Assembly: GCA_002269645.1 (NCBI GenBank)
Contig: NIVC01000199.1
Coordinates: 496,001-560,000, forward strand
DNA: 64,000 nt
Direction of reading: 5' to 3'
Source: Macrostomum lignano
Lineage: Eukaryota
The notes under the pieces were generated by a model that worked only from the letters and a program-made list of their open reading frames with translations, searched no databases and had not been told where the DNA came from. Shown in pieces: positions 1-64,000 of the stretch. A program made the position numbers and the translations under genes. The first letter of the stretch is position 1; each line of letters begins with the position of its first letter.

Positions 1-2
1 GC

Positions 3-350
3 GGTTCGGCTGCGACGACAGCCGCCCTGCGCACCGTCCTGCAGCCGCTGGAGTCGTCACTCGGCGCTTGCAACGTTTTCGAGAAGCTGGACGGTCCGGA
101 CATCACCGAATGGGCGAGCGTAGGCGTCCCAGTTGGCAATCTGGTCACGCAGAGGACGGGCGAGTCAGCCGATTTCTACTTCCAATTTCATCATTCTCGC
201 GGCGACACAGTCAGCGTGCAGGACCCGTTCGAGATGGACCGCTGCACAGCCGTGATGGCCGTGGTGGCGTTGAACTTGGCGGATGCCAGCACCATGTTGC
301 CGAGGGGACCGGAGCAGGCTGCGGATAAGGAGCCCCGTCTGGAAGCTTAG
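3..350 (+). CDS. CPQ: Carboxypeptidase Q (M28 family), 3'-terminal coding portion; 5'-partial
   Basis: Frame 3 (not in the ORF track) reads GSAATTAALRTVLQPLESSLGACNVFEKLDGPDITEWASVGVPVGNL...FYFQFHHSRGDTVSVQDPFEMDRCTAVMAVVALNLADASTMLPRG...*. It matches the CPQ C-terminus (GVP, YF.FHHS.GDT, D...MLPR). TAG at 348-350. Confidence 0.85.
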   Translation, partial: GSAATTAALRTVLQPLESSLGACNVFEKLDGPDITEWASVGVPVGNLVTQRTGESADFYFQFHHSRGDTVSVQDPFEMDRCTAVMAVVALNLADASTMLPRGPEQAADKEPRLEA

Positions 351-383
351 AGATAGACGCCATACAAGTAAGGCCACACTTTC

Positions 384-760
384 GGAAGTTTAGCTTTAAC
401 CTGTCCTGGAAGTTTAGCTCTCTAACCTGTCCTGGAAGTTTAGGTCTAACCTGTCCTGGAAGTTTAGCTCTCTAACCTGTCCTGGAAGTTTAGGTCTAAC
501 CTGTCCTGGAAGTTTAGGTCTAACCTGTCCTGGAAGTTTAGCTCTCTAACCTGTCCTGGAAGTTTAGCTCTCTAACCTGTCCTGCGTTTAGGTCTAACCT
601 GTCCTGGAAGTTTATCTCTCTAACCTGTCCTGGAACTTTAGCTCTCTAACCTTTCCTGGAAGTTTAGCTCTAACCTGCCCCGGAAGTTTAGGTCTAAACC
701 GTCCTGGAAGTTTAGGTCTAACCTGTCCTGGAAGTTTAGGTCTAACCTGTCCCGGAAGCT
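384..760. repeat. Minisatellite, 24-26 bp unit (GGAAGTTTAGCTCTCTAACCTGTCCT), just downstream of the CPQ stop
   Basis: Tandem copies visible directly; the 638..838 ORF is its translation. Confidence 0.9.
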
Positions 761-1152
761 AGGGAATAAAGACAAACGGAGTTTTTTCAGAAATCTTTGC
801 ACTATCCTACAATAAGATGGATAAACTGCAATAAACAAATATGCTATCCGATGACTAGTTTAATAACTGTTTTATGTTTGAAATAAACTTAACCAGAAAC
901 AAAAAGGTGCGTACATTGTTTCTTGCCCCAAAAATACGAGTCTAAGTGTATGTGTACGAGTGTGTTCATTTAGGCAATGTTAAAAATGTACATGCATATG
1001 CAAGGCACATCACTAGCTGGGTTGCGCAGGCGTGGATTTGTGAAAGAGTATTTTGTTATCCTTACACAGTTCACAATATTTAAACATGCAGCAGTGATAA
1101 GTGCAAAAGTATGATGCTTATTTGACTAATATGACTCAAAAGTCCTCAGTCT

Positions 1153-1700
1153 TCAGTCACTGCTGAACATCAACTTAAGCAAGTCTTCGGCGTCGAACTG
1201 CGGTTGATCCAGATCGAAAGGCGGCGAGGACAGCGACGAGCTGATGGGCGACTGGCTGTCTGGCGTCTCGGCATCGTCAGTCATCAGGATGTCCAGCCCG
1301 TCCAGCTCCGTTGACATCAGTGGCAACAGTTCGTCCCTGGGATCCGAGGCTGGCGACTGCAGAATTCGGTCCAAATCGACGTCGCGATCGAGACAGGGCA
1401 ACTGCTGCAGCTCTTGCTGGTCGGCTTCGTCTGGCTGTTCCAGCGTTGCCTCTTCTTCATCGTTGTAGTCTGCTTCTTCGAGGCCTGACTCGTTGGGCAG
1501 CAACAGTCGGTACACTCTGTAGGCGTTGCAGCCTCTTGACTGGCTGAGAGTGGGCTCGTAACGGATGTACCGGCTGCCGCGGAGGGCGCAACGAAAGTTC
1601 TGCTTTAGTCTCTTGTAGTCTGGAATTTTCTGTAGTTTCTGCTTCTTTTTGTTGTTGCCACTGTCAGGCAGGTGCGAGTGAGCTTGCAGACAGTCGGGAA
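1153..1700 (-). CDS. IRF-family transcription factor, exon 2 (end of DNA-binding domain plus acidic tail)
   Basis: Acceptor TTTCAG|TT at 1700 is phase-compatible with exon 1. Encodes PDYKRLKQNFRCALRGS...NAYRVYRLL, resembling IRF PDPKTWKANFRCAL...YRVY. Confidence 0.75.
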
Positions 1701-1884
1701 CTGAAATTAATAAATGTGAGGTAAGCTTACACATTTGCTTTTAGAGGGCAATGTAATATAATCAAAAGTAATAAATCTTGACTCATCTCAGTTGTATCTC
1801 AGTCCCTACACGGCAAAACGTACCTATATCTTATAATTCACAATAAGCAATAAAAAGTAATAGTTCTGCCACTCAGCCACTCAC

Positions 1885-2086
1885 GTCTTGCTTGGTGATA
1901 GGCCAGAAAAACGTTATCCTTCCTGCTAGCAATGTTGCACGACCACGATTGTCCGGACTTGTGAGACCAGCTGACCTTGAATAGCCTCTGCTGAGGAGTA
2001 ATGAGCCACTGCAGACCGTGCAGATCGCCCAGATTCAAGTGCCGTCTGAGCCATTTGTCGATGCGTTGCTTTTTGTTGTACTGCAT
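1885..2086 (-). CDS. IRF-family transcription factor, exon 1 (tryptophan-cluster DNA-binding domain)
   Basis: MQYNKKQRIDKWLRRHLNLGDLHGLQWL...LFKVSWSHKSGQSW...VFLAYHQAR shows IRF W-repeat spacing. Donor C|GTGAGT at 1885/1884; 202+548 nt = 249 aa plus stop. Confidence 0.75.
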
Positions 2087-2698
2087 GATTTTTATTGCGC
2101 CAGAAAGGCACCGTAAGGTTTGTGCAAGCTTCGAATTATTAAATACTAACTGTAAACTTCACTTGGAATATCCAAGTCTAGACCTAGTCCGTTCTAAGCA
2201 GACTGACGGCCAGTCTGCACTCGGAAAATCCAACCAGCAACCACCCCCTCAACGTACAGCAGCCCGTACGCAAATGTACATTAGTGCTGAACGTACAGTG
2301 AAAAGGATTCCCATACGAGATTTCTTGATGCTATTTTTGACTTAAAAACAGCCCACTACAGGAGAGGGTTGAACAGGGTAGAAGAATAACTTAAGTCGCG
2401 AATTTCCAGTAAAAATGAGCTGACTGCGTCAGATTTAAAAATAAGAGCGTGGCAGACAGACAGCTGGACTATGACAATTTTTCATTCTATAATGTACAAA
2501 CAAAAAAGTTTATCGGGCACTGTACACGTATCAGAATTATCTAATTATTAGATAATTAGATAATCACTAATTAATTATCTAATTAATTAATTATAATTAA
2601 TTAATCAACTAGCATTTGCCTGCAAACAAGAGACACGTGTATAGACGATGCGCATAATAACTACAATGTATCTACTTTTCACGAACAAGAAACCTAAC

Positions 2699-3615
2699 GG
2701 TAGATTGTGTATATGGTTTTGTCATAGACAATGGTAGATTGTGTTTATGGTTTTGGAGGTAGACAATGGTAGATTGTGTTTATGATTTTGGAGGTAGACA
2801 ATGGTAGATTGTGTTTATGGTTTTGGAGGTAGACAATGATTAATTTTTCACGAGTGGCGCAATCTACCATTGTCTACTTCCAAAACCATATACATAATCT
2901 ACCATTGTCTACTTCCAAAACCATATACATAATCTACCATTGTCTACTTCCAAAACCATATACACAATCTACCATTGTCTATGACAAAACCATATACACA
3001 ATCTACCATTGTCTACTTCCAAAACCATATACATAATCTACCATTGTCTACTTCCAAAACCATATACACAATCTACCATTGTCTATGACAAAACCATATA
3101 CACAATCTACCATTGTCTATGACAAAACCATATACACAATCTACCATTGTCTATGACAAAACCATATACACAATCTACCATTGTCTACCTTCAAAACCAT
3201 ATACACAATCTACCATTGTCTATGACAAAACCATAAACACAATCTACCATTGTCTACCTCCAAAGCCATATACACAATCTACCATTGTCTACCTCCAAAA
3301 TCATAAACACAATCTACCATTGTCTATGACAAAACCATAAACACAATCTACCATTGTCTATGACAAAACCATATACACAATCTACCATTGTCTATGACAA
3401 AACCATATACACAATCTACCATTGTCTATCACAAAACCATATACACAATCTACCATTGTCTATGACAAAACCATATACACAATCTACCATTGTCTACCTC
3501 CAAAATCATAAACACAATCTACCATTGTCTACCTCCAAAATCATAAACACAATCTACCATTGTCTATGACAAAACCATATACACAATCTGCCATTGTCTA
3601 TCACAAAACCATATC
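2699..3615. repeat. Minisatellite, ~34-37 bp unit (AAAACCATATACACAATCTACCATTGTCTATGAC); a short inverted block (2699..2838) faces a long forward block (2861..3615)
   Basis: The left block reads as the reverse complement of the right-block unit; 22 bp spacer. Confidence 0.9.
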
Positions 3616-4049
3616 CGCAAGCACTATGTCACATGAATGTATTTTAGTAGCCTTAAATAATGATCTTATAGAAGCTTTGAATCTACCATTGATCGTACAG
3701 CATTAGACCATGAGAGCAGCATGGACAAACAATTATGAATTATCTAAATGGATCCTTTTGTTTTATTTTCAATTCGCTTTTTGCCTATAAATATTGAAAA
3801 ATGAACGTTTATAAGGCATCAAATGCAATATTGCGACACGTTTACTATAACTAAAAACATCTAACAATGTTATTCTTAGCTACTGATAGTAAGTAGTAAC
3901 GAATCAATAAGAGTCGATTTGAACGTACAGAAACTGTTGCGATAAGTAGTTTTTGAATAGGTGTCATTTAAATAATTAACTGTTTGTGATTTAACAGAGA
4001 GCAGAGTTAATTAACTCGTGCGTGTAAATAACAATTGTATTCCCAAGCA

Positions 4050-4680
4050 TCAGCTGTAGTGATTCTGCAAGATCCTGGCCAGCCTCATAGAGGGATACTG
4101 CGGCACAATAAACGCAAAGCACTGGAAGTAGATAAGAAAGCAGGTGCTGATCATCAGAAATATCACGGGCCAATTGGCCGCCTGTGGTGGCACATCTCCC
4201 AGGCCGATGTGGAATATTGACTGCACAATGAGCCACAGCTGGTCCTTCAGAGCCAGCTGCCTTTCGCTAAAGGAAAACACGGCCCAACAGACGGGGAAAA
4301 TCACAATCATCAGCACCAGATTGCTCAGGTAGAATCGGGACCTTCTGTACACATCCGCGTTGCGTATTCTGACAGCCCACAGCACCATCATGGTTCTGTT
4401 TGACCGGCTCTCCACCTGCTGCCCGTGCACCCAACGGCGATAGCAGTAGAGCTGGAAAAAGTAAAACAAATGATAGAGCTGGTGGTGGTACATGTACCAT
4501 ACCGGAACCACAATTAGCATGCACAGGCTGGCGCAGAAGTACTGCAGCTCGGAGGCGCCAGCAATGTCCCCATAGCCAATGAGCGACACCAGGGTGACGG
4601 CGTAGTACATCGACTGGGTGAAGGTCGGCCTCAGCTCGTGTTGTTTGATCGCGTTTTTTATGTCCTTGTAGACCAGGTTT
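4050..4680 (-). CDS. Two-pore-domain (K2P/KCNK-like) channel, exon 2 (P1-M2-M3-P2-M4)
   Basis: TFTQSMYYAVTLVSLIGYGDIA (pore 1) and LKDQLWLIVQSIFHIGLGDVPP (pore 2), with hydrophobic segments in K2P order. Acceptor CGTAG|A at 4680 is phase-compatible with exon 1. Confidence 0.8.
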
Positions 4681-4719
4681 CTACGCGTTGCGGTTAGGAT
4701 ATTATTAATTTTTACAAGT

Positions 4720-5024
4720 AATAATAATGCATAATAATTGATTACGCCTGCCCCAATTGGGCCAGATGTGCAACCGACAGCTCAGCCGCAGCTATTGCGC
4801 GGCGCATCTGAAGGCTGCGTACGGCTGTTCAGTCCAAGGACTGGGGGGTCGCCACACACCCTCAATTACCCCAGCTAATGCTGGCACCCATTTTACATCT
4901 GGGTGAACTGAAGCAATGCAGAGTTAAGCGATCTTGCTCAAGGACACAAGTTGTTACGAGGTGGATCGAGAATCGAACCCCCAACCTTGAAGTCGCCGAC
5001 GCTCGAACCACTTTGCTACAACCC
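4720..5024 (-). mobile_element. tRNA-derived SINE with CORE-like central domain, in the K2P intron
   Basis: The minus strand has A-box TAGCAAAGTGG and B-box GGTTCGATTCT. These are followed by TGTGTCCTTGAGCAAGATCGCTTAAC...TGCTTCAGTTCACCCAGATGTAAAATGGG (resembles the MIR CORE) and an (ATT)n-like tail. Confidence 0.7.
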
Positions 5025-5413
5025 TAGGCCGTAGTTTAAGAGGGTTTTTTACTACAAATATTCAATTTTACAAGTAAACCCTCCAAGATAAATAATAATA
5101 TATAGAAAAACTGGGCGCTTCAGTTCTAGTTTCAGTTCGAGAGTTCGTAGGGGGGGGGGGGTTGTGGCCCTGCCACGAGCTCAGCGCAACTGTACATGTA
5201 GTTAGAGGAGTTTGGCTATTTTAAAAGCTTCCAGCTTCTTCAAAACTCGTCAAAATGCACTGCAGAGTTGTAATTTATCTAAACGTTCAACCGGTGCTTC
5301 ATAGAAAGCGATATTGCTATTGCTATCCAAACAGCCCAGGGGCTATTCGAACAAAAGTAGGCGACATACCAAAGTAAAACCCTTACTTAACGCACATGAC
5401 TATACGAGCTCAC

Positions 5414-5889
5414 CTGCCTAGCTGTCTGAGTCGACTCAGCTTCTCAGCTAGCAGAGTTTTATTCAAATCTGCTTTGCCGGACATCTGAACAACCTCAGCC
5501 AGAGAGCGATTGTACTCAGCCTCTCTGGCCTTCAATAGCTTGTACCGCTCACTGTCGGTGTGTCCGTTCCTGTTGACATAGTAGAACACAACGGCAATGA
5601 GAACGGTGAGCAGGCACAGGAGGACCAGAAGAACGGCGGATATTTCTAGACTACGCAGCACCGAGTCCAAGAGCTTGTGCAGTTGAAACCGTCGCCGAAT
5701 GTTATCCAACTGCTGGGCGATGCTTGCGCGCAGTCGGGTTGTGGCCCTCGGCCGGGCTCTCTGCAGCTGCCGCCGCCGCCGCCGCTGCTGCTGCGGTTGC
5801 TGCGGTTGCTGCTGCTGCTCCCCGCTAGCACCAGACTGTCCGGTGGCTCCAGAGGCTTCCGTTGGACTACTCGAGGCCAGATCTGTCAT
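5414..5889 (-). CDS. Two-pore-domain channel, exon 1 (N-terminus, M1, cap helices)
   Basis: TM segment ISAVLLVLLCLLTVLIAVVFYYV is followed by a cap-like helical region. Donor AG|GTGAG at 5414/5413; 476+631 nt = 368 aa plus stop. Confidence 0.75.
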
Positions 5890-6399
5890 AGTAATTCTTG
5901 TAGATAATCTACATCTATATATGAAAATAAATTCTTACCGACAGAAAAGACAAGCTGTCTCTTCAAGCTTGTTGTCAATCAATTTGCTTTTTTTCTGATC
6001 GGCAAGCATTTTGGCCATAGACTGCGTCACTAAGGCTGACTTACTTGACTTAGCTTAGCTGCAGGATGGTCGCTTGACACAGCGGGGAGGCGAGAGTCGC
6101 CCATTCCGCCCACCCCCTAAGGCCCGCAGACAGGCAGAGGCGTGGAACCGGTCAGGATGGTCCGCTAGTCAGTCCTGCAGCGGGATCTTCAGGATCTTTG
6201 AAGAACGTGGCTCGTCTTGTCGCTCGGAGGAACTGGATGAGCCGTGGGATGCTGAGTTCCAAGCATGGATTATTAAAATGAAAAACAATGTAGACAATCA
6301 TTTATTGAATTAACTTTCTGTTTATCTCTATCATTCCAAAGTTGCGCAGATGACCCGCAACCCGCCTAATCAGGGAAGCTGAGATTCGAGACCACGTCC

Positions 6400-8250
6400 C
6401 TCCGGAAATCCCCGCAGATACAGGCCTTCCACTATCCTGGTCAGCCTGTCTGCCACCCAACCCCCTGGAGAATGGCAACAAGCCCCTTCCTCCAAAAACC
6501 CAATGCGTAATGCACCAATGCGTAATGGACCTGTAAATTTCGTGTCAACACCAAATGCGCGCCCATTGCTTTATTCTCGAACATGTCAGAGTCAAACGAC
6601 TCAGATGTGAAAGTGTCAGCACCCGAGGTGTTATATTCCTCGGTTGCTACACCTGTGAATAACCAGAAATCGGAAAAATCCCAAAAAGCGAAGTATCGAA
6701 AGCAAAAGTTAAACCAAAAGAGTTGCAAAGCAATTGTCTTTGGAGGCATTGAACGCCGAGAAGTTGATTTTCTACTTGACACCGGAGCCGGAAACTGCTT
6801 TCTGAGCATGGACCAAAGTGATCAAGACAGCGAATTCATACCGCTGTGATCTCCGCTAACAGCGCGATAAGATCCCTATCAGATTAGCCGAAGACCATGA
6901 GTTCAATCATCGATCGGAGAAGGCGTGAGAGCCAAGGAGTAGACAGGTGTGGATATGGCTCCGAAATTGGTCACCAATAAGAGACGGCACCGCCATCGTG
7001 GATATTGTCAATCGACACCCTGTCGAAGTAATTTAAACTACTGCAGCCAAGCCCATGAAGGCCAAGGACCTTGTCTACTGGAATATACGAGTTATCGCCC
7101 GCCAAGCTCAGTCAACTGAAGATGCTTTGGGTAAGTGAACTCAGTATTGGTGCTGATTTAACTGAAAGCTGTGATTGACCTCGTGAGAGAGCACCGCGAA
7201 GCAATATCCCAGCATGACCTAGACATGGGACTGACTCATCTAGTAACTCATGAATGTTTTGAGAATATGAGAACCTGTCAGAAACTCTACCCGCTGCATC
7301 CCTCCTCATCTCCAAAAGCAAGTCGATGCCCAGCTCAACTAGACGACATGCTTGCCAAAAGTCACCCGCCCCTGCTATTCTACCTACTCCACTCCACTAG
7401 TCAGTTTGCAGAGAGCAAAGATACGATCGAATCCCTCAATGAAGTGGAGATTCCTCCAGCGAAAACGTGGGTACACGGCAAAATCAGAATGGGATCGGCT
7501 AAGTTGTTACCCAACCCCTTGCAGAGAGAGCGAATTGTTAATGCCCAGCGAGAAAACCCAAATATTCGCACCCTGTTGAATTGGAAACTCGAAGGCAAAG
7601 GCAGAGATAAACCGTGCCATGGGGGGAAAATAAAACCAGTTCAGAACTGAATCGATTAAGCAAATTCCATGAGCAAATAAAGGTTGAAAATGAAATGCTC
7701 ATTATTGAAGAAGAAGGAACCAGTAAACCTCATCGGTCCACTGGGCCCAGACTCGAGGCGCCGGGAGGTTCATATTGGCCGGGATATATATACGCCCTAG
7801 GAGGACCAAATCGGAGTTTGTACTCGAGTACCCTAAGTCTCTCGTCGATTTGCACGCGCGACAGAGGCTGAAAACCATCTTCGGTCGGCAGCAAAGGGAT
7901 TGTGGACAGGTACACGGCGTGACTGCAGCGCCTGACGGACCCATTCATCAAGGTGAAGTCGGCCGAGCCAATCGGGGACAGTTATATATGATGCTCGAGT
8001 ACAAGCCCCGATTGGGCGGTGCTGGCGAGCGCAATTTTAGTACGAGAGGTTCCCTCACGGTTAAAAGCATCTACGCTACTCCCACACAAGGGGGGGGGGT
8101 TACGCTCTGGAGGTCCCGAACTATTTGGGGGGGCTGATGATGCCCTCTATTCGAATCCGGTGTTCAAAAGTAGCTTAATGACTACATGTAGATTTAAAAT
8201 TGAAAATAGACAAGGGCTGGTTTAGCCTCCCTTTTGCTTGCCGTAGTTGT
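6400..8250 (+). mobile_element. Degenerate, internally deleted Gypsy-type LTR retrotransposon relic
   Basis: Aspartic protease motif VDFLLDTGAGNCFLS (~6770-6810); RT-start-like DMGLTHLVTH; linker NAQRENPNIRTLLNWK; integrase N-terminal-like YWPG; G-rich PPT-like tract ~8090. Many stops and frameshifts; boundaries approximate. Confidence 0.65.
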
Positions 8251-8699
8251 GCTTGTGCCTAATCTGAGTCAATACATTTACCAGCCAATATCCTCGTGTG
8301 CATTTTTTCTAATATTGGCACCTAAGACGGCGTAAGACGGCTCTAGAACGTTATATTACAGTAGGTGTTTCGTTTTCCCAGCAAATGCGCCTCAGCGGTA
8401 TCTGAGGTGAGACAAACACGGTGTTCATCGCATTCGTGTAGACGAATATGGTTAACTAATTCGCATTGAGAACTCTATACATTTTTATCTGCTAACATCA
8501 GTAGTTAAACTATAACTGGTTTTACTCTTTTTTTAATAGCACATTTCTTTAGTCCGGCTAAAAATGGATTTAAAATCACAATAGTCTTATTTGAAGCCTA
8601 CAAGTGGAGAATATATAAGATTAAACTCGTAGCCTAGAGCTTACGACTCACGACTGCGGTTATAACAATGCAATACAGTTATAATTATTGGTCTGTGGC

Positions 8700-9362
8700 T
8701 CTCGTATCCCAGCCATTATGGGGTGAGCTCTGCTAGTAGACTCCACCCCACGGTGGACCCACAACCGCTTAGGAGAGAAATTGAAATGCATGGTCCAGTC
8801 CAGGCCAGTTGTGCCTACATGATAGTGCGTGCACAGACAAGATTAATCTTCAGTTAATTAAATAGCTTGCTAACTGGAAAAGGAACCCACCCAGCTGTAA
8901 AATGGGTACCAGCATTAGCTGGGATAACTGAGGGTGTGTGTGGCAAACGCCCTCCCAACCTTGCATTAGCTGCGGTTGAGCTGTAGGTTGCATTATCTGC
9001 CCATATATCTGTATATTTGCCTGAGCAAAAATAATTATTGTTATCCATACAGGATACTCCAGCTGCTCCACTGGTTGCTATGCTCAGTGTCCCTTCCTGG
9101 CGTGCGCCAGGAATAGAATTCGCTGGCTCAGCCCAAAACCGCTAAACTAGCTGGTCGCTTGGAGACGCTCTGCCCTCGCAGGGGTGGCGGAGGGGGGTTG
9201 TAACGCATTGGTTGGATGCGGCTCCCCTTCTATGCTTCCGTCCCTTGCAGCACTTTTAGTCCCCTCCCCGTCAACGGTACATTATTTTGCTAATCTCCGG
9301 GAGGGACCCGTTGCCAGGGGGGAGTCCACGGCCGCTATTGATCGGTGGCATTTTCCATGCTC
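8700..9362. repeat. Interspersed repeat of unknown class, copy 1, interrupted by a SINE fragment
   Basis: Shares CCCAGCCATT, CTATGCTCAGTGTCCC, ATTCGCTGG.TCAGCCC, CTGCCCTCGCAGGG and GCTATTGATCGGTGGCATTTT in colinear order with 13485..14055. Confidence 0.7.
8888..9045 (+). mobile_element. 5'-truncated copy of the CORE-like SINE
   Basis: CACCCAGCTGTAAAATGGGTACCAGCATTAGCTGGG...TAGCTGCGGTTGAGCTGTAGGTTGCA matches the reverse complement of 4760..4905. Confidence 0.65.
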
Positions 9363-10138
9363 CCGCAAGGTTGTTCTGGCTGGCTGAGGTGGCAGAGGCG
9401 GCTCAAGGCCCGTCTCGTTGCTCCTGCTAGCTACCGTTTGTTCTTCTGTCAGTAACTCTATTTTATAGCACCCATCTGCCGTAAAAAAATGAACTAAAAA
9501 AATTGAAGGGTTTCGCTTCAACAAGAATGCTAAGGTGCTAGCTGTTACTGTCAATATTAACTGTCTGTCTGAGCGCGAGTACGAGTATATTGACTAGCAA
9601 GTTGACCCCCTTCGGGTGCGAAATGCACATGTTAAAGAGCTAAAATTGGAGTTCGAACTAAAAATCCTAAAAAAATTATATGGGCAAAGAGACAAACAAA
9701 AAATGCAAATAATACTTTCTTGCGATATAATGCAACTTTGACCGAGAATATATAATGTACTGTTGGTCTTCTGATTTATATTTCTAGGTAAAAATGAAAG
9801 GTAAAATGTTGGACTTCCAGTTTTTGATGGATTTTAAAACGATTTTTTGCTTAGAGAGATAATACAAACAGCTAGCTGGGTCGAGTGATAACCATTGGGA
9901 GGTGCGCGAACAGGAACGAAGGTTAAGTGAATTTTATTGACTCAAAAATTGTCTTGACGTTATATAGCAGAGGGTTAAAGTTTTTATTTAGACAATATAT
10001 AGCATCCTTCTCCGACATGTGTTGTTATTTTCATAATGTTTTCTTGGCTGATTTTCGCATTTTCACGGTAGATTTTTCTTTCTCAAGTTCGATTCAAGAG
10101 TCGCAACGAGCGCGACACCACAGTGCTCAAATCTCTTG

Positions 10139-10542
10139 CTAACCTTGGATTTTATAGGCCATAAACTCGCAGATGGTGACCGGCTCTGCCGGATTGCTGC
10201 GACTCAATATGCGGATTTTCGAGCCGTAGGCGTTGCAGGAGAAGTTGGAAACGGAGAATGGAGCGCTGAGCCTCACTTGGTTGCACACGGACCCGTCCAC
10301 AAGGATGTCGAACTTGTTTAGTCGATGACCACAGCAGTCCAGTCTGTTATAGATGGTGACGAATGACACGAGGGATGGAGTCGTGAGACTGGCCTCCCAC
10401 CACTCATTGAGGTTTAAATTAGTGTGACTGCAGGAGAGGTTGTGATAATATTGATTTGCTACGCCATCGATGGCGCGGCTGCACGGCACTTTCGATGAAC
10501 TCTCTTGGCAGGTGGAAATCGGCAGTTTCTCTGGTGTAAAAT
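10139..10542 (-). CDS. F-type lectin (fucolectin) domain, exon 2 of a secreted lectin
   Basis: SRAIDG...SCSHT...WWEASL...VTIYNRLDCCGHRL...TICEF contains the exact fucose-binding motif H-x26-R-x-D-x4-R. Acceptor TTACAG|AT at 10542. Confidence 0.85.
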
Positions 10543-10774
10543 CTGTAATATAGAAACGCTCGACCGGGTTACATCAGTAACGTTTCAATGTTTACATTTT
10601 GTTTTCAATCTGTATGCATAATTATTGTCTCAAAATCTTCAACTTAGGAACATGCAAGCAGTTTTGTCTAATTACCTGGCTGATGAGATGATGGATTTAA
10701 TCAAACGCAATACAGTGACGTTGGTAGGAAATTTAATTGGAGGGACCGCAACCCAAAGGGGCGCCAGTATTTGG

Positions 10775-11210
10775 TGTCTTGGTGGGCTGCCCCTGTCTCT
10801 TGGTGGGCTGCCCCTGTCTCTTGGTGGGCTGCTCCTGTCTCTTGGTGGGCTGCTCCTGTCTCTTGGTGGGCCGCTTCTGTCTCTTGGTGGGCTGCTCCTG
10901 TCTCTTGGTGGGCCGCTTCTGTCTCTTGGAAGGCACCCCTGTCTCTTGGTGGGCCGCTTCTGTCTCTCGGAAGGCACCCCTGTCTCTTGGTGGGCCGCTT
11001 CTGTCTCTCGGAAGGCACCCCTGTCTCTTGGTGGGCCGCTTCTGTCTCTTGGAAGGCACCCCTGTCTCTTGGTGGGCCGCTTCTGTCTCTTGGAAGGCAC
11101 CCCTGTCTCTTGGTGGGCCGCTTCTGTCTCTTGGAAGGCACCCCTGTCTCTTGGTGGGCCGCTTCTGTCTCTTGGAAGGCACCCCTGTCTCTTGGTGGGC
11201 CGCCCTGTCC
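10775..11210. repeat. Minisatellite, 21 bp unit evolving into a 42 bp dimer (CTGTCTCTTGGTGGGCCGCTT / CTGTCTCTTGGAAGGCACCCC), in the lectin intron
   Basis: Tandem copies visible; source of several spurious ORFs. Confidence 0.9.
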
Positions 11211-11285
11211 TTGTGGGAGCTGCTGTCTCCTCTCTGCCTACGCCACTGCGATTACGCAATATGCAATTGTGATCAGATGACCCAC

Positions 11286-11592
11286 CTCGCAGGAAGACGT
11301 CGCACGTGCCGATGCTGACCCAGGCGTCAAGGTTGAAAAACGCGTGCAAGTCGAACAGCCGACAAGCACCGAGCAGCCAGTAGAAGCCGAAACAGTCCGA
11401 CCTGTGGCTGCAAGCGATACCGCAGCCGATCTCGCTGTCTTCAATTCGCGCGAGAAACTCCGGCGGAGCGACAGCGCTGCCCGTCCTGGCCGCGGTGAAC
11501 TGTACACCCGGACTGATCACTTCCGCAGCTGTTGCAGTTGTCAAGCAGACAGTAAGCGCGAATTCAAAGATGCAGTTTCTCCGGCTAGTCAT
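11286..11592 (-). CDS. Secreted lectin, exon 1: signal peptide plus PAN/apple-like domain
   Basis: Hydrophobic N-terminus (CIFEFALTVCLTTATA), then CGIACSHRSDCFGFYWLLGACRLF (C-x3-C-x5-C..F....C, PAN-like). Donor G|GTGGGT at 11286/11285 is phase-compatible; total 236 aa. Confidence 0.7.
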
Positions 11593-12123
11593 GTCGGAAT
11601 TCCTGTCCGTGAATTCAGATTAACGAATTCGAATGGCAGTGCTGTCGAGGGTTAGAAAGGACTTGAGCTAGTTAGGGCATTCAAATATTGGTATCGAAGA
11701 CTCACTAGTTAGTTTAGTCCTGTATCTTCTATTTTGGTAAATAATTATCCCCACAGACCCAGTATAGTGTAGGAGAGGCTGCCACCACTTAAATTAATCC
11801 TGTTGAAAACGGCTCATTCAATGCGCTTCTGAAATCCCCCACGTTAGGCGACCAATAGCAGGTTGATGAAAGCTGATGAGTGCACCATGAGCCGTGGACA
11901 GCTGAAGCAGCTGAAGGAACTGGTTTCGCAAATTGTGCCAATTTCGCAGGTTGCTTGCTGCACGGCGCTTTCGCTGCAGAATGCGAGACAGGAAGTCAAG
12001 TCTGCAGTTTCTTAATCGAAGAGCGTCGATGCTCAAAAAAAGTTTTGATTCTTTACGGATTTCGCCAAGATGTCAAAATTAGACAGATTTCACGGTTACC
12101 TGCTAGAATTTTGGCAAGCTTTT

Positions 12124-13064
12124 GCAATGCATGGCTGCTGTTGTCATGACGCAATGCATATGGCTGCTGTTGTCATGACGCAATGCATATGGCTGCTGTT
12201 GTCATGACGCAATGCATATGGCTGCTGTTGTCATGACGCAATGCATATGGCTGCTGTTGTCATGACGCAATGCATGGCTGCTGTTGTCATGACGCAATGC
12301 ATGGCTGCTGTTGCATGACGCAATGCATGGCTGCTGTTGTCATGACGCAATGCATGGCTGCTGTTGTCATGACGCAATGCATATGGCTGCTGTTGTCATG
12401 ACGCAATGCATGGCTGCTGTTGTCATGACGCAATGCATGGCTGCTGTTGTTATGACGCAATGCATATGGCTGCTGTTGTCATGACGCAATGCATGGCTGC
12501 TGTTGTCATGACGCAATGCATGGCTGCTGTTGTCATGACGCAATGCATGGCTGCTGTTGTCATGACGCAATGCATGGCTGCTGTTGTCATGACGCAATGC
12601 ATGGCTGCTGTTGTTATGACGCAATGCATATGGCTGCTGTTGTCATGACGCAATGCATGGCTGCTGTTGTCATGACGCAAAGCATGGCTGCTGTTGTTAT
12701 GACGCAATGCATATGGCTGCTGTTGTCATGACGCAATGCATATGGCTGCTGTTGTCATGACGCAATGCATGGCTGCTGTTGTCATGACGCAATGCATATG
12801 GCTGCTGTTGTCATGACGCAATGCATATGGCTGCTGTTGCCATGACGCAATGCATATGGCTGCTGTTGTCATGACGCAATGCATATGGCTGCTGTTGTCA
12901 TGACGCAATGCATATGGCTGCTGTTGTCATGACGCAATGCATGGCTGCTGTTGTCATGACGCAATGCATGGCTGCTGTTGTTATGACGCAATGCATATGG
13001 CTGCTGTTGTCATGACGCAAAGCATGGCTGCTGTTGTTATGACGCAATGCATATGGCTGCTGTG
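12124..13064. repeat. Minisatellite, 27-29 bp unit (ATGCATGGCTGCTGTTGTCATGACGCA)
   Basis: Over 30 tandem copies visible. Confidence 0.95.
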
Positions 13065-13132
13065 GTCTGAGGCAACACATGGCAGCAACTAAAGTGCAAA
13101 TTTTCGGCCCTTATCACGGCATAGCAGTACCA

Positions 13133-13455
13133 TCCTATATACTAAAAATGGTCTGTCTGTGTCTATCTATCTATCTATCTATGTGATCGATTAGTTTCAG
13201 CTAAAGCTTAGAACTGAAGCCCCGAAAAGTAACACAGGCTCGAACAGTACGTGTGTTTTTTGGCACCTCTAAAAGCAGTTGAAGAAAGGGGCGCCCAAAA
13301 ACCCTTATTTTGCCGCCCAAGAAAGCGCAGAAGCCCATGCACAAAACGCCGGCCCCTATACGAGCTCGTTACGTTACCATAAATTTCTCATTATTAATTT
13401 AAAATTGTATAGAAGCTGAATCCGTGCAATCCCCCCCTAGCAACGGCTTCTGCTA
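13133..13455 (+). mobile_element. Possible non-autonomous Helitron-like element
   Basis: Starts TCCTATATACTAAAA followed by a (CTGT)/(CTAT) microsatellite. Ends with the hairpin CCGTGC...GCAACGG and CTGCTA; a canonical CTAG end is absent. Confidence 0.35.
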
Positions 13456-13484
13456 CACCACACACACAACCCCAATAATGGCTC

Positions 13485-14055
13485 CCAGCCATTTTTGGCC
13501 AGCTCTCCTGCCTGACGCCACCCCACAGCCGCTAAAGGAGAAATTAAAACGCGTAGTGGACCAGTTCAGGCCAGTCATGCCAATATGATATTCCCATATG
13601 CACTGATAACATGAGGCTCTACATCATTTCATAGCTAGCTAAACTCGAAAAGGTAATAGTAGACAGCAACACACGCAGGATGCTTGCAGCAATCTGCTTT
13701 TAAACTTTGCAGACATAAAGTCATTGAGCTGTGCATGCTTTGCTTGTGCTCCGCGCTATGCTCAGTGTCCCTGGCTTGCGCAGCAAGCCAATAGGCCGGA
13801 TTCGCTGGTTCAGCCCCAAAACCGCGCTAAACTAGCTAGAGCTGGTCGCTAAGGAGAGGATCCGCTCTAGCTGCCCTCGCAGGGCCGTAGCGGAGGATTT
13901 TAACGCAGTGGTTGTGTTAGCTGCGGTTCTCCCCGATCTACGTACGCTTCAGTCCCCCACGGCACTACTTTTAGTCCCTTTTCCAGGAGGGATCCGTTGC
14001 CAGGGGGGGGGGAGGAGGATCCGCGGTCGCTATTGATCGGTGGCATTTTTCATGA
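13485..14055. repeat. Interspersed repeat of unknown class, copy 2
   Basis: Colinear similarity to 8700..9362. Confidence 0.7.
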
Positions 14056-17000
14056 CATTTAATTAAACAATCAAAACCGACTAGAACACAGCCTTGTAAA
14101 TCACTTGGATTAAATGACTATAACTCCAGCCAATTAAGCGACCCCTGCACGATCCGTTTAAGCACGCTACTATAGCTTTGCACATCCAGATGACGAACTG
14201 TCCAAAGTCTCAAAGGGTGCAGATGACAAAGTGATCACCGAGACTTGTGGACACTTCGTCATCACTACAACTTATGGATGCTGACCAATTCGGCGATAAA
14301 CAAATTCAGCGAAAGCAAAACTCGATCGGCAACAATCTAACCAAATTCGCAACAATGAAGGAAAAATAATTATGTAAAATCTGTATTAGTTCTTCCAGCT
14401 GTACTCGTACGTTAAATGGTATTAGTCAACACACATTAGTTGTACTTTCATCTTCATGACTGATTTTAAAAAGACAAATAAAGCCAACTAGAAATATTTT
14501 ATTTTCCGAAAGTACATAGTATTTGTAGATTGCGATGATACACATGTAACCATGGCGAAAAAAACAAAAGCTTTATTTTTTTTACGACGTGTTTCGCTAA
14601 ACACAGCATCGTCAGGTAGAATAAAATATTTGTGAGAACCAACAGCTGCATGGTAAAAGACGCAAAATATTTGGAGTATAGATGCACAAAATATCTAGAA
14701 TTGCGCTCTCACCAATATTTTTTTATTCTAAAAGTTTGTCTCTTTAAAAAGTTCGGCGTGTATACCTGTGTGACGACGTCGTTAGCATCTTAAATTTTTA
14801 GTTTCTATCTGAGTTTTTATTACTTAAAATTATTTTAGTTGATTAATTTGCAGGTTCCCCAGCTAAATAATTTTTTGATAGACATCTTAGGTTTAAATGA
14901 ATCGGATTTTCCGCCAATTTAAATTGTTGCCTCGCGCTCGTTTTTGTACTCTCCTCAACTCGGCGTTTTGTCTCGACTCTGCGTGTCAACACTACTAATA
15001 ATTGAACTAGCTAACTAATAAATAAATAACTAATAATTAATTAATCGCTAACTATAAATTTCGAACTCGCTACGTCATACCTGGCGTTCACTTTATGCAT
15101 TCACGCAGAAGTTTGTGTTAAGTGGAAAAAAGATTGAAAAGTTCATTTTCAGTGTAAAATCAAGCTTTTGGTTTTAACCTTGTGACAGCGCATTTTAACA
15201 AATCTTAAAGCTTATTGGTTTATTGCCATCAATTTTATAGCTAAAACTCTAAAATTTATAAACTTTAAAGTACTCTAAAATATATTTGCTCTTTAAGCGT
15301 TACATTTTTCATTTGAATAAAAAAAAGCAAAAAAATTAATGGGTGATTCTCATCGAGAGGTTTCGGAGGTTTTGAGGTTTTTCAGAGGTTTCATTTCGAA
15401 CAAATATTTTTGCACAAAATTTTTAATACTGTACAAAAATTAAAATCTTACTGAAATTTACTAATGAATACAAATTTTGTTTAGAAAATAGCTCAGAGGT
15501 TTCGGATTCTTTTTAATTTTGCTTCTGATAGGCACGCGCGAAAATTATTTAACTATTTTTGTGCGAAGTGGTAGTCTGACACATTTCATGTCATAAGCGC
15601 AAAGTTGCGAATCGTCACAAGTGTGTGTTGTCCCTTTCAATGCATATTCGTAACTATCCTAATTTCTACTAGACCTGTCCATGTAATTAAATACAGACAC
15701 TATTTACCAATGCGAATTTCATATTGTTTTTTACTTGTCTTAAGAAAGCTATCAATTTTAAAGCCAGACTTAAATTATGACTAACACTAACAAGACCAAT
15801 TCAGTATTTTTTTCATCAAATCAGTATCAGTTGCTATTTAATATAGATTGTTAGTCTAACTAACTAAAGGCCCTCAGTATTTTACTAGGCATATTTAATG
15901 TAAAATATATTATTTTTTATTTCACTTATTTGATATTCTTTTTTATTTTACATCCAATATACTAAAAAAATATTTTTATTTTATATTATTTTACTTTTTT
16001 TACATCATCATCCTAAATCCTAACACACTATGCACATAGGATAAAAACATTTATTACCTAAGACTAAGTCTCTAATCCTAGTGAATAATTCTCTTCACCA
16101 GGCTTTAAAAATGGCAATTTTTTTATTTGATTGCTCTACCTCTACGTATAAATTTGAAAGCTCTAATGAACTGAAATTTTTACTTTTTAAATTTAAATAT
16201 AATTTATTAATAGCTATTTATATTCAGTTATAATTTAAGTTCATATAGGTGAGTACAATTTCTATTACTCTTATACATTAGTAACTTGCTGTAGTTTTTG
16301 TCTTTTTATGCAAATATTCAAAGTAAATAGTAGCTTGTACTTATGTATGCCTAGTTATCACATTTTTATTCAGTTTTTAATTTACTTTATAAGTGAATTG
16401 TTTTAATATTAAACCAATATACTCTCTTATCATCCACAGTAGTTATCATGCCAATGAAATGCATGGTGCCAACCATGTTGGGGAGAAAGTTATAAATCTT
16501 TAGATTTTCTTATGATGTTAAGTACTTACACTACATTCATATATTAAAATGTAAGACTAACATTGTATTCCTTTATCAATCATGCCATCTTTCCAGAGCC
16601 CATCAAACTATGGGAATTCGTGCAAAGCAATGGCCTACTAAAATACCATTGCACAAGATGATATATGCTTCTAGAAGTCGATTAAATTAATCCACCAAGT
16701 GTCTTTCTTGACACCCCAATGTCTTCACTACATTTGACTGCAACAAGTGAGTAAATTTTCTAAATGCTGTCTTTCCAATATACATGTTATGAGGATCAAG
16801 GGTAGCTGAAAGCAAAGGCCAATGGTTGGGGCAAGAGATGACATTCATACATGTTACATGGCTAGTGTCCCTAAATTCTTAATGGCGCGATTTTCAGCAA
16901 AAGTTATGGCATGACCTTTCAGGGAAGTTCATTCCAATGATTAGACAGATAAAATTCCTCATTTCACTATTACCCATTACAGGACATTTTGGCACAGCTC

Positions 17001-17236
17001 GACTTCAGCGTTGTTGCTAATCATTGCAGCACTCGAGTCCCATTGTCGCATTTTTGGGCTTCCAGCATCAACTGGTTCGATAGTCTCAATTGGAGGCCAT
17101 GAAAACCAATGTCAGGCATGCTGGTGCCAATCTTGGAGAGGAATTTGCAGCCCACCTGATTGCCCTGCGGGAATTGTGTCAAGGGAACTCACACCAATCA
17201 TTTTTGTCCAGCAGCAGCAGCAGCAGCCGAGTGTTA

Positions 17237-17619
17237 GGGTGGCACGAGACCAGCGTCCACGTCGCGCCCCTGGACACCCCGCCAATGTGGCAGGAGCTCC
17301 GTGCGTCCCTGCCATCGACGGGGTGACGAATTGGTCTCACCTCCGGGTATGCAGCCTGGGAGAGCTGTCCCCCAACGTTGGGTTGGCGGTGGATGGCGGT
17401 TTTTACAGCGTAAGTCGGTCTGCGGAGGAGCCCTGCGCACCGGGACTCGGGTCCCCACGCTCTCTGGCCACCCGCCGCAGGCCGCAAATTGGATTCCGCC
17501 GTCTACTGCCCGCCCGCGCAGGGTCAGCGCCCCGGCTGCATGGGGCTACGCCCCCGGTCCTATTAGCTACGTCTAGCTACAATGTCCGTGACCCGAAAAA
17601 GAAAGAAAGAAAGAAAGAA
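17237..17619 (+). mobile_element. 5'-truncated non-LTR retrotransposon (RTE-like 3' end) with (GAAA)n tail
   Basis: 12 bp TSD AGCCGAGTGTTA at 17225-17236 and 17620-17631. GC-rich body; ORF end ...PPMWQELRASLPSTG* resembles RTE C-termini. Confidence 0.7.
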
Positions 17620-19511
17620 AGCCGAGTGTTACTGATCCAAATGGAACTCACTACAACTGACATAATGCAACTGCCCGATTGCACTTTGCTGGCCGTAGCG
17701 GCAACCGCGCACTGGAGAAGCATCGCCCATGTTCCTCACCCTACAATATTGAGGTCTCGATCACCTCGGTGGTCTTAACGATGTAGGATGCATCTTCATA
17801 GACATGCCATTGAACCTGGAATGCTATGCTGAATCTCAAAAGGCTGGCTAACATTTTTTCAAGGGTTTAGTGCAGCGAGACTCCAAGTCTCATAGATAAT
17901 CCAATGTTAGCCAGTGTACGCCAACTTGATACAAGCAAATTAGCTTCACGGTAGTTGCCAATTGGTCTTGCCTTTTTTTAGGCCTTACATTTTTAAAACA
18001 TCGAACATTGCAAGAATGCATTTCACAATCAAAGAAGGAACGTTTTGTATTTTCTTTATCAGTATGTATATTTATCCATACATTGCTGTACATTGCCTAA
18101 ATACACTATATTATAAATATTCTTTGAGAGTCAAATCAAAACAGTTTAAAATTTCCCATTTCAGATCTTTACATGAGAGAATATAAGTCTTTTCTTGTTA
18201 TTTACTCAGATGAAAGTGAAGTTCTTAACTTTTCTTAACTAAATTTAATGCGCATATGAAAGACGATGCCTGCAAAAATGAAGGCTGTAGCGCATCAGCC
18301 AGCAAGCAGTTGAAGAACTTCAGTCACTCATCTCGAAGGCAGTGCGCAGTAGATTAGCCCCTAGGCTGTTGGTTGATGTCATCTGGTTAGTAGCTAGAGC
18401 ACAGCCATCTTCTGTATGCTGACAACCAAACCAATTGCCACCACAAAAGCAACCAGCCTGCCAAAGCTCTAAGGGTGGCGATGGCGAGCTAGGTTGCACT
18501 GAGTCGCAACATAAGTGGGTATAGGACATGGAATGCCATAATGACAGTTATTAGATTAGACAAACATGAAGCATTGTTGGCCTGTACAGGCTCAGAATGC
18601 AGGCAGGAGACCAGGCAAGCGGTAGTTCAGGCATGGTATTGGCAGCTGAAACAAAGTATGTTGAAATAAAAGGTATTGATTATGGTTACTTTCATCTATA
18701 ACTTTTCATAAACAATCAATTTCAAAAGTCAATAAACAATGATTTTCCTATACATTTGTTCTTGCAATCTTTAAAGATTCCAATAATACATTTATATTGA
18801 AGAAATTATAATATTTTTAAAAAAACAATGTCAAAAATGTGTACAAAGTCTTACTGCAAGCATTTTGTTTGTATAAGAACTAAATCTAAGGTGTTAGAGC
18901 TTTTGTCAGCAGTAGGCCTAACAGTTGTGCAACTAGTGTTATTTATGAGAGAAAAGCTAATAGCTTTTAGTAGTTAAAAATATTTTTTATGATTAAAAGT
19001 AAAATGCTCTGCTGTAAGTAATAAAAAGTAAAATGCATACTTGTAATTCTAGGCCCTCAGATATTTTTTTTTAAAAACATTGAGACAAGAATAATTCTTC
19101 TATTTACTTCGCTGACAGCACTCAAGTAAAAACAGGAAACGGATGAAACAGCTGTCTATATGTTTTCAGTATATTTCAAGCAGCGCCTTCAAGTCGAATA
19201 TTTTTTTCCACCTTAAATGTAAATGCCAATGGCAACGATGACATTACCAGTGTGTTGTGTTGCGTGTAGTGTTTTTAAAAACCACTTTCTTTCCCTCGCA
19301 TAAAAATAGTTGCCTAAGTTAAATAATTTCCACGCGTGCCTATCAGAAGCAAAATTAAAAAGAATCCGAAACCTCCGAGCTATTTTCTAAGGAAAATTTG
19401 TATTCATTAGTAAATTTTAATAAGATTTCAATTTTTGTACAGTATTAAAAATTTTGTGCAAAAATATTTGTTCAAAATGAAACCTCTGAAAAACCTCAAA
19501 ACCTCCGAAAC

Positions 19512-22270
19512 GGGTCTGTATAAAAGCAGGGCACCATTGGCACATTGGACACCCCTTATGTTAACAAAAATCGAGTTTTGATCGTTGTTTTGCTTGAATA
19601 AATATACTTTGGCTTTCGAAAAAAAATGTAAATATTTATTTATAATTGCACTTTTTCATATACTTCTAACAACCATGAGATTGGTAGTATCAACAAGTTT
19701 TATTCTACATTTAAATTCATTTCTTATCTTGCTTTATAGTCGAACTACTTTCGGTACGTCATTTTCATTTACCTAGTTGGTGCACTTACAGAAAACATAG
19801 AAACATTAAATGCCATTTCTTGTCCTCAATAAACGTTGGAAAAAGTGAGCAGCAGACTAGTTGCAGAATTTTATTGCCGGACATGGCATATTTGACTATT
19901 TGCAGCTGCTCTGGCTTGTTTACTGCCTTTCCATAAATCAACAGCAATGGTGAAAGTGAATCTAATCCTTCTCTCTCTCTCTCTCCCATAATGTTAATGT
20001 TTGATTTGCTGTTAATATGGATTTTTAAAATCCCCCGTGTCTTAAATAAAAAAACGAATAATTTTTTAAGTTGTGATTTCCATCAAAATGCAATTAATTA
20101 ATGTTTTAAAAACATTTAAACTCAATAAATTATTTATTCTCTTATCAAATAGAATCCAACTCTAGAATCTTTTTCAAGGAAGGAATACTAACTATCCTTA
20201 ATATTCAATATGCATGATAATAAAGCAGTGCATTACTTTTTCAATTTAGAGAATCTAACAAGGAAATAAATATAATTTAGTACAGTACCATTGTAAGCAA
20301 AAAACCATAAGTTTACAGGTACAATTTTTTGTAAAGATAGATACAGCGGAAAATTAAAATTTGACAAAAGAATACCACAAACACTAAAAATGGGGAGAAA
20401 AAGTATTACAAACATTGGCATTAATAAAAAGTAATAAATATTGCAGCCGAGCAAATGAAATTAGCAATTAAACAATGCAATGAGTTAAATGATAAATAAC
20501 AAAGAAATGCTAAATAACATCTAGCAATGTATATTAAAGCAATTGAAGTGCACTCTGAGTTGAAAGGCTTACAACTCATAAAGTACAGTTTAAATGCAAT
20601 GTAACTTTTTATTTATTTGTAACTTTATAACAATAGAAATCATTACCATAAGCAATTGTATGAAAAGTTGCTATTAATAGTCTTATGTACTTTATCTCTA
20701 CTCTAAGAGCTAACTTTCTATAAATATATATGATTCCTTGTATAAAATTAGGGATTCTTTAAAAAATTCATGCTGCAATATGCATATATCACACTCTTGA
20801 CCCAAGAAAATTATTGAAAGTGGTCAACCAATTAGCACAAAAAAATTATAGACGGCTGTAATGGTGCAAGTGGTGTTTCGGCACACCACTTAAATTAAAG
20901 TTGAAATTTTTGGAGCAGTTACACTAAAGAAAATTATTATTTTATAAAATTAAGAGAGGCTAATAAAATTAGTAGGGCTTGAATTGAATAATATGCTGTG
21001 AAGACTCAAACTTGTAAGCCAAGAAGGCTAGAATTAGGGTTAGCAATTAGGCAATTAGGCGAACTATAGACATTAAGGAATGTGTAGGTATTAAATAAAT
21101 AAATCATGCAGGTGCTAATAGTAGCTTAAAACCTATCACTTGGTCCCTTAGAATGCCATAATTTTGGACATTAGAATTAAAATATAGTGTTTTACTGATT
21201 GGGAACTTGTTCTTATTGGAAAACTTCTCATAAATATAGAAATATTAATATAAACAATACGAATAAATTTGCCTATTAAAACTTTGTGGCATTTGTAGGA
21301 TTTTAGAAGAAGGAAGTATACCCTGCAACATACGTGCAGAATATTTATGTGCTAAAGGATTTAGGTCTGAAATAAATGACAATAAATGTTATGTGAAGAT
21401 GGTTTATATGTTGTTTTTTCAAAGCGTCACATATAAACTTTCAGTAAAAAGACTTCTTGGTCTGTGAGGTAGATTTTTTACTTATATGCTTGCATTTTTT
21501 AACTCATAATTTAAATGATTAGCACAATTTCTTAAATATCATGACTTGGCAAATTATTCATAATAATGTTTTCTTAAAAGGATTGTATATAAAGAAGAGA
21601 CTGTAATTTGAACTTTCACTGAGTAGCTATTCCTTTTTTTGTTGGTTGAAATCATACAAAAAGTAATTGAACTAATAAAAGAAGAAGCTTGGAAATTATT
21701 AATTTAATCATCATCTTACAAAGTAAAAAAACTTTTTGGGTGCAATTTTTTCATCAAATAATCTGCCAATGTATTAACTTTTTTAATATAGAAATACTTG
21801 CAATTTGGAATATCCAAAGTTCGTTCTTCATGAAGTAATCCTAACAAAATAAGTTGTGGTTTTTTGATAAGAGCAGAATGCTTCATCATTTTATGGAAAA
21901 TTGAGTTCTGACTATTAGTTTGATCATTTCATATATCAGGCATATTTAGCATTAAATCGGTACGCCTGTAGTACAGAACCTTCGGGGTAGTAAAATCACA
22001 GTGTAATAGCATTGCAAGCTGCAGTTTTTGCATGTGCGATTATTTTAAAAAATCGAATGCCAAATTAAACATGTACAAAAAACGATAATACAAAGAATAT
22101 TTACCAAATCATCTATCACGAAAGCAAGGATGTCATTTCTATTATTATCAATTTTTTAAATTATTTAAAAGTATCTCCGCAAGTTTATTTTGCATTTTCA
22201 TATCTAATTTTGTTATAAAAAGGGGTGTCCAATGTGTCCAATGTGCCAGTGCCAGCTTTTATACACACCC
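19512..22270. mobile_element. TIR DNA transposon (MULE-like by TSD length) inserted in the right TIR of the outer element
   Basis: Termini GGGTCTGTATAAAAGC...CATTGGACACCCCTT and AAGGGGTGTCCAATG...GCTTTTATACACACCC. 10 bp TSD CCTCCGAAAC at 19502-19511 and 22271-22280. Confidence 0.85.
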
Positions 22271-23394
22271 CCTCCGAAACCTCTCGATGAGAATCACCCA
22301 AAATTAATATCTTTTCCGATTTTTAGCTCGCCGGCTTGAGTTTTTAAACCTTTTTTTGGCATGCATTTATTCTATTTGTAATTGTTCATTTTTATTCGGG
22401 CGTACACTCATAATGATTCTGACGATGGATGAGAGGTAGACGGTAAAATACAGATTAAATTGGGGTTGGGTCAGATTTGGGATCTAACTTCTAAGATCCA
22501 TATGCATAGGATCAATTACAAAATTGATAATAACATGAGTAATGAATCATGATCATATGCATCAGAATAGGAGGGGGCAGGGAGCCATAGCCCCTGTACT
22601 TTTAAAGTGGGGGTATTACTGATAATTGCCTCACCTCCACTTAAAACATTCTAATGCCTTATGCCAATAGTAATGCCAGTGGTTAAATACAATCAAATTT
22701 TTAGAAGCAAATTAGGTAGGGCTTATTGATAGTATTATCTATAAAATCCCTTGCCTTATTTGCCTTATTAAGATTTTTTAAGCTTCAATAAATTTATATC
22801 TGATAATAAAATTGGCAATCCTTCAATTTACAATCACCTTCTATTTTGCCAGTTTTGGTTTACAAGCTTTTTGTACAAATAGTTAGGATTGTATGCTATG
22901 TTAAATTTTTTTCTATGTATATTTGCACATATCTTGTTCCTTAAAACCATTAAAATGGTATAGTTTAGCTCTTTGGTTTTAAGTCTATTTTATCATTCTT
23001 AGCTTACTTACTGTGTAACAAATATTTGTAACAGAGATGATAAAATAGATGTATAAAACCAAAGGTGCCATGCATTTTTATGATTGTAAGGTATAAGAAA
23101 TGAAAAGTACAAAAGTACAATCTTTTAAAGATGTTGGAAATCAAGATTTGGATCAAGACAAGATTTGAGACAAAAAAATGAAGTTGAAAAATTTTGAGAC
23201 AAGACAAGATAGGATTAAAAAAATTATTGAAAAAAATATACACCTAATATATCTCATTACAACAAATATGCCATAGGATCAGTAGATTCTTTGAGTTTGC
23301 TGCTAAATCACTAGTGTTCCATTATAAAGAGGGTCTATGTACCATAGTCATAGCCATAAACAAAACTATAGCTTACTCCAGTTCTCCGTATTCC

Positions 23395-23661
23395 CAGGGG
23401 CGTAGCGAGGGGGGTATTGGTATATCGGCCAATACCCCCAAATTTCCAAAGCAACATTTTTTTTCCTTTTTTCAGTTGCAATTATGACCGTTAAGGAAGA
23501 GAAAGGTATCCAAATCGAAAGAATAACAATTAACAAACAAATAGAGTAATTATATGTATTATGCACTAGAAATACATTAAGGGGATATGTGGATCTCAAG
23601 CCCTTGCCTTCTGATAACAGCTAACCGATACCCCCAAAAAAAAATCCTGGCTACGCCCCTG
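23395..23661. mobile_element. hAT-family MITE, 267 bp
   Basis: TIRs CAGGGGCGTAGCGAGG / CCTGGCTACGCCCCTG; 8 bp TSD CGTATTCC on both sides. Confidence 0.9.
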
Positions 23662-24779
23662 CGTATTCCGTAGCCATAGGGACCCCAAAATTATCATATT
23701 CCTATAGTTCTCATAGCCATAGCCATAGTTTTAACAAAAAGTCTAAAAAACAAAATATTTTGAATCAAGAAAATAACCTAGTGCTTAAACAACTGCAAAT
23801 TAAATTAGAAAATAAAAGAAACACTTAATTGTCTTTGTAAGATTATATTTCGTCTTTTTTTCAAAGCAACAATACTTAGTCATTATTGAAAGTACTAACG
23901 CTAAAATTTTTCACATTAATAAAAATTAGAGTTTGCTAGTGTTTTATTGTACAGTTTTAGGTATATTTTATGCTAGGTTGATAATACAGTTTACTAAAAG
24001 TATCTTTGTTTTACTCTACCTGTTTCTAATATTTTTTTCCATTTTAACATTAATAACTACAGCTATGGAAATCTACAGAATGTGACAGCAACTACCATAT
24101 TTCCTTAGTCGTAGCCATAAGAGCAGCTAGCTACCCTAGGCATATCCATAGCTGCAGTAGGCACCTATTTTACCGTATTTGCCATAGGATCCTGTAGCTG
24201 TAGCTACGGCTATAGCCGAACACTAGAGTTTGCTAGTGTTTTATTGTGCTTTATTAGGTAAATTTTAAAAGTTTCTAAGTTGATAATACAGTTTACTAAA
24301 AGTATATTTGTTTTATGGCAGTTGTTATTTGTCCGGTGACTGGACAAATAGCGACATGGTTATTCGTCTGGTTACTGGACAAATAGCCATTTCACTATTC
24401 GTCTGGTTATTTTACTGGACAAATAGCCATTTTGTTATTTGTCCAGTTAAATATATTACTAGTACTATCTACTTGTAGGGAATATGTCTGGTTTTAACGG
24501 CTTCTTTACTCATATCTTGATCAATATATTGTTATACTAGTGTACAACTATATGCGCAATTAGTTTCACTTAAAATTTAGCTTGCAGGCACATTTGTCTT
24601 TGCACAATTGTTGAAACTGCTCAATGCTTATCTAGCATTTAGATTAGATAGTAATATCTATCTCAAAGGTATATGTATATCTCATCTATATTGCATACTA
24701 TATCGATGCAGATGCCACGATAGTACTCTAATGGCAGTAGCTTTATGGTGTATCATAGAAAACCAATTGGTATATTAAT

Positions 24780-25593
24780 AAGTGCAACGTGCGGAATAAT
24801 TGATTGAAAAGGGTAGGCACATGTGCATGCACCATGTGCATATTGGAACGAGGAGGTAATGTAAGAGATGACAGATTAAATGTGATGTACATGTACAGTC
24901 TGAATGTATTTTAATGCTCGACCGGTCAGTTATATTAAAAATATAGATTGAGTCCAATTACATATAATGTTACACAATACATTGTACACAATGAAATTAT
25001 GAAACAATTTGTTATGATTCAATTATTGTGCTTCTTTGGCATGTTAAATTGTTAAAACAATTGCAATTAAGATCGCCAACAAATTGTCTTTTACCCTTTT
25101 AAACATTCTTGCAGAATATTTGCTTGTAACTCGCTTTGCTAGCTATAAATTTTTTCAAAGGAATAGGGTGCTGCTGTAAGAAAAAATAAAGATGCAAAAA
25201 TGGAGTCTACAAAAAATAGAATTTGCTAATAATTCTGTTCCTGCTAAAGAGTATATACTAATTGTACTTGAAGATACTTAAGACTTAAGATTTGAAGCTT
25301 AATTATTGTGTCTAGCCCATAGCAGATACTAAAACTTTGTTTAAGATCTGGACTGTTTAGTCTAGTTTTTTAATACAAATCTTAGAATTACCTAGATGAC
25401 ATGTTTGCGTTGAAAAAATGATATGGATACCGATTGGTTCCTTAATGAACAAAGTTAGCATCTGGAAATTCCTCAGAAAAAGCACTGCATTCAGCGAAAC
25501 CTTTGTTGGCCATGATGACTTTGGTGCGCTGCCAGCAGGGATTTTTTTCCTTTCGGTATCGCGCAGCTTCAGAAATAACCGCACTGGTTTCTG
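24780..25593 (-). pseudogene. Relic of a MULE (ZSWIM3-like) transposase
   Basis: Minus strand 25593..25445 reads ...RKEKNPCWQRTKVIMANKGFAECSAFSEEFPDANFVH*, resembling the MULE motif NP.W..t.vim.DKd...r..f...FP.a. A possible SWIM remnant (GACTCAYP) lies near 24820; the sequence is disrupted. Confidence 0.55.
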
Positions 25594-26948
25594 CTTTCTT
25601 ATTTGTAATATAAGAAATAACTTAACTTATACAAAAAGCATATTTTAAGAAATATTCTAATACTTTTCATATTGACAAATTTATCAATACTAGTCATAAC
25701 TTTTACTATTACAAGAAAACTTCTAATTAAATAGTGCAAGTATGGGTTATAGTTAATAATTTTTTGCATAAAATAAAGAAGCCTTTCTCAAAATAAACAT
25801 ACATATTGAATGTATACATTTGGCAGATTGGCTTGAATTAAATGTTATGCAATGCTTTGAATTGATCAAGAATTGAATTTAGAATACATTAAAACATAAA
25901 TTCAATACAACTAAGGTACTCAATACCTCACACTTGTACTTAGTACCCATACCACAATAGAGAGGAGGGACCCTTGGAGGAGAATTGATCAATGGAGGCT
26001 TCTACCTGGGACAAGGCCAAGCATACTAGTGACCACAGGGATTGAGCCAGTCAAAGGTTGGATAAAGACTGACAGGGATAAGGTGAGCAGATCAATCCAA
26101 GGACATTCAAAGGTTGAGAATAAATGCAAGCTTGTTGAAGGAACCATATTGTCCATGCATGCCAGAACTCCTAAATGCCAACTATAGCCCCTCTAAGGGC
26201 AAGATGGTCTGCGCACCATCTAGCAATAAGTATAGAGTGAATGCTAAGGCAGAGGTTACATCCCCACTAATAAATATCCATTGTAAAGGCAATAATACAA
26301 GGTGGCGCAGAGTGCAGAGTGGGGCACTCTTGTTTTCTAACCTATCTTAGTGTAATTCTATAGACTTTGAGTTGAATCACTTTGAGTTCCTATCCTTATT
26401 TGTCTTCCATTGTGCAGCTCAGAAGAATAGGAGTTTGTCACTTAATAAGGTAGACTAGAATTGAGACAGCCAGCCAACTAGCTAAAGTTGTTAGGATAGT
26501 TATAGCCACAACTAGTCATGGCTCATCAAGAGAGCAATGAAATGAATGGCTATAGAGGCAAACCATATTAGTATACAACATAGGCCTATATTTTAGCATC
26601 AATAGGTTTCTTTTCCTTTATTAAAACATATGTTTAATTTTTGTAAAGGATTTCCCTACCTTTGAACCTCTTTTTACCAACCTCCTAGTGGTTGATTTAA
26701 ATGTATATGTAAATTTAAGTTTGAAAAATCTAAATTTAAAATCAGAAATAATTCCAAAAACAATTTTTGGATTGTGCTAATTGGTAAAAAAATTTTTAGC
26801 CCCCATATGCTAAGTTGTTTTTTATAGAACTATTTACTTTTGTAAGTTTTCATTTAATAAGTGTCTATTTATAGATTTAATAAAAGCCAAAAATATTGTG
26901 AATAAGAACTTTAATAGAGTTTTGCTATAACCAAATTTTATCTATATC

Positions 26949-29900
26949 CACGGTGCTACCATAGTCGGAAAATTGCTAAAAAAAATCACCGGAAAAGTTA
27001 TTTGTCACAATCGATACTCGAATTAGTAAGGATTCCTTAGAAGAAAAAATAAAAATTGTAGTTGTTCGTTTTAGCTCAAAAAGTGCTATTTTCAGTTTTT
27101 ACCATAGACGAATTAATAAAAAAGTGAAGTATCACCGTACTATTTAGAAATCAATTCGATTGAGTCCAGGATCAAAGGCAAGCATTAAAAAACATGTTAC
27201 TGATATTCATCAATGATTGGTTGATGCCTAAAAGCTACACATTTGACTTGGATGGGCCTACCACAAGAGAGCCTTAAGGCCCATTCACACCGCCATCAAA
27301 CGAGACCAAATTTCAAGTGATCACACGACATATGCATAGTTTTTCATCCCTTTGTATGTAAGTCATGTGAGTTGGTTGCTTGTTTGATGGTGTTGTGAAT
27401 GAGCCTTTATACTCGTACTCACCCTGTTCGGATGAGTCACTGGTTCAGATCCACCCAGCCCGCCCAGACCCAAAGCTTTACCCTCAGCCAATCCCTCCAC
27501 CATTCTACATACGTAGGTAAGCACTCGTATGCTGTGGCTTGCTCTCTCTCTTCCTGAGCTGTACGTACAAAGTATGATATTGTACATTGGTGTGTGCTCT
27601 TTGCACCAAGCACTCGCCGAACCACCCTCAGTCTTGTAATGCCATCGTGCTCATTTATGTTTTTCATCAATATAAACGTCAAACCTTAAAAGTAAGGAGG
27701 TCCCGTTTGAGGAGGTTTGTCTCTGTCTAAAAGTCTGTCTAACCAACTCTGTCTAAAAGTGTTTCATCGAAACATTTAGTTGCAACGATTGTGCTTGCGT
27801 GTACACAGTTTTTGTCATGCCACTATCACACGAAGATTGCCTCAATCGGATCTGCATTTTGTGCTTTTTGAAGGCAAAAGAGTTGCGATCCGTTACGCCC
27901 TGGATGCTGGCCATCATCAATCGGCACAGTGGCTGGCTCTACGATCTGCACGATAATCGCGTTCCCAAGGCAATTTGTGGCACGTGCAGATTCGCTCTGC
28001 AGCAGCTGGAGAAGGGCCAACGGGCTGATGTGCCACCGATGTATGACTTCAGGGACGTGCAGCCACTGCCGGTGACCCGATCAGTGGGCCAAGATGGATG
28101 CGACTGTAAGATCTGCAGCACTGCCAGATGCAGAGTCCATCCTCCAGAAGCCAACGTCCCAAAGCGGTCTGTTGGGCGGCCGAGTTTGACGGCGGACGAG
28201 GCTACAACGCCCAAGCCCGAAATGGTCAAGGTCTGCTCCTTCTGCATCAGTCCTATTGGCAGGGGCAAGCCGCACACATGCAACAGACCCACAAGACTGC
28301 AGAATGCGCATGCCCTGTTGCAGGAAGCGTCCCCGGAATTCCCAGAGCGGCTCGCCACAACAATTGTGCGGCAGAAACTTATTACTTCAGGCTCCGGAGA
28401 CACAGCCTCGGGCATCACCGTGCTGGCATCCAACGCTGGACCCTCAATGAGGCTGGCCGTGAATCCGCCGCCTCCGAAGCCAACAGCGGTCTTCACGGCG
28501 GATAATATGCGTCATCTGCAAGGTGAGCTGGGCCTCAGTTCGCGCAAAACGGAGGTTGTACTTCGAAATCTTCGGTCTTCGATTGGCGCCTCAGCTGTCC
28601 AGAGCAACATCCGGCAGACATTGAGGGAGATGGATCACGAACTGGATGACCTCTTCCAAGCGAAGCAGCTGGCGTTTATCCGAGAAGAGAGGGGAAGGCA
28701 GACTCCAGCTGAGCAGTGGGCCGTTGTCTGCACTGATGTGGTCGAGCTCCTGGGCCGCATGATTGCAAACCGCCGGCTGATGGATGTTGCTTCCACAGTC
28801 GTCAGAATTGGAATCGATGGTGGAGGTGGGTTCTTGAAGCTCTCGATATCCGTTTTTGACCTGTGCGTGTGTGCTGGTGAGGAGCAGCAGAAGGGGGCTG
28901 ATCGCCGATTCCTCGACACTGGCGTGCATCGGGCCGTCATCCTTGGCATCGCTCCCAACACGCAGGAGAACCACAGGAACCTGGAGTGTCTCTGGAGAGC
29001 TGCCGCCTGCAGCTTCTGTCGGCGAACATCAGCATCGCGTGTGACCTGAAGCTTGCCAACATCCTTCTCGGCTTGATGGCCCACAGCAGCTCGCATGCCT
29101 GCACCTGGTGCAACGTTAATAAAGGGAGCCTTGACAGCTGCGGCGAGCCAAGGACCTTTGGCAGCCTCAGTGAGAAATACCAGGCCTACCTGGCTGCTGG
29201 TGGTGAACGCCAACTAGCTAAGCACTTCGATAATGTCGTCCAGCCCAGCATCTTTTCCGCTGGAGTTGAAGTCCCGGTGTTGCACATTGTCCCTCCACCG
29301 GAGCTGCACCTACTGACCAGTGCGGTCCATGTGCTGTACGAGGGTCTGCATGGTGAAGCTTGGCTTACAGCTTGCAATGTCCAATGTGACAAGCATCACG
29401 GTGGCAGCTTCACTGGCAATGCGAGCCGCAAGTTGCTGCGCAACGTGGACCTGCTAGAAGCGATGTGCCCGATGGCAGCGCTGCCGTTTGTTGCCGCCCT
29501 TCGAGCGTTGAACTCGGTCGTGGTGTCATGCTTCGGGAGTGAGCTGCGTCCCAATTTCGAGCAGGCGATTCAGGAATTTTGCACCAGTTATGCCGATCTC
29601 GGCATTTCCATCAGTCCAAAAATCCACGCGATTTTCCACCACGTCAGTGACTTCTGCCGCGCCAAGGACAAAACAGGCCTGGGGCCATGGAGCGAACAAT
29701 GCATGGAGTCGATGCACAGAGACTTCCTCCTGCATTGGGAGAGATACAAGGTGGCGAGCACGCATCCTCTCTTCGCTGAAAGGCTCCTGGCAGCTGTGCG
29801 GTGTTACAACAGTCGCCATTTGTGAGCGTTTTGTGGAAAGTGCGAATCCGGAACTGCAACAGTTGAACTGCAACGCAAGTATTGGACAGTTATGAAGTCA

Positions 29901-30559
29901 GAAAATTTAGTAGCACAATTTTTCGACCCACTCAGTTATTGTAGTCAAAGCCTCCAGGAAAATCAACCCGATAAATGTCCCCTTTGAAGTCTATATATTA
30001 AATTGCAATTGTAACGATTCTAATTTGAATTGTAAGGTAATACAAAACCTTGTATGATAGGGGTGCTTTCACAAACCCAAAATTTCATAGCATCAAGAAC
30101 ATATTCACATGGTTTGAGGTTAGATATTAAGGTGAAAGAATATAAAAAAAATTTATGTTATAAAATTTGGGGTTTGTGAAACGCCGCAGCACCATGCTGC
30201 TTTGAGTTGTTTTGCTTCATGTAAGACAGTGTGCTAAGCTTCGAGTAGATTTAAAATGTGCATACAATACAATATTCATGGACTTGCTGAAAAAAATTGT
30301 GAATTTGTTTCGATTTAAATTGTAATAACTCTTCTTTAATACGCATATTGACAACAATTTGAAAGAATTCAATTACAATGCAGTAAATTTCCAATATAAT
30401 CTATGGTAAAAAACAGAAAATTGTTTTTTTGAGCTAAAACGAACGAGTACAATTTTAATTTTTTCTTCCATGGAATCCTTAATAACTCGATTGTCAATTG
30501 TGACAAATAACTTTTCCGGTGAATTTTTTAAGCAATTTTCTGCCTATGGTAGCACCGTG
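26949..30559 (+). mobile_element. Chapaev/Transib-type DNA transposon, 3.6 kb, ~135 bp TIRs starting CACGGTG
   Basis: Left TIR CACGGTGCTACCATAG...TTTTAGCTCAAAAA; reverse complement at ~30425..30559. Encloses one transposase gene. No matching TSD seen. Confidence 0.9.
27817..29825 (+). CDS. RAG1/Transib/Chapaev-like DDE transposase (~670 aa) with N-terminal Zn-binding domain, split by one frameshift near 29005
   Basis: H..C...CILC...PKAICGTC...CDCKIC N-terminus; IGIDGGGGFLK (D1); ACDLKLANILLGL...CTWC (D2 plus CxxC); PPPELH; FTGNASRKLL; PKIHAIFHH (HxxxxH); GPWSEQCMESMH (E). First ATG at 27817, stop at 29823-29825. Confidence 0.85.
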
Positions 30560-30617
30560 CCATAACCATATCTATAGCTAATAAACTTTCTGTAACTTTG
30601 TATAAATTTCTTGCTAT

Positions 30618-31604
30618 TGTTGTACCTGTGGTTGTCCTGCTGTACAGCGCAGTGACTTGGGCTCCGTCCTCTCACTTAGAAGCCTTCTTAGCTTTAGTAG
30701 CGTAGGTAGTGCTGCCACCAGTTCCTTCAGGTCTCGGCCTTCGGTGAGGTGAGCTTCCCGTCGGAACGAAATAATGAAGTCAACGAACACAGCACGACGT
30801 GCAGATTTGCAGCTCAACGTATAAGGCGTCTCGTCAGCAGCACCTGCCGGGCTTGGATGGTACAGGGAGGGCTGAGTTAGCCTCTCGTAGACTTGGGTTG
30901 GTTTGGTCGGGTCTCAGTCGGAGCAATAGGAACAGAATCAATGTGCGCAAAGACTCGGACACTCGGGACTTAGTCACACGCGGACGTAGAACTCGAGGTT
31001 GAACAGAAGGAAGACTCCTTGACGGAAACAAGGGGGAGAGAGCTCCTATTTATAGCCGGGAAATTCCCACGCTCCAGACCTCGTGACTTGTTCTATTTTT
31101 AGAACTGACGTCACTCGAGAGTCTCAGGCAGGGTACAAGCGCGCGGAAGACCTCGTGACTTGTTCTATTTTTAGAACTGACGTCACTTGAGGGTCCCCGG
31201 CAGAGTACACATGGCTGTGACTCAGTTGCTATTTTTAGCAACATGAGTCACTCCTCTCCTTAGAAAAGGGAAGGGTCCGAAAGCATGTGACTCACCCGGC
31301 AAACAGGGCCAACGAGTGCAGTAAACATGTTTACTGCACTTTAAGACTCAAAGAACGCAAGAGCTGTCATGTGACTTGCTCACATGACAGAGGAAAACAG
31401 GATGGAAGCGAAACAGAGACAGCCCACAGTCGAGAGACTGAGGGCTGAGAACGGAGACGCAACAGGGCGGAAAGGGCCACGGGGGGGCAACAGGCAAACG
31501 AAAAAGGGACGGGAAGCTGACCAGCGGCAGACAGCAACCCAAAGGGAGGGCAAGGGAGCGGCTGACAAGGGCGACGCCTAACAATAAACTAGCGGCTCAC
31601 TACA
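30618..31604 (-). mobile_element. Solo LTR, 987 bp
   Basis: TG...CA termini (TGTTGTA...CACTACA); 4 bp TSD CTAT on both sides. TATA-like CTATAAATAG on the minus strand at 31046-31055; internal 40 bp direct repeat. Confidence 0.8.
31046..31294 (-). promoter_or_regulatory. LTR U3 promoter/enhancer: TATA, three additional MEF2-consensus sites, two CRE, three AP-1 motifs
   Basis: CTATTTATAG 31046; CTATTTTTAG 31093, 31165, 31229; TGACGTCA 31106, 31178; TGACTCA/TGAGTCA 31218, 31244, 31288. Motif match only, activity not shown. Confidence 0.55.
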
Positions 31605-33007
31605 CTATATTTGAAATGTTTGGCATTAGGCATTAGACCTCTTGCTATTGGCTATTATACGAAGGGTGGCCCAGAAGTAGTGTCACTGTTGCTTGCTTCC
31701 ACAAGTATTAATATGTTAAAAAATCATATGCTTTAAAAGTTAGCAGCTTATTTTAGCTTTCATGCTACGAAAGTCCAATTTTTATAAGTGCTTCTTGCTA
31801 TGAGCAGCATGCATTTGTTTGCATATCCTTGGCCATAGAAATACACATTTTATACAATTGGACATTTTGCTACTTTAGTTACTTAAACATATGAGAGATT
31901 TGTGAAGAGCAAAGGGAGAGAAAGTAAAAAAGAAAAGGGAAAGAAAAGAAATGGGAGAAGAGAAGAGAAAACGGGGGAAAGAAAAGAGGGAAAGAGAAGG
32001 AAGGAAAAGGAGAGAAAATAGAAGAAAGAGAACAATAAAAAGGCAATCAAGTTGATATGCAAGAGTACCATAGTTGCATTCACTATTCATGGGGGCATTC
32101 CTATAGCTATTGGGGGTCCAATTTTTATAAGTGCTTCTTGCTGTAAGCAGCATGCATTTGTTTGCATATCATTGACCATAGAAATACATACTGCATAGTG
32201 CTTCTATGCTCCCTCAGAAGAAAGCCACAAGTAGAGCTGATCAAGCACAGAGTTGCAAGACAGCAGCTGCAGGATTTGTTCTAAAGTAGCAAAGTAAAGT
32301 AATCAAATGTCTAATTCTTATTGAGATCTTCTACTAAGAGCAATGGGCTACTCATCAGTTGGTTTCTTAGAAGCCTTCTTTGCAATCTAGCATTTTTTAT
32401 GGTCCTGAACCACAATGTGCATTATAGTGTAAAAAATGTTAAGCCTGAAGCCCCTGGAGACTGAGCCCAGAGCCTAGAGACTTAAGAACTCTCCTTGTAT
32501 TGAAAGTGAAAACATTTATCTTAACTTCAGCCCCTCTTGATTTCAACCCCAACATGCATAAAGTGTCAAACTTTTGTTTGTTGCTTGAGTCCTTGATTCT
32601 ATGGACTTAAGAGGTTCCCCTTGCATTGAAAGTGAAAACATTCACCTTAACATTAGCCCTTACTACCCAACCACAATGTGTATGTAGCATCAAAAGTCTG
32701 ATTGTTTAAGTCCCCAACCCCAGGGTCTCTAGACCCCAGATCATTATATAATGAGCATTATATATAGTTTATACATCAATTTTGTTTTCTCCTCTTATAT
32801 AATAAAATGAGTTGTCTATCCATCCTTCCATATGAAATTGATTTTTGAAAAAATGGCTTGACTGATTTTCATGAGACTTGCACTGTTCAATAAAAAATTT
32901 TCCTGTGACAGTATTTCTAATTCAAATATTTTTAAATAGTATTTCAATAATTCTTCCATTTTTAACATTTCAGATTTACATTTATATATAAACACCGTCA
33001 CAGAAAC

Positions 33008-33171
33008 ATGCCATTGATATTCTACCGCAAAATAATACCATTATTTCTCTGCTTGCTATTGCTAACGGTTGCCTTATTTGTTGCCTTCTTTGGGTCAAAT
33101 TCAATCTATCTTGGCATAGATCAAGTGGAGTTTTCACACAAGTCGTGGATTTTTCCAGCTGACAGTAGCAA
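33008..33171 (+). CDS. FkbM-family methyltransferase, exon 1 (short cytosolic tail plus single TM anchor)
   Basis: MPLIFYRKIIPLFLCLLLLTVALFVAFFGSNS... (not in the ORF track). Donor AA|GTAGGT, phase 2, is compatible with exon 2. Confidence 0.65.
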
Positions 33172-33486
33172 GTAGGTGTTACCAGGGTATTTATTGTTAA
33201 ATTGTTTTTTATTTCATTTTGCAAATTTGAATGAAAATATTTTAGTCTATGACCCAGACCCTATATTATTCCATTTACAACCGTTCCAATACTGTGCTCA
33301 TACAAGCATTCATACACATGCTCTCAGGGTGTACAGTAGCCCATGACTTTCTAATCGTCTGGCATGTACGCTCTATGTGCCTTTGGAGGTTGACCCTCAT
33401 GACTGTGAATCGTACAACAACCTACTGGCTATCTACAAGCCCCAAGTGAATGTATGCTACACGTGGAATCCAACCAATGGTTGTAA

Positions 33487-33820
33487 GGGGGGCCGTAGCC
33501 CAGCGGTAGCGCAGCTACTCTGGTGTGCCAGCGACCCAGGCTCGATTCCAAGTGCAGTCACATTAATTTGGCAATTAACGGCCTTGAGAGCCAACCCCCC
33601 AAGGCACAGTGAAGTGTACATGCCTAACGATAAATAAAGTTAGGGCCGCTGTACACTCCTGTGTGAGTGTGTGCCTGCGTACGTATCCGCGCGCTTGTAT
33701 GCCTGCTCAGGGGAGTCGGCGGAATGGGCAGCACTGCCTCTCGCCGGTTGTGTGCCTATGTCGCTTAAAGTGCGCCAGGGTGCACACAACCCCCCTGCCT
33801 CTAATAAAAAAAATAATAAA
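33487..33820 (+). mobile_element. Probable tRNA-derived SINE in FkbM intron 1
   Basis: A-box TAGCCCAGCGG, B-box GGCTCGATTCC; A-rich tail near 33810. 3' boundary approximate. Confidence 0.5.
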
Positions 33821-34151
33821 CCAATGGTTGTACATGACGCCTCCTGACATGCTAAAATGTCGTTTCAGCTGCCTTCTCTCCCCCTAGCCTAGTAAAAATA
33901 AGGTGTCCTGTAATGTTTCCTTCTAGAGCTATATTCGTTTCTAGATAATGTATAGTTGGGCGTAGTTCAGCGCAATGCAATTTGCTTTTACACTACTGGT
34001 AGTAGTTTTAAGCTGTGGAAATGTCCGGAATGGGTTAGTTAAAGATTTGCGGAACTCATCTGACTGAGTATTCCACTAGAAAATTTATTGCGTAACATTT
34101 TTATTGTCACTAATAAAAGTTGATGCTTCCGTTAATTTTAATATCATACAG

Positions 34152-34329
34152 ATCCAACGTCGAGGCAGCGGCGAGCTGCAAAGCCTACGATGAGTTGCGC
34201 AACATCAACTTTCTCAGCGACTCGATTCGGGATAGGATCTGCTCCGGCACCGCTGCTTACGCCATCGTCAATGGCAGCTTCCCGCTGTGCCGTCTGCGGG
34301 ACCGGCTGCCAGACGAGATTATGGATCAG
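34152..34329 (+). CDS. FkbM-family methyltransferase, exon 2 (stem region)
   Basis: Acceptor TACAG|A and donor CAG|GTGAGC; phases are consistent with the neighbouring exons. Confidence 0.7.
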
Positions 34330-34357
34330 GTGAGCCGTTTGCCATTTTATTCCTCAG

Positions 34358-34905
34358 TTCTTTCGGATCCCCTAGTTGCTGGGCTAGCCTCCCAGATCCT
34401 CAGTTGCCGAACTAGCCTCCCAGATCATCAGTTGCTGGGCCAGTCTCCCAGATCCTCAGTTGCTGAGCCAGTCTCCCAGATCCCCAGTTGCTGGGCCAGC
34501 CTCTCTGATCATCGTTTGCTGTGCCAGCCTCCCAGATCCTCAGTTGCTGGGCTAGCCTCCCAGATCCTCAGTTGCCGGGCCAGATTCCCAGATCCTCAGT
34601 TGCTGGGCTACCAGCCTCCCAGATCCTCAGTTGCTGGGCTACCAGCCTCCCAGATCCTCAGTTGCTGGGCTACCAGCCTCCCAGATCCTCAGTTGCTGGG
34701 CTACCAGCCTCCCAGATCCTCAGTTGCTGGGCTACCAGCCTCCCAGATCCTCAGTTGCTGGGCTACCAGCCTCCCAGATCCTCAGTTGCTGGGCTACCAG
34801 CCTCCCAGATCCTCAGTTGCTGGGCTACCAGCCTCCCAGATCCTCAGTTGCTGGGCTACCAGCCTCCCAGATCCTCAGTTGCTGAGCCACCTGCAGCCCT
34901 CCCAG
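34358..34905. repeat. Minisatellite, ~31 bp unit (CCTCCCAGATCCTCAGTTGCTGGGCTACCAG), FkbM intron 2
   Basis: Tandem copies visible. Confidence 0.9.
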
Positions 34906-34990
34906 ATTGGTTTGTACGTGATACACCATCTTTACTACTTCCAGCTTGGAGACTGACAGTTGCGTAACTTGATCCCCAAATAAACATCAG

Positions 34991-35365
34991 GTCCGCTCTC
35001 GCAGCCAGTTGGCCAGCTTGCCCAGCCCTGTGACAGGCCGCAGCCTGCCATGCTACATCTATTCCGAACGCGACTATATATCCGACGAGATTCGCAAGCG
35101 CACGGGCTTCGAGACTAACAATGTAGCCGCTTTAATTGGTTTATTGCGTCGGATTAAATCTGACAGAGGCGTCGCGCCAAACGGCGTCACCTTTGTCGAT
35201 GTCGGATCAAATATCGGCGTCTTCTCCTTGGCGGCCATGGACTTGGGAGTACCTGTGGTGTCGCTAGATGCCAATATTCGAAACCTGCTACGCATCCGGC
35301 TCTCGGCCGAAGCTTTGATGACTAGAAATCGTCTGAATAAGAGTGCTAGCGATATAACAACTGCG
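34991..35365 (+). CDS. FkbM-family methyltransferase, exon 3 (SAM-binding motif I)
   Basis: TFVDVGSNIGVFSLAA...VVSLDAN; acceptor ATCAG|GTC, donor GCG|GTGAGT. Confidence 0.85.
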
Positions 35366-35404
35366 GTGAGTGACAGTCACTGAGGTGTGAATATAAGATG
35401 TATG

Positions 35405-36085
35405 AGATCTGTATGAGGTGTGAAAATGATCTGTATAAAGTCTGAAAATAAAAGCTGTGAAAATGATTTATACTAAATTGTGAAAAATGATCTATACAGA
35501 GTTGTGAAAAAGATCTAAATGAGGTGTGAAAATGATCTAAATGAGGTGTGAAACTAATCTAAATGAGGTGTGAAAATGATCTAAATGAGGTGTGAAAATG
35601 ATCTAAATGAGTTGTGAAAATGATCTAAATGAGTTGTGAAAATGATCTAAATGAGGTGTGAAAATGATCTAAATGAGGTGTGAAAATGATCTAAATGAGG
35701 TGTGAAAATGATCTAAATGAGTTGTGAAAATGATCTAAATGAGGTGTGAAAATGATCTAAATGAGGTGTGAAAATGATCTAAATGAGGTGTGAAAATGAT
35801 CTAAATGAGGTGTGAAAATGATCTAAATGAGGTGTGAAACTGATCTAAATGAGGTGTGAAACTGATCTAAATGAGGTGTGAAAATGATCTAAATGAGGTG
35901 TGAAAATGATCTAAATGAGGTGTGAAAATGATCTAAATGAGGTGTGAAAATGATCTAAATGAGGTGTGAAACTGATCTAAATGAGGTGTGAAACTGATCT
36001 AAATGAGGTGTGAAAATGATCTAAATGAGGTGTGAAAATGATCTAAATGAGGTGTGAAAATGATCTAAATGGGGTGTGAAACTGA
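35405..36085. repeat. Minisatellite, 22 bp unit (ATCTAAATGAGGTGTGAAAATG), FkbM intron 3
   Basis: Tandem copies visible. Confidence 0.95.
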
Positions 36086-36144
36086 TGTACCTGATGCGTG
36101 AAGCTTGCTGAGAAGTTTAGCTGTTTCAACCCCAACCTTTTCAG

Positions 36145-36609
36145 ATCCGCTCCCATCTAGTGTGGAATTTCATCAGCAGCCGGGTGTCACTCTCCTATCT
36201 GAACTTTCCTGTCGATTGTAACGTCGGAGGAGCCACGAAATTCTCTCGGGCGGTAGCGGACACGATCCCCGTGATGTCCAGCTCTGGCAACGCATTGGCC
36301 CGCATCCTTGACCCAGGCTCTACCCTAATCATGAAGATCGACATCGAAGGTGGAGAAGCAGATTTTTTGAAAACTTCCTACCAACTTTTTGATAACTTTT
36401 CTATACCTGTAGTGCAGATGGAATGGCTTAGGCGGCATATGTCGCGCGATGAGCAGGTTTTTATGATGAATTTTTTTACTAGCAGAGGCTACGTGCCGAC
36501 ACTTGGCGGCAGTTTTGCCTCTCTGAGCACTGCTCGACTGGCTAGGTTCAATGGCGATATTGTTTGGACTAAGCTTAGCTTTTTTAACCAGGGCCATTTG
36601 TTTGCCTAG
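36145..36609 (+). CDS. FkbM-family methyltransferase, exon 4
   Basis: LIMKIDIEGGE...PVVQMEW...FFTSRGY...GDIVW; acceptor TTTCAG|ATC. Whole CDS 1182 nt = 393 aa. Confidence 0.85.
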   Translation: MRSHLVWNFISSRVSLSYLNFPVDCNVGGATKFSRAVADTIPVMSSSGNALARILDPGSTLIMKIDIEGGEADFLKTSYQLFDNFSIPVVQMEWLRRHMSRDEQVFMMNFFTSRGYVPTLGGSFASLSTARLARFNGDIVWTKLSFFNQGHLFA

Positions 36610-36617
36610 CATGACCT

Positions 36618-37059
36618 CGGATACTAAAATAACTGGATGAGCCACTCAGGCATAGTAAAACAGCTTTCTACTTTCAGTTCAGTAGCAAAGAAGAATATAT
36701 AAGTTATTTTATTAAATTGACGGCAGCTGTAATAGCTTTGATACGTTTTTAGAAGAAGTCCAAGTTTGCAGGCGTAAACAGCTAATTGGTTCAGCCAGAA
36801 TGTACATTGGCCAGTCCACTGAAATGTACATCGCAGCTTTAGGCTGGAATTCCGAGAAAGGCAATAAAATTGGGGCGGGGTGGGGGCTGGGGGTGGTGGG
36901 AAAGGCGCGGTTGGAGGGTTTAAGCTGGAGGAGGCAAGTGCCTTGGCTTTGCAAATGCGAGCTAGATTAGAATGCTTCTGTCTAACCTACTACTGAACTG
37001 AAAGTAGCTTACACGCAAATGTGCTGAGTGGCCCATCTAGATATTCTAGTGTCTGTGAG
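36618..37059. mobile_element. Possible small foldback/MITE just downstream of the FkbM stop
   Basis: Perfect 18 bp inverted repeat CTACTTTCAGTTCAGTAG (36668-36685 / 36990-37007) within longer imperfect inverted similarity; GCATGACC direct repeat flanks it. Confidence 0.4.
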
Positions 37060-37309
37060 CATGACCAAACTATTCAAAATTTAATTTATTAGACGGAAAA
37101 TTGTACTTTTAGCTTTTAGTTGCTTCCCTGTTTTTTTGTGCTAAGATTGAAGTGTCAGGACTTTCCGGTCAGTCCTATGCAACAGCTTTTTTGTCGTGTA
37201 TTATCGCTTTTATAGCGTAAATTTTCCTTTTGTATTACACACCCACACTTTTTTGACAATATTGGTCACGTTTCCATGTGAAAAAGTTAAAATGCATTTT
37301 TATCTAGGA

Positions 37310-38255
37310 AATATTATAGACATTGATCTAGCTACTGATGTAGATATTGTTCTAGCTACTGATGTAGACATTGATCTAGCTACAGATGTAGACATTGATC
37401 TAGCTACAGATGTAGACATTGATCTAGCTACTGATGTAGACATTGATCTAGCTACTGATGTAGACATTGATCTAGCTACTGATGTAGACATTGATCTAGC
37501 TACTGATGTAGACATTGATCTAGCTACTGATGTAGATATTGATCTAGCTACTGATGTAGATATTGATCTAGCTACTGATGTAGACATTGATCTAGCTACT
37601 GATGTAGACATTGATCTAGCTACAGATGTAGACATTGATCTAGCTACAGATGTAGACATTGATCTAGCTACTGATGTAGACATTGATCTAGCTACTGATG
37701 TAGACATTGATCTAGCTACTGATGTAGACATTGATCTAGCTACTGATGTAGATATTGATCTAGCTACTGATGTAGATATTGATCTAGCTACTGATGTAGA
37801 CATTGATCTAGCTACTGATGTAGACATTGATCTAGCTACTGATGTAGATATTGATCTAGCTACAGATGTAGACATTGATCTAGCTACAGATGTAGACATT
37901 GATCTAGCTACTGATGTAGACATTGATCTAGCTACTGATGTAGACATTGATCTAGCTACTGATGTAGATATTGATCTAGCTACTGATGTAGATATTGATC
38001 TAGCTACGACATTGATCTAGCTTCTGATTTAGATATTGATCTAGCTACTGATGTAGATATTGATCTAGCTACTGATGTAGACATTGATCTAGCTATTGCT
38101 GTAGACATTGATCTAGCTATTGTTGTAGACATTGATCTAGCTATTGTTGTAGACATTGATCTAGCTATTGTTGTAGACATTGATCTAGCTATTGTTGTAG
38201 ACATTGATCTAGCTATTGATGTAGACATTGATCTAGCTACTGATGTAGATATTGA
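37310..38255. repeat. Minisatellite, 24 bp unit (GACATTGATCTAGCTACTGATGTA)
   Basis: Tandem copies visible; yields the DIDLATDV repeat ORF. Confidence 0.95.
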
Positions 38256-38897
38256 CTGATCGAGAAATCTGCATCGATTAGAATTGAAATCCAAGGAAAA
38301 CCTAACCAATCTGTTGTGAGGAAGTATTTAAACGTCTTCATGTACATCGTATCAGTCAGTATTTGTGTTTTACCGGGCGCTCTAATTGAACTTTTTTAAA
38401 ATTGAATTATTCTATTTCAATGGCATCAATGCACACCGATTTTTGCATCCATTTTACTACCCCTAATTTTTCTTAATACTAAACTTTTTACTTTTTCGTT
38501 TACGTATTTCGTTTTTACCTTATAGCAAACACTACTCTTAGTTAGTAATTTTTTGCTATTTTGATGCTCGAACGAAAATGCTATTATGTTATTAAAAACA
38601 TACCTGTCGTGCGTCTTTTTGTGTGCATTTTGTCACTCTGCCGAGTCTTGAACTGGTGGCCCTCAATGTTTTTTATCTATGATTTCTGCTTTTGTTGCTA
38701 ATTAAATACACGTAGTAAGCCAGACAGTATATGCAACATCTATATCAGCAATAAACATATTAATTTAAATTGCATGCACCTAGTCAGACATGGCCCATAA
38801 AGTTTTCTGGTTGGCAACCTGCTTTTTAAATTCATTTTCGGTGGGCCTCGTATTGTCAAATGCAGATAGGGGTCTCAGCGGTTTAACGCGTCATAAC

Positions 38898-39560
38898 TAG
38901 GGATTAGGGATTGCAAAATCCCGGATTTTTGTGATCCCGGGATCCCGGGATTTAATCCCGAAATTTGGCCAATCCCGGGATTGAATCCCGGGATCAGAAT
39001 AATATAGATTTTTATGCTTCTAGGTTGAAATTTTAAGGCAAAATATGCGCTAAACGCTTTTTGCTTACTTTTTTATTGTTACAGAGATAATGATCTATGT
39101 GTAGATGGTAAACAGCATTATCTTGTGACCTATTGAAGTAAGTAGTATAAATGTACTAATTAGTAGTAAAGAAGCAAATCATATCAAAATTTAAATTGGA
39201 ATTAATTTCACATTTAAATCTGTGATGCGGGGTTTAAAAACGTGCCACACGACGTGAGGCAATTAACGGAAATTAGCGCAGTATAATAAAATTGTTGTGG
39301 GCCTAGTTATGTTTATATTACAGCACTTTGTAAAAATATTAACAAAAATTAGTGCCGGGATTTGGGTCCCGAATTCCGGGACTGGAAATCCCGGGACTTT
39401 GGCCCAATCCCGGGATTGCAATCCCTACTAGGGATTGCAAAATCCCGTTTTGTGCGATCCCGAGATTTAGTCCCGAAATTTGGCCAATCCTGGGATCAGA
39501 AAAATACAGATTTTCAAGCTTCTGGTTTGAAGTTTGTAGGCAAAATTTGAGCTTAACCTT
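38898..39560. mobile_element. hAT-like MITE (TAGGGATTGCAA...TTGCAATCCCTA, 38905..39427) followed immediately by the left end of a second copy
   Basis: TIRs and internal ATCCCGGGAT subterminal repeats visible; the second copy starts at 39429. No TSD seen. Confidence 0.65.
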
Positions 39561-40984
39561 TTTTTGCATGCCTGACGATGACGATAGGAAGTCAGTGCCG
39601 CTGTACACCTAAACAAAACGGGCGTTATCTCTCGTAAGCGTATAGAGCATGAATGTGTAGCTACGAGCTACAAGTTATGGCGCCCCGTTGACAACAGGTT
39701 AGTCGCTCCCAATATGGTACCTAATGCCTAATGGTAATTGGCACTCCGTGCAATTCTTTGTTTTTTATGACTTTAATTTTGATAGTTGTATTTTTCTCCG
39801 GGGGGGGGATCAGTCAACCTCCTGGACTGACTGCCTCAGCCTCAGTCTTGTATCTTATTTTATACGTGCTCGTATAAAGTTGAATGCACGAGGTTGAGGT
39901 CTGTTCTGTGCAGTGGGGGCAAGTGGCATTAGGAACTGAGGCCGGGCCGACTGTCACGTGACTTAAGTGTACATTTGTTTAATTGGCCGTAGACTGACTG
40001 TAAATTGGCCATGGGCTCATTCTTTATGGTGGTAACGGTGGGTGGGTGCCAGGGGCAATAAAAAGGTCCTCCAACTTGGCCGTGTGAATCCGAAGTGGTC
40101 TTTTCGTCCACCCCTCGCTCGCTCCACTTTGTTTTTAACAAGCGCTGTGGAATTGTTTGGGCCTGCCTGGAATTTAAAATTAGTCCTTAGTCTAAAAGAA
40201 ATGAGAAGACAAGGCCCCTAAAAATTAAGCGCAGGCAGAATAGAAATAACGAATCGGTGGAGGACACTGCGAATTTGTAGGCCTATAGCTCGTGTATTAA
40301 TAGATTTACATTGCCCGTCGCAAAGTACTAAGCTACCAAATAAAAATCGCCGTACGCCGTTACACTTCATGTATGCGTGAGTAGCGTAGCGTAACGTTAC
40401 TCGTACTGACGTTAAAGTGTCTGGATTCAATTTCGTGTGACTAATTGCTCTTTTAAATTTTAACTTCACTACGACTTACTTATAGCTTAACTTAGAAAAT
40501 CTGCATAGATAATCTTTATTGTACGAGCGTACATCTGTCATGCTATGGACTTTGTGCTGTAAAAAGCGATAAAAAGACAACGAAATTGTGCTCTTGCAAA
40601 GAAAATTTGTGGCTAAAGCAATGGCTGTTTGTGTGAACCCATTTGTTACAAAGGTAAGTGAAAAACATTATTTTCTCGCTATCTGCATCATGTATTGTAT
40701 ATAAGAACGATTTCTCTCACCTTTCAGTCAGAATTACGCAATTAATTATTAGTTGATTTCTAATCCTAGTATTTATCACCGTCCGTTTGAGTGACCTTCA
40801 CTTGTACCTTGGACAAGACATGCTCGGATCCGATGCTCTGTACAGTCGGTCGATTGCGTAAGTACATCTTGTAACGCAAAGTTTAAGAATCTGGTAATTT
40901 TCCAAGATGGATAAATGTATCATTGTCTTTTATTATGCTTATCATAACGTTAGCTCATATACTGTAGCTCATAACTGTAGCTGG

Positions 40985-43900
40985 CAGCCCACAGTTAAAG
41001 TATCAGCGGGGGGTTATTGCAGCCCACAGTTGAACTATCAGCGGGTGTTTATTGCAGCCCACAGTTGAAGTATCAGCTATCAGCGGTGGTTTATTGCAGC
41101 CCACAGTTGAACTATCAGCGGGTGTTTATTGCAGCCCACAGTTGAACTATCAGCGGGGGTTTATTGCAGCCCACAGTTGAACTATCAGCGGGTGTTTATT
41201 GCAGCCCACAGTTGAAGTATCAGCTATCAGCGGTGGTTTATTGCAGCCCACAGTTGAACTATCAGCGGGGGTTTATTGCAGCCCACAGTTGAACTATCAG
41301 CGGGTGTTTATTGCAGCCCACAGTTGAACTATCAGCGGGGGTTTATTGCAGCCCACAGTTGAACTATCAGCGGGTGTTTATTGCAGCCCACAGTTGAAGT
41401 ATCAGCGGGGGTTTATTGCAGCCCACAGTTGAAGTATCAGCGGGTGGTTATTGCAGACCACAGTTGAAGTATCAGCGGGGGTTTATTGCAGCCCACAGTT
41501 GAACTATCAGCGGGTGGTTATTGCAGACCACAGTTGAAGTATCAGCGGGGGTTTATTGCAGCCCACAGTTGAAGTATCAGCGGGGGTTTATTGCAGCCCA
41601 CAGTTGAACTATCAGCGGGGGGTTATTGCATACCACAGTTGAAGTATCAGCGGGGGTTTATTTCAGACCACAGTTGAAGTATCAGCTATCAGCGGGGGTT
41701 ATTTCAGACCACAGTTGAAGTATCATCGGGGGTTTATTGCAGCCCACAGTTGAAGTATCAGCGGGGGTTTATTGCAGCCCACAGTTGAACTATCAGCGGG
41801 TGGTTATTGCAGACAACAGTTGAAGTATCAGCGGGGGTTTATTGCAGCCCACAGTTGAACTATCAGCGGGTGGTTATTGCAGACCACAGTTGAAGTATCA
41901 GCGGGGGTTTATTGCAGCCCACAGTTGAAGTATCAGCTATCAGCGGGGGGTTATTGCAGACCACAGTATCAGCTATCAGCGGGGGGTTATTGCAGACCAC
42001 AGTATCAGCTATCAGCGGGGGTTTATTTCAGACCACAGTTGAAGTATCAGCTATCAGCGGGGGGTTATTGCAGACCACAGTTGAAGTATCAGCGGGGGGC
42101 TATTTCAGACCACAGTTGAAGTATCAGCTATCAGCGGGGGTTATTTCAGACCACAGTTGAAGTATCAGCGGGGATTTATTGCAGACCACAGTTGAAGTAT
42201 CCGCGGGGGTTTATTGCAGCCCACAGTTGAAGTATCAGCGGGGGTTTATTGCAGCCCACAGTTGAACTATCAGCGGGGGTTATTGCAGACCACAGTTGAA
42301 GTATCAGCGGGGGTTTATTTCAGACCACAGTTGAAGTATCAGCTATCAGCGGGGGGTTATTTCAGACCACAGTTGAAGTATCAGCGGGGGTTTATTGCAG
42401 CCCACAGTTGAAGTATCAGCGGGGGTTTATTGCAGCCCACAGTTGAACTATTAGCGGGTGGTTATTGCAGACAACAGTTGAAGTATCAGCGGGGGTTTAT
42501 TGCAGCCCACAGTTGAACTATCAGCGGGTGGTTATTGCAGACCACAGTTGAAGTATCAGCGGGGGTTTATTGCAGCCCACAGTTGAAGTATCAGCTATCA
42601 GCGGGGGGTTATTGCAGACCACAGTATCAGCTATCAGCGGGGGGTTATTGCAGACCACAGTATCAGCTATCAGCGGGGGGTTATTGCAGACCACAGTATC
42701 AGCTATCAGCGGGGGTTTATTTCAGACCACAGTTGAAGTATCAGCTATCAGCGGGGGGTTATTGCAGACCACAGTTGAAGTATCAGCGGGGGTTTATTTC
42801 AGACCACAGTTGAAGTATCAGCTATCAGCGGGGGGTTATTTCAGACCACAGTTGAAGTATCAGCGGGGATTTATTGCAGACCACAGTTGAAGTATCCGCG
42901 GGGGTTTATTGCAGCCCACAGTTGAAGTATCAGCGGGGGTTTATTGCAGCCCACAGTTGAACTATCAGCGGGGGTTATTGCAGACCACAGTTGAAGTATC
43001 AGCGGGGGTTTATTTCAGACCACAGTTGAAGTATCAGCTATCAGCGGGGGGTTATTTCAGACCACAGTTGAAGTATCATCGGGGGTTTATTGCAGCCCAC
43101 AGTTGAAGTATCAGCGGGGGTTTATTGCAGCCCACAGTTGAACTATCAGCGGGTGGTTATTGCAGACAACAGTTGAAGTATCAGCGGGGGTTTATTGCAG
43201 CCCACAGTTGAACTATCAGCGGGTGGTTATTGCAGACCACAGTTGAAGTATCAGCGGGGGTTTATTGCAGCCCACAGTTGAAGTATCAGCTATCAGCGGG
43301 GGGTTATTGCAGACCACAGTATCAGCTATCAGCGGGGGGTTATTGCAGACCACAGTATCAGCTATCAGCGGGGGTTTATTTCAGACCACAGTTGAAGTAT
43401 CAGCTATCAGCGGGGGTTATTGCAGACCACAGTTGAAGTATCAGCGGGGGTTATTTCAGACCACAGTTGAAGTATCAGCTATCAGCGGGGGTTATTTCAG
43501 ACCACAGTTGAAGTATCAGCGGGGATTTATTGCAGACCACAGTTGAAGTATCCGCGGGGGTTTATTGCAGCCCACAGTTGAAGTATCAGCGGGGGTTTAT
43601 TGCAGCCCACAGTTGAACTATCAGCGGGGGGTTATTGCAGACCACAGTTGAAGTATCAGCGGGGGTTTATTTCAGACCACAGTTGAAGTATCAGCTATCA
43701 GCGGGGGGTTATTTCAGACCACAGTTGAAGTATCAGCGGGGGTTTATTGCAGCCCACAGTTGAAGTATCAGCGGGGGTTTATTGCAGCCCACAGTTGAAC
43801 TATCAGCGGGTGGTTATTGCAGACACAGTTGAAGTATCAGCGGGGGTTTATTGCAGCCCACAGTTGAACTATCAGCGGGTGGTTATTGCAGACCACAGTT

Positions 43901-44530
43901 GAAGTATCAGCGGGGGTTTATTGCAGCCACAGTTGAAGTATCAGCTATCAGCGGGGGTTATTGCAGACCACAGTATCAGCTATCAGCGGGGGTTATTGCA
44001 GACCACAGTATCAGCTATCAGCGGGGGGTTATTGCAGACCACAGTATCAGCTATCAGCGGGGGTTTATTTCAGACCACAGTTGAAGTATCAGCTATCAGC
44101 GGGGGGTTATTGCAGACCACAGTTGAAGTATCAGCGGGGGTTTATTTCAGACCACAGTTGAAGTATCAGCTATCAGCGGGGGTTATTTCAGACCACAGTT
44201 GAAGTATCAGCGGGGATTTATTGCAGACCACAGTTGAAGTATCCGCGGGGGTTTATTGCAGCCCACAGTTGAAGTATCAGCGGGGTTTATTGCAGCCCAC
44301 AGTTGAACTATCAGCGGGGGTTATTGCAGACCACAGTTGAAGTATCAGCGGGGGTTTATTTCAGACCACAGTTGAAGTATCAGCTATCAGCGGGGGTTAT
44401 TTCAGACCACAGTTGAAGTATCAGCTATCAGCGGGGATTTATTGCAGCCCACAGTTGAACTATCAGCGGGTGGTTATTGCAGACCACAGTTGAAGTATCA
44501 GCGGGGGTCTATTGCAGACCACAGTTGAAG
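40985..44530. repeat. Satellite, ~35 bp unit (ATTGCAGCCCACAGTTGAAGTATCAGCGGGGGTTT) with higher-order structure
   Basis: 3.5 kb array; diagnostic variants recur about every 0.65-0.7 kb. Confidence 0.95.
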
Positions 44531-45194
44531 GATCATTGGAACCAAAAGGTTTTTCATTTGCGAGTCGTCGACCTATACTCTACACGAATATCCCGCCTTC
44601 ACCCCTATAAGTAGTATAACTACGTACAACCATGGTAAGGAAGTAACTTACCCTTTTATTTCTATTCAAACAGAGTTGCTTTTATTAAAAAAACTAACGA
44701 ACGCTTCAGAGTTTGACAGATTCCACTGTCAATATTATTGCAGATTCATACTTTCTCAGATATATTAGCATTTCTTGCATTCTATTTCTTAATTTTTATA
44801 CAAGAATAGAGAATTTCCAATCTTAACCCCACCAGAATCTATGATGAATATTCGCGGCCAATCAAGCAGTGGTCTATTCGAGGCGTCCAATGGTTTCTGT
44901 TTAGTAAGTCTGACCTCCCTGCAGTATCCGCCTGTCCTCTCTGTGAAGCTTCTGGCAAACTCAAAGCGTTTATAAAAATATCCTCTCTCTTCCCCATCTT
45001 TTCGAGTGTCATCCCATCGGACAGACTGTTGGTAACCCAATTCTTGTGTATAAATCTATAGATATAATTAATCTGTGTACAATTTATAAATATAAGTAGT
45101 TCCATTAACTTGATCTTCACTTTACAGTAAGTTAATGACGAATAAATATGCTGTAACAATTTTGCTATTAATAATGCATGCAGACATTTTCTAG

Positions 45195-46497
45195 AATTTA
45201 AACTAGAATCGCCCATTCTTTTAATCTAGAATCGCCCATCCTCCAATCTAGAATCGCCCATCCTCCAATCTAGAATCGCCCATCCTCCAATCTAGAATCG
45301 CCCATCCTCCAATCTAGAATCGCCCATCCTCCAATCTAGAATCGCCCATCCTCCAATCCAGAAGCGCCCATCCTCCAATCTAGAATCGCCCATGCTCCAA
45401 TCTAGAATCGCCCATTCTCCAATCTAGAATCGCCCATTCTCCAATCCAGAATCGCCCATGCTCCAATCTAGAATCGCCCATTCTTCAATCTAGAATCGCC
45501 CATCCTCCAATCTAGAATCGCCCATCCTCCAATCTAGAATCGCCCATCCTCCAATCTAGAATCGCCCATCCTCCAATCTAGAATCGCCCATTCTCCAATC
45601 TAGAATCGCCCATCCTCCAATCTAGAATCGCCCATCCTCCAATCCAGAATCGCCCATCCTCCAATCTAGAATCGCCCATCCTCCAATCTAGAATCGCCCA
45701 TGCTCCAATCTAGAATCGCCCATTCTCCAATCTAGAATCGCCCATGCTCCAATCTAGAATCGCCCATTCTCCAATCTAGAATCGCCCATTCTCCAATCTA
45801 GAATCGCCCATGCTCCAATCTAGAATCGCCCATTCTCCAATCTAGAATCGCCCATCCTCCAATCTAGAATCGCCCATTCTCCAATCTAGAATCGCCCATC
45901 CTCCAATCTAGAATCGCCCATCCTCCAATCCAGAATCGCCCATCCTCCAATCTAGAATCGCCCATCCTCCAATCTAGAATCGCCCATCCTCCAATCCAGA
46001 AGCGCCCATCCTCCAATCTAGAATCGCCCATGCTCCAATCTAGAATCGCCCATCCTCCAATCTAGAATCGCCCATCCTTCAATCTAGAATCGCCCATCCT
46101 CCAATCTAGAATCGCCCATCCTCCAATCTAGAATCGCCCATGCTCCAATCTAGAATCGCCCATCCTCCAATCTAGAATCGCCCATTCTCCAATCCAGAAG
46201 CGCCCATCCTCCAATCTAGAATCGCCCATCCTCCAATCTAGAATCGCCCATCCTCCAATCCAGAAGCGCCCATCCTCCAATCTAGAATCGCCCATCCTCC
46301 AATCTAGAATCGCCCATGCTCCAATCTAGAATCGCCCATTCTCCAATCTAGAATCGCCCATCCTCCAATCTAGAATCGCCCATCCTCCAATCTAGAATCG
46401 CCCATTCTCCAATCTAGAATCGCCCATCCTCCAATCTAGAATCGCCCATCCTCCAATCTAAAATCGCCCATCTTCCAATCTAGAATCGCCCATTCTT
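45195..46497. repeat. Minisatellite, 22 bp unit (AATCTAGAATCGCCCATCCTCC)
   Basis: Tandem copies visible. Confidence 0.95.
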
Positions 46498-46797
46498 TCC
46501 CTTTTAGTTATAAAAAAGCTTAAAGTGAATCTTCAACTTTTGTCGTGTAAGTATTTGTAGAAATTTTTCTGAACAGAGAAGTTCACAACTTTCACATTGT
46601 GACTGCACGATGGTATATACAAACGGCCATCTGGTCTGATTTCCCACGGGACTAATATAGGCAGCTGCAAGTCTGTTAGATTTGGTTCGATGCTAACTGT
46701 ATTGCTTATATGAGTATATTTTATCTCTGATGAAATCTATAAATTTTGCCTAACAACAGCGGACTCTTATTAGTTTCTCAGGTATGAGTGTAAGTAT

Positions 46798-47162
46798 AAC
46801 CCTGTCACTGACACCAATTTCTTAGAGTGCCGTGTCACTGATACCGATTTCTTAGAATCGCCCTGTCACTGATACCAATTTCTTAGAATCGCCCTGTCAC
46901 TGATACCAATTTCTTAGAATCGCCGTGTCACTGATACCGATTTCTTAGAATCGCCCTGTCACTGATACCAATTTCTTAGAATCGCCCTGTCACTGATACC
47001 AATTTCTTAGAATCGCCCTGTCACTGATACCGATTTCTTAGAATCGCCCTGTCACTGATACCAATTTCTTAGAATCGCCCTGTCACTGATACCAATTTCT
47101 TAGAATTGCCCTGTCATACCCATTTCTTAGAATCGCCCTGTCACTGATACCAATTTCTTAGA
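46798..47162. repeat. Minisatellite, 31 bp unit (CCTGTCACTGATACCAATTTCTTAGAATCGC)
   Basis: Tandem copies visible. Confidence 0.9.
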
Positions 47163-47944
47163 ATCTTTGACTTAGAGAACCCCCTCTATGCATGTATCTC
47201 ATGCGAGATTAAATCTATTTCCTATTCTTTATAACAAGTAATGAGTAGAATTGCCCAGGTGTTATTATTTCCTATATCCGATTATCTTCTAAGCCATCCT
47301 TTTACGAGTGCGGACCGGCCTACTTTATTGAACGATGTTCCCGACTGCCAAGTTCAGAGCATGGGCAAACCGTTCCCCTTTTCCCTATAGCCCTCAACCA
47401 GCTAGCTGCATAGCCTCAATCGATTCGAGCTTCAAAACTCTTTCTTGGCTGGCCCTCTCTCCCACCCTGTACCCCTCATTTTTATTTGACAGATTTGTTG
47501 TGTAGCCTGGATCCGCAGGCAGCCCCCTTTCGGAGTCAAGGAAGGCTGAGCAAACACCCGTGATGCAGCTTGCCTTTTCCGCTCTTAATGGAAAGAACAG
47601 GAGCGAACTGCCTGCAGTATACTTTAGATTTTTTTATTGGGCAGCTTAAAGTGCCTTGCCTTCTTTGATTGTCGGAATCCTTTTTTGCACAGTGCTAAGC
47701 AATGCAAATAGATTTAGATTTGGACTTGGGAATTATTTACAAGTCTTTAAACCAATTTTATAAACCTCAAAATGATCGCGTGTTTTTTTAATAATCACTC
47801 TTCTCTTGAAAGCATCGCCCTGTCCTTAAAAGAATCGCCGTGTCCTTGCAATAATCACCGTGTCCTTCAAAGAACCACCGGGTCCCCTATTATCATATGA
47901 ATCGCCCCAATATCAAAACCATCGCCCTATTATAATTTTTAATA

Positions 47945-48290
47945 AGAATCGCCTTATTATCATAAGAATCGCCTCATTATCATAAGAATCGCCTTATTAT
48001 CATAAGAATCGCCTCATTATCATAAGAATCGCCTCATGATCATAAGAATCGCCTCATGATCATAAGAATCGCCTCATTATCATAAGAATCGCCTCATTAT
48101 CATAAGAATCGCCTCATTATCATAAGAATCGCCTCATTATCATAAGAATCGCCTCATTATCATAAGAATCGCCTCATTATCATAAGAACGCCTCATGATC
48201 ATAAGAACGCCTCATGATCATAAGAACGCCTCATTATCATAAGAACGCCTCATTATCATAAGAACGCCTCATTATCATACGAATCGTCCT
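47945..48290. repeat. Minisatellite, 20 bp unit (CATAAGAATCGCCTCATTAT)
   Basis: Tandem copies visible. Confidence 0.9.
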
Positions 48291-49789
48291 ATTATCTCAG
48301 GAATCGTAGGAATCCTCAGTAGCGGTATAATTCAGGGTGAGCAGCCTACTCAACTTTTATTAATCCCAACTCCTAGCCCCTAACCCTGCCCCTCTATAGA
48401 CTGCATGGCTGGCGGAAGTTTAATCCCGTTTCCCCAACCCCTTGCCTCCTCACCGCCGCCCAAACCAGCTGCAGCTGCAGCCTGAGAGTCCCGTATTTTT
48501 ATATCCGAGCGATAAACCGCCCCCTCGACTCCCACCCCAACTTCCGAGCCCACTGGTGCCTCTCAATTAATTCAGGTTTTGGTCGTCTGCCTCCCTGCCT
48601 GATGCAGCTGCTGCTGCTGCTATCCGGTGGGAGCCGCAGCATGGCTAAAAGAACGGTCTAAGGGGACGGGGGTTTCTGCTTCAGCCAGGGGCTGGGCTCC
48701 TCGGAGTTCGGCATGCTATAGAATCGATCGATTGAGTTGCACTGGATCAGTAAAATTGCGACTCATCTAGCTTATCTTGTCCGGTCGCTTTTAGTGCTCT
48801 TGTTTCTTTAATCCTTAGCCATTATGTTTGTGGCCGCATCAATACCTTCATCTTCAGTCTCTATCTTTCCGTCATCATCTCTTCACAAGAATTACCCAGT
48901 TACCCTCGCATTGGAAGAGTCTCTCTCGTGTGCTCTGTTTGCCACTTGTATTTGCTGTTTGTTTTTAGTTTCTGGCTTGCTTTATTACTTAGCATTATGT
49001 TTATGGCCGCGTCAATACCGTCTTTTACCACCCCAGCAACACACAGACTCCTTTTTCCCTGCTTCACTGTTCTCTCCTCTCCTCATCCCTGTTTAGCCTC
49101 TGTTTACCTCTCTTCATTACTCTCTTGATAACACTTCTATGTTTATTCCCTCCATCCCCTGTTACCCTCTCTCCATCCCCTGTTTATCCCCTCTCTATCC
49201 CCTGTTTATCCCATCTCTATCCCCTGTTTATCCTCTCCATCCCCTGTTTATCCCCTGTTTATCCCCACTGTTATTCACTCTCAGTCTGTCTCTGTCGTCT
49301 CTTTCAGTCTCACCCGATTTCTTTCCCTCCCTATTCTCTGTGATCGTTAGCTATTAAGAAACCGTCTGGGTCTCAGTGTTGCACTGGCAGTGCTCACGCG
49401 GTGCAAAGTGTATAGTGCGGATCGGCCTTCCTGCCTTGCGAGTGATTTATTGCTTAGCCGACAGTCCTGTAGCTCCTTCCTGACTGCCTGACCGAGTCAG
49501 TGGCAGTCTGTATAGGGGCGGATGCGAGCAGTTGAAAGGCCCACAAGATAAAACTGTTTGCTTGCAGAATGCTATATAATCGATGGCGGAATTAGACGCA
49601 TGAAATATCCCCAGAGCGCTGAGAAAGAAATTCGCCCTCTCGCTTCTGCATTTAACAATGAGTCCCCGCTGCTTAGTAAACACGCATGAGTTTGCAATGC
49701 GTATTATTTTCTTCTCGGACTTGCTTGAAAAGCTAATAATTCGTTGCTAGCTGGCTGGCTAATTCAGGGAACGACACTCAAATTAAGAG

Positions 49790-51055
49790 AGTGACAACAA
49801 AGTTGAGAGAATGGCAACCAAGTTGAGAGAAAGACAACCAAGATGAAAGAATGACAACCAAGTTGAGAGAAAGACAACCAAGTTGAGAGAATGACAACCA
49901 AGTTGAGAGAATGACAACCAAGTCGAGAGAATGACAACCAAGTCGAGAGAATTACAATCAAGTTAAGAAAATGACAATCAAGTTAGAGTGGCAACCAAGT
50001 TGAGAGAATGACAACCAAGATAAAAGAATGACAACCAAGTTGAGAGAATGACAACCAGGATGAAAGAATGACAACCAAGTTAGGAGAATGACAACCAAGT
50101 TGAGAGAATGACAAACAGGTTGAGAGAATGACAAATAAGTCAAGAGAATGGCAACCAAGTTGAGAGAATGACAACCAAGTCGAGAGAATGACAACCAAGT
50201 TGAGAGAAAGACAACCAAGTTGAGAGAAAGACAACCAAGTTGAAAGAAAGACAACCAAGATGAAAGAATGACAACCAAGTTGAGAGAAAGACAACCAAGT
50301 TAAGAGAAAGACAACCAAGATGAAAGAAAGACAACCAAGTTGAGAGAATGACAACCAAGTTGAGAGAAAGACAACCAAGTTGAGAGAAAGACAACCAAGT
50401 TGAGAGAAAGACAACCAAGTTGAGAGAAAGACAACCAAGTTGAAAGAAAGACAACCAAGATGAAAGAATGACAACCAAGTTGAGAGAAAGACAACCAAGT
50501 TGAGAGAAAGACAACCAAGATGAAAGAAAGACAACCAAGTTGAGAGAATGACAACCAAGTTGAGAGAAAGACAACCAAGTTGAGAGAAAGACAACCAAGT
50601 TGAGAGAAAGACAACAAAGTTGAGAAAATGACAACCAAAATGAAAGAATGACAACCAAGTTGAGAGAATGACAACCAAGTTGAGAGAAAGACAACCAAGA
50701 TGAAAGAATGACAACCAAGATGAAAGAATGACAACCAAAATGAAAGAATGACAACCAAGTTGAGAGAATGACAACCAAGTTGAGAGAAAGACAACCAAGA
50801 TGAAAGAATGACAACCAAGATGAAAGAATGACAACCAAGTAAGAAAATGACAATCCAGTTAGAGAGTGACAACCAAGTTGAGAGAATGACAACCAAGTTG
50901 AGAAAATGACAACCAAGTTGAGAGAATGACAACCAAGGTGAGAGAATGACAACCAAGTTGAGAGAAAGACAACCAAGTTGAGAGAAAGACAACAAAGTTG
51001 AGAAAATGACAACCAAAATGAAAGAATGACAACCAAGTTGAGAGAATGACAAGCC
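49790..51055. repeat. Minisatellite, 20 bp unit (GACAACCAAGTTGAGAGAAT)
   Basis: Tandem copies visible; yields long hydrophobic spurious minus-strand ORFs. Confidence 0.95.
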
Positions 51056-51804
51056 GAGAAACATGTTATTCCAGTCACGACAAGACTATTACGAATTTTC
51101 AATAGAAAATGTCTAGATTTTAGCGCGGACCCCGACTAAAATCATCACATCAGGTGATTTTTCAGTTTCTATTGTAAATAAATAGATCGAATTCTTGCTT
51201 CAAAAGATGTGAAATCACACTGGAACCATCTGTATGTAGACTGCGTGTGTACTTTATTAAGGTAATGTAGTGAGAAACTGCGAGAGACTCAGGGGGTTGA
51301 AATGCTGGATCCTGGCTAACTAAAGCAGAGAAAAGCAGAGAAATGCAGCTTAATCAGATATGCAAATGGTAACCCTGGGCTGGCTGATCCGGTGTTGGTG
51401 TTGGTTGGACGCTGTTTCACTTTCTCTTCCTCTATCAGCCGGCTCCAAAACTCCACTTTCGCACACAAATGGCTGGCTGGCTCCATCTGCCAAGCTATAA
51501 AGCGCATTGTGCATTAATTAATCATATTTTAGATTAATGATATCCTCTAGTTATGAGGATGGGGAGTTTCCACTGTAATGCGTAATGAAAACTTTTTTAT
51601 GTTTGCACAGCCCTAGGCTGATTTATCGGAGTCTTTGGCGTTTTATGATTATAGTTTGCTCACAGCTGCCCCCGCTGAGAACTGCTCACCTGCTCACTAA
51701 TAATACTGCTGCAGTCGCCAATAAAACTGCGTAGAGAATCTCCAACAAAAAACTCTGGGAAAGTTGACCTGCACTCATCAGAAAATCGTCTCAAATTACT
51801 CATG

Positions 51805-52275
51805 AGAATCGCCCCTACATCAACCATGAGAATCGCCCCTACACCAACCATGAGAATCGCCCCTACACCAACCATGAGAATCGCACCTACACCATGAGCA
51901 TCGCCCCCACACCAACCACGAGAATCTTCCCTATACCATGAGAATCGCCCCTACACCAACCATGAGAATCTCCCCTATACCATGAGAATCGCCCCCACAC
52001 CAACCATGAGAATCTCCCCTATACCATGAGAATCGCCGCTACACCACCCTGAGAATCGCCGCTACACCACCCTGAGAATCGCCCCTACACCACCCTGAGA
52101 ATCGCCGCTACACCACCCTGAGAATCGCCCCTACATAACCATGAGAATCGCCGCTACACCACCATGAGAATCGCCGCTACACCACCCTGAGAATCGCCGC
52201 TACACCACCATGAGAATCGCCGCTACACCACCCTGAGAATCGCCCCTACACCACCCTGAGAATCGCCCCTACACC
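51805..52275. repeat. Minisatellite, ~21-24 bp unit (CATGAGAATCGCCCCTACACCAAC)
   Basis: Tandem copies visible. Confidence 0.9.
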
Positions 52276-52914
52276 ACTGCCTACTCCACAAGTAGTTTCA
52301 ATGCTCTCATACATTTTCAGCACTTGAGCAGCCAGACGGTCAGACACATGATTAGCTGTAGCCTGTACACATCTTATGGCCCCCGCAAGCGCTGACATGG
52401 CTCTCTGAGGCATAATAGCGACAATTTGATTCCACTTGACTGCAGCTCGCTACTTGCGTGCGGCCAGGCCAATCAGCTGACATTGGAGAGGCGCAGGCTG
52501 CTACTTTGCAATAGCTGATTCCAAATCCACGCTGCCAAGAATTTAATTTTTGCCTCCTTGGCTGCTGTCTCCTAGCTGGTTTTCTTGCTTAAGAGCTATT
52601 GCTAAGGAGGCTGGAGCTACCATTGGAGCAGGCGGTATGCGTATGCATGTAGGAGTTATATATAGATCTGGGTTTTTTGAGTGGCAATTCTCATCCTGTG
52701 GTCTTCAAACTGGAGCACTCTTCAAAAATTTTATCCTGACAAATTAGTTAAATTATTTGTATTCTCGGCACGAATGTCGCACGAGGAGAAGCATTTCTGG
52801 TGTCTGTTGCCCAAAGTTGCTCACTGCCAGACTGGCGAGTAAGTTTTGAGTAGGTTTTACCCTGGGAATGGGGAGATATTTTGAGTATAGGTATCCATCG
52901 AATAGACTGTACAC

Positions 52915-53480
52915 CTGTTTGTAGATATCCTAGACAGAGACTGTAGATATCCCAGGCATAGGCTGTAAATAGCCTAGTCAAAGACTGTAGATATCCTAGG
53001 CATAGGCTGTGGATATCCCACGCAGAGACTGTAGATATCTCACACAGAGACTGTAGATATCCTAGACAGAGACTGTACATATCCTAGACAGAGACTGTAC
53101 ATATCCTAGACAGAGACTGTACATATCCTAGACAGAGACTGTACATATCCCACGCAGAAACTGTAGATATCCTAGACAGACTGTAGATATCTCACACAGA
53201 GACTGTAGATATCCTAGGCATAGGCTGTGGATATCCCACGCAGAGACTGTAGATATCTCACACAGAGACTGTACATATCCTAGACAGAGACTGTACATAT
53301 CCTAGACAGAGACTGTACATATCCTAGACAGAGACTGTACATATCCCACGCAGAAACTGTAGATATCCTAGACAGACTGTAGATATCCTAGACAGACTGT
53401 AGATATCCCAGGCATAGGCTGTAGATATCCCAGGCATAGGCTGTAGATCTCCCAGGCATAGGCTGTAGATATCCCAGGCC
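52915..53480. repeat. Minisatellite, 20-22 bp unit (CTGTAGATATCCTAGACAGAGA)
   Basis: Tandem copies visible. Confidence 0.9.
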
Positions 53481-53653
53481 TGAATCAGTTTATTCGAGCC
53501 GTATTTCGAAAAGTTTATTGCATGGATTCTACAAATTTCTTTCCGCTCATTTATTTGAAATAAGAACTTTTTCCCGATATTTTCTTATCCGTTCTACTTT
53601 CAGTAGCACACTTCAAACCAATTGACCATTAGTTTTTGCATTGCATTTCTAGC

Positions 53654-53988
53654 ATGTCTCTGACAGTCTCCGAACTGCAGCGTTTAAACGCGCAGCGTCA
53701 AGCTGAAATCAACGAACTCGGCCGACAAGTTGACGAATTAAAACTGGCCGTCAGATCTCGGGATCGTCAGATAGCGGAGCTGCTGTCACAGCTGGACAAG
53801 TACCAGTCCGTGTTCCACTCGCGACATCGGCAGCCAGGCGGTGCAGCGTTCAGCGGTGGCGGTGGCAGCATCAGCGGCGGAGGTCGGAAGCGACGCACCA
53901 GAGGCATGGGCATCTCGGCTGAGCCGCAAAGCGAGGCAGCTCTGGCAACGATGTCGTCCGCGGTGAAGAGCTTTTCCAAGACCAAGGG
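53654..53988 (+). CDS. PRKG1: cGMP-dependent protein kinase, alternative first exon A (PKG-I alpha-like leucine zipper plus pseudosubstrate)
   Basis: MSLTVSELQRL...LDKYQSVF...RRTRGMGISAEPQ...KSFSKTK resembles PKG-I alpha LHKCQSVL...RTTRAQGISAEPQ...RKFTKS. Donor GG|GTGAGC, phase 2. Confidence 0.8.
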
Positions 53989-54004
53989 GTGAGCGAAGCT
54001 GTGG

Positions 54005-54865
54005 GAGCGACTAGCCGAGTGCCTTTCTTTGGGAGAGTGACTAGCCGAGTGACTTTCTGCGGGAGTGACTAGCCGAGTGCCTTTCTGTGGGAGTGACTAG
54101 CCGAGTGACTTTCTGTGTGTGTGAATAGCCGAGTGACTTTCTGCGAGAGAGTGACTAGCCGAGTGACTTTCTGCGGGAGAGTGACTAGCCGAGTGCCTTT
54201 CAGTGGGAGTGACTAGCCGAGTGACTTTCTGCTGGAGAGTGACTGGCCGAGTGACTTTCTGTAGGAGTGACTAGACGAGTGACTTTCTGTGGGAGTGACT
54301 AGCCGAGTGACTTTCTGCGGGAGAGTGACTAGCCGAGTGTCTTTCCGTGGGAGAGTGACTAGCCGAGTGACTTTATGTGTGAGTGACTAGCCGAGTGACT
54401 TTCTGTGTGAGTGACTAGCAGAGTGACTTTCTGCGGGAGAGTGACTGGCCGAGTGACTTTCTGTAGGAGTGACTAGCCGAGTGTCTTTCCGTGGGAGAGT
54501 GACTAGCCGAGTGACTTTCTGTGTGAGTGACTAGCCGAGTGACTTTCTGTGGGAGTGACTAGCCGAGTGAATTTCTGCGGGAGAGTGACTAGCCGAGTGC
54601 CTTTATGTGGGAGTGACTAGCCGAGTGACTTTCTGTAGGAGTGACTAGCCGAGTGCCTTTATGCGGGAGAGTGACTAGACGAGTGACTTTCTGTAGGAGT
54701 CACTAGCCGAGTGACTTTCTGTAGGAGTGACTAGCCGAGTGACTTTCTGCGGGAGAGTGACTAGACGAGTGACTTTCTGTAGGAGTGACTAGCCGAGTGA
54801 CTTTCTGCGGGAGAGTGACTAGCCGAGTGACTTTCTGTGTGAGTGACTAGCCTAGTGGCTTTCTG
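54005..54865. repeat. Minisatellite, 28-30 bp unit (GAGTGACTAGCCGAGTGACTTTCTGTGG)
   Basis: Tandem copies start about 15 bp after the exon 1A donor. Confidence 0.95.
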
Positions 54866-55374
54866 TGGAAGTGAAAAATTATGATTGATATTAAATAAGT
54901 AATTATGTTGAGAATCAGGGATGATAGCATCAACAATTTAGTGGCAGGAAGATATAAGTAATCATATATTACAGAAATATTGTAGTAACCGAATGAGCGG
55001 CAGCTGTGCTTACGTCCAGCTCTCTATTCTAAGCCAAGAATATCCCAGCATGGCTTATTATATATCTAAATAAGCCTTATTTTTAGCTGTAAGAACCCAG
55101 CTGGTATCGGCTCGACCCTAACAATTTTTTCGTTTTCGTTTCATCTCGGTTCCGCAAAAAAACTGCATTTAATTTCGCCGCCTCTCCCAATCCGCCACTC
55201 TGAGGCAAGCTGGCAGCTCCTACACTGATAATTATTCTGGCGAGGCGACAAATTCGAAGCTCGCAGTGCAGCTTGTTCAATTTATCCCATTTGGGGAATT
55301 TGCGACTTTTTTTTCTCCGGTTATAACTCTCCTGGCCTGCTGAAAATGCAGATCTGTGTGTGTTTCTGTCTGTG

Positions 55375-55650
55375 TGTGGGAGGAGGGTAGAGGGTAGGGA
55401 GGAGGGTAGAGAGGGTAGGGAGGAGGGTAGAGAGGGTAGGGAGGAGGGTAGAGAGGGTAAGGAGGAGGGTAGAGAGGGTAAGGAGGATTGGGAGGGTAGG
55501 GGAGGGTAGAGAGGGTAGAGATGAGGGTAGGGAGGAGGGTAAAGAGGGTAGGGAGGAGGGTAAAGAGGGTAGGGAGGAGGGTAGGGAAGGGTAGGGAAGA
55601 GGGTATAGAGGGTAGGGATGAGAGTAGAGGGGTGGGGCGGAGAGTAGAGA
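55375..55650. repeat. Purine-rich ~21 bp repeat (GGGAGGAGGGTAGAGAGGGTA)
   Basis: Visible directly. Confidence 0.85.
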
Positions 55651-56214
55651 GGGAGAGAGGTAAAGTAAAGGGCAGAGAGATAGCTTAAAGCAGATAAAGA
55701 GCCAATCTTTTCCCCAGTTAGAAATTAGAATCTTGTCTCTCCACTGATGCCCAGGGCTGTTACATCGTGCTGGAATACTCGCTTTAATATTAGTGATGTG
55801 TATTACGCGAGATGCAAGGCAAGAGCTGATGAAGAGATATATGCGCCTCTCTCCACTCCGCCCTTCTTTAATTACGGCCCCAGACTCATGCTGGCATATT
55901 ATTAGCCCGTTTAAGCCCGGTGCGCACGTTGATTGCAGAAACCGGTGAAGAGCTTCGTTTAATGAGAGTGGGAGAGATGGGGGAGAGAGACTGAGGCAAC
56001 TGGCGTAGCGAAAATGATGAAGAGTTTTTCTATCGAATCTCAGATTATTCATATCTGACTTATAGTTTCAGAGTGATTATTTTTTAAGGAAAAATGCCTT
56101 TAAAATGATGGCTCCTTAGACGCTTCCTTTATTAGTGTCTCTCGCCAGAATTGCATGTACTTTTTAACTGCAATGTGTTATAATTGGTTTAAATCTAGGG
56201 AAATATCACCGAAT

Positions 56215-57480
56215 CCCAAATGCCCGCACTCAGGATTCTAAATCCATAATACCCTTGCTCAGAACCTCAAAATCCTCATGCTAAGAATCCCAAATCCTCA
56301 TGCTAAGAATCCCAAATCCTCATGCTAAGAATCCCAAATCCTCATGCTAAGAATCCCAAATCCTCATGCTAAGAATCCCAAATCCCCACGCTAAGAATTC
56401 CAAATCCTCATGCTAAGAATCCAAATCCCCACGCTAAGATTCCTAAATCCTCATGCTCAGAATCCCAAATCCCCATGCTCAGAATCCCAAATCCCCATGC
56501 TCAGAATCCCAAATCTTCATGCTCAGAATCCCAAATGCCCATGCTCAGAATCCCAAATCTTCATGCTCAGAATCCCAAATCCCCACGCTAAGAATCCAGA
56601 ATCCTCATGCTAGGAATCCAAATCCCCACGCTAAGATTCCTAAATCCTCATTCTCAGAATCCAAAATCCTCATGCTAAGAATCCCAAATCCTCATGCTAA
56701 GAATCCCAAATCCCCACGCTAAGAATTCCAAATCCTCATGCTAAGAATCCAAATCCCCACGCTAAGATTCCTAAATCCTCATGCTCAGAATCCCAAATCC
56801 CCATGCTCAGAATCCCAAATCCCCATGCTCAGAATCCCAAATCCCCATGCTCAGAATCCCAAATCCCCATGCTCAGAATCCCAAATCCCCATGCTCAGAA
56901 TCCCAAATCCCCATGCTCAGAATCCCAAATCTTCATGCTCAGAATCCCGAATCCCCATGCTTAGAATCCCGAATCCTCATGCTCAGAATCCCAAATCCCC
57001 ATGCTCAGAATCCCGAATCCTCATGCTCAGAATCCCAAATCCCCATGCTCAGAATCCTAAATCCTCATGCTCAGAATCCCAAATCCCCATGCTCGGAATA
57101 CCAAATCCCCATGCTCAGAATCCCAAATCTTCATGCTCAGAATCCCGAATCCCCATGCTTAGAATCCCGAATCCTCATGCTCAGAATCCCAAATCCCCAT
57201 GCTCAGAATCCCAAATCCTCATGCTCAGAATCCCAAATCCCCATGCTCAGAATCCTAAATCCTCATGCTCAGAATCCCAAATCCCCATGCTCGGAATCCC
57301 AAATCCCCATGCTCAGAATCCTAAATCCCCATGCTCAGAATCCCAAATCCCCATGCTCAGGATCCTAAATCCTCATGCTCAGAATCCCAAATCCCTATGC
57401 TCGGAATCCCAAATCCCCATGCTCGGAATCCCAAATCCCCATGCTCAGAATTCTAAATCCCCATGCTCAGAATCCCAAAT
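56215..57480. repeat. Minisatellite, 22 bp unit (CATGCTCAGAATCCCAAATCCC)
   Basis: Tandem copies visible. Confidence 0.95.
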
Positions 57481-58164
57481 CATCACGGTAAGAATATTAA
57501 ATCCGCCACACTTATAATCTAAAATTTCTATGCAATCAATTCGAAATCCTCGTTCTCAAAATTAGGATCAATCTAATATACAAATACGAGTATTCTCCAT
57601 AGGTCAAATACTTTAGCCAGAAAAATAGTAAGTCTTTTTGCATCCATTTTTTCAGCGTTGACCACTGTCAATTTCTGCATTGAAGAAGAAAAACTTCAGA
57701 AAGGTTATTTTACTGTCCAAATTTTTATAAGCTAGGCGAGCTTTGAGCTGAGTGAAGGTTTTAGCAGGCAGCAGCGGGTACTTTGGAACTTTTTGTGTCG
57801 AAAAAAAAGTCTTTTTCCACAGCGAGAGTATATAATAGCTTAGTGATGGCGAGAGCAGTGAACAGGGGGTGCTCTGGAATATTAAACTACAAAGGCTTGC
57901 TCGAGCTTTTGCTACTAAGGGCAGAGCCAGTTAGCTCAATGTGCGTTCTCATAGGCTGGGATAAGACTCCTGTCCTGTCCCAGCTATCCATGCTGTCCGT
58001 TCCCGCGATAAAATGATGGCTAAATAATAGTAAAGTTAGTCAGACTGCCGCTCTCGTTTTGCACGTAGCTAGCTACCTAGTGTCCAAAATTATTGAAAGA
58101 TCTACTCCAGAAAGGAAGATTCAAGTTCATCAAAGTGATTTTTAAAAACAAAAAGACTCTTTTG

Positions 58165-58520
58165 AGTTTTTCTAAGAAACAAAGAATTCGTCGGAGCGTT
58201 TCAAAGAAACTGGAATTTAATCGGACAAATTCTAAGAAAGTGATCTTTCCTCGTATTGTTTCTAAGAATCTAAAAATTAATCGAAGAGTTTCTAAGAAAC
58301 AAAAAATTCGTCAAAGCGTTTCAAAGAAAGTGGAAATTAATCGGACAAATTCTAAGAAACTGATTTTTCCTCGCATTGTTTCTAAGAATCTACAAATTAA
58401 TCGAAGAGTTTATAAGAAACAAAGAATTCGCCGGAGCGTTTCAAAGAAACTGTAATTTAATCGGACAAATTCTAAGAAACTGATTTTTCCTCGCATTGTT
58501 TCTAAGAATCTACCAATTAA
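58165..58520. repeat. Three copies of a 120 bp unit built from four 30 bp subunits, each beginning TTC(T/A)AAGAA
   Basis: Motif starts at exact 30 bp intervals from 58170 to 58500. Confidence 0.9.
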
Positions 58521-58839
58521 TCGAAGAATTTCTATCGAAATTCGTCCAGGTTCGTCTGAGTGTTTCTGTGAAGCAGAAAATTATTCTGAGACTTTCCAAC
58601 AGCATCAACGTTTCACGAAAGGGTTTCTAAGAAAACGCTTTCGAGTGCAACTTTTCGTCGGATTGTTTCTAAGAAACATAAAATCTGCCGGAGTGTTCAA
58701 AACGAAAGCCTAATCAGCAAATTAGTCAAGGCTCGTTCTCCAGTCTGCGATTTCTACAAAAAAGACAAACGTCTCAGTTTAAAATAAGCTCAAAGAAGGC
58801 TTCGGATATTGACTTTCCGAAGCAGACTCTTGAAAAAAT

Positions 58840-59192
58840 ATGATGCTGGGCACGCTGCGCGAACTTCAACTGGCTCTGCAGCAGCGGATGCAGGAGCTTC
58901 GGCAGCGGGACAGAATGATTGACGAACTCGAATTGGAGCTCGACGCGAAGGACTCGCTGATCGAGCGAATGCAGGAAGAAATCGATCGCCTGCAGAATCT
59001 GCTGTACAGTCGGCAGTACAGCCAGCAAAATCATCCTCACCATTATCAGCAGCAGATGTCGCTGCCTCATCAGTCGTCTCAGCTGGCGGGCAAACTTTCC
59101 ACTCAGTTTCGCGCTAAGCGGACCGCCATCAGCGGCGAGTCCAGCTCGGAGATCGCCGTCTACGAGGCCAAGGCGTTTGACAAGGCCGCTCG
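58840..59192 (+). CDS. PRKG1: cGMP-dependent protein kinase, alternative first exon B (PKG-I beta-like)
   Basis: [41 protein letters not shown]...RAKRTAISGE closely resembles PKG-I beta [39 protein letters not shown]...RTKRQAISAE. Donor CG|GTAGCT, phase 2. Confidence 0.85.
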
Positions 59193-59404
59193 GTAGCTGC
59201 GGGCTCCTCCGAGATTTTGGGGATCGGAGGGAGTTGGGGATGGTGACCTGGGATTTTTCGCGCGATTTTCGCCAACCCCCAAGGCACAGAGAGTGTGCAT
59301 TCCTGACCATGAGAAAGCCAGGGACGCTGTACACCCTGTGTGATCGTTTGCCCGCGTAGTATGTTCCCGTGCTGAAAGCTTAACGGAACAAGCTTCTCCC
59401 AGGC

Positions 59405-59700
59405 ATGTTAGGGATTCCATAGAAGGATTTGGGATTCCAAAGAATGTTAAGGGATTCCGTAGATGGATTTAAGATTTCCCAAGCGTGTTAGGATTCTGTA
59501 GGAGATTTGGGATTTCCCAAACACTTTAGGTATTCCTTAGGAGGATTTGGGATTTCCCAAACATGTTAGGATTCTGTAGAAGGATTTGGGATTCCAAAGA
59601 ATGTTAAGGGATTCCGTAGAAAGATTGAGATTTCCTGAACGTGTTAAGGATTCCGTTGGAAGATTTGGGATAATCCCAAACATTTTTACGGATTCCTTGG
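59405..59700. repeat. Degenerate GGGATTCC-containing tandem repeat
   Basis: Recurrent GGATTTGGGATT(T)CCCAA / TTAGGATTC units. Confidence 0.6.
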
Positions 59701-59905
59701 TTTGATTTGGATTTGCCATACGATATTGAATATTTAAAATTTACGAGCGTAGGATCTCCAGGGAGTGTTTTTGGTTCCCTTTGAATTTTAAATTCTCCCT
59801 AAATGACTTCCAATCGAGGACTAGATTTCCCATCAGTGGAATTATTTATTCGAAGTTGTCCATGTGGTGAAGTTTTCTAACTGCCTGTGACACATTTCCT
59901 CACAG

Positions 59906-60072
59906 AACGCGCGACATCATACGCCAAGCCATTCTCGACAATGCGTTCATGAAGAACTTGGACAATGGCCAAATCAGCGAAATCATTGACTACATGTACC
60001 CTGTCAGTCACAAGTCCGGGGCCATCATCATTAAGCTGGGAGAGGTTGGCTCTCTTGTCTACGCTATTGAAG
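59906..60072 (+). CDS. PRKG1: PKG common exon 2 (start of cyclic-nucleotide-binding domain A)
   Basis: TRDIIRQAILDNAFMKNLDNGQISEIIDYMYPV...IIKLGEVGSLVYAIE; acceptor CACAG|A, donor G|GTCAGT. Confidence 0.92.
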
Positions 60073-60084
60073 GTCAGTGCGAGT

Positions 60085-61605
60085 GAGGTGTACGGTTTTA
60101 CGACTTCTGGTCATAGAGCTCTGTGCATTCTCGTCATGTAGGTTTTACGACTTCTGGTCATAGAGCTCTGTGCATTCTCGTCATGTAGGTTTTACTTCTG
60201 GTCATAGAGCTCTGTGCATTCTCGTCATGTAGGTTTTACGACTTCTGGTCATAGAGGTCTGTGCATTCTCGTCATGTAGGTTTTACGACTTCTGGTCATA
60301 GAGCTCTGTGCATTCTCGTCATGTAGGTTTTATGACTTCTGGTCATAGAGCTCTGTGCATTCTCGTCATGTAGGTTTTGAGACTTCTGGTCATAGAGCTC
60401 TGTGCATTCTCGTCATGTAGGTTTTACGACTTCTGGTCATAGAGCTCTGTGCATTCTCATCATGTAGGTTTTATGACTTCTGGTCATAGAGCTCTGTGCA
60501 TTCTCGTCATGTAGGTTTTGACTTCTGGTCATAGAGCTCTGTGCATTCTCGTCATGTAGGTTTTACGACTTCTGGTCATAGAGCTCTGTGCATTCTCGTC
60601 ATGTAGGTTTTATGACTTCTGGTCATAGAGCTCTGTGCATTCTCGTCATGTAGGTTTTGACTTCTGGTCATAGAGCTCTGTGCATTCTCGTCATGTAGGT
60701 TTTACGACTTCTGGTCATAGAGCTCTGTGCATTCTCGTCATGTAGGTTTTAGACTTCTGGTCATAGAGCTCTGTGCATTCTCGTCATGTAGGTTTTGAGA
60801 CTTCTGGTCATAGAGCTCTGTGCATTCTCGTCATGTAGGTTTTAGACTTCTGGTCATAGAGCTCTGTGCATTCTCGTCATGTAGGTTTTACGACTTCTGG
60901 TCATAGAGCTCTGTGCATTCTCGTCATGTAGGTTTTGAGACTTCTGGTCATAGAGCTCTGTGCATTCTCGTCATGTTTTTGAGACTTCTGGTCATAGAGC
61001 TCTGTGCATTCTCGTCATGTTCATGTAGGTTTTATGACTTCTGGTCATAGAGCTCTGTGCATTCTCGTCATGTAGGTTTTGAGACTTCTGGTCATAGAGC
61101 TCTGTGCATTCTCGTCATGTTCATGTAGGTTTTGAGACTTCTGGTCATAGAGCTCTGTGCATTCTCGTCATGTTCATGTAGGTTTTATGACTTCTGGTCA
61201 TAGAGCTCTGTGCATTCTCGTCATGTAGGTTTTATGACTTCTGGTCATAGAGCTCTGTGCATTCTCGTCATGTAGTTTTGAGACTTCTGGTCATAGAGCT
61301 CTGTGCATTCTCGTCATGTTCATGTAGGTTTTGAGACTTCTGGTCATAGAGCTCTGTGCATGTCATGTAGGTTTTATGACTTCTGGTCATAGAGCTCTGT
61401 GCATTCTCGTCATGTAGGTTTTGACTTCTGGTCATAGAGCTCTGTGCATTCTCGTCATGTCATAGTTTTGAGACTTCTGGTCATAGAGCTCTGTGCATTC
61501 TCGTCATGTAGGTTTTGAGACTTCTGGTCATAGAGCTCTGTGCATTCTCGTCATGTTCATGAAGGTTTTGAGACTTCTGGTCATAGAGCTCTGCGCATTA
61601 TCGTC
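60085..61605. repeat. Minisatellite, ~47 bp unit (GGTTTTACGACTTCTGGTCATAGAGCTCTGTGCATTCTCGTCATGTA), PKG intron
   Basis: Tandem copies visible. Confidence 0.95.
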
Positions 61606-61736
61606 ATGAAGAATCTTGTAACTAAGATTTTAATTCATACTTTTATATAGTTACGAGCTTCTTGCTTTCTGAGAGTGTAAGTAATCAAAACTTTTCTTAT
61701 TGCAGTTCCTGAACTTCCCCCCTCCCGGTATTGCAG

Positions 61737-61853
61737 ACGGGTCAGCTGAGGTCACGAACACCAAGGGCGAGAAAATCAACGAAATTGGACCCTGCACCGT
61801 GTTTGGGGAGCTGGCCATCCTGTACAACTGCAAGCGGACCGCCACCGTGCGGG
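61737..61853 (+). CDS. PRKG1: PKG exon 3 (phosphate-binding cassette of CNB-A)
   Basis: DGSAEVT...[22 protein letters not shown]; acceptor TTGCAG|AC, donor G|GTGAGC. Confidence 0.92.
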
Positions 61854-61861
61854 GTGAGCAG

Positions 61862-62270
<409 letters not shown>

Positions 62271-62436
62271 TGTTCGCTTATCTTAGAAGTTTTGACGTAT
62301 TGTAAGAGAGCATTATTTATTTCGCATTTGCGCAATCTAGTTTTTTGTCTTTTTTATACTCACTACTGTAAGTAGCGAGTTAGTTTGTAGCGTCAATTTT
62401 TTGCAGTTGATGTTTATTAAATTCTTTAATCCGCAG

Positions 62437-62542
62437 CCCTGTCCAACTGCAAGCTGTGGGCCATAGACAGGCAGACATTCCAGTCCATCATGATGAAGAC
62501 GGGCCTGATGAAGCAGAAAGAATACACCAGCTTCCTTAGAAG
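62437..62542 (+). CDS. PRKG1: PKG exon 4; gene continues beyond the window
   Basis: ALSNCKLWAIDRQTFQSIMMKTGLMKQKEYTSFLR; acceptor CCGCAG|CC, donor AG|GTGCGA. Confidence 0.92.
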
Positions 62543-62884
62543 GTGCGAACTTTTTTCTCCTTTATTCCTCGTATTGATTGTTTTAAATAATATGCAAGCT
62601 TGAAGCGGAAAAATAATTAAAGATGTTTTACCTTTGAGTTGGCCTACCAGTTCAAATTTTGTCTCTAAATTTATTTGGTAACAACAGAGACATATGAGTA
62701 ATTGTTTATCTCCATCTCCCTCTTTGTTGCCTAATCGACCTGCTTATACGACTTTGGCTGCTCCTGTGCCCCATTGCAGCTTCTGTTCTCCTTGTCAATT
62801 TGATTCCGCTGCGATAAGAAAGAGTCACAACCTCATAGTGCGGTGAACTGTCTTTCATCTTTGCCACTTCTTATACAACTCCCT

Positions 62885-63140
62885 CTCTGTCTCCCTCTCT
62901 TACTCCATCTCCCTCCATCTGTATCTCCTTCTCCATCTCCCTCTTCATCTCCCTCTCCATCTCCCTCTCCATCTTCATCTCCCTCTCCATCTCCCTCTCT
63001 ATCTCCCTCTTTATCTCCATCTCCATCTCCCTCTCCATCTCCCTCTCCATCTTCCTCTTCCTCTCCATCTCCCTCTCCATCTTCCTCTCCCTCTCCATCT
63101 CCCTCTCTATCTCCCTCTTTATCTCCATCTCCATCTCCCT
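62885..63140. repeat. Pyrimidine-rich (CCATCT/CCCTCT)n hexamer repeat
   Basis: Visible directly. Confidence 0.85.
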
Positions 63141-63866
63141 CTTCATCTCCCCGTTCAGAATCTGTCTCCCCTCTCTTGCATATTCCTGTCATTCTGTCCG
63201 TCTCTCCAATTCCCCTCACATCTCCCACCCTGCGCTGTCGTTAATCCCCGCATATGTTTCTCCCCTAAATATCCCCTCTCCACAGTCCCATCCGCTACAC
63301 TGCGCCAGCACCAGATTGCACTAATCCCAAACTCAAGGTGAAAGAGACTTCGTCTTCCCAACAGACGATCGAGCTCAGCTTAGCCGTACTGTGTGAGCCA
63401 AGCAGTTCCAGGGCACTAAGGCGGGATTTGCAACCTGACCTGATGCTGAACCCCCCCCCAGCATCTTTTTAGTATCTGCATCTCCGCCGACAGGCAGGGC
63501 CATCCTCGCCTCTCGCTATCCTCCTCTTTTCTTCGCCCTCTATCGGCCATCACCGCGGCAGTATCGAGCCGAAGCAAAATGGCCTTCGCATTTATTAGTT
63601 ATTACACGGGAGCGGCTCCACCGCACTAACCTATAAAGCACTAGTTCCCTGCATGTAATCAAGCTTTCCCCTTTCTGCGGTCTGTACACCCCCCCCCCTG
63701 CAAGCAACTTTTTATTTCTCTTACCCCACTGCGCCGCGAAGAGAATGGGCATCATCTGCTTGTCCCGGGTTTTCTCCCCTTCCCCTCCCCTCTCCAGTTT
63801 CCCCTCCAACTGCTCTCTTCATCGACTGCTCGCTTCAAGTTCCTCAAGTCATGTTCAATGGGAATT

Positions 63867-64000
63867 AGTCAGTCAGTCAGTCAGTCAGTCAGTCAGTCAG
63901 TCAGTCAGTCAGTCAGTCAGTCAGTCAGTCAGTCAGTCAGTCAGTCAATCAGTCAGTCAGTCAGTCAGTCAGTCTGTCAGTCTGTCAGTCTGTCAGTCTG
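63867..64000. repeat. (AGTC)n microsatellite
   Basis: Visible directly; runs to the window end. Confidence 0.95.

Follow-up and report, generated by a model that had tools for sequence, protein, structure and literature searches.

The 64-kb stretch of Macrostomum lignano DNA analysed here (the window) very probably carries the 5' end of the flatworm's PKG-I orthologue, a member of the PRKG1/foraging/egl-4 family, in which tandemly duplicated alpha- and beta-type first coding exons descend from a duplication that preceded the divergence of protostomes and deuterostomes. Since the upstream exon is a member of the alpha family and the downstream one a member of the beta family, the pair would represent the flatworm copy of this ancient duplication; both exon types are present in protostomes and in deuterostomes.

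Direct reading of the sequence confirmed an initial annotation of the locus, which had described two ATG-bearing exons, each with a leucine zipper and a pseudosubstrate, both ending in phase 2 and both fitting an acceptor at position 59906. All features reported here lie on the forward strand. Exon 1A (53654..53988), identified by sequence reading, the alpha profile and bootstrap analysis, is 335 nt in length (111 codons plus 2 nt) and comprises an ATG, a leucine zipper, a linker, a pseudosubstrate and a hinge, terminating at the donor GG/GTGAGC. Exon 1B (58840..59192), identified in the same manner with the beta profile and PDB entry 3NMD, is 353 nt in length (117 codons plus 2 nt) and has the same composition with a Q/H-rich linker; its donor, CG/GTAGCT, fits the consensus more poorly than that of exon 1A. 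The single acceptor common to both exons, TTTCCTCACAG/A (ending CACAG/A), yields a frame that stays open whether exon 2 is joined to exon 1A (...KTKG/TRDIIRQAILDNAFMKNL) or to exon 1B (...DKAAR/TRDIIRQ...). The two exons are paralogous, with 33% identity over 54 ungapped residues. No third PKG N-terminal exon was found within the 64-kb window, including the interval between exons 1A and 1B, and an exact look-up of the exon 1B open reading frame in the contig index returned no record. Because an AG is located one base 5' of its ATG (TTTCTAG/C ATG), exon 1A may be preceded by a further UTR exon or be subject to trans-splicing.

The leucine zipper of exon 1A occupies residues 4-54 (53663..53815), as delimited by a heptad test, alignment A1 and comparison with exon 1B, and that of exon 1B occupies residues 5-55 (58852..59004), as delimited by the 3NMD match and the heptad test. 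In both exons the a/d heptad pattern continued without a break over approximately 51 residues (a/d residues VLNRILVLVRILLYF in exon 1A, LLLRLRILLKIMILL in exon 1B and LLLKLRILLKILLYI in human I-beta), and their heptad scores were matched by only 0.1-0.2% of shuffles. The Pfam model PF16808 (PKcGMP_CC) gave 24.4 bits for exon 1A and 20.1 bits for exon 1B, both below the gathering cut-off of 35. The zipper of exon 1A has one heptad more than other alpha-type zippers, equivalent to the beta length, and aligns to the beta zipper without gaps; that of exon 1B retains the acidic stretch IDELELELD of human I-beta. The autoinhibitory pseudosubstrate of exon 1A (RKRRTRGMGISAEPQ; 53885..53929), recognised from the sequence and alignment A1, has Gly at the phospho-acceptor position, as in the I-alpha sequence RAQGISAEPQ, and aligns to the invariant columns R83, G86 and ISAEP of that alignment. 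Its counterpart in exon 1B (FRAKRTAISGES; 59107..59142), recognised from the sequence and alignment A2, has Ala at this position, as in the I-beta sequence KRQAISAEP, and aligns to the invariant columns K93, R94, S98 and E100. Exon 1A further carries the alpha-specific motifs SQLDKYQSVF and R-x-x-GISAEPQSEA, and exon 1B has drifted in its pseudosubstrate tail (AISGES vs AISAEP) and at the end of its zipper (DRLQNLL vs DKYRSV).

On sequence comparison, exon 1B was clearly of the beta type, matching the human I-beta zipper structure 3NMD with E=1.9e-12, scoring 98.5 bits against the beta profile (E=2e-32) vs 12.3 bits against the alpha profile, and falling on the beta side in 499/500 neighbour-joining bootstraps (99.8%); a clean alpha/beta split was likewise recovered in 499/500. 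The assignment of exon 1A to the alpha type received moderate support, with 74.1 bits against an invertebrate alpha profile (E=5e-25) vs 43.0 bits against the beta profile, and placement on the alpha side in 414/500 bootstraps (83%). The alpha-like and beta-like characters that had been proposed for the upstream and downstream exons were thus both borne out, the former with moderate support. When divided, exon 1A favoured the alpha profile in its zipper (37.4 vs 26.0 bits) as well as in its pseudosubstrate and hinge (31.2 vs 13.0 bits). Profiles built from vertebrates only barely separated the two types for this exon (alpha 27.8 vs beta 25.8 bits), and its best PDB kinase match was the beta zipper 3NMD (E=0.15).

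This weak discrimination by the vertebrate-only profiles would also suit a duplication within the flatworm lineage, in which the alpha motifs of exon 1A arose by convergence or were exchanged with another copy and the likeness to vertebrates is partly coincidental. The beta-length zipper of exon 1A, alignable without gaps to both exon 1B and 3NMD, points in the same direction, as do the variable zipper lengths within the alpha family (e.g. P0268, P0281 and P0297) and the independent beta first-exon tandems known from metagenomic loci L014 and L020. We nonetheless consider a flatworm-lineage origin improbable, given that both halves of exon 1A favour the alpha profile, that the exon bears alpha-specific motifs, and that it joins the alpha side in most bootstraps. 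A mosaic or intermediate state, in which exon 1A kept, regained or exchanged a beta-length zipper alongside its alpha pseudosubstrate while the IDELELELD of the beta exon remained unchanged, is possible though rather doubtful; if true, isoform-specific anchoring of PKG-I to beta-specific partners would already have been present in the bilaterian ancestor.

Downstream of the pair, the common exon 2 (59906..60072; TRDIIRQAILDNAFMKNL...), identified from its sequence and an alignment with human PKG I, begins cyclic-nucleotide-binding domain A and is 57% identical to human PKG I residues 85-144. By their matches to human PKG I, common exon 3 (61737..61853) encodes the phosphate-binding cassette of domain A and common exon 4 is located at 62437..62542; together, exons 2-4 match residues 85-225 (domain A) at 57-61% identity. 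The remainder of the gene, including the positions of domain B and the C-terminal AGC kinase domain, lies past the end of the 64-kb window. The interval between exons 1A and 1B (53989..58839), part of intron 1 of the alpha transcript, consists mostly of tandem repeats, with arrays at 53999-54874, 55378-55660, 56241-57481 and 58169-58534, and a beta promoter or 5' UTR, if any, would be situated there. No inverted-repeat pair of at least 30 nt was found around exon 1B, and a looping structure involving the 22-bp satellite at 56241-57481 and an array at 59397-59671 was therefore rejected.

The M. lignano gene model P0061 joins an A-type N-terminus to exons 2-4, and a PKG paralogue of this species, P0152, has a beta-type N-terminus and an AGC kinase domain. 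The existence of at least one such additional PKG, together with an inter-exon interval of 4.9 kb made up mostly of satellite arrays, could suggest that, in a genome rich in repeats and partly duplicated, the two exons derive from different paralogues and that the assembly fused them across tandem repeats. This is most unlikely: P0152 is 47% identical to exon 1B and 75% identical in exon 2, and therefore is not the source of exon 1B, the order of the exons and their shared phase match the vertebrate gene, and the sequence bears no sign of a join.

The phase-2 junction is placed one residue 5' of the motif [ST][KR][DE]LI in the window, in the 1-alpha and 1-beta exons of reindeer, in the alpha exons of Lottia and firefly and in the beta exon of Owenia, and the same position was observed in annelid-like beta exons from metagenomes (L022 and L014). 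Beta-type exons were identified in Aplysia, Sinanodonta, Batillaria, Owenia, Helobdella, a sea urchin and the M. lignano paralogue, and alpha-type exons in vertebrates, beetles, lice, a psyllid, Lottia and Patella; zipper length varies within the alpha family, for instance in the three sequences named above. Searches within 10 kb on either side recovered only the beta exon in Owenia and Aplysia and only the alpha exon in Lottia and Patella, the partner being missed because the introns are too long for a 10-kb flank. In the ladybird Henosepilachna, intron 1 of an alpha-type gene model contains a second, weak PKcGMP_CC open reading frame. A scan of metagenomes with the beta profile revealed no alpha exon upstream of the beta exon at any of 36 loci, and two beta-type exons in tandem at two of them (L014 and L020), indicating that first-exon duplication recurs. 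Contigs with alpha exons from metagenomes and Logan (L001-L004 and L009-L011) either ended near the exon or carried other genes downstream. Among all of these loci, no second invertebrate example of alpha and beta exons sharing a single piece of DNA was found.

The resemblance to vertebrate PRKG1 extends to the overall architecture: in both genes, each of two 5' exons supplies an ATG, a zipper and a pseudosubstrate, the alpha type lies upstream of the beta type, and both join exon 2 in phase 2 at the same residue. The zipper of exon 1B is approximately 60% identical to the vertebrate I-beta zipper, with the IDELELELD stretch identical, and the Gly of the alpha pseudosubstrate and the Ala of the beta pseudosubstrate occupy the acceptor position in both genes. 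The evidence for a shared order of alpha exon, beta exon and exon 2 is indirect: no 1-alpha exon was found inside the 78.6-kb reindeer intron between 1-beta and exon 2, and the reindeer order was deduced from that intron, the alpha and beta loci coming from different assemblies. To this extent, the initial annotation's proposal of an order as in mammals agrees with the vertebrate gene. The two genes differ in spacing, with the flatworm exons 4.9 kb apart and exon 1B 0.7 kb from exon 2, whereas the reindeer intron from 1-beta to exon 2 alone is 78.6 kb. They also differ in exon 1A, which has an extra heptad and a Tyr (DKYQSV) in place of the Cys (HKCQSV) of vertebrate I-alpha, and in exon 1B, which reads AISGES where vertebrate I-beta reads AISAEP. 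The vertebrate I-alpha cysteine, Cys42, is a redox sensor. Isoform usage is documented for vertebrate PRKG1, whereas for the flatworm exons it is predicted.

An isoform architecture older than vertebrates had previously been proposed from this locus, and the occurrence of both exon types and the shared junction support that proposal; it is sound, but it had been published before. Martinez-Gomez et al. 2021 (NAR 49:8232, PMC8373072) listed 21 human tandem-exon-duplication events whose origin was traced to Bilateria, PRKG1 being one of them, describing paired homologous 5' exons with invertebrate equivalents, given as 'PRKG1 (Taurus scarab)' and 'in multiple species'. The example in that study is a beetle, and its main text gives neither sequences nor, for PRKG1, the name of any flatworm or other spiralian; the record of this event is extended here to Platyhelminthes, with an arrangement that is compact and wholly readable. 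Our literature search for alpha/beta PKG isoforms in invertebrates returned nothing apart from this PRKG1 event (PMC8373072).

In Drosophila melanogaster, the PKG-I orthologue foraging (for, dg2) has several promoters and alternative N-termini, of which that of P1/P1-alpha/P3 has an alpha-type zipper and the sequence ALGISAEPQS (PMC10299703). The zipper and pseudosubstrate are encoded in exon 4 only, and the P2/P4 N-terminus (exon 7) is devoid of both (PMC10299703), hence Drosophila, unlike the flatworm, keeps no alpha/beta pair. Similarly, neither tblastn nor a six-frame profile search located a beta exon in the 13.5-kb intron 1 of the firefly gene. Such loss or degradation of one type in insects, together with the non-consensus donor and the diverged AISGES and DRLQNLL of exon 1B, would be consistent with only one exon being in use in the flatworm, the other being a decaying relic or rarely used, and with a single N-terminal form. 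This is distinctly improbable, as both exons retain an ATG, a frame open for 111-117 codons, the correct phase, zipper periodicity and a basic pseudosubstrate core, exon 1B still scores strongly against the beta profile, and the model P0061 links an A-type N-terminus to exons 2-4.

Two functional first exons, inherited from a common bilaterian pair, would each provide a start codon, a zipper helix for dimerisation and docking, a linker, and an autoinhibitory pseudosubstrate with its hinge. The mature mRNA would take either exon 1A or exon 1B, probably in a mutually exclusive manner and under separate promoters or by trans-splicing, and splice it in phase 2 to common exon 2. The predicted products are two kinases that share the same cGMP-binding and catalytic parts and differ in their N-termini. 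In mammalian I-alpha and I-beta, the N-terminus determines the partners of the zipper and the cGMP required for release of the pseudosubstrate; by analogy, the flatworm N-termini may set docking partners and cGMP requirement in the same way, and may thus have diverged in function.

Stand-alone gene models illustrate an annotation problem, in that alpha and beta exons in many invertebrate genomes are filed as hypothetical proteins and not as alternative first exons of PKG. Single-exon models such as Aplysia XP_005107533.1, Owenia CAH1794820.1, Lottia LOTGIDRAFT_107417 and Patella SNE40_019010 resemble the flatworm exons in being of the alpha or beta type with a phase-2 end, though their reading frames continue past the donor as far as the next stop; unlike the flatworm exons, each is filed as a hypothetical protein in its own right, at a distance of more than 10 kb from its partner exon and from exon 2. 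The flatworm locus leaves existing knowledge of PKG evolution unchanged. The 5' exon pair of PRKG1 is one of few alternative-exon events that reach back to the bilaterian ancestor, and the published beetle evidence (PMC8373072) is extended by the flatworm to Spiralia, in a locus that can be read end to end within 6.4 kb, compared with more than 80 kb in mammals, and in a host capable of transgenesis, where isoform-specific knock-down or reporters would be feasible.

The PKG-I gene (PRKG1/foraging/egl-4) in the window has, ahead of a common exon 2, two 5' coding exons that are homologous, intact and in the same phase, with N-termini of the vertebrate PRKG1 I-alpha and I-beta types. Window positions 53400-60300 were read and translated to check these exons, designated exon A (ATG 53654 to 53988; donor GG/GTGAGC) and exon B (ATG 58840 to 59192; donor CG/GTAGCT), each 3n+2 nt in length, with another ATG immediately following that at 58840. 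The sole acceptor fitting both was at 59906 (TTTCCTCACAG/A), where the first base of exon 2 completes a split codon, GGA (Gly) after exon A and CGA (Arg) after exon B, and the frame then reads TRDIIRQAILDNAFMKNLDNGQISEIIDYMYPVSHKSGAIIIKLGEVGSLVYAIE. The exon coordinates of the initial annotation were right to the base, and its description of two ATG exons, each with a leucine zipper and pseudosubstrate, ending in phase 2 and sharing the acceptor at 59906, was upheld. Searches with human PKG I (tblastn) placed exons 2, 3 and 4 at 59906-60072, 61737-61853 and 62437-62542, corresponding to human residues 85-225 with 57-61% identity; the remaining gene lies outside the window, and no further PKG N-terminal exon was found within the 64 kb. 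The nearest database proteins were frameshifted Macrostomum lignano models, including one (P0045) with a segment identical to exon A and another (P0061) in which an A-type N-terminus is joined to exons 2-4, an out-of-frame reading of exon 4 being an exact match to the window; these matches assign the window to M. lignano or to a very near relative. A pyrimidine-rich tract ending in AG, one base 5' of the exon A ATG (TTTTTGCATTGCATTTCTAG, window 53634-53656), looks like a splice acceptor, so that exon A may not be a genuine first exon but follow a non-coding one or receive a trans-spliced leader.

In both exons the heptad pattern was unbroken over approximately 51 residues in the register of human I-beta (a/d residues VLNRILVLVRILLYF in exon A, LLLRLRILLKIMILL in exon B and LLLKLRILLKILLYI in human I-beta), with heptad scores matched by just 0.1-0.2% of shuffles. 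After each zipper come a low-complexity linker and then the pseudosubstrate, RKRRTRGMGISAEPQ in exon A and FRAKRTAISGES in exon B, in which the phospho-acceptor position is occupied by Gly and Ala, respectively. The two exons share 33% identity over 54 ungapped residues and are paralogues of each other. The top Pfam match of both was PF16808 (PKcGMP_CC), at sub-threshold scores of 24.4 (exon A) and 20.1 bits (exon B) relative to a gathering score of 35.

Exon B matched the solved human I-beta zipper, 3NMD, with E=1.9e-12 and an identical IDELELELD. This structure was likewise the best PDB kinase match of exon A, but at E=0.15, and no match of exon A to the I-alpha zippers 1ZXA and 4R4L was obtained at E≤10, whilst a human I-alpha query finds both; for this reason the alpha label of exon A was put to a dedicated test. 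Exon B, used as the query of an exhaustive search, yielded 163 cluster representatives that have a beta-type N-terminus, and an alpha-type profile retrieved 790 proteins, among them first exons of vertebrate I-alpha and many invertebrate sequences. Four profiles were built from these results with the window exons left out, against which exon A scored 74.1 (alpha invertebrate), 43.0 (beta invertebrate), 27.8 (alpha vertebrate) and 25.8 bits (beta vertebrate), and exon B 12.3, 98.5, 5.6 and 74.3 bits, respectively. Scored separately, the two halves of exon A both favoured alpha over beta, the zipper with 37.4 against 26.0 bits and the pseudosubstrate plus hinge with 31.2 against 13.0 bits. When 60 N-termini were compared by neighbour joining (102 columns, 500 bootstraps), alpha separated cleanly from beta in 499 replicates, with exon A grouped with alpha in 414 and exon B with beta in 499. 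Exon A also contains the alpha-specific motifs SQLDKYQSVF (beta counterpart DKYRSV) and GISAEPQSEA, the latter the same as in beetles. Its zipper is of beta length, one heptad longer than in vertebrate, mollusc and most insect alpha exons, though zipper length is not constant across insect alpha exons either.

Exon A may, with low probability, have a lineage-specific origin, in that first-exon duplication recurs: two metagenomic animal contigs each carry two beta-type first exons in tandem (L014, 1086-1448 and 3447-3971, both upstream of exon 2 from 5184; L020, 5621-6067 and 9722-10048), and the beta exon has therefore been duplicated again in some lineages. The profile scores, bootstraps and motifs argue moderately for exon A being of alpha type, and exon B is strongly supported as beta type, in line with the labels first given to them.

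The junction between exons 1 and 2 was in phase 2, one residue ahead of [ST][KR][DE]LI, in all loci read, namely window exons A and B, reindeer 1-alpha and 1-beta, Lottia alpha, Owenia beta, firefly alpha with exon 2, and metagenomic annelid-like beta exons with exon 2. The reindeer donors, AG/GTAGGC (1-alpha) and CA/GTAAGC (1-beta), are joined to CCGCAG/G TCC AAG. In reindeer, the 78.6-kb intron that separates 1-beta from exon 2 was found to hold no 1-alpha exon, hence 1-alpha must lie upstream of 1-beta, in agreement with the vertebrate-like order noted for the flatworm.

Beta-type exons were identified in Aplysia, Sinanodonta, Batillaria, Owenia, Helobdella, one sea urchin and another M. 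lignano PKG, and alpha-type exons in vertebrates, beetles, lice, a psyllid, Lottia and Patella. Flanks of 10 kb, which are shorter than the introns, showed no other invertebrate locus in which the two exons share a single stretch of DNA. The nearest hint of another pair comes from Henosepilachna, in which intron 1 of an alpha-type model encloses a further PKcGMP_CC ORF, approximately 10 kb before the model end. Exon losses do occur, since no beta exon was found in firefly intron 1 and Drosophila for has a single zipper-plus-pseudosubstrate exon (PMC10299703). Many alpha and beta exons are filed as stand-alone proteins, in which the exon is read past its donor to the next stop; those of Aplysia (P0072, XP_005107533.1), Owenia (P0129, CAH1794820.1), Sinanodonta (P0086), Lottia (P0279) and Patella (P0277), of approximately 90-155 residues and labelled 'hypothetical' or 'uncharacterized', probably reflect systematic mis-annotation of alternative first exons. 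In an Aplysia gene model (L006), the beta-type zipper (10001-10123) and pseudosubstrate (13505-13615) are approximately 3.4 kb apart, and this N-terminus seems to be intron-split, in contrast to those of flatworm, annelid and vertebrate. In a marine-metagenome animal contig (L001, 3751-4143), an alpha-type exon runs into the start of exon 2, the intron being absent from the conserved phase-2 site; within a few kb downstream, a potassium-channel gene and a CAMSAP gene are called as one 1625-residue ORF, which points to a very compact, intron-poor genome.

The PKG introns and flanks (window 52023-63998) are nearly filled by unrelated tandem-repeat arrays (52920-53474, 53999-54874, 55378-55660, 56241-57481, 58169-58534, 59397-59671, 60089-61608 and 61861-62273; periods of 4, 21-23, 39-58 and 120-144 bp), leaving the exons as small islands in satellite DNA. 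These include a 22-bp satellite of 56 copies between exons A and B, and a (GTCT)n run of approximately 104 copies beginning 8 bp past exon 3. The array just 3' of exon B (59397-59671) holds GGATTTGGGATT, the reverse complement of the 22-bp satellite core (56241-57481), which raised the idea of intron pairing that might loop out exon B; no inverted repeats of at least 30 nt were found in a search, so that complementarity is confined to short cores. Elsewhere, ORFs of coding appearance in the window match fragments of an IRF-type DNA-binding domain (1153-1734, minus strand; PF00605, 29.3 bits) and an FkbM-like methyltransferase (36160-36609, plus strand; PF05050, 24.9 bits) and a two-pore-type potassium channel pore (4050-4610, minus strand; PF07885, 29.6 bits). 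A further two long ORFs (416 and 279 aa), which overlap and are without clear family (27799-29825, plus strand), are possibly a mobile element.

In mammalian PKG I, the zipper serves both kinase dimerisation and the docking of isoform-specific partners, the pseudosubstrate sits in the catalytic cleft until cGMP binds, and the N-terminus tunes cGMP sensitivity. By analogy, each flatworm mRNA would carry one exon, A or B, whose zipper would mediate dimerisation and docking of isoform-specific partners and whose pseudosubstrate would block the cleft until cGMP arrives, such that the choice of N-terminus would affect cGMP sensitivity. Exons A and B may each have a promoter of their own, follow a UTR exon or be trans-spliced.

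Literature searches mostly gave no results on alpha/beta PKG isoforms in invertebrates, except for a catalogue of human substitutions derived from tandem exon duplication (Martinez-Gomez et al. 2021, PMC8373072), in which PRKG1 is stated to have equivalent exons in multiple invertebrate species, the taurus scarab being cited, and is one of 21 events predating the vertebrate-invertebrate split. The proposal that this isoform architecture is older than vertebrates is supported by the common junction, order and spread, but is not new, as the PRKG1 event had already been published in that catalogue. What the window adds is a flatworm (spiralian) case, in compact form, with an extra heptad in the exon A zipper.
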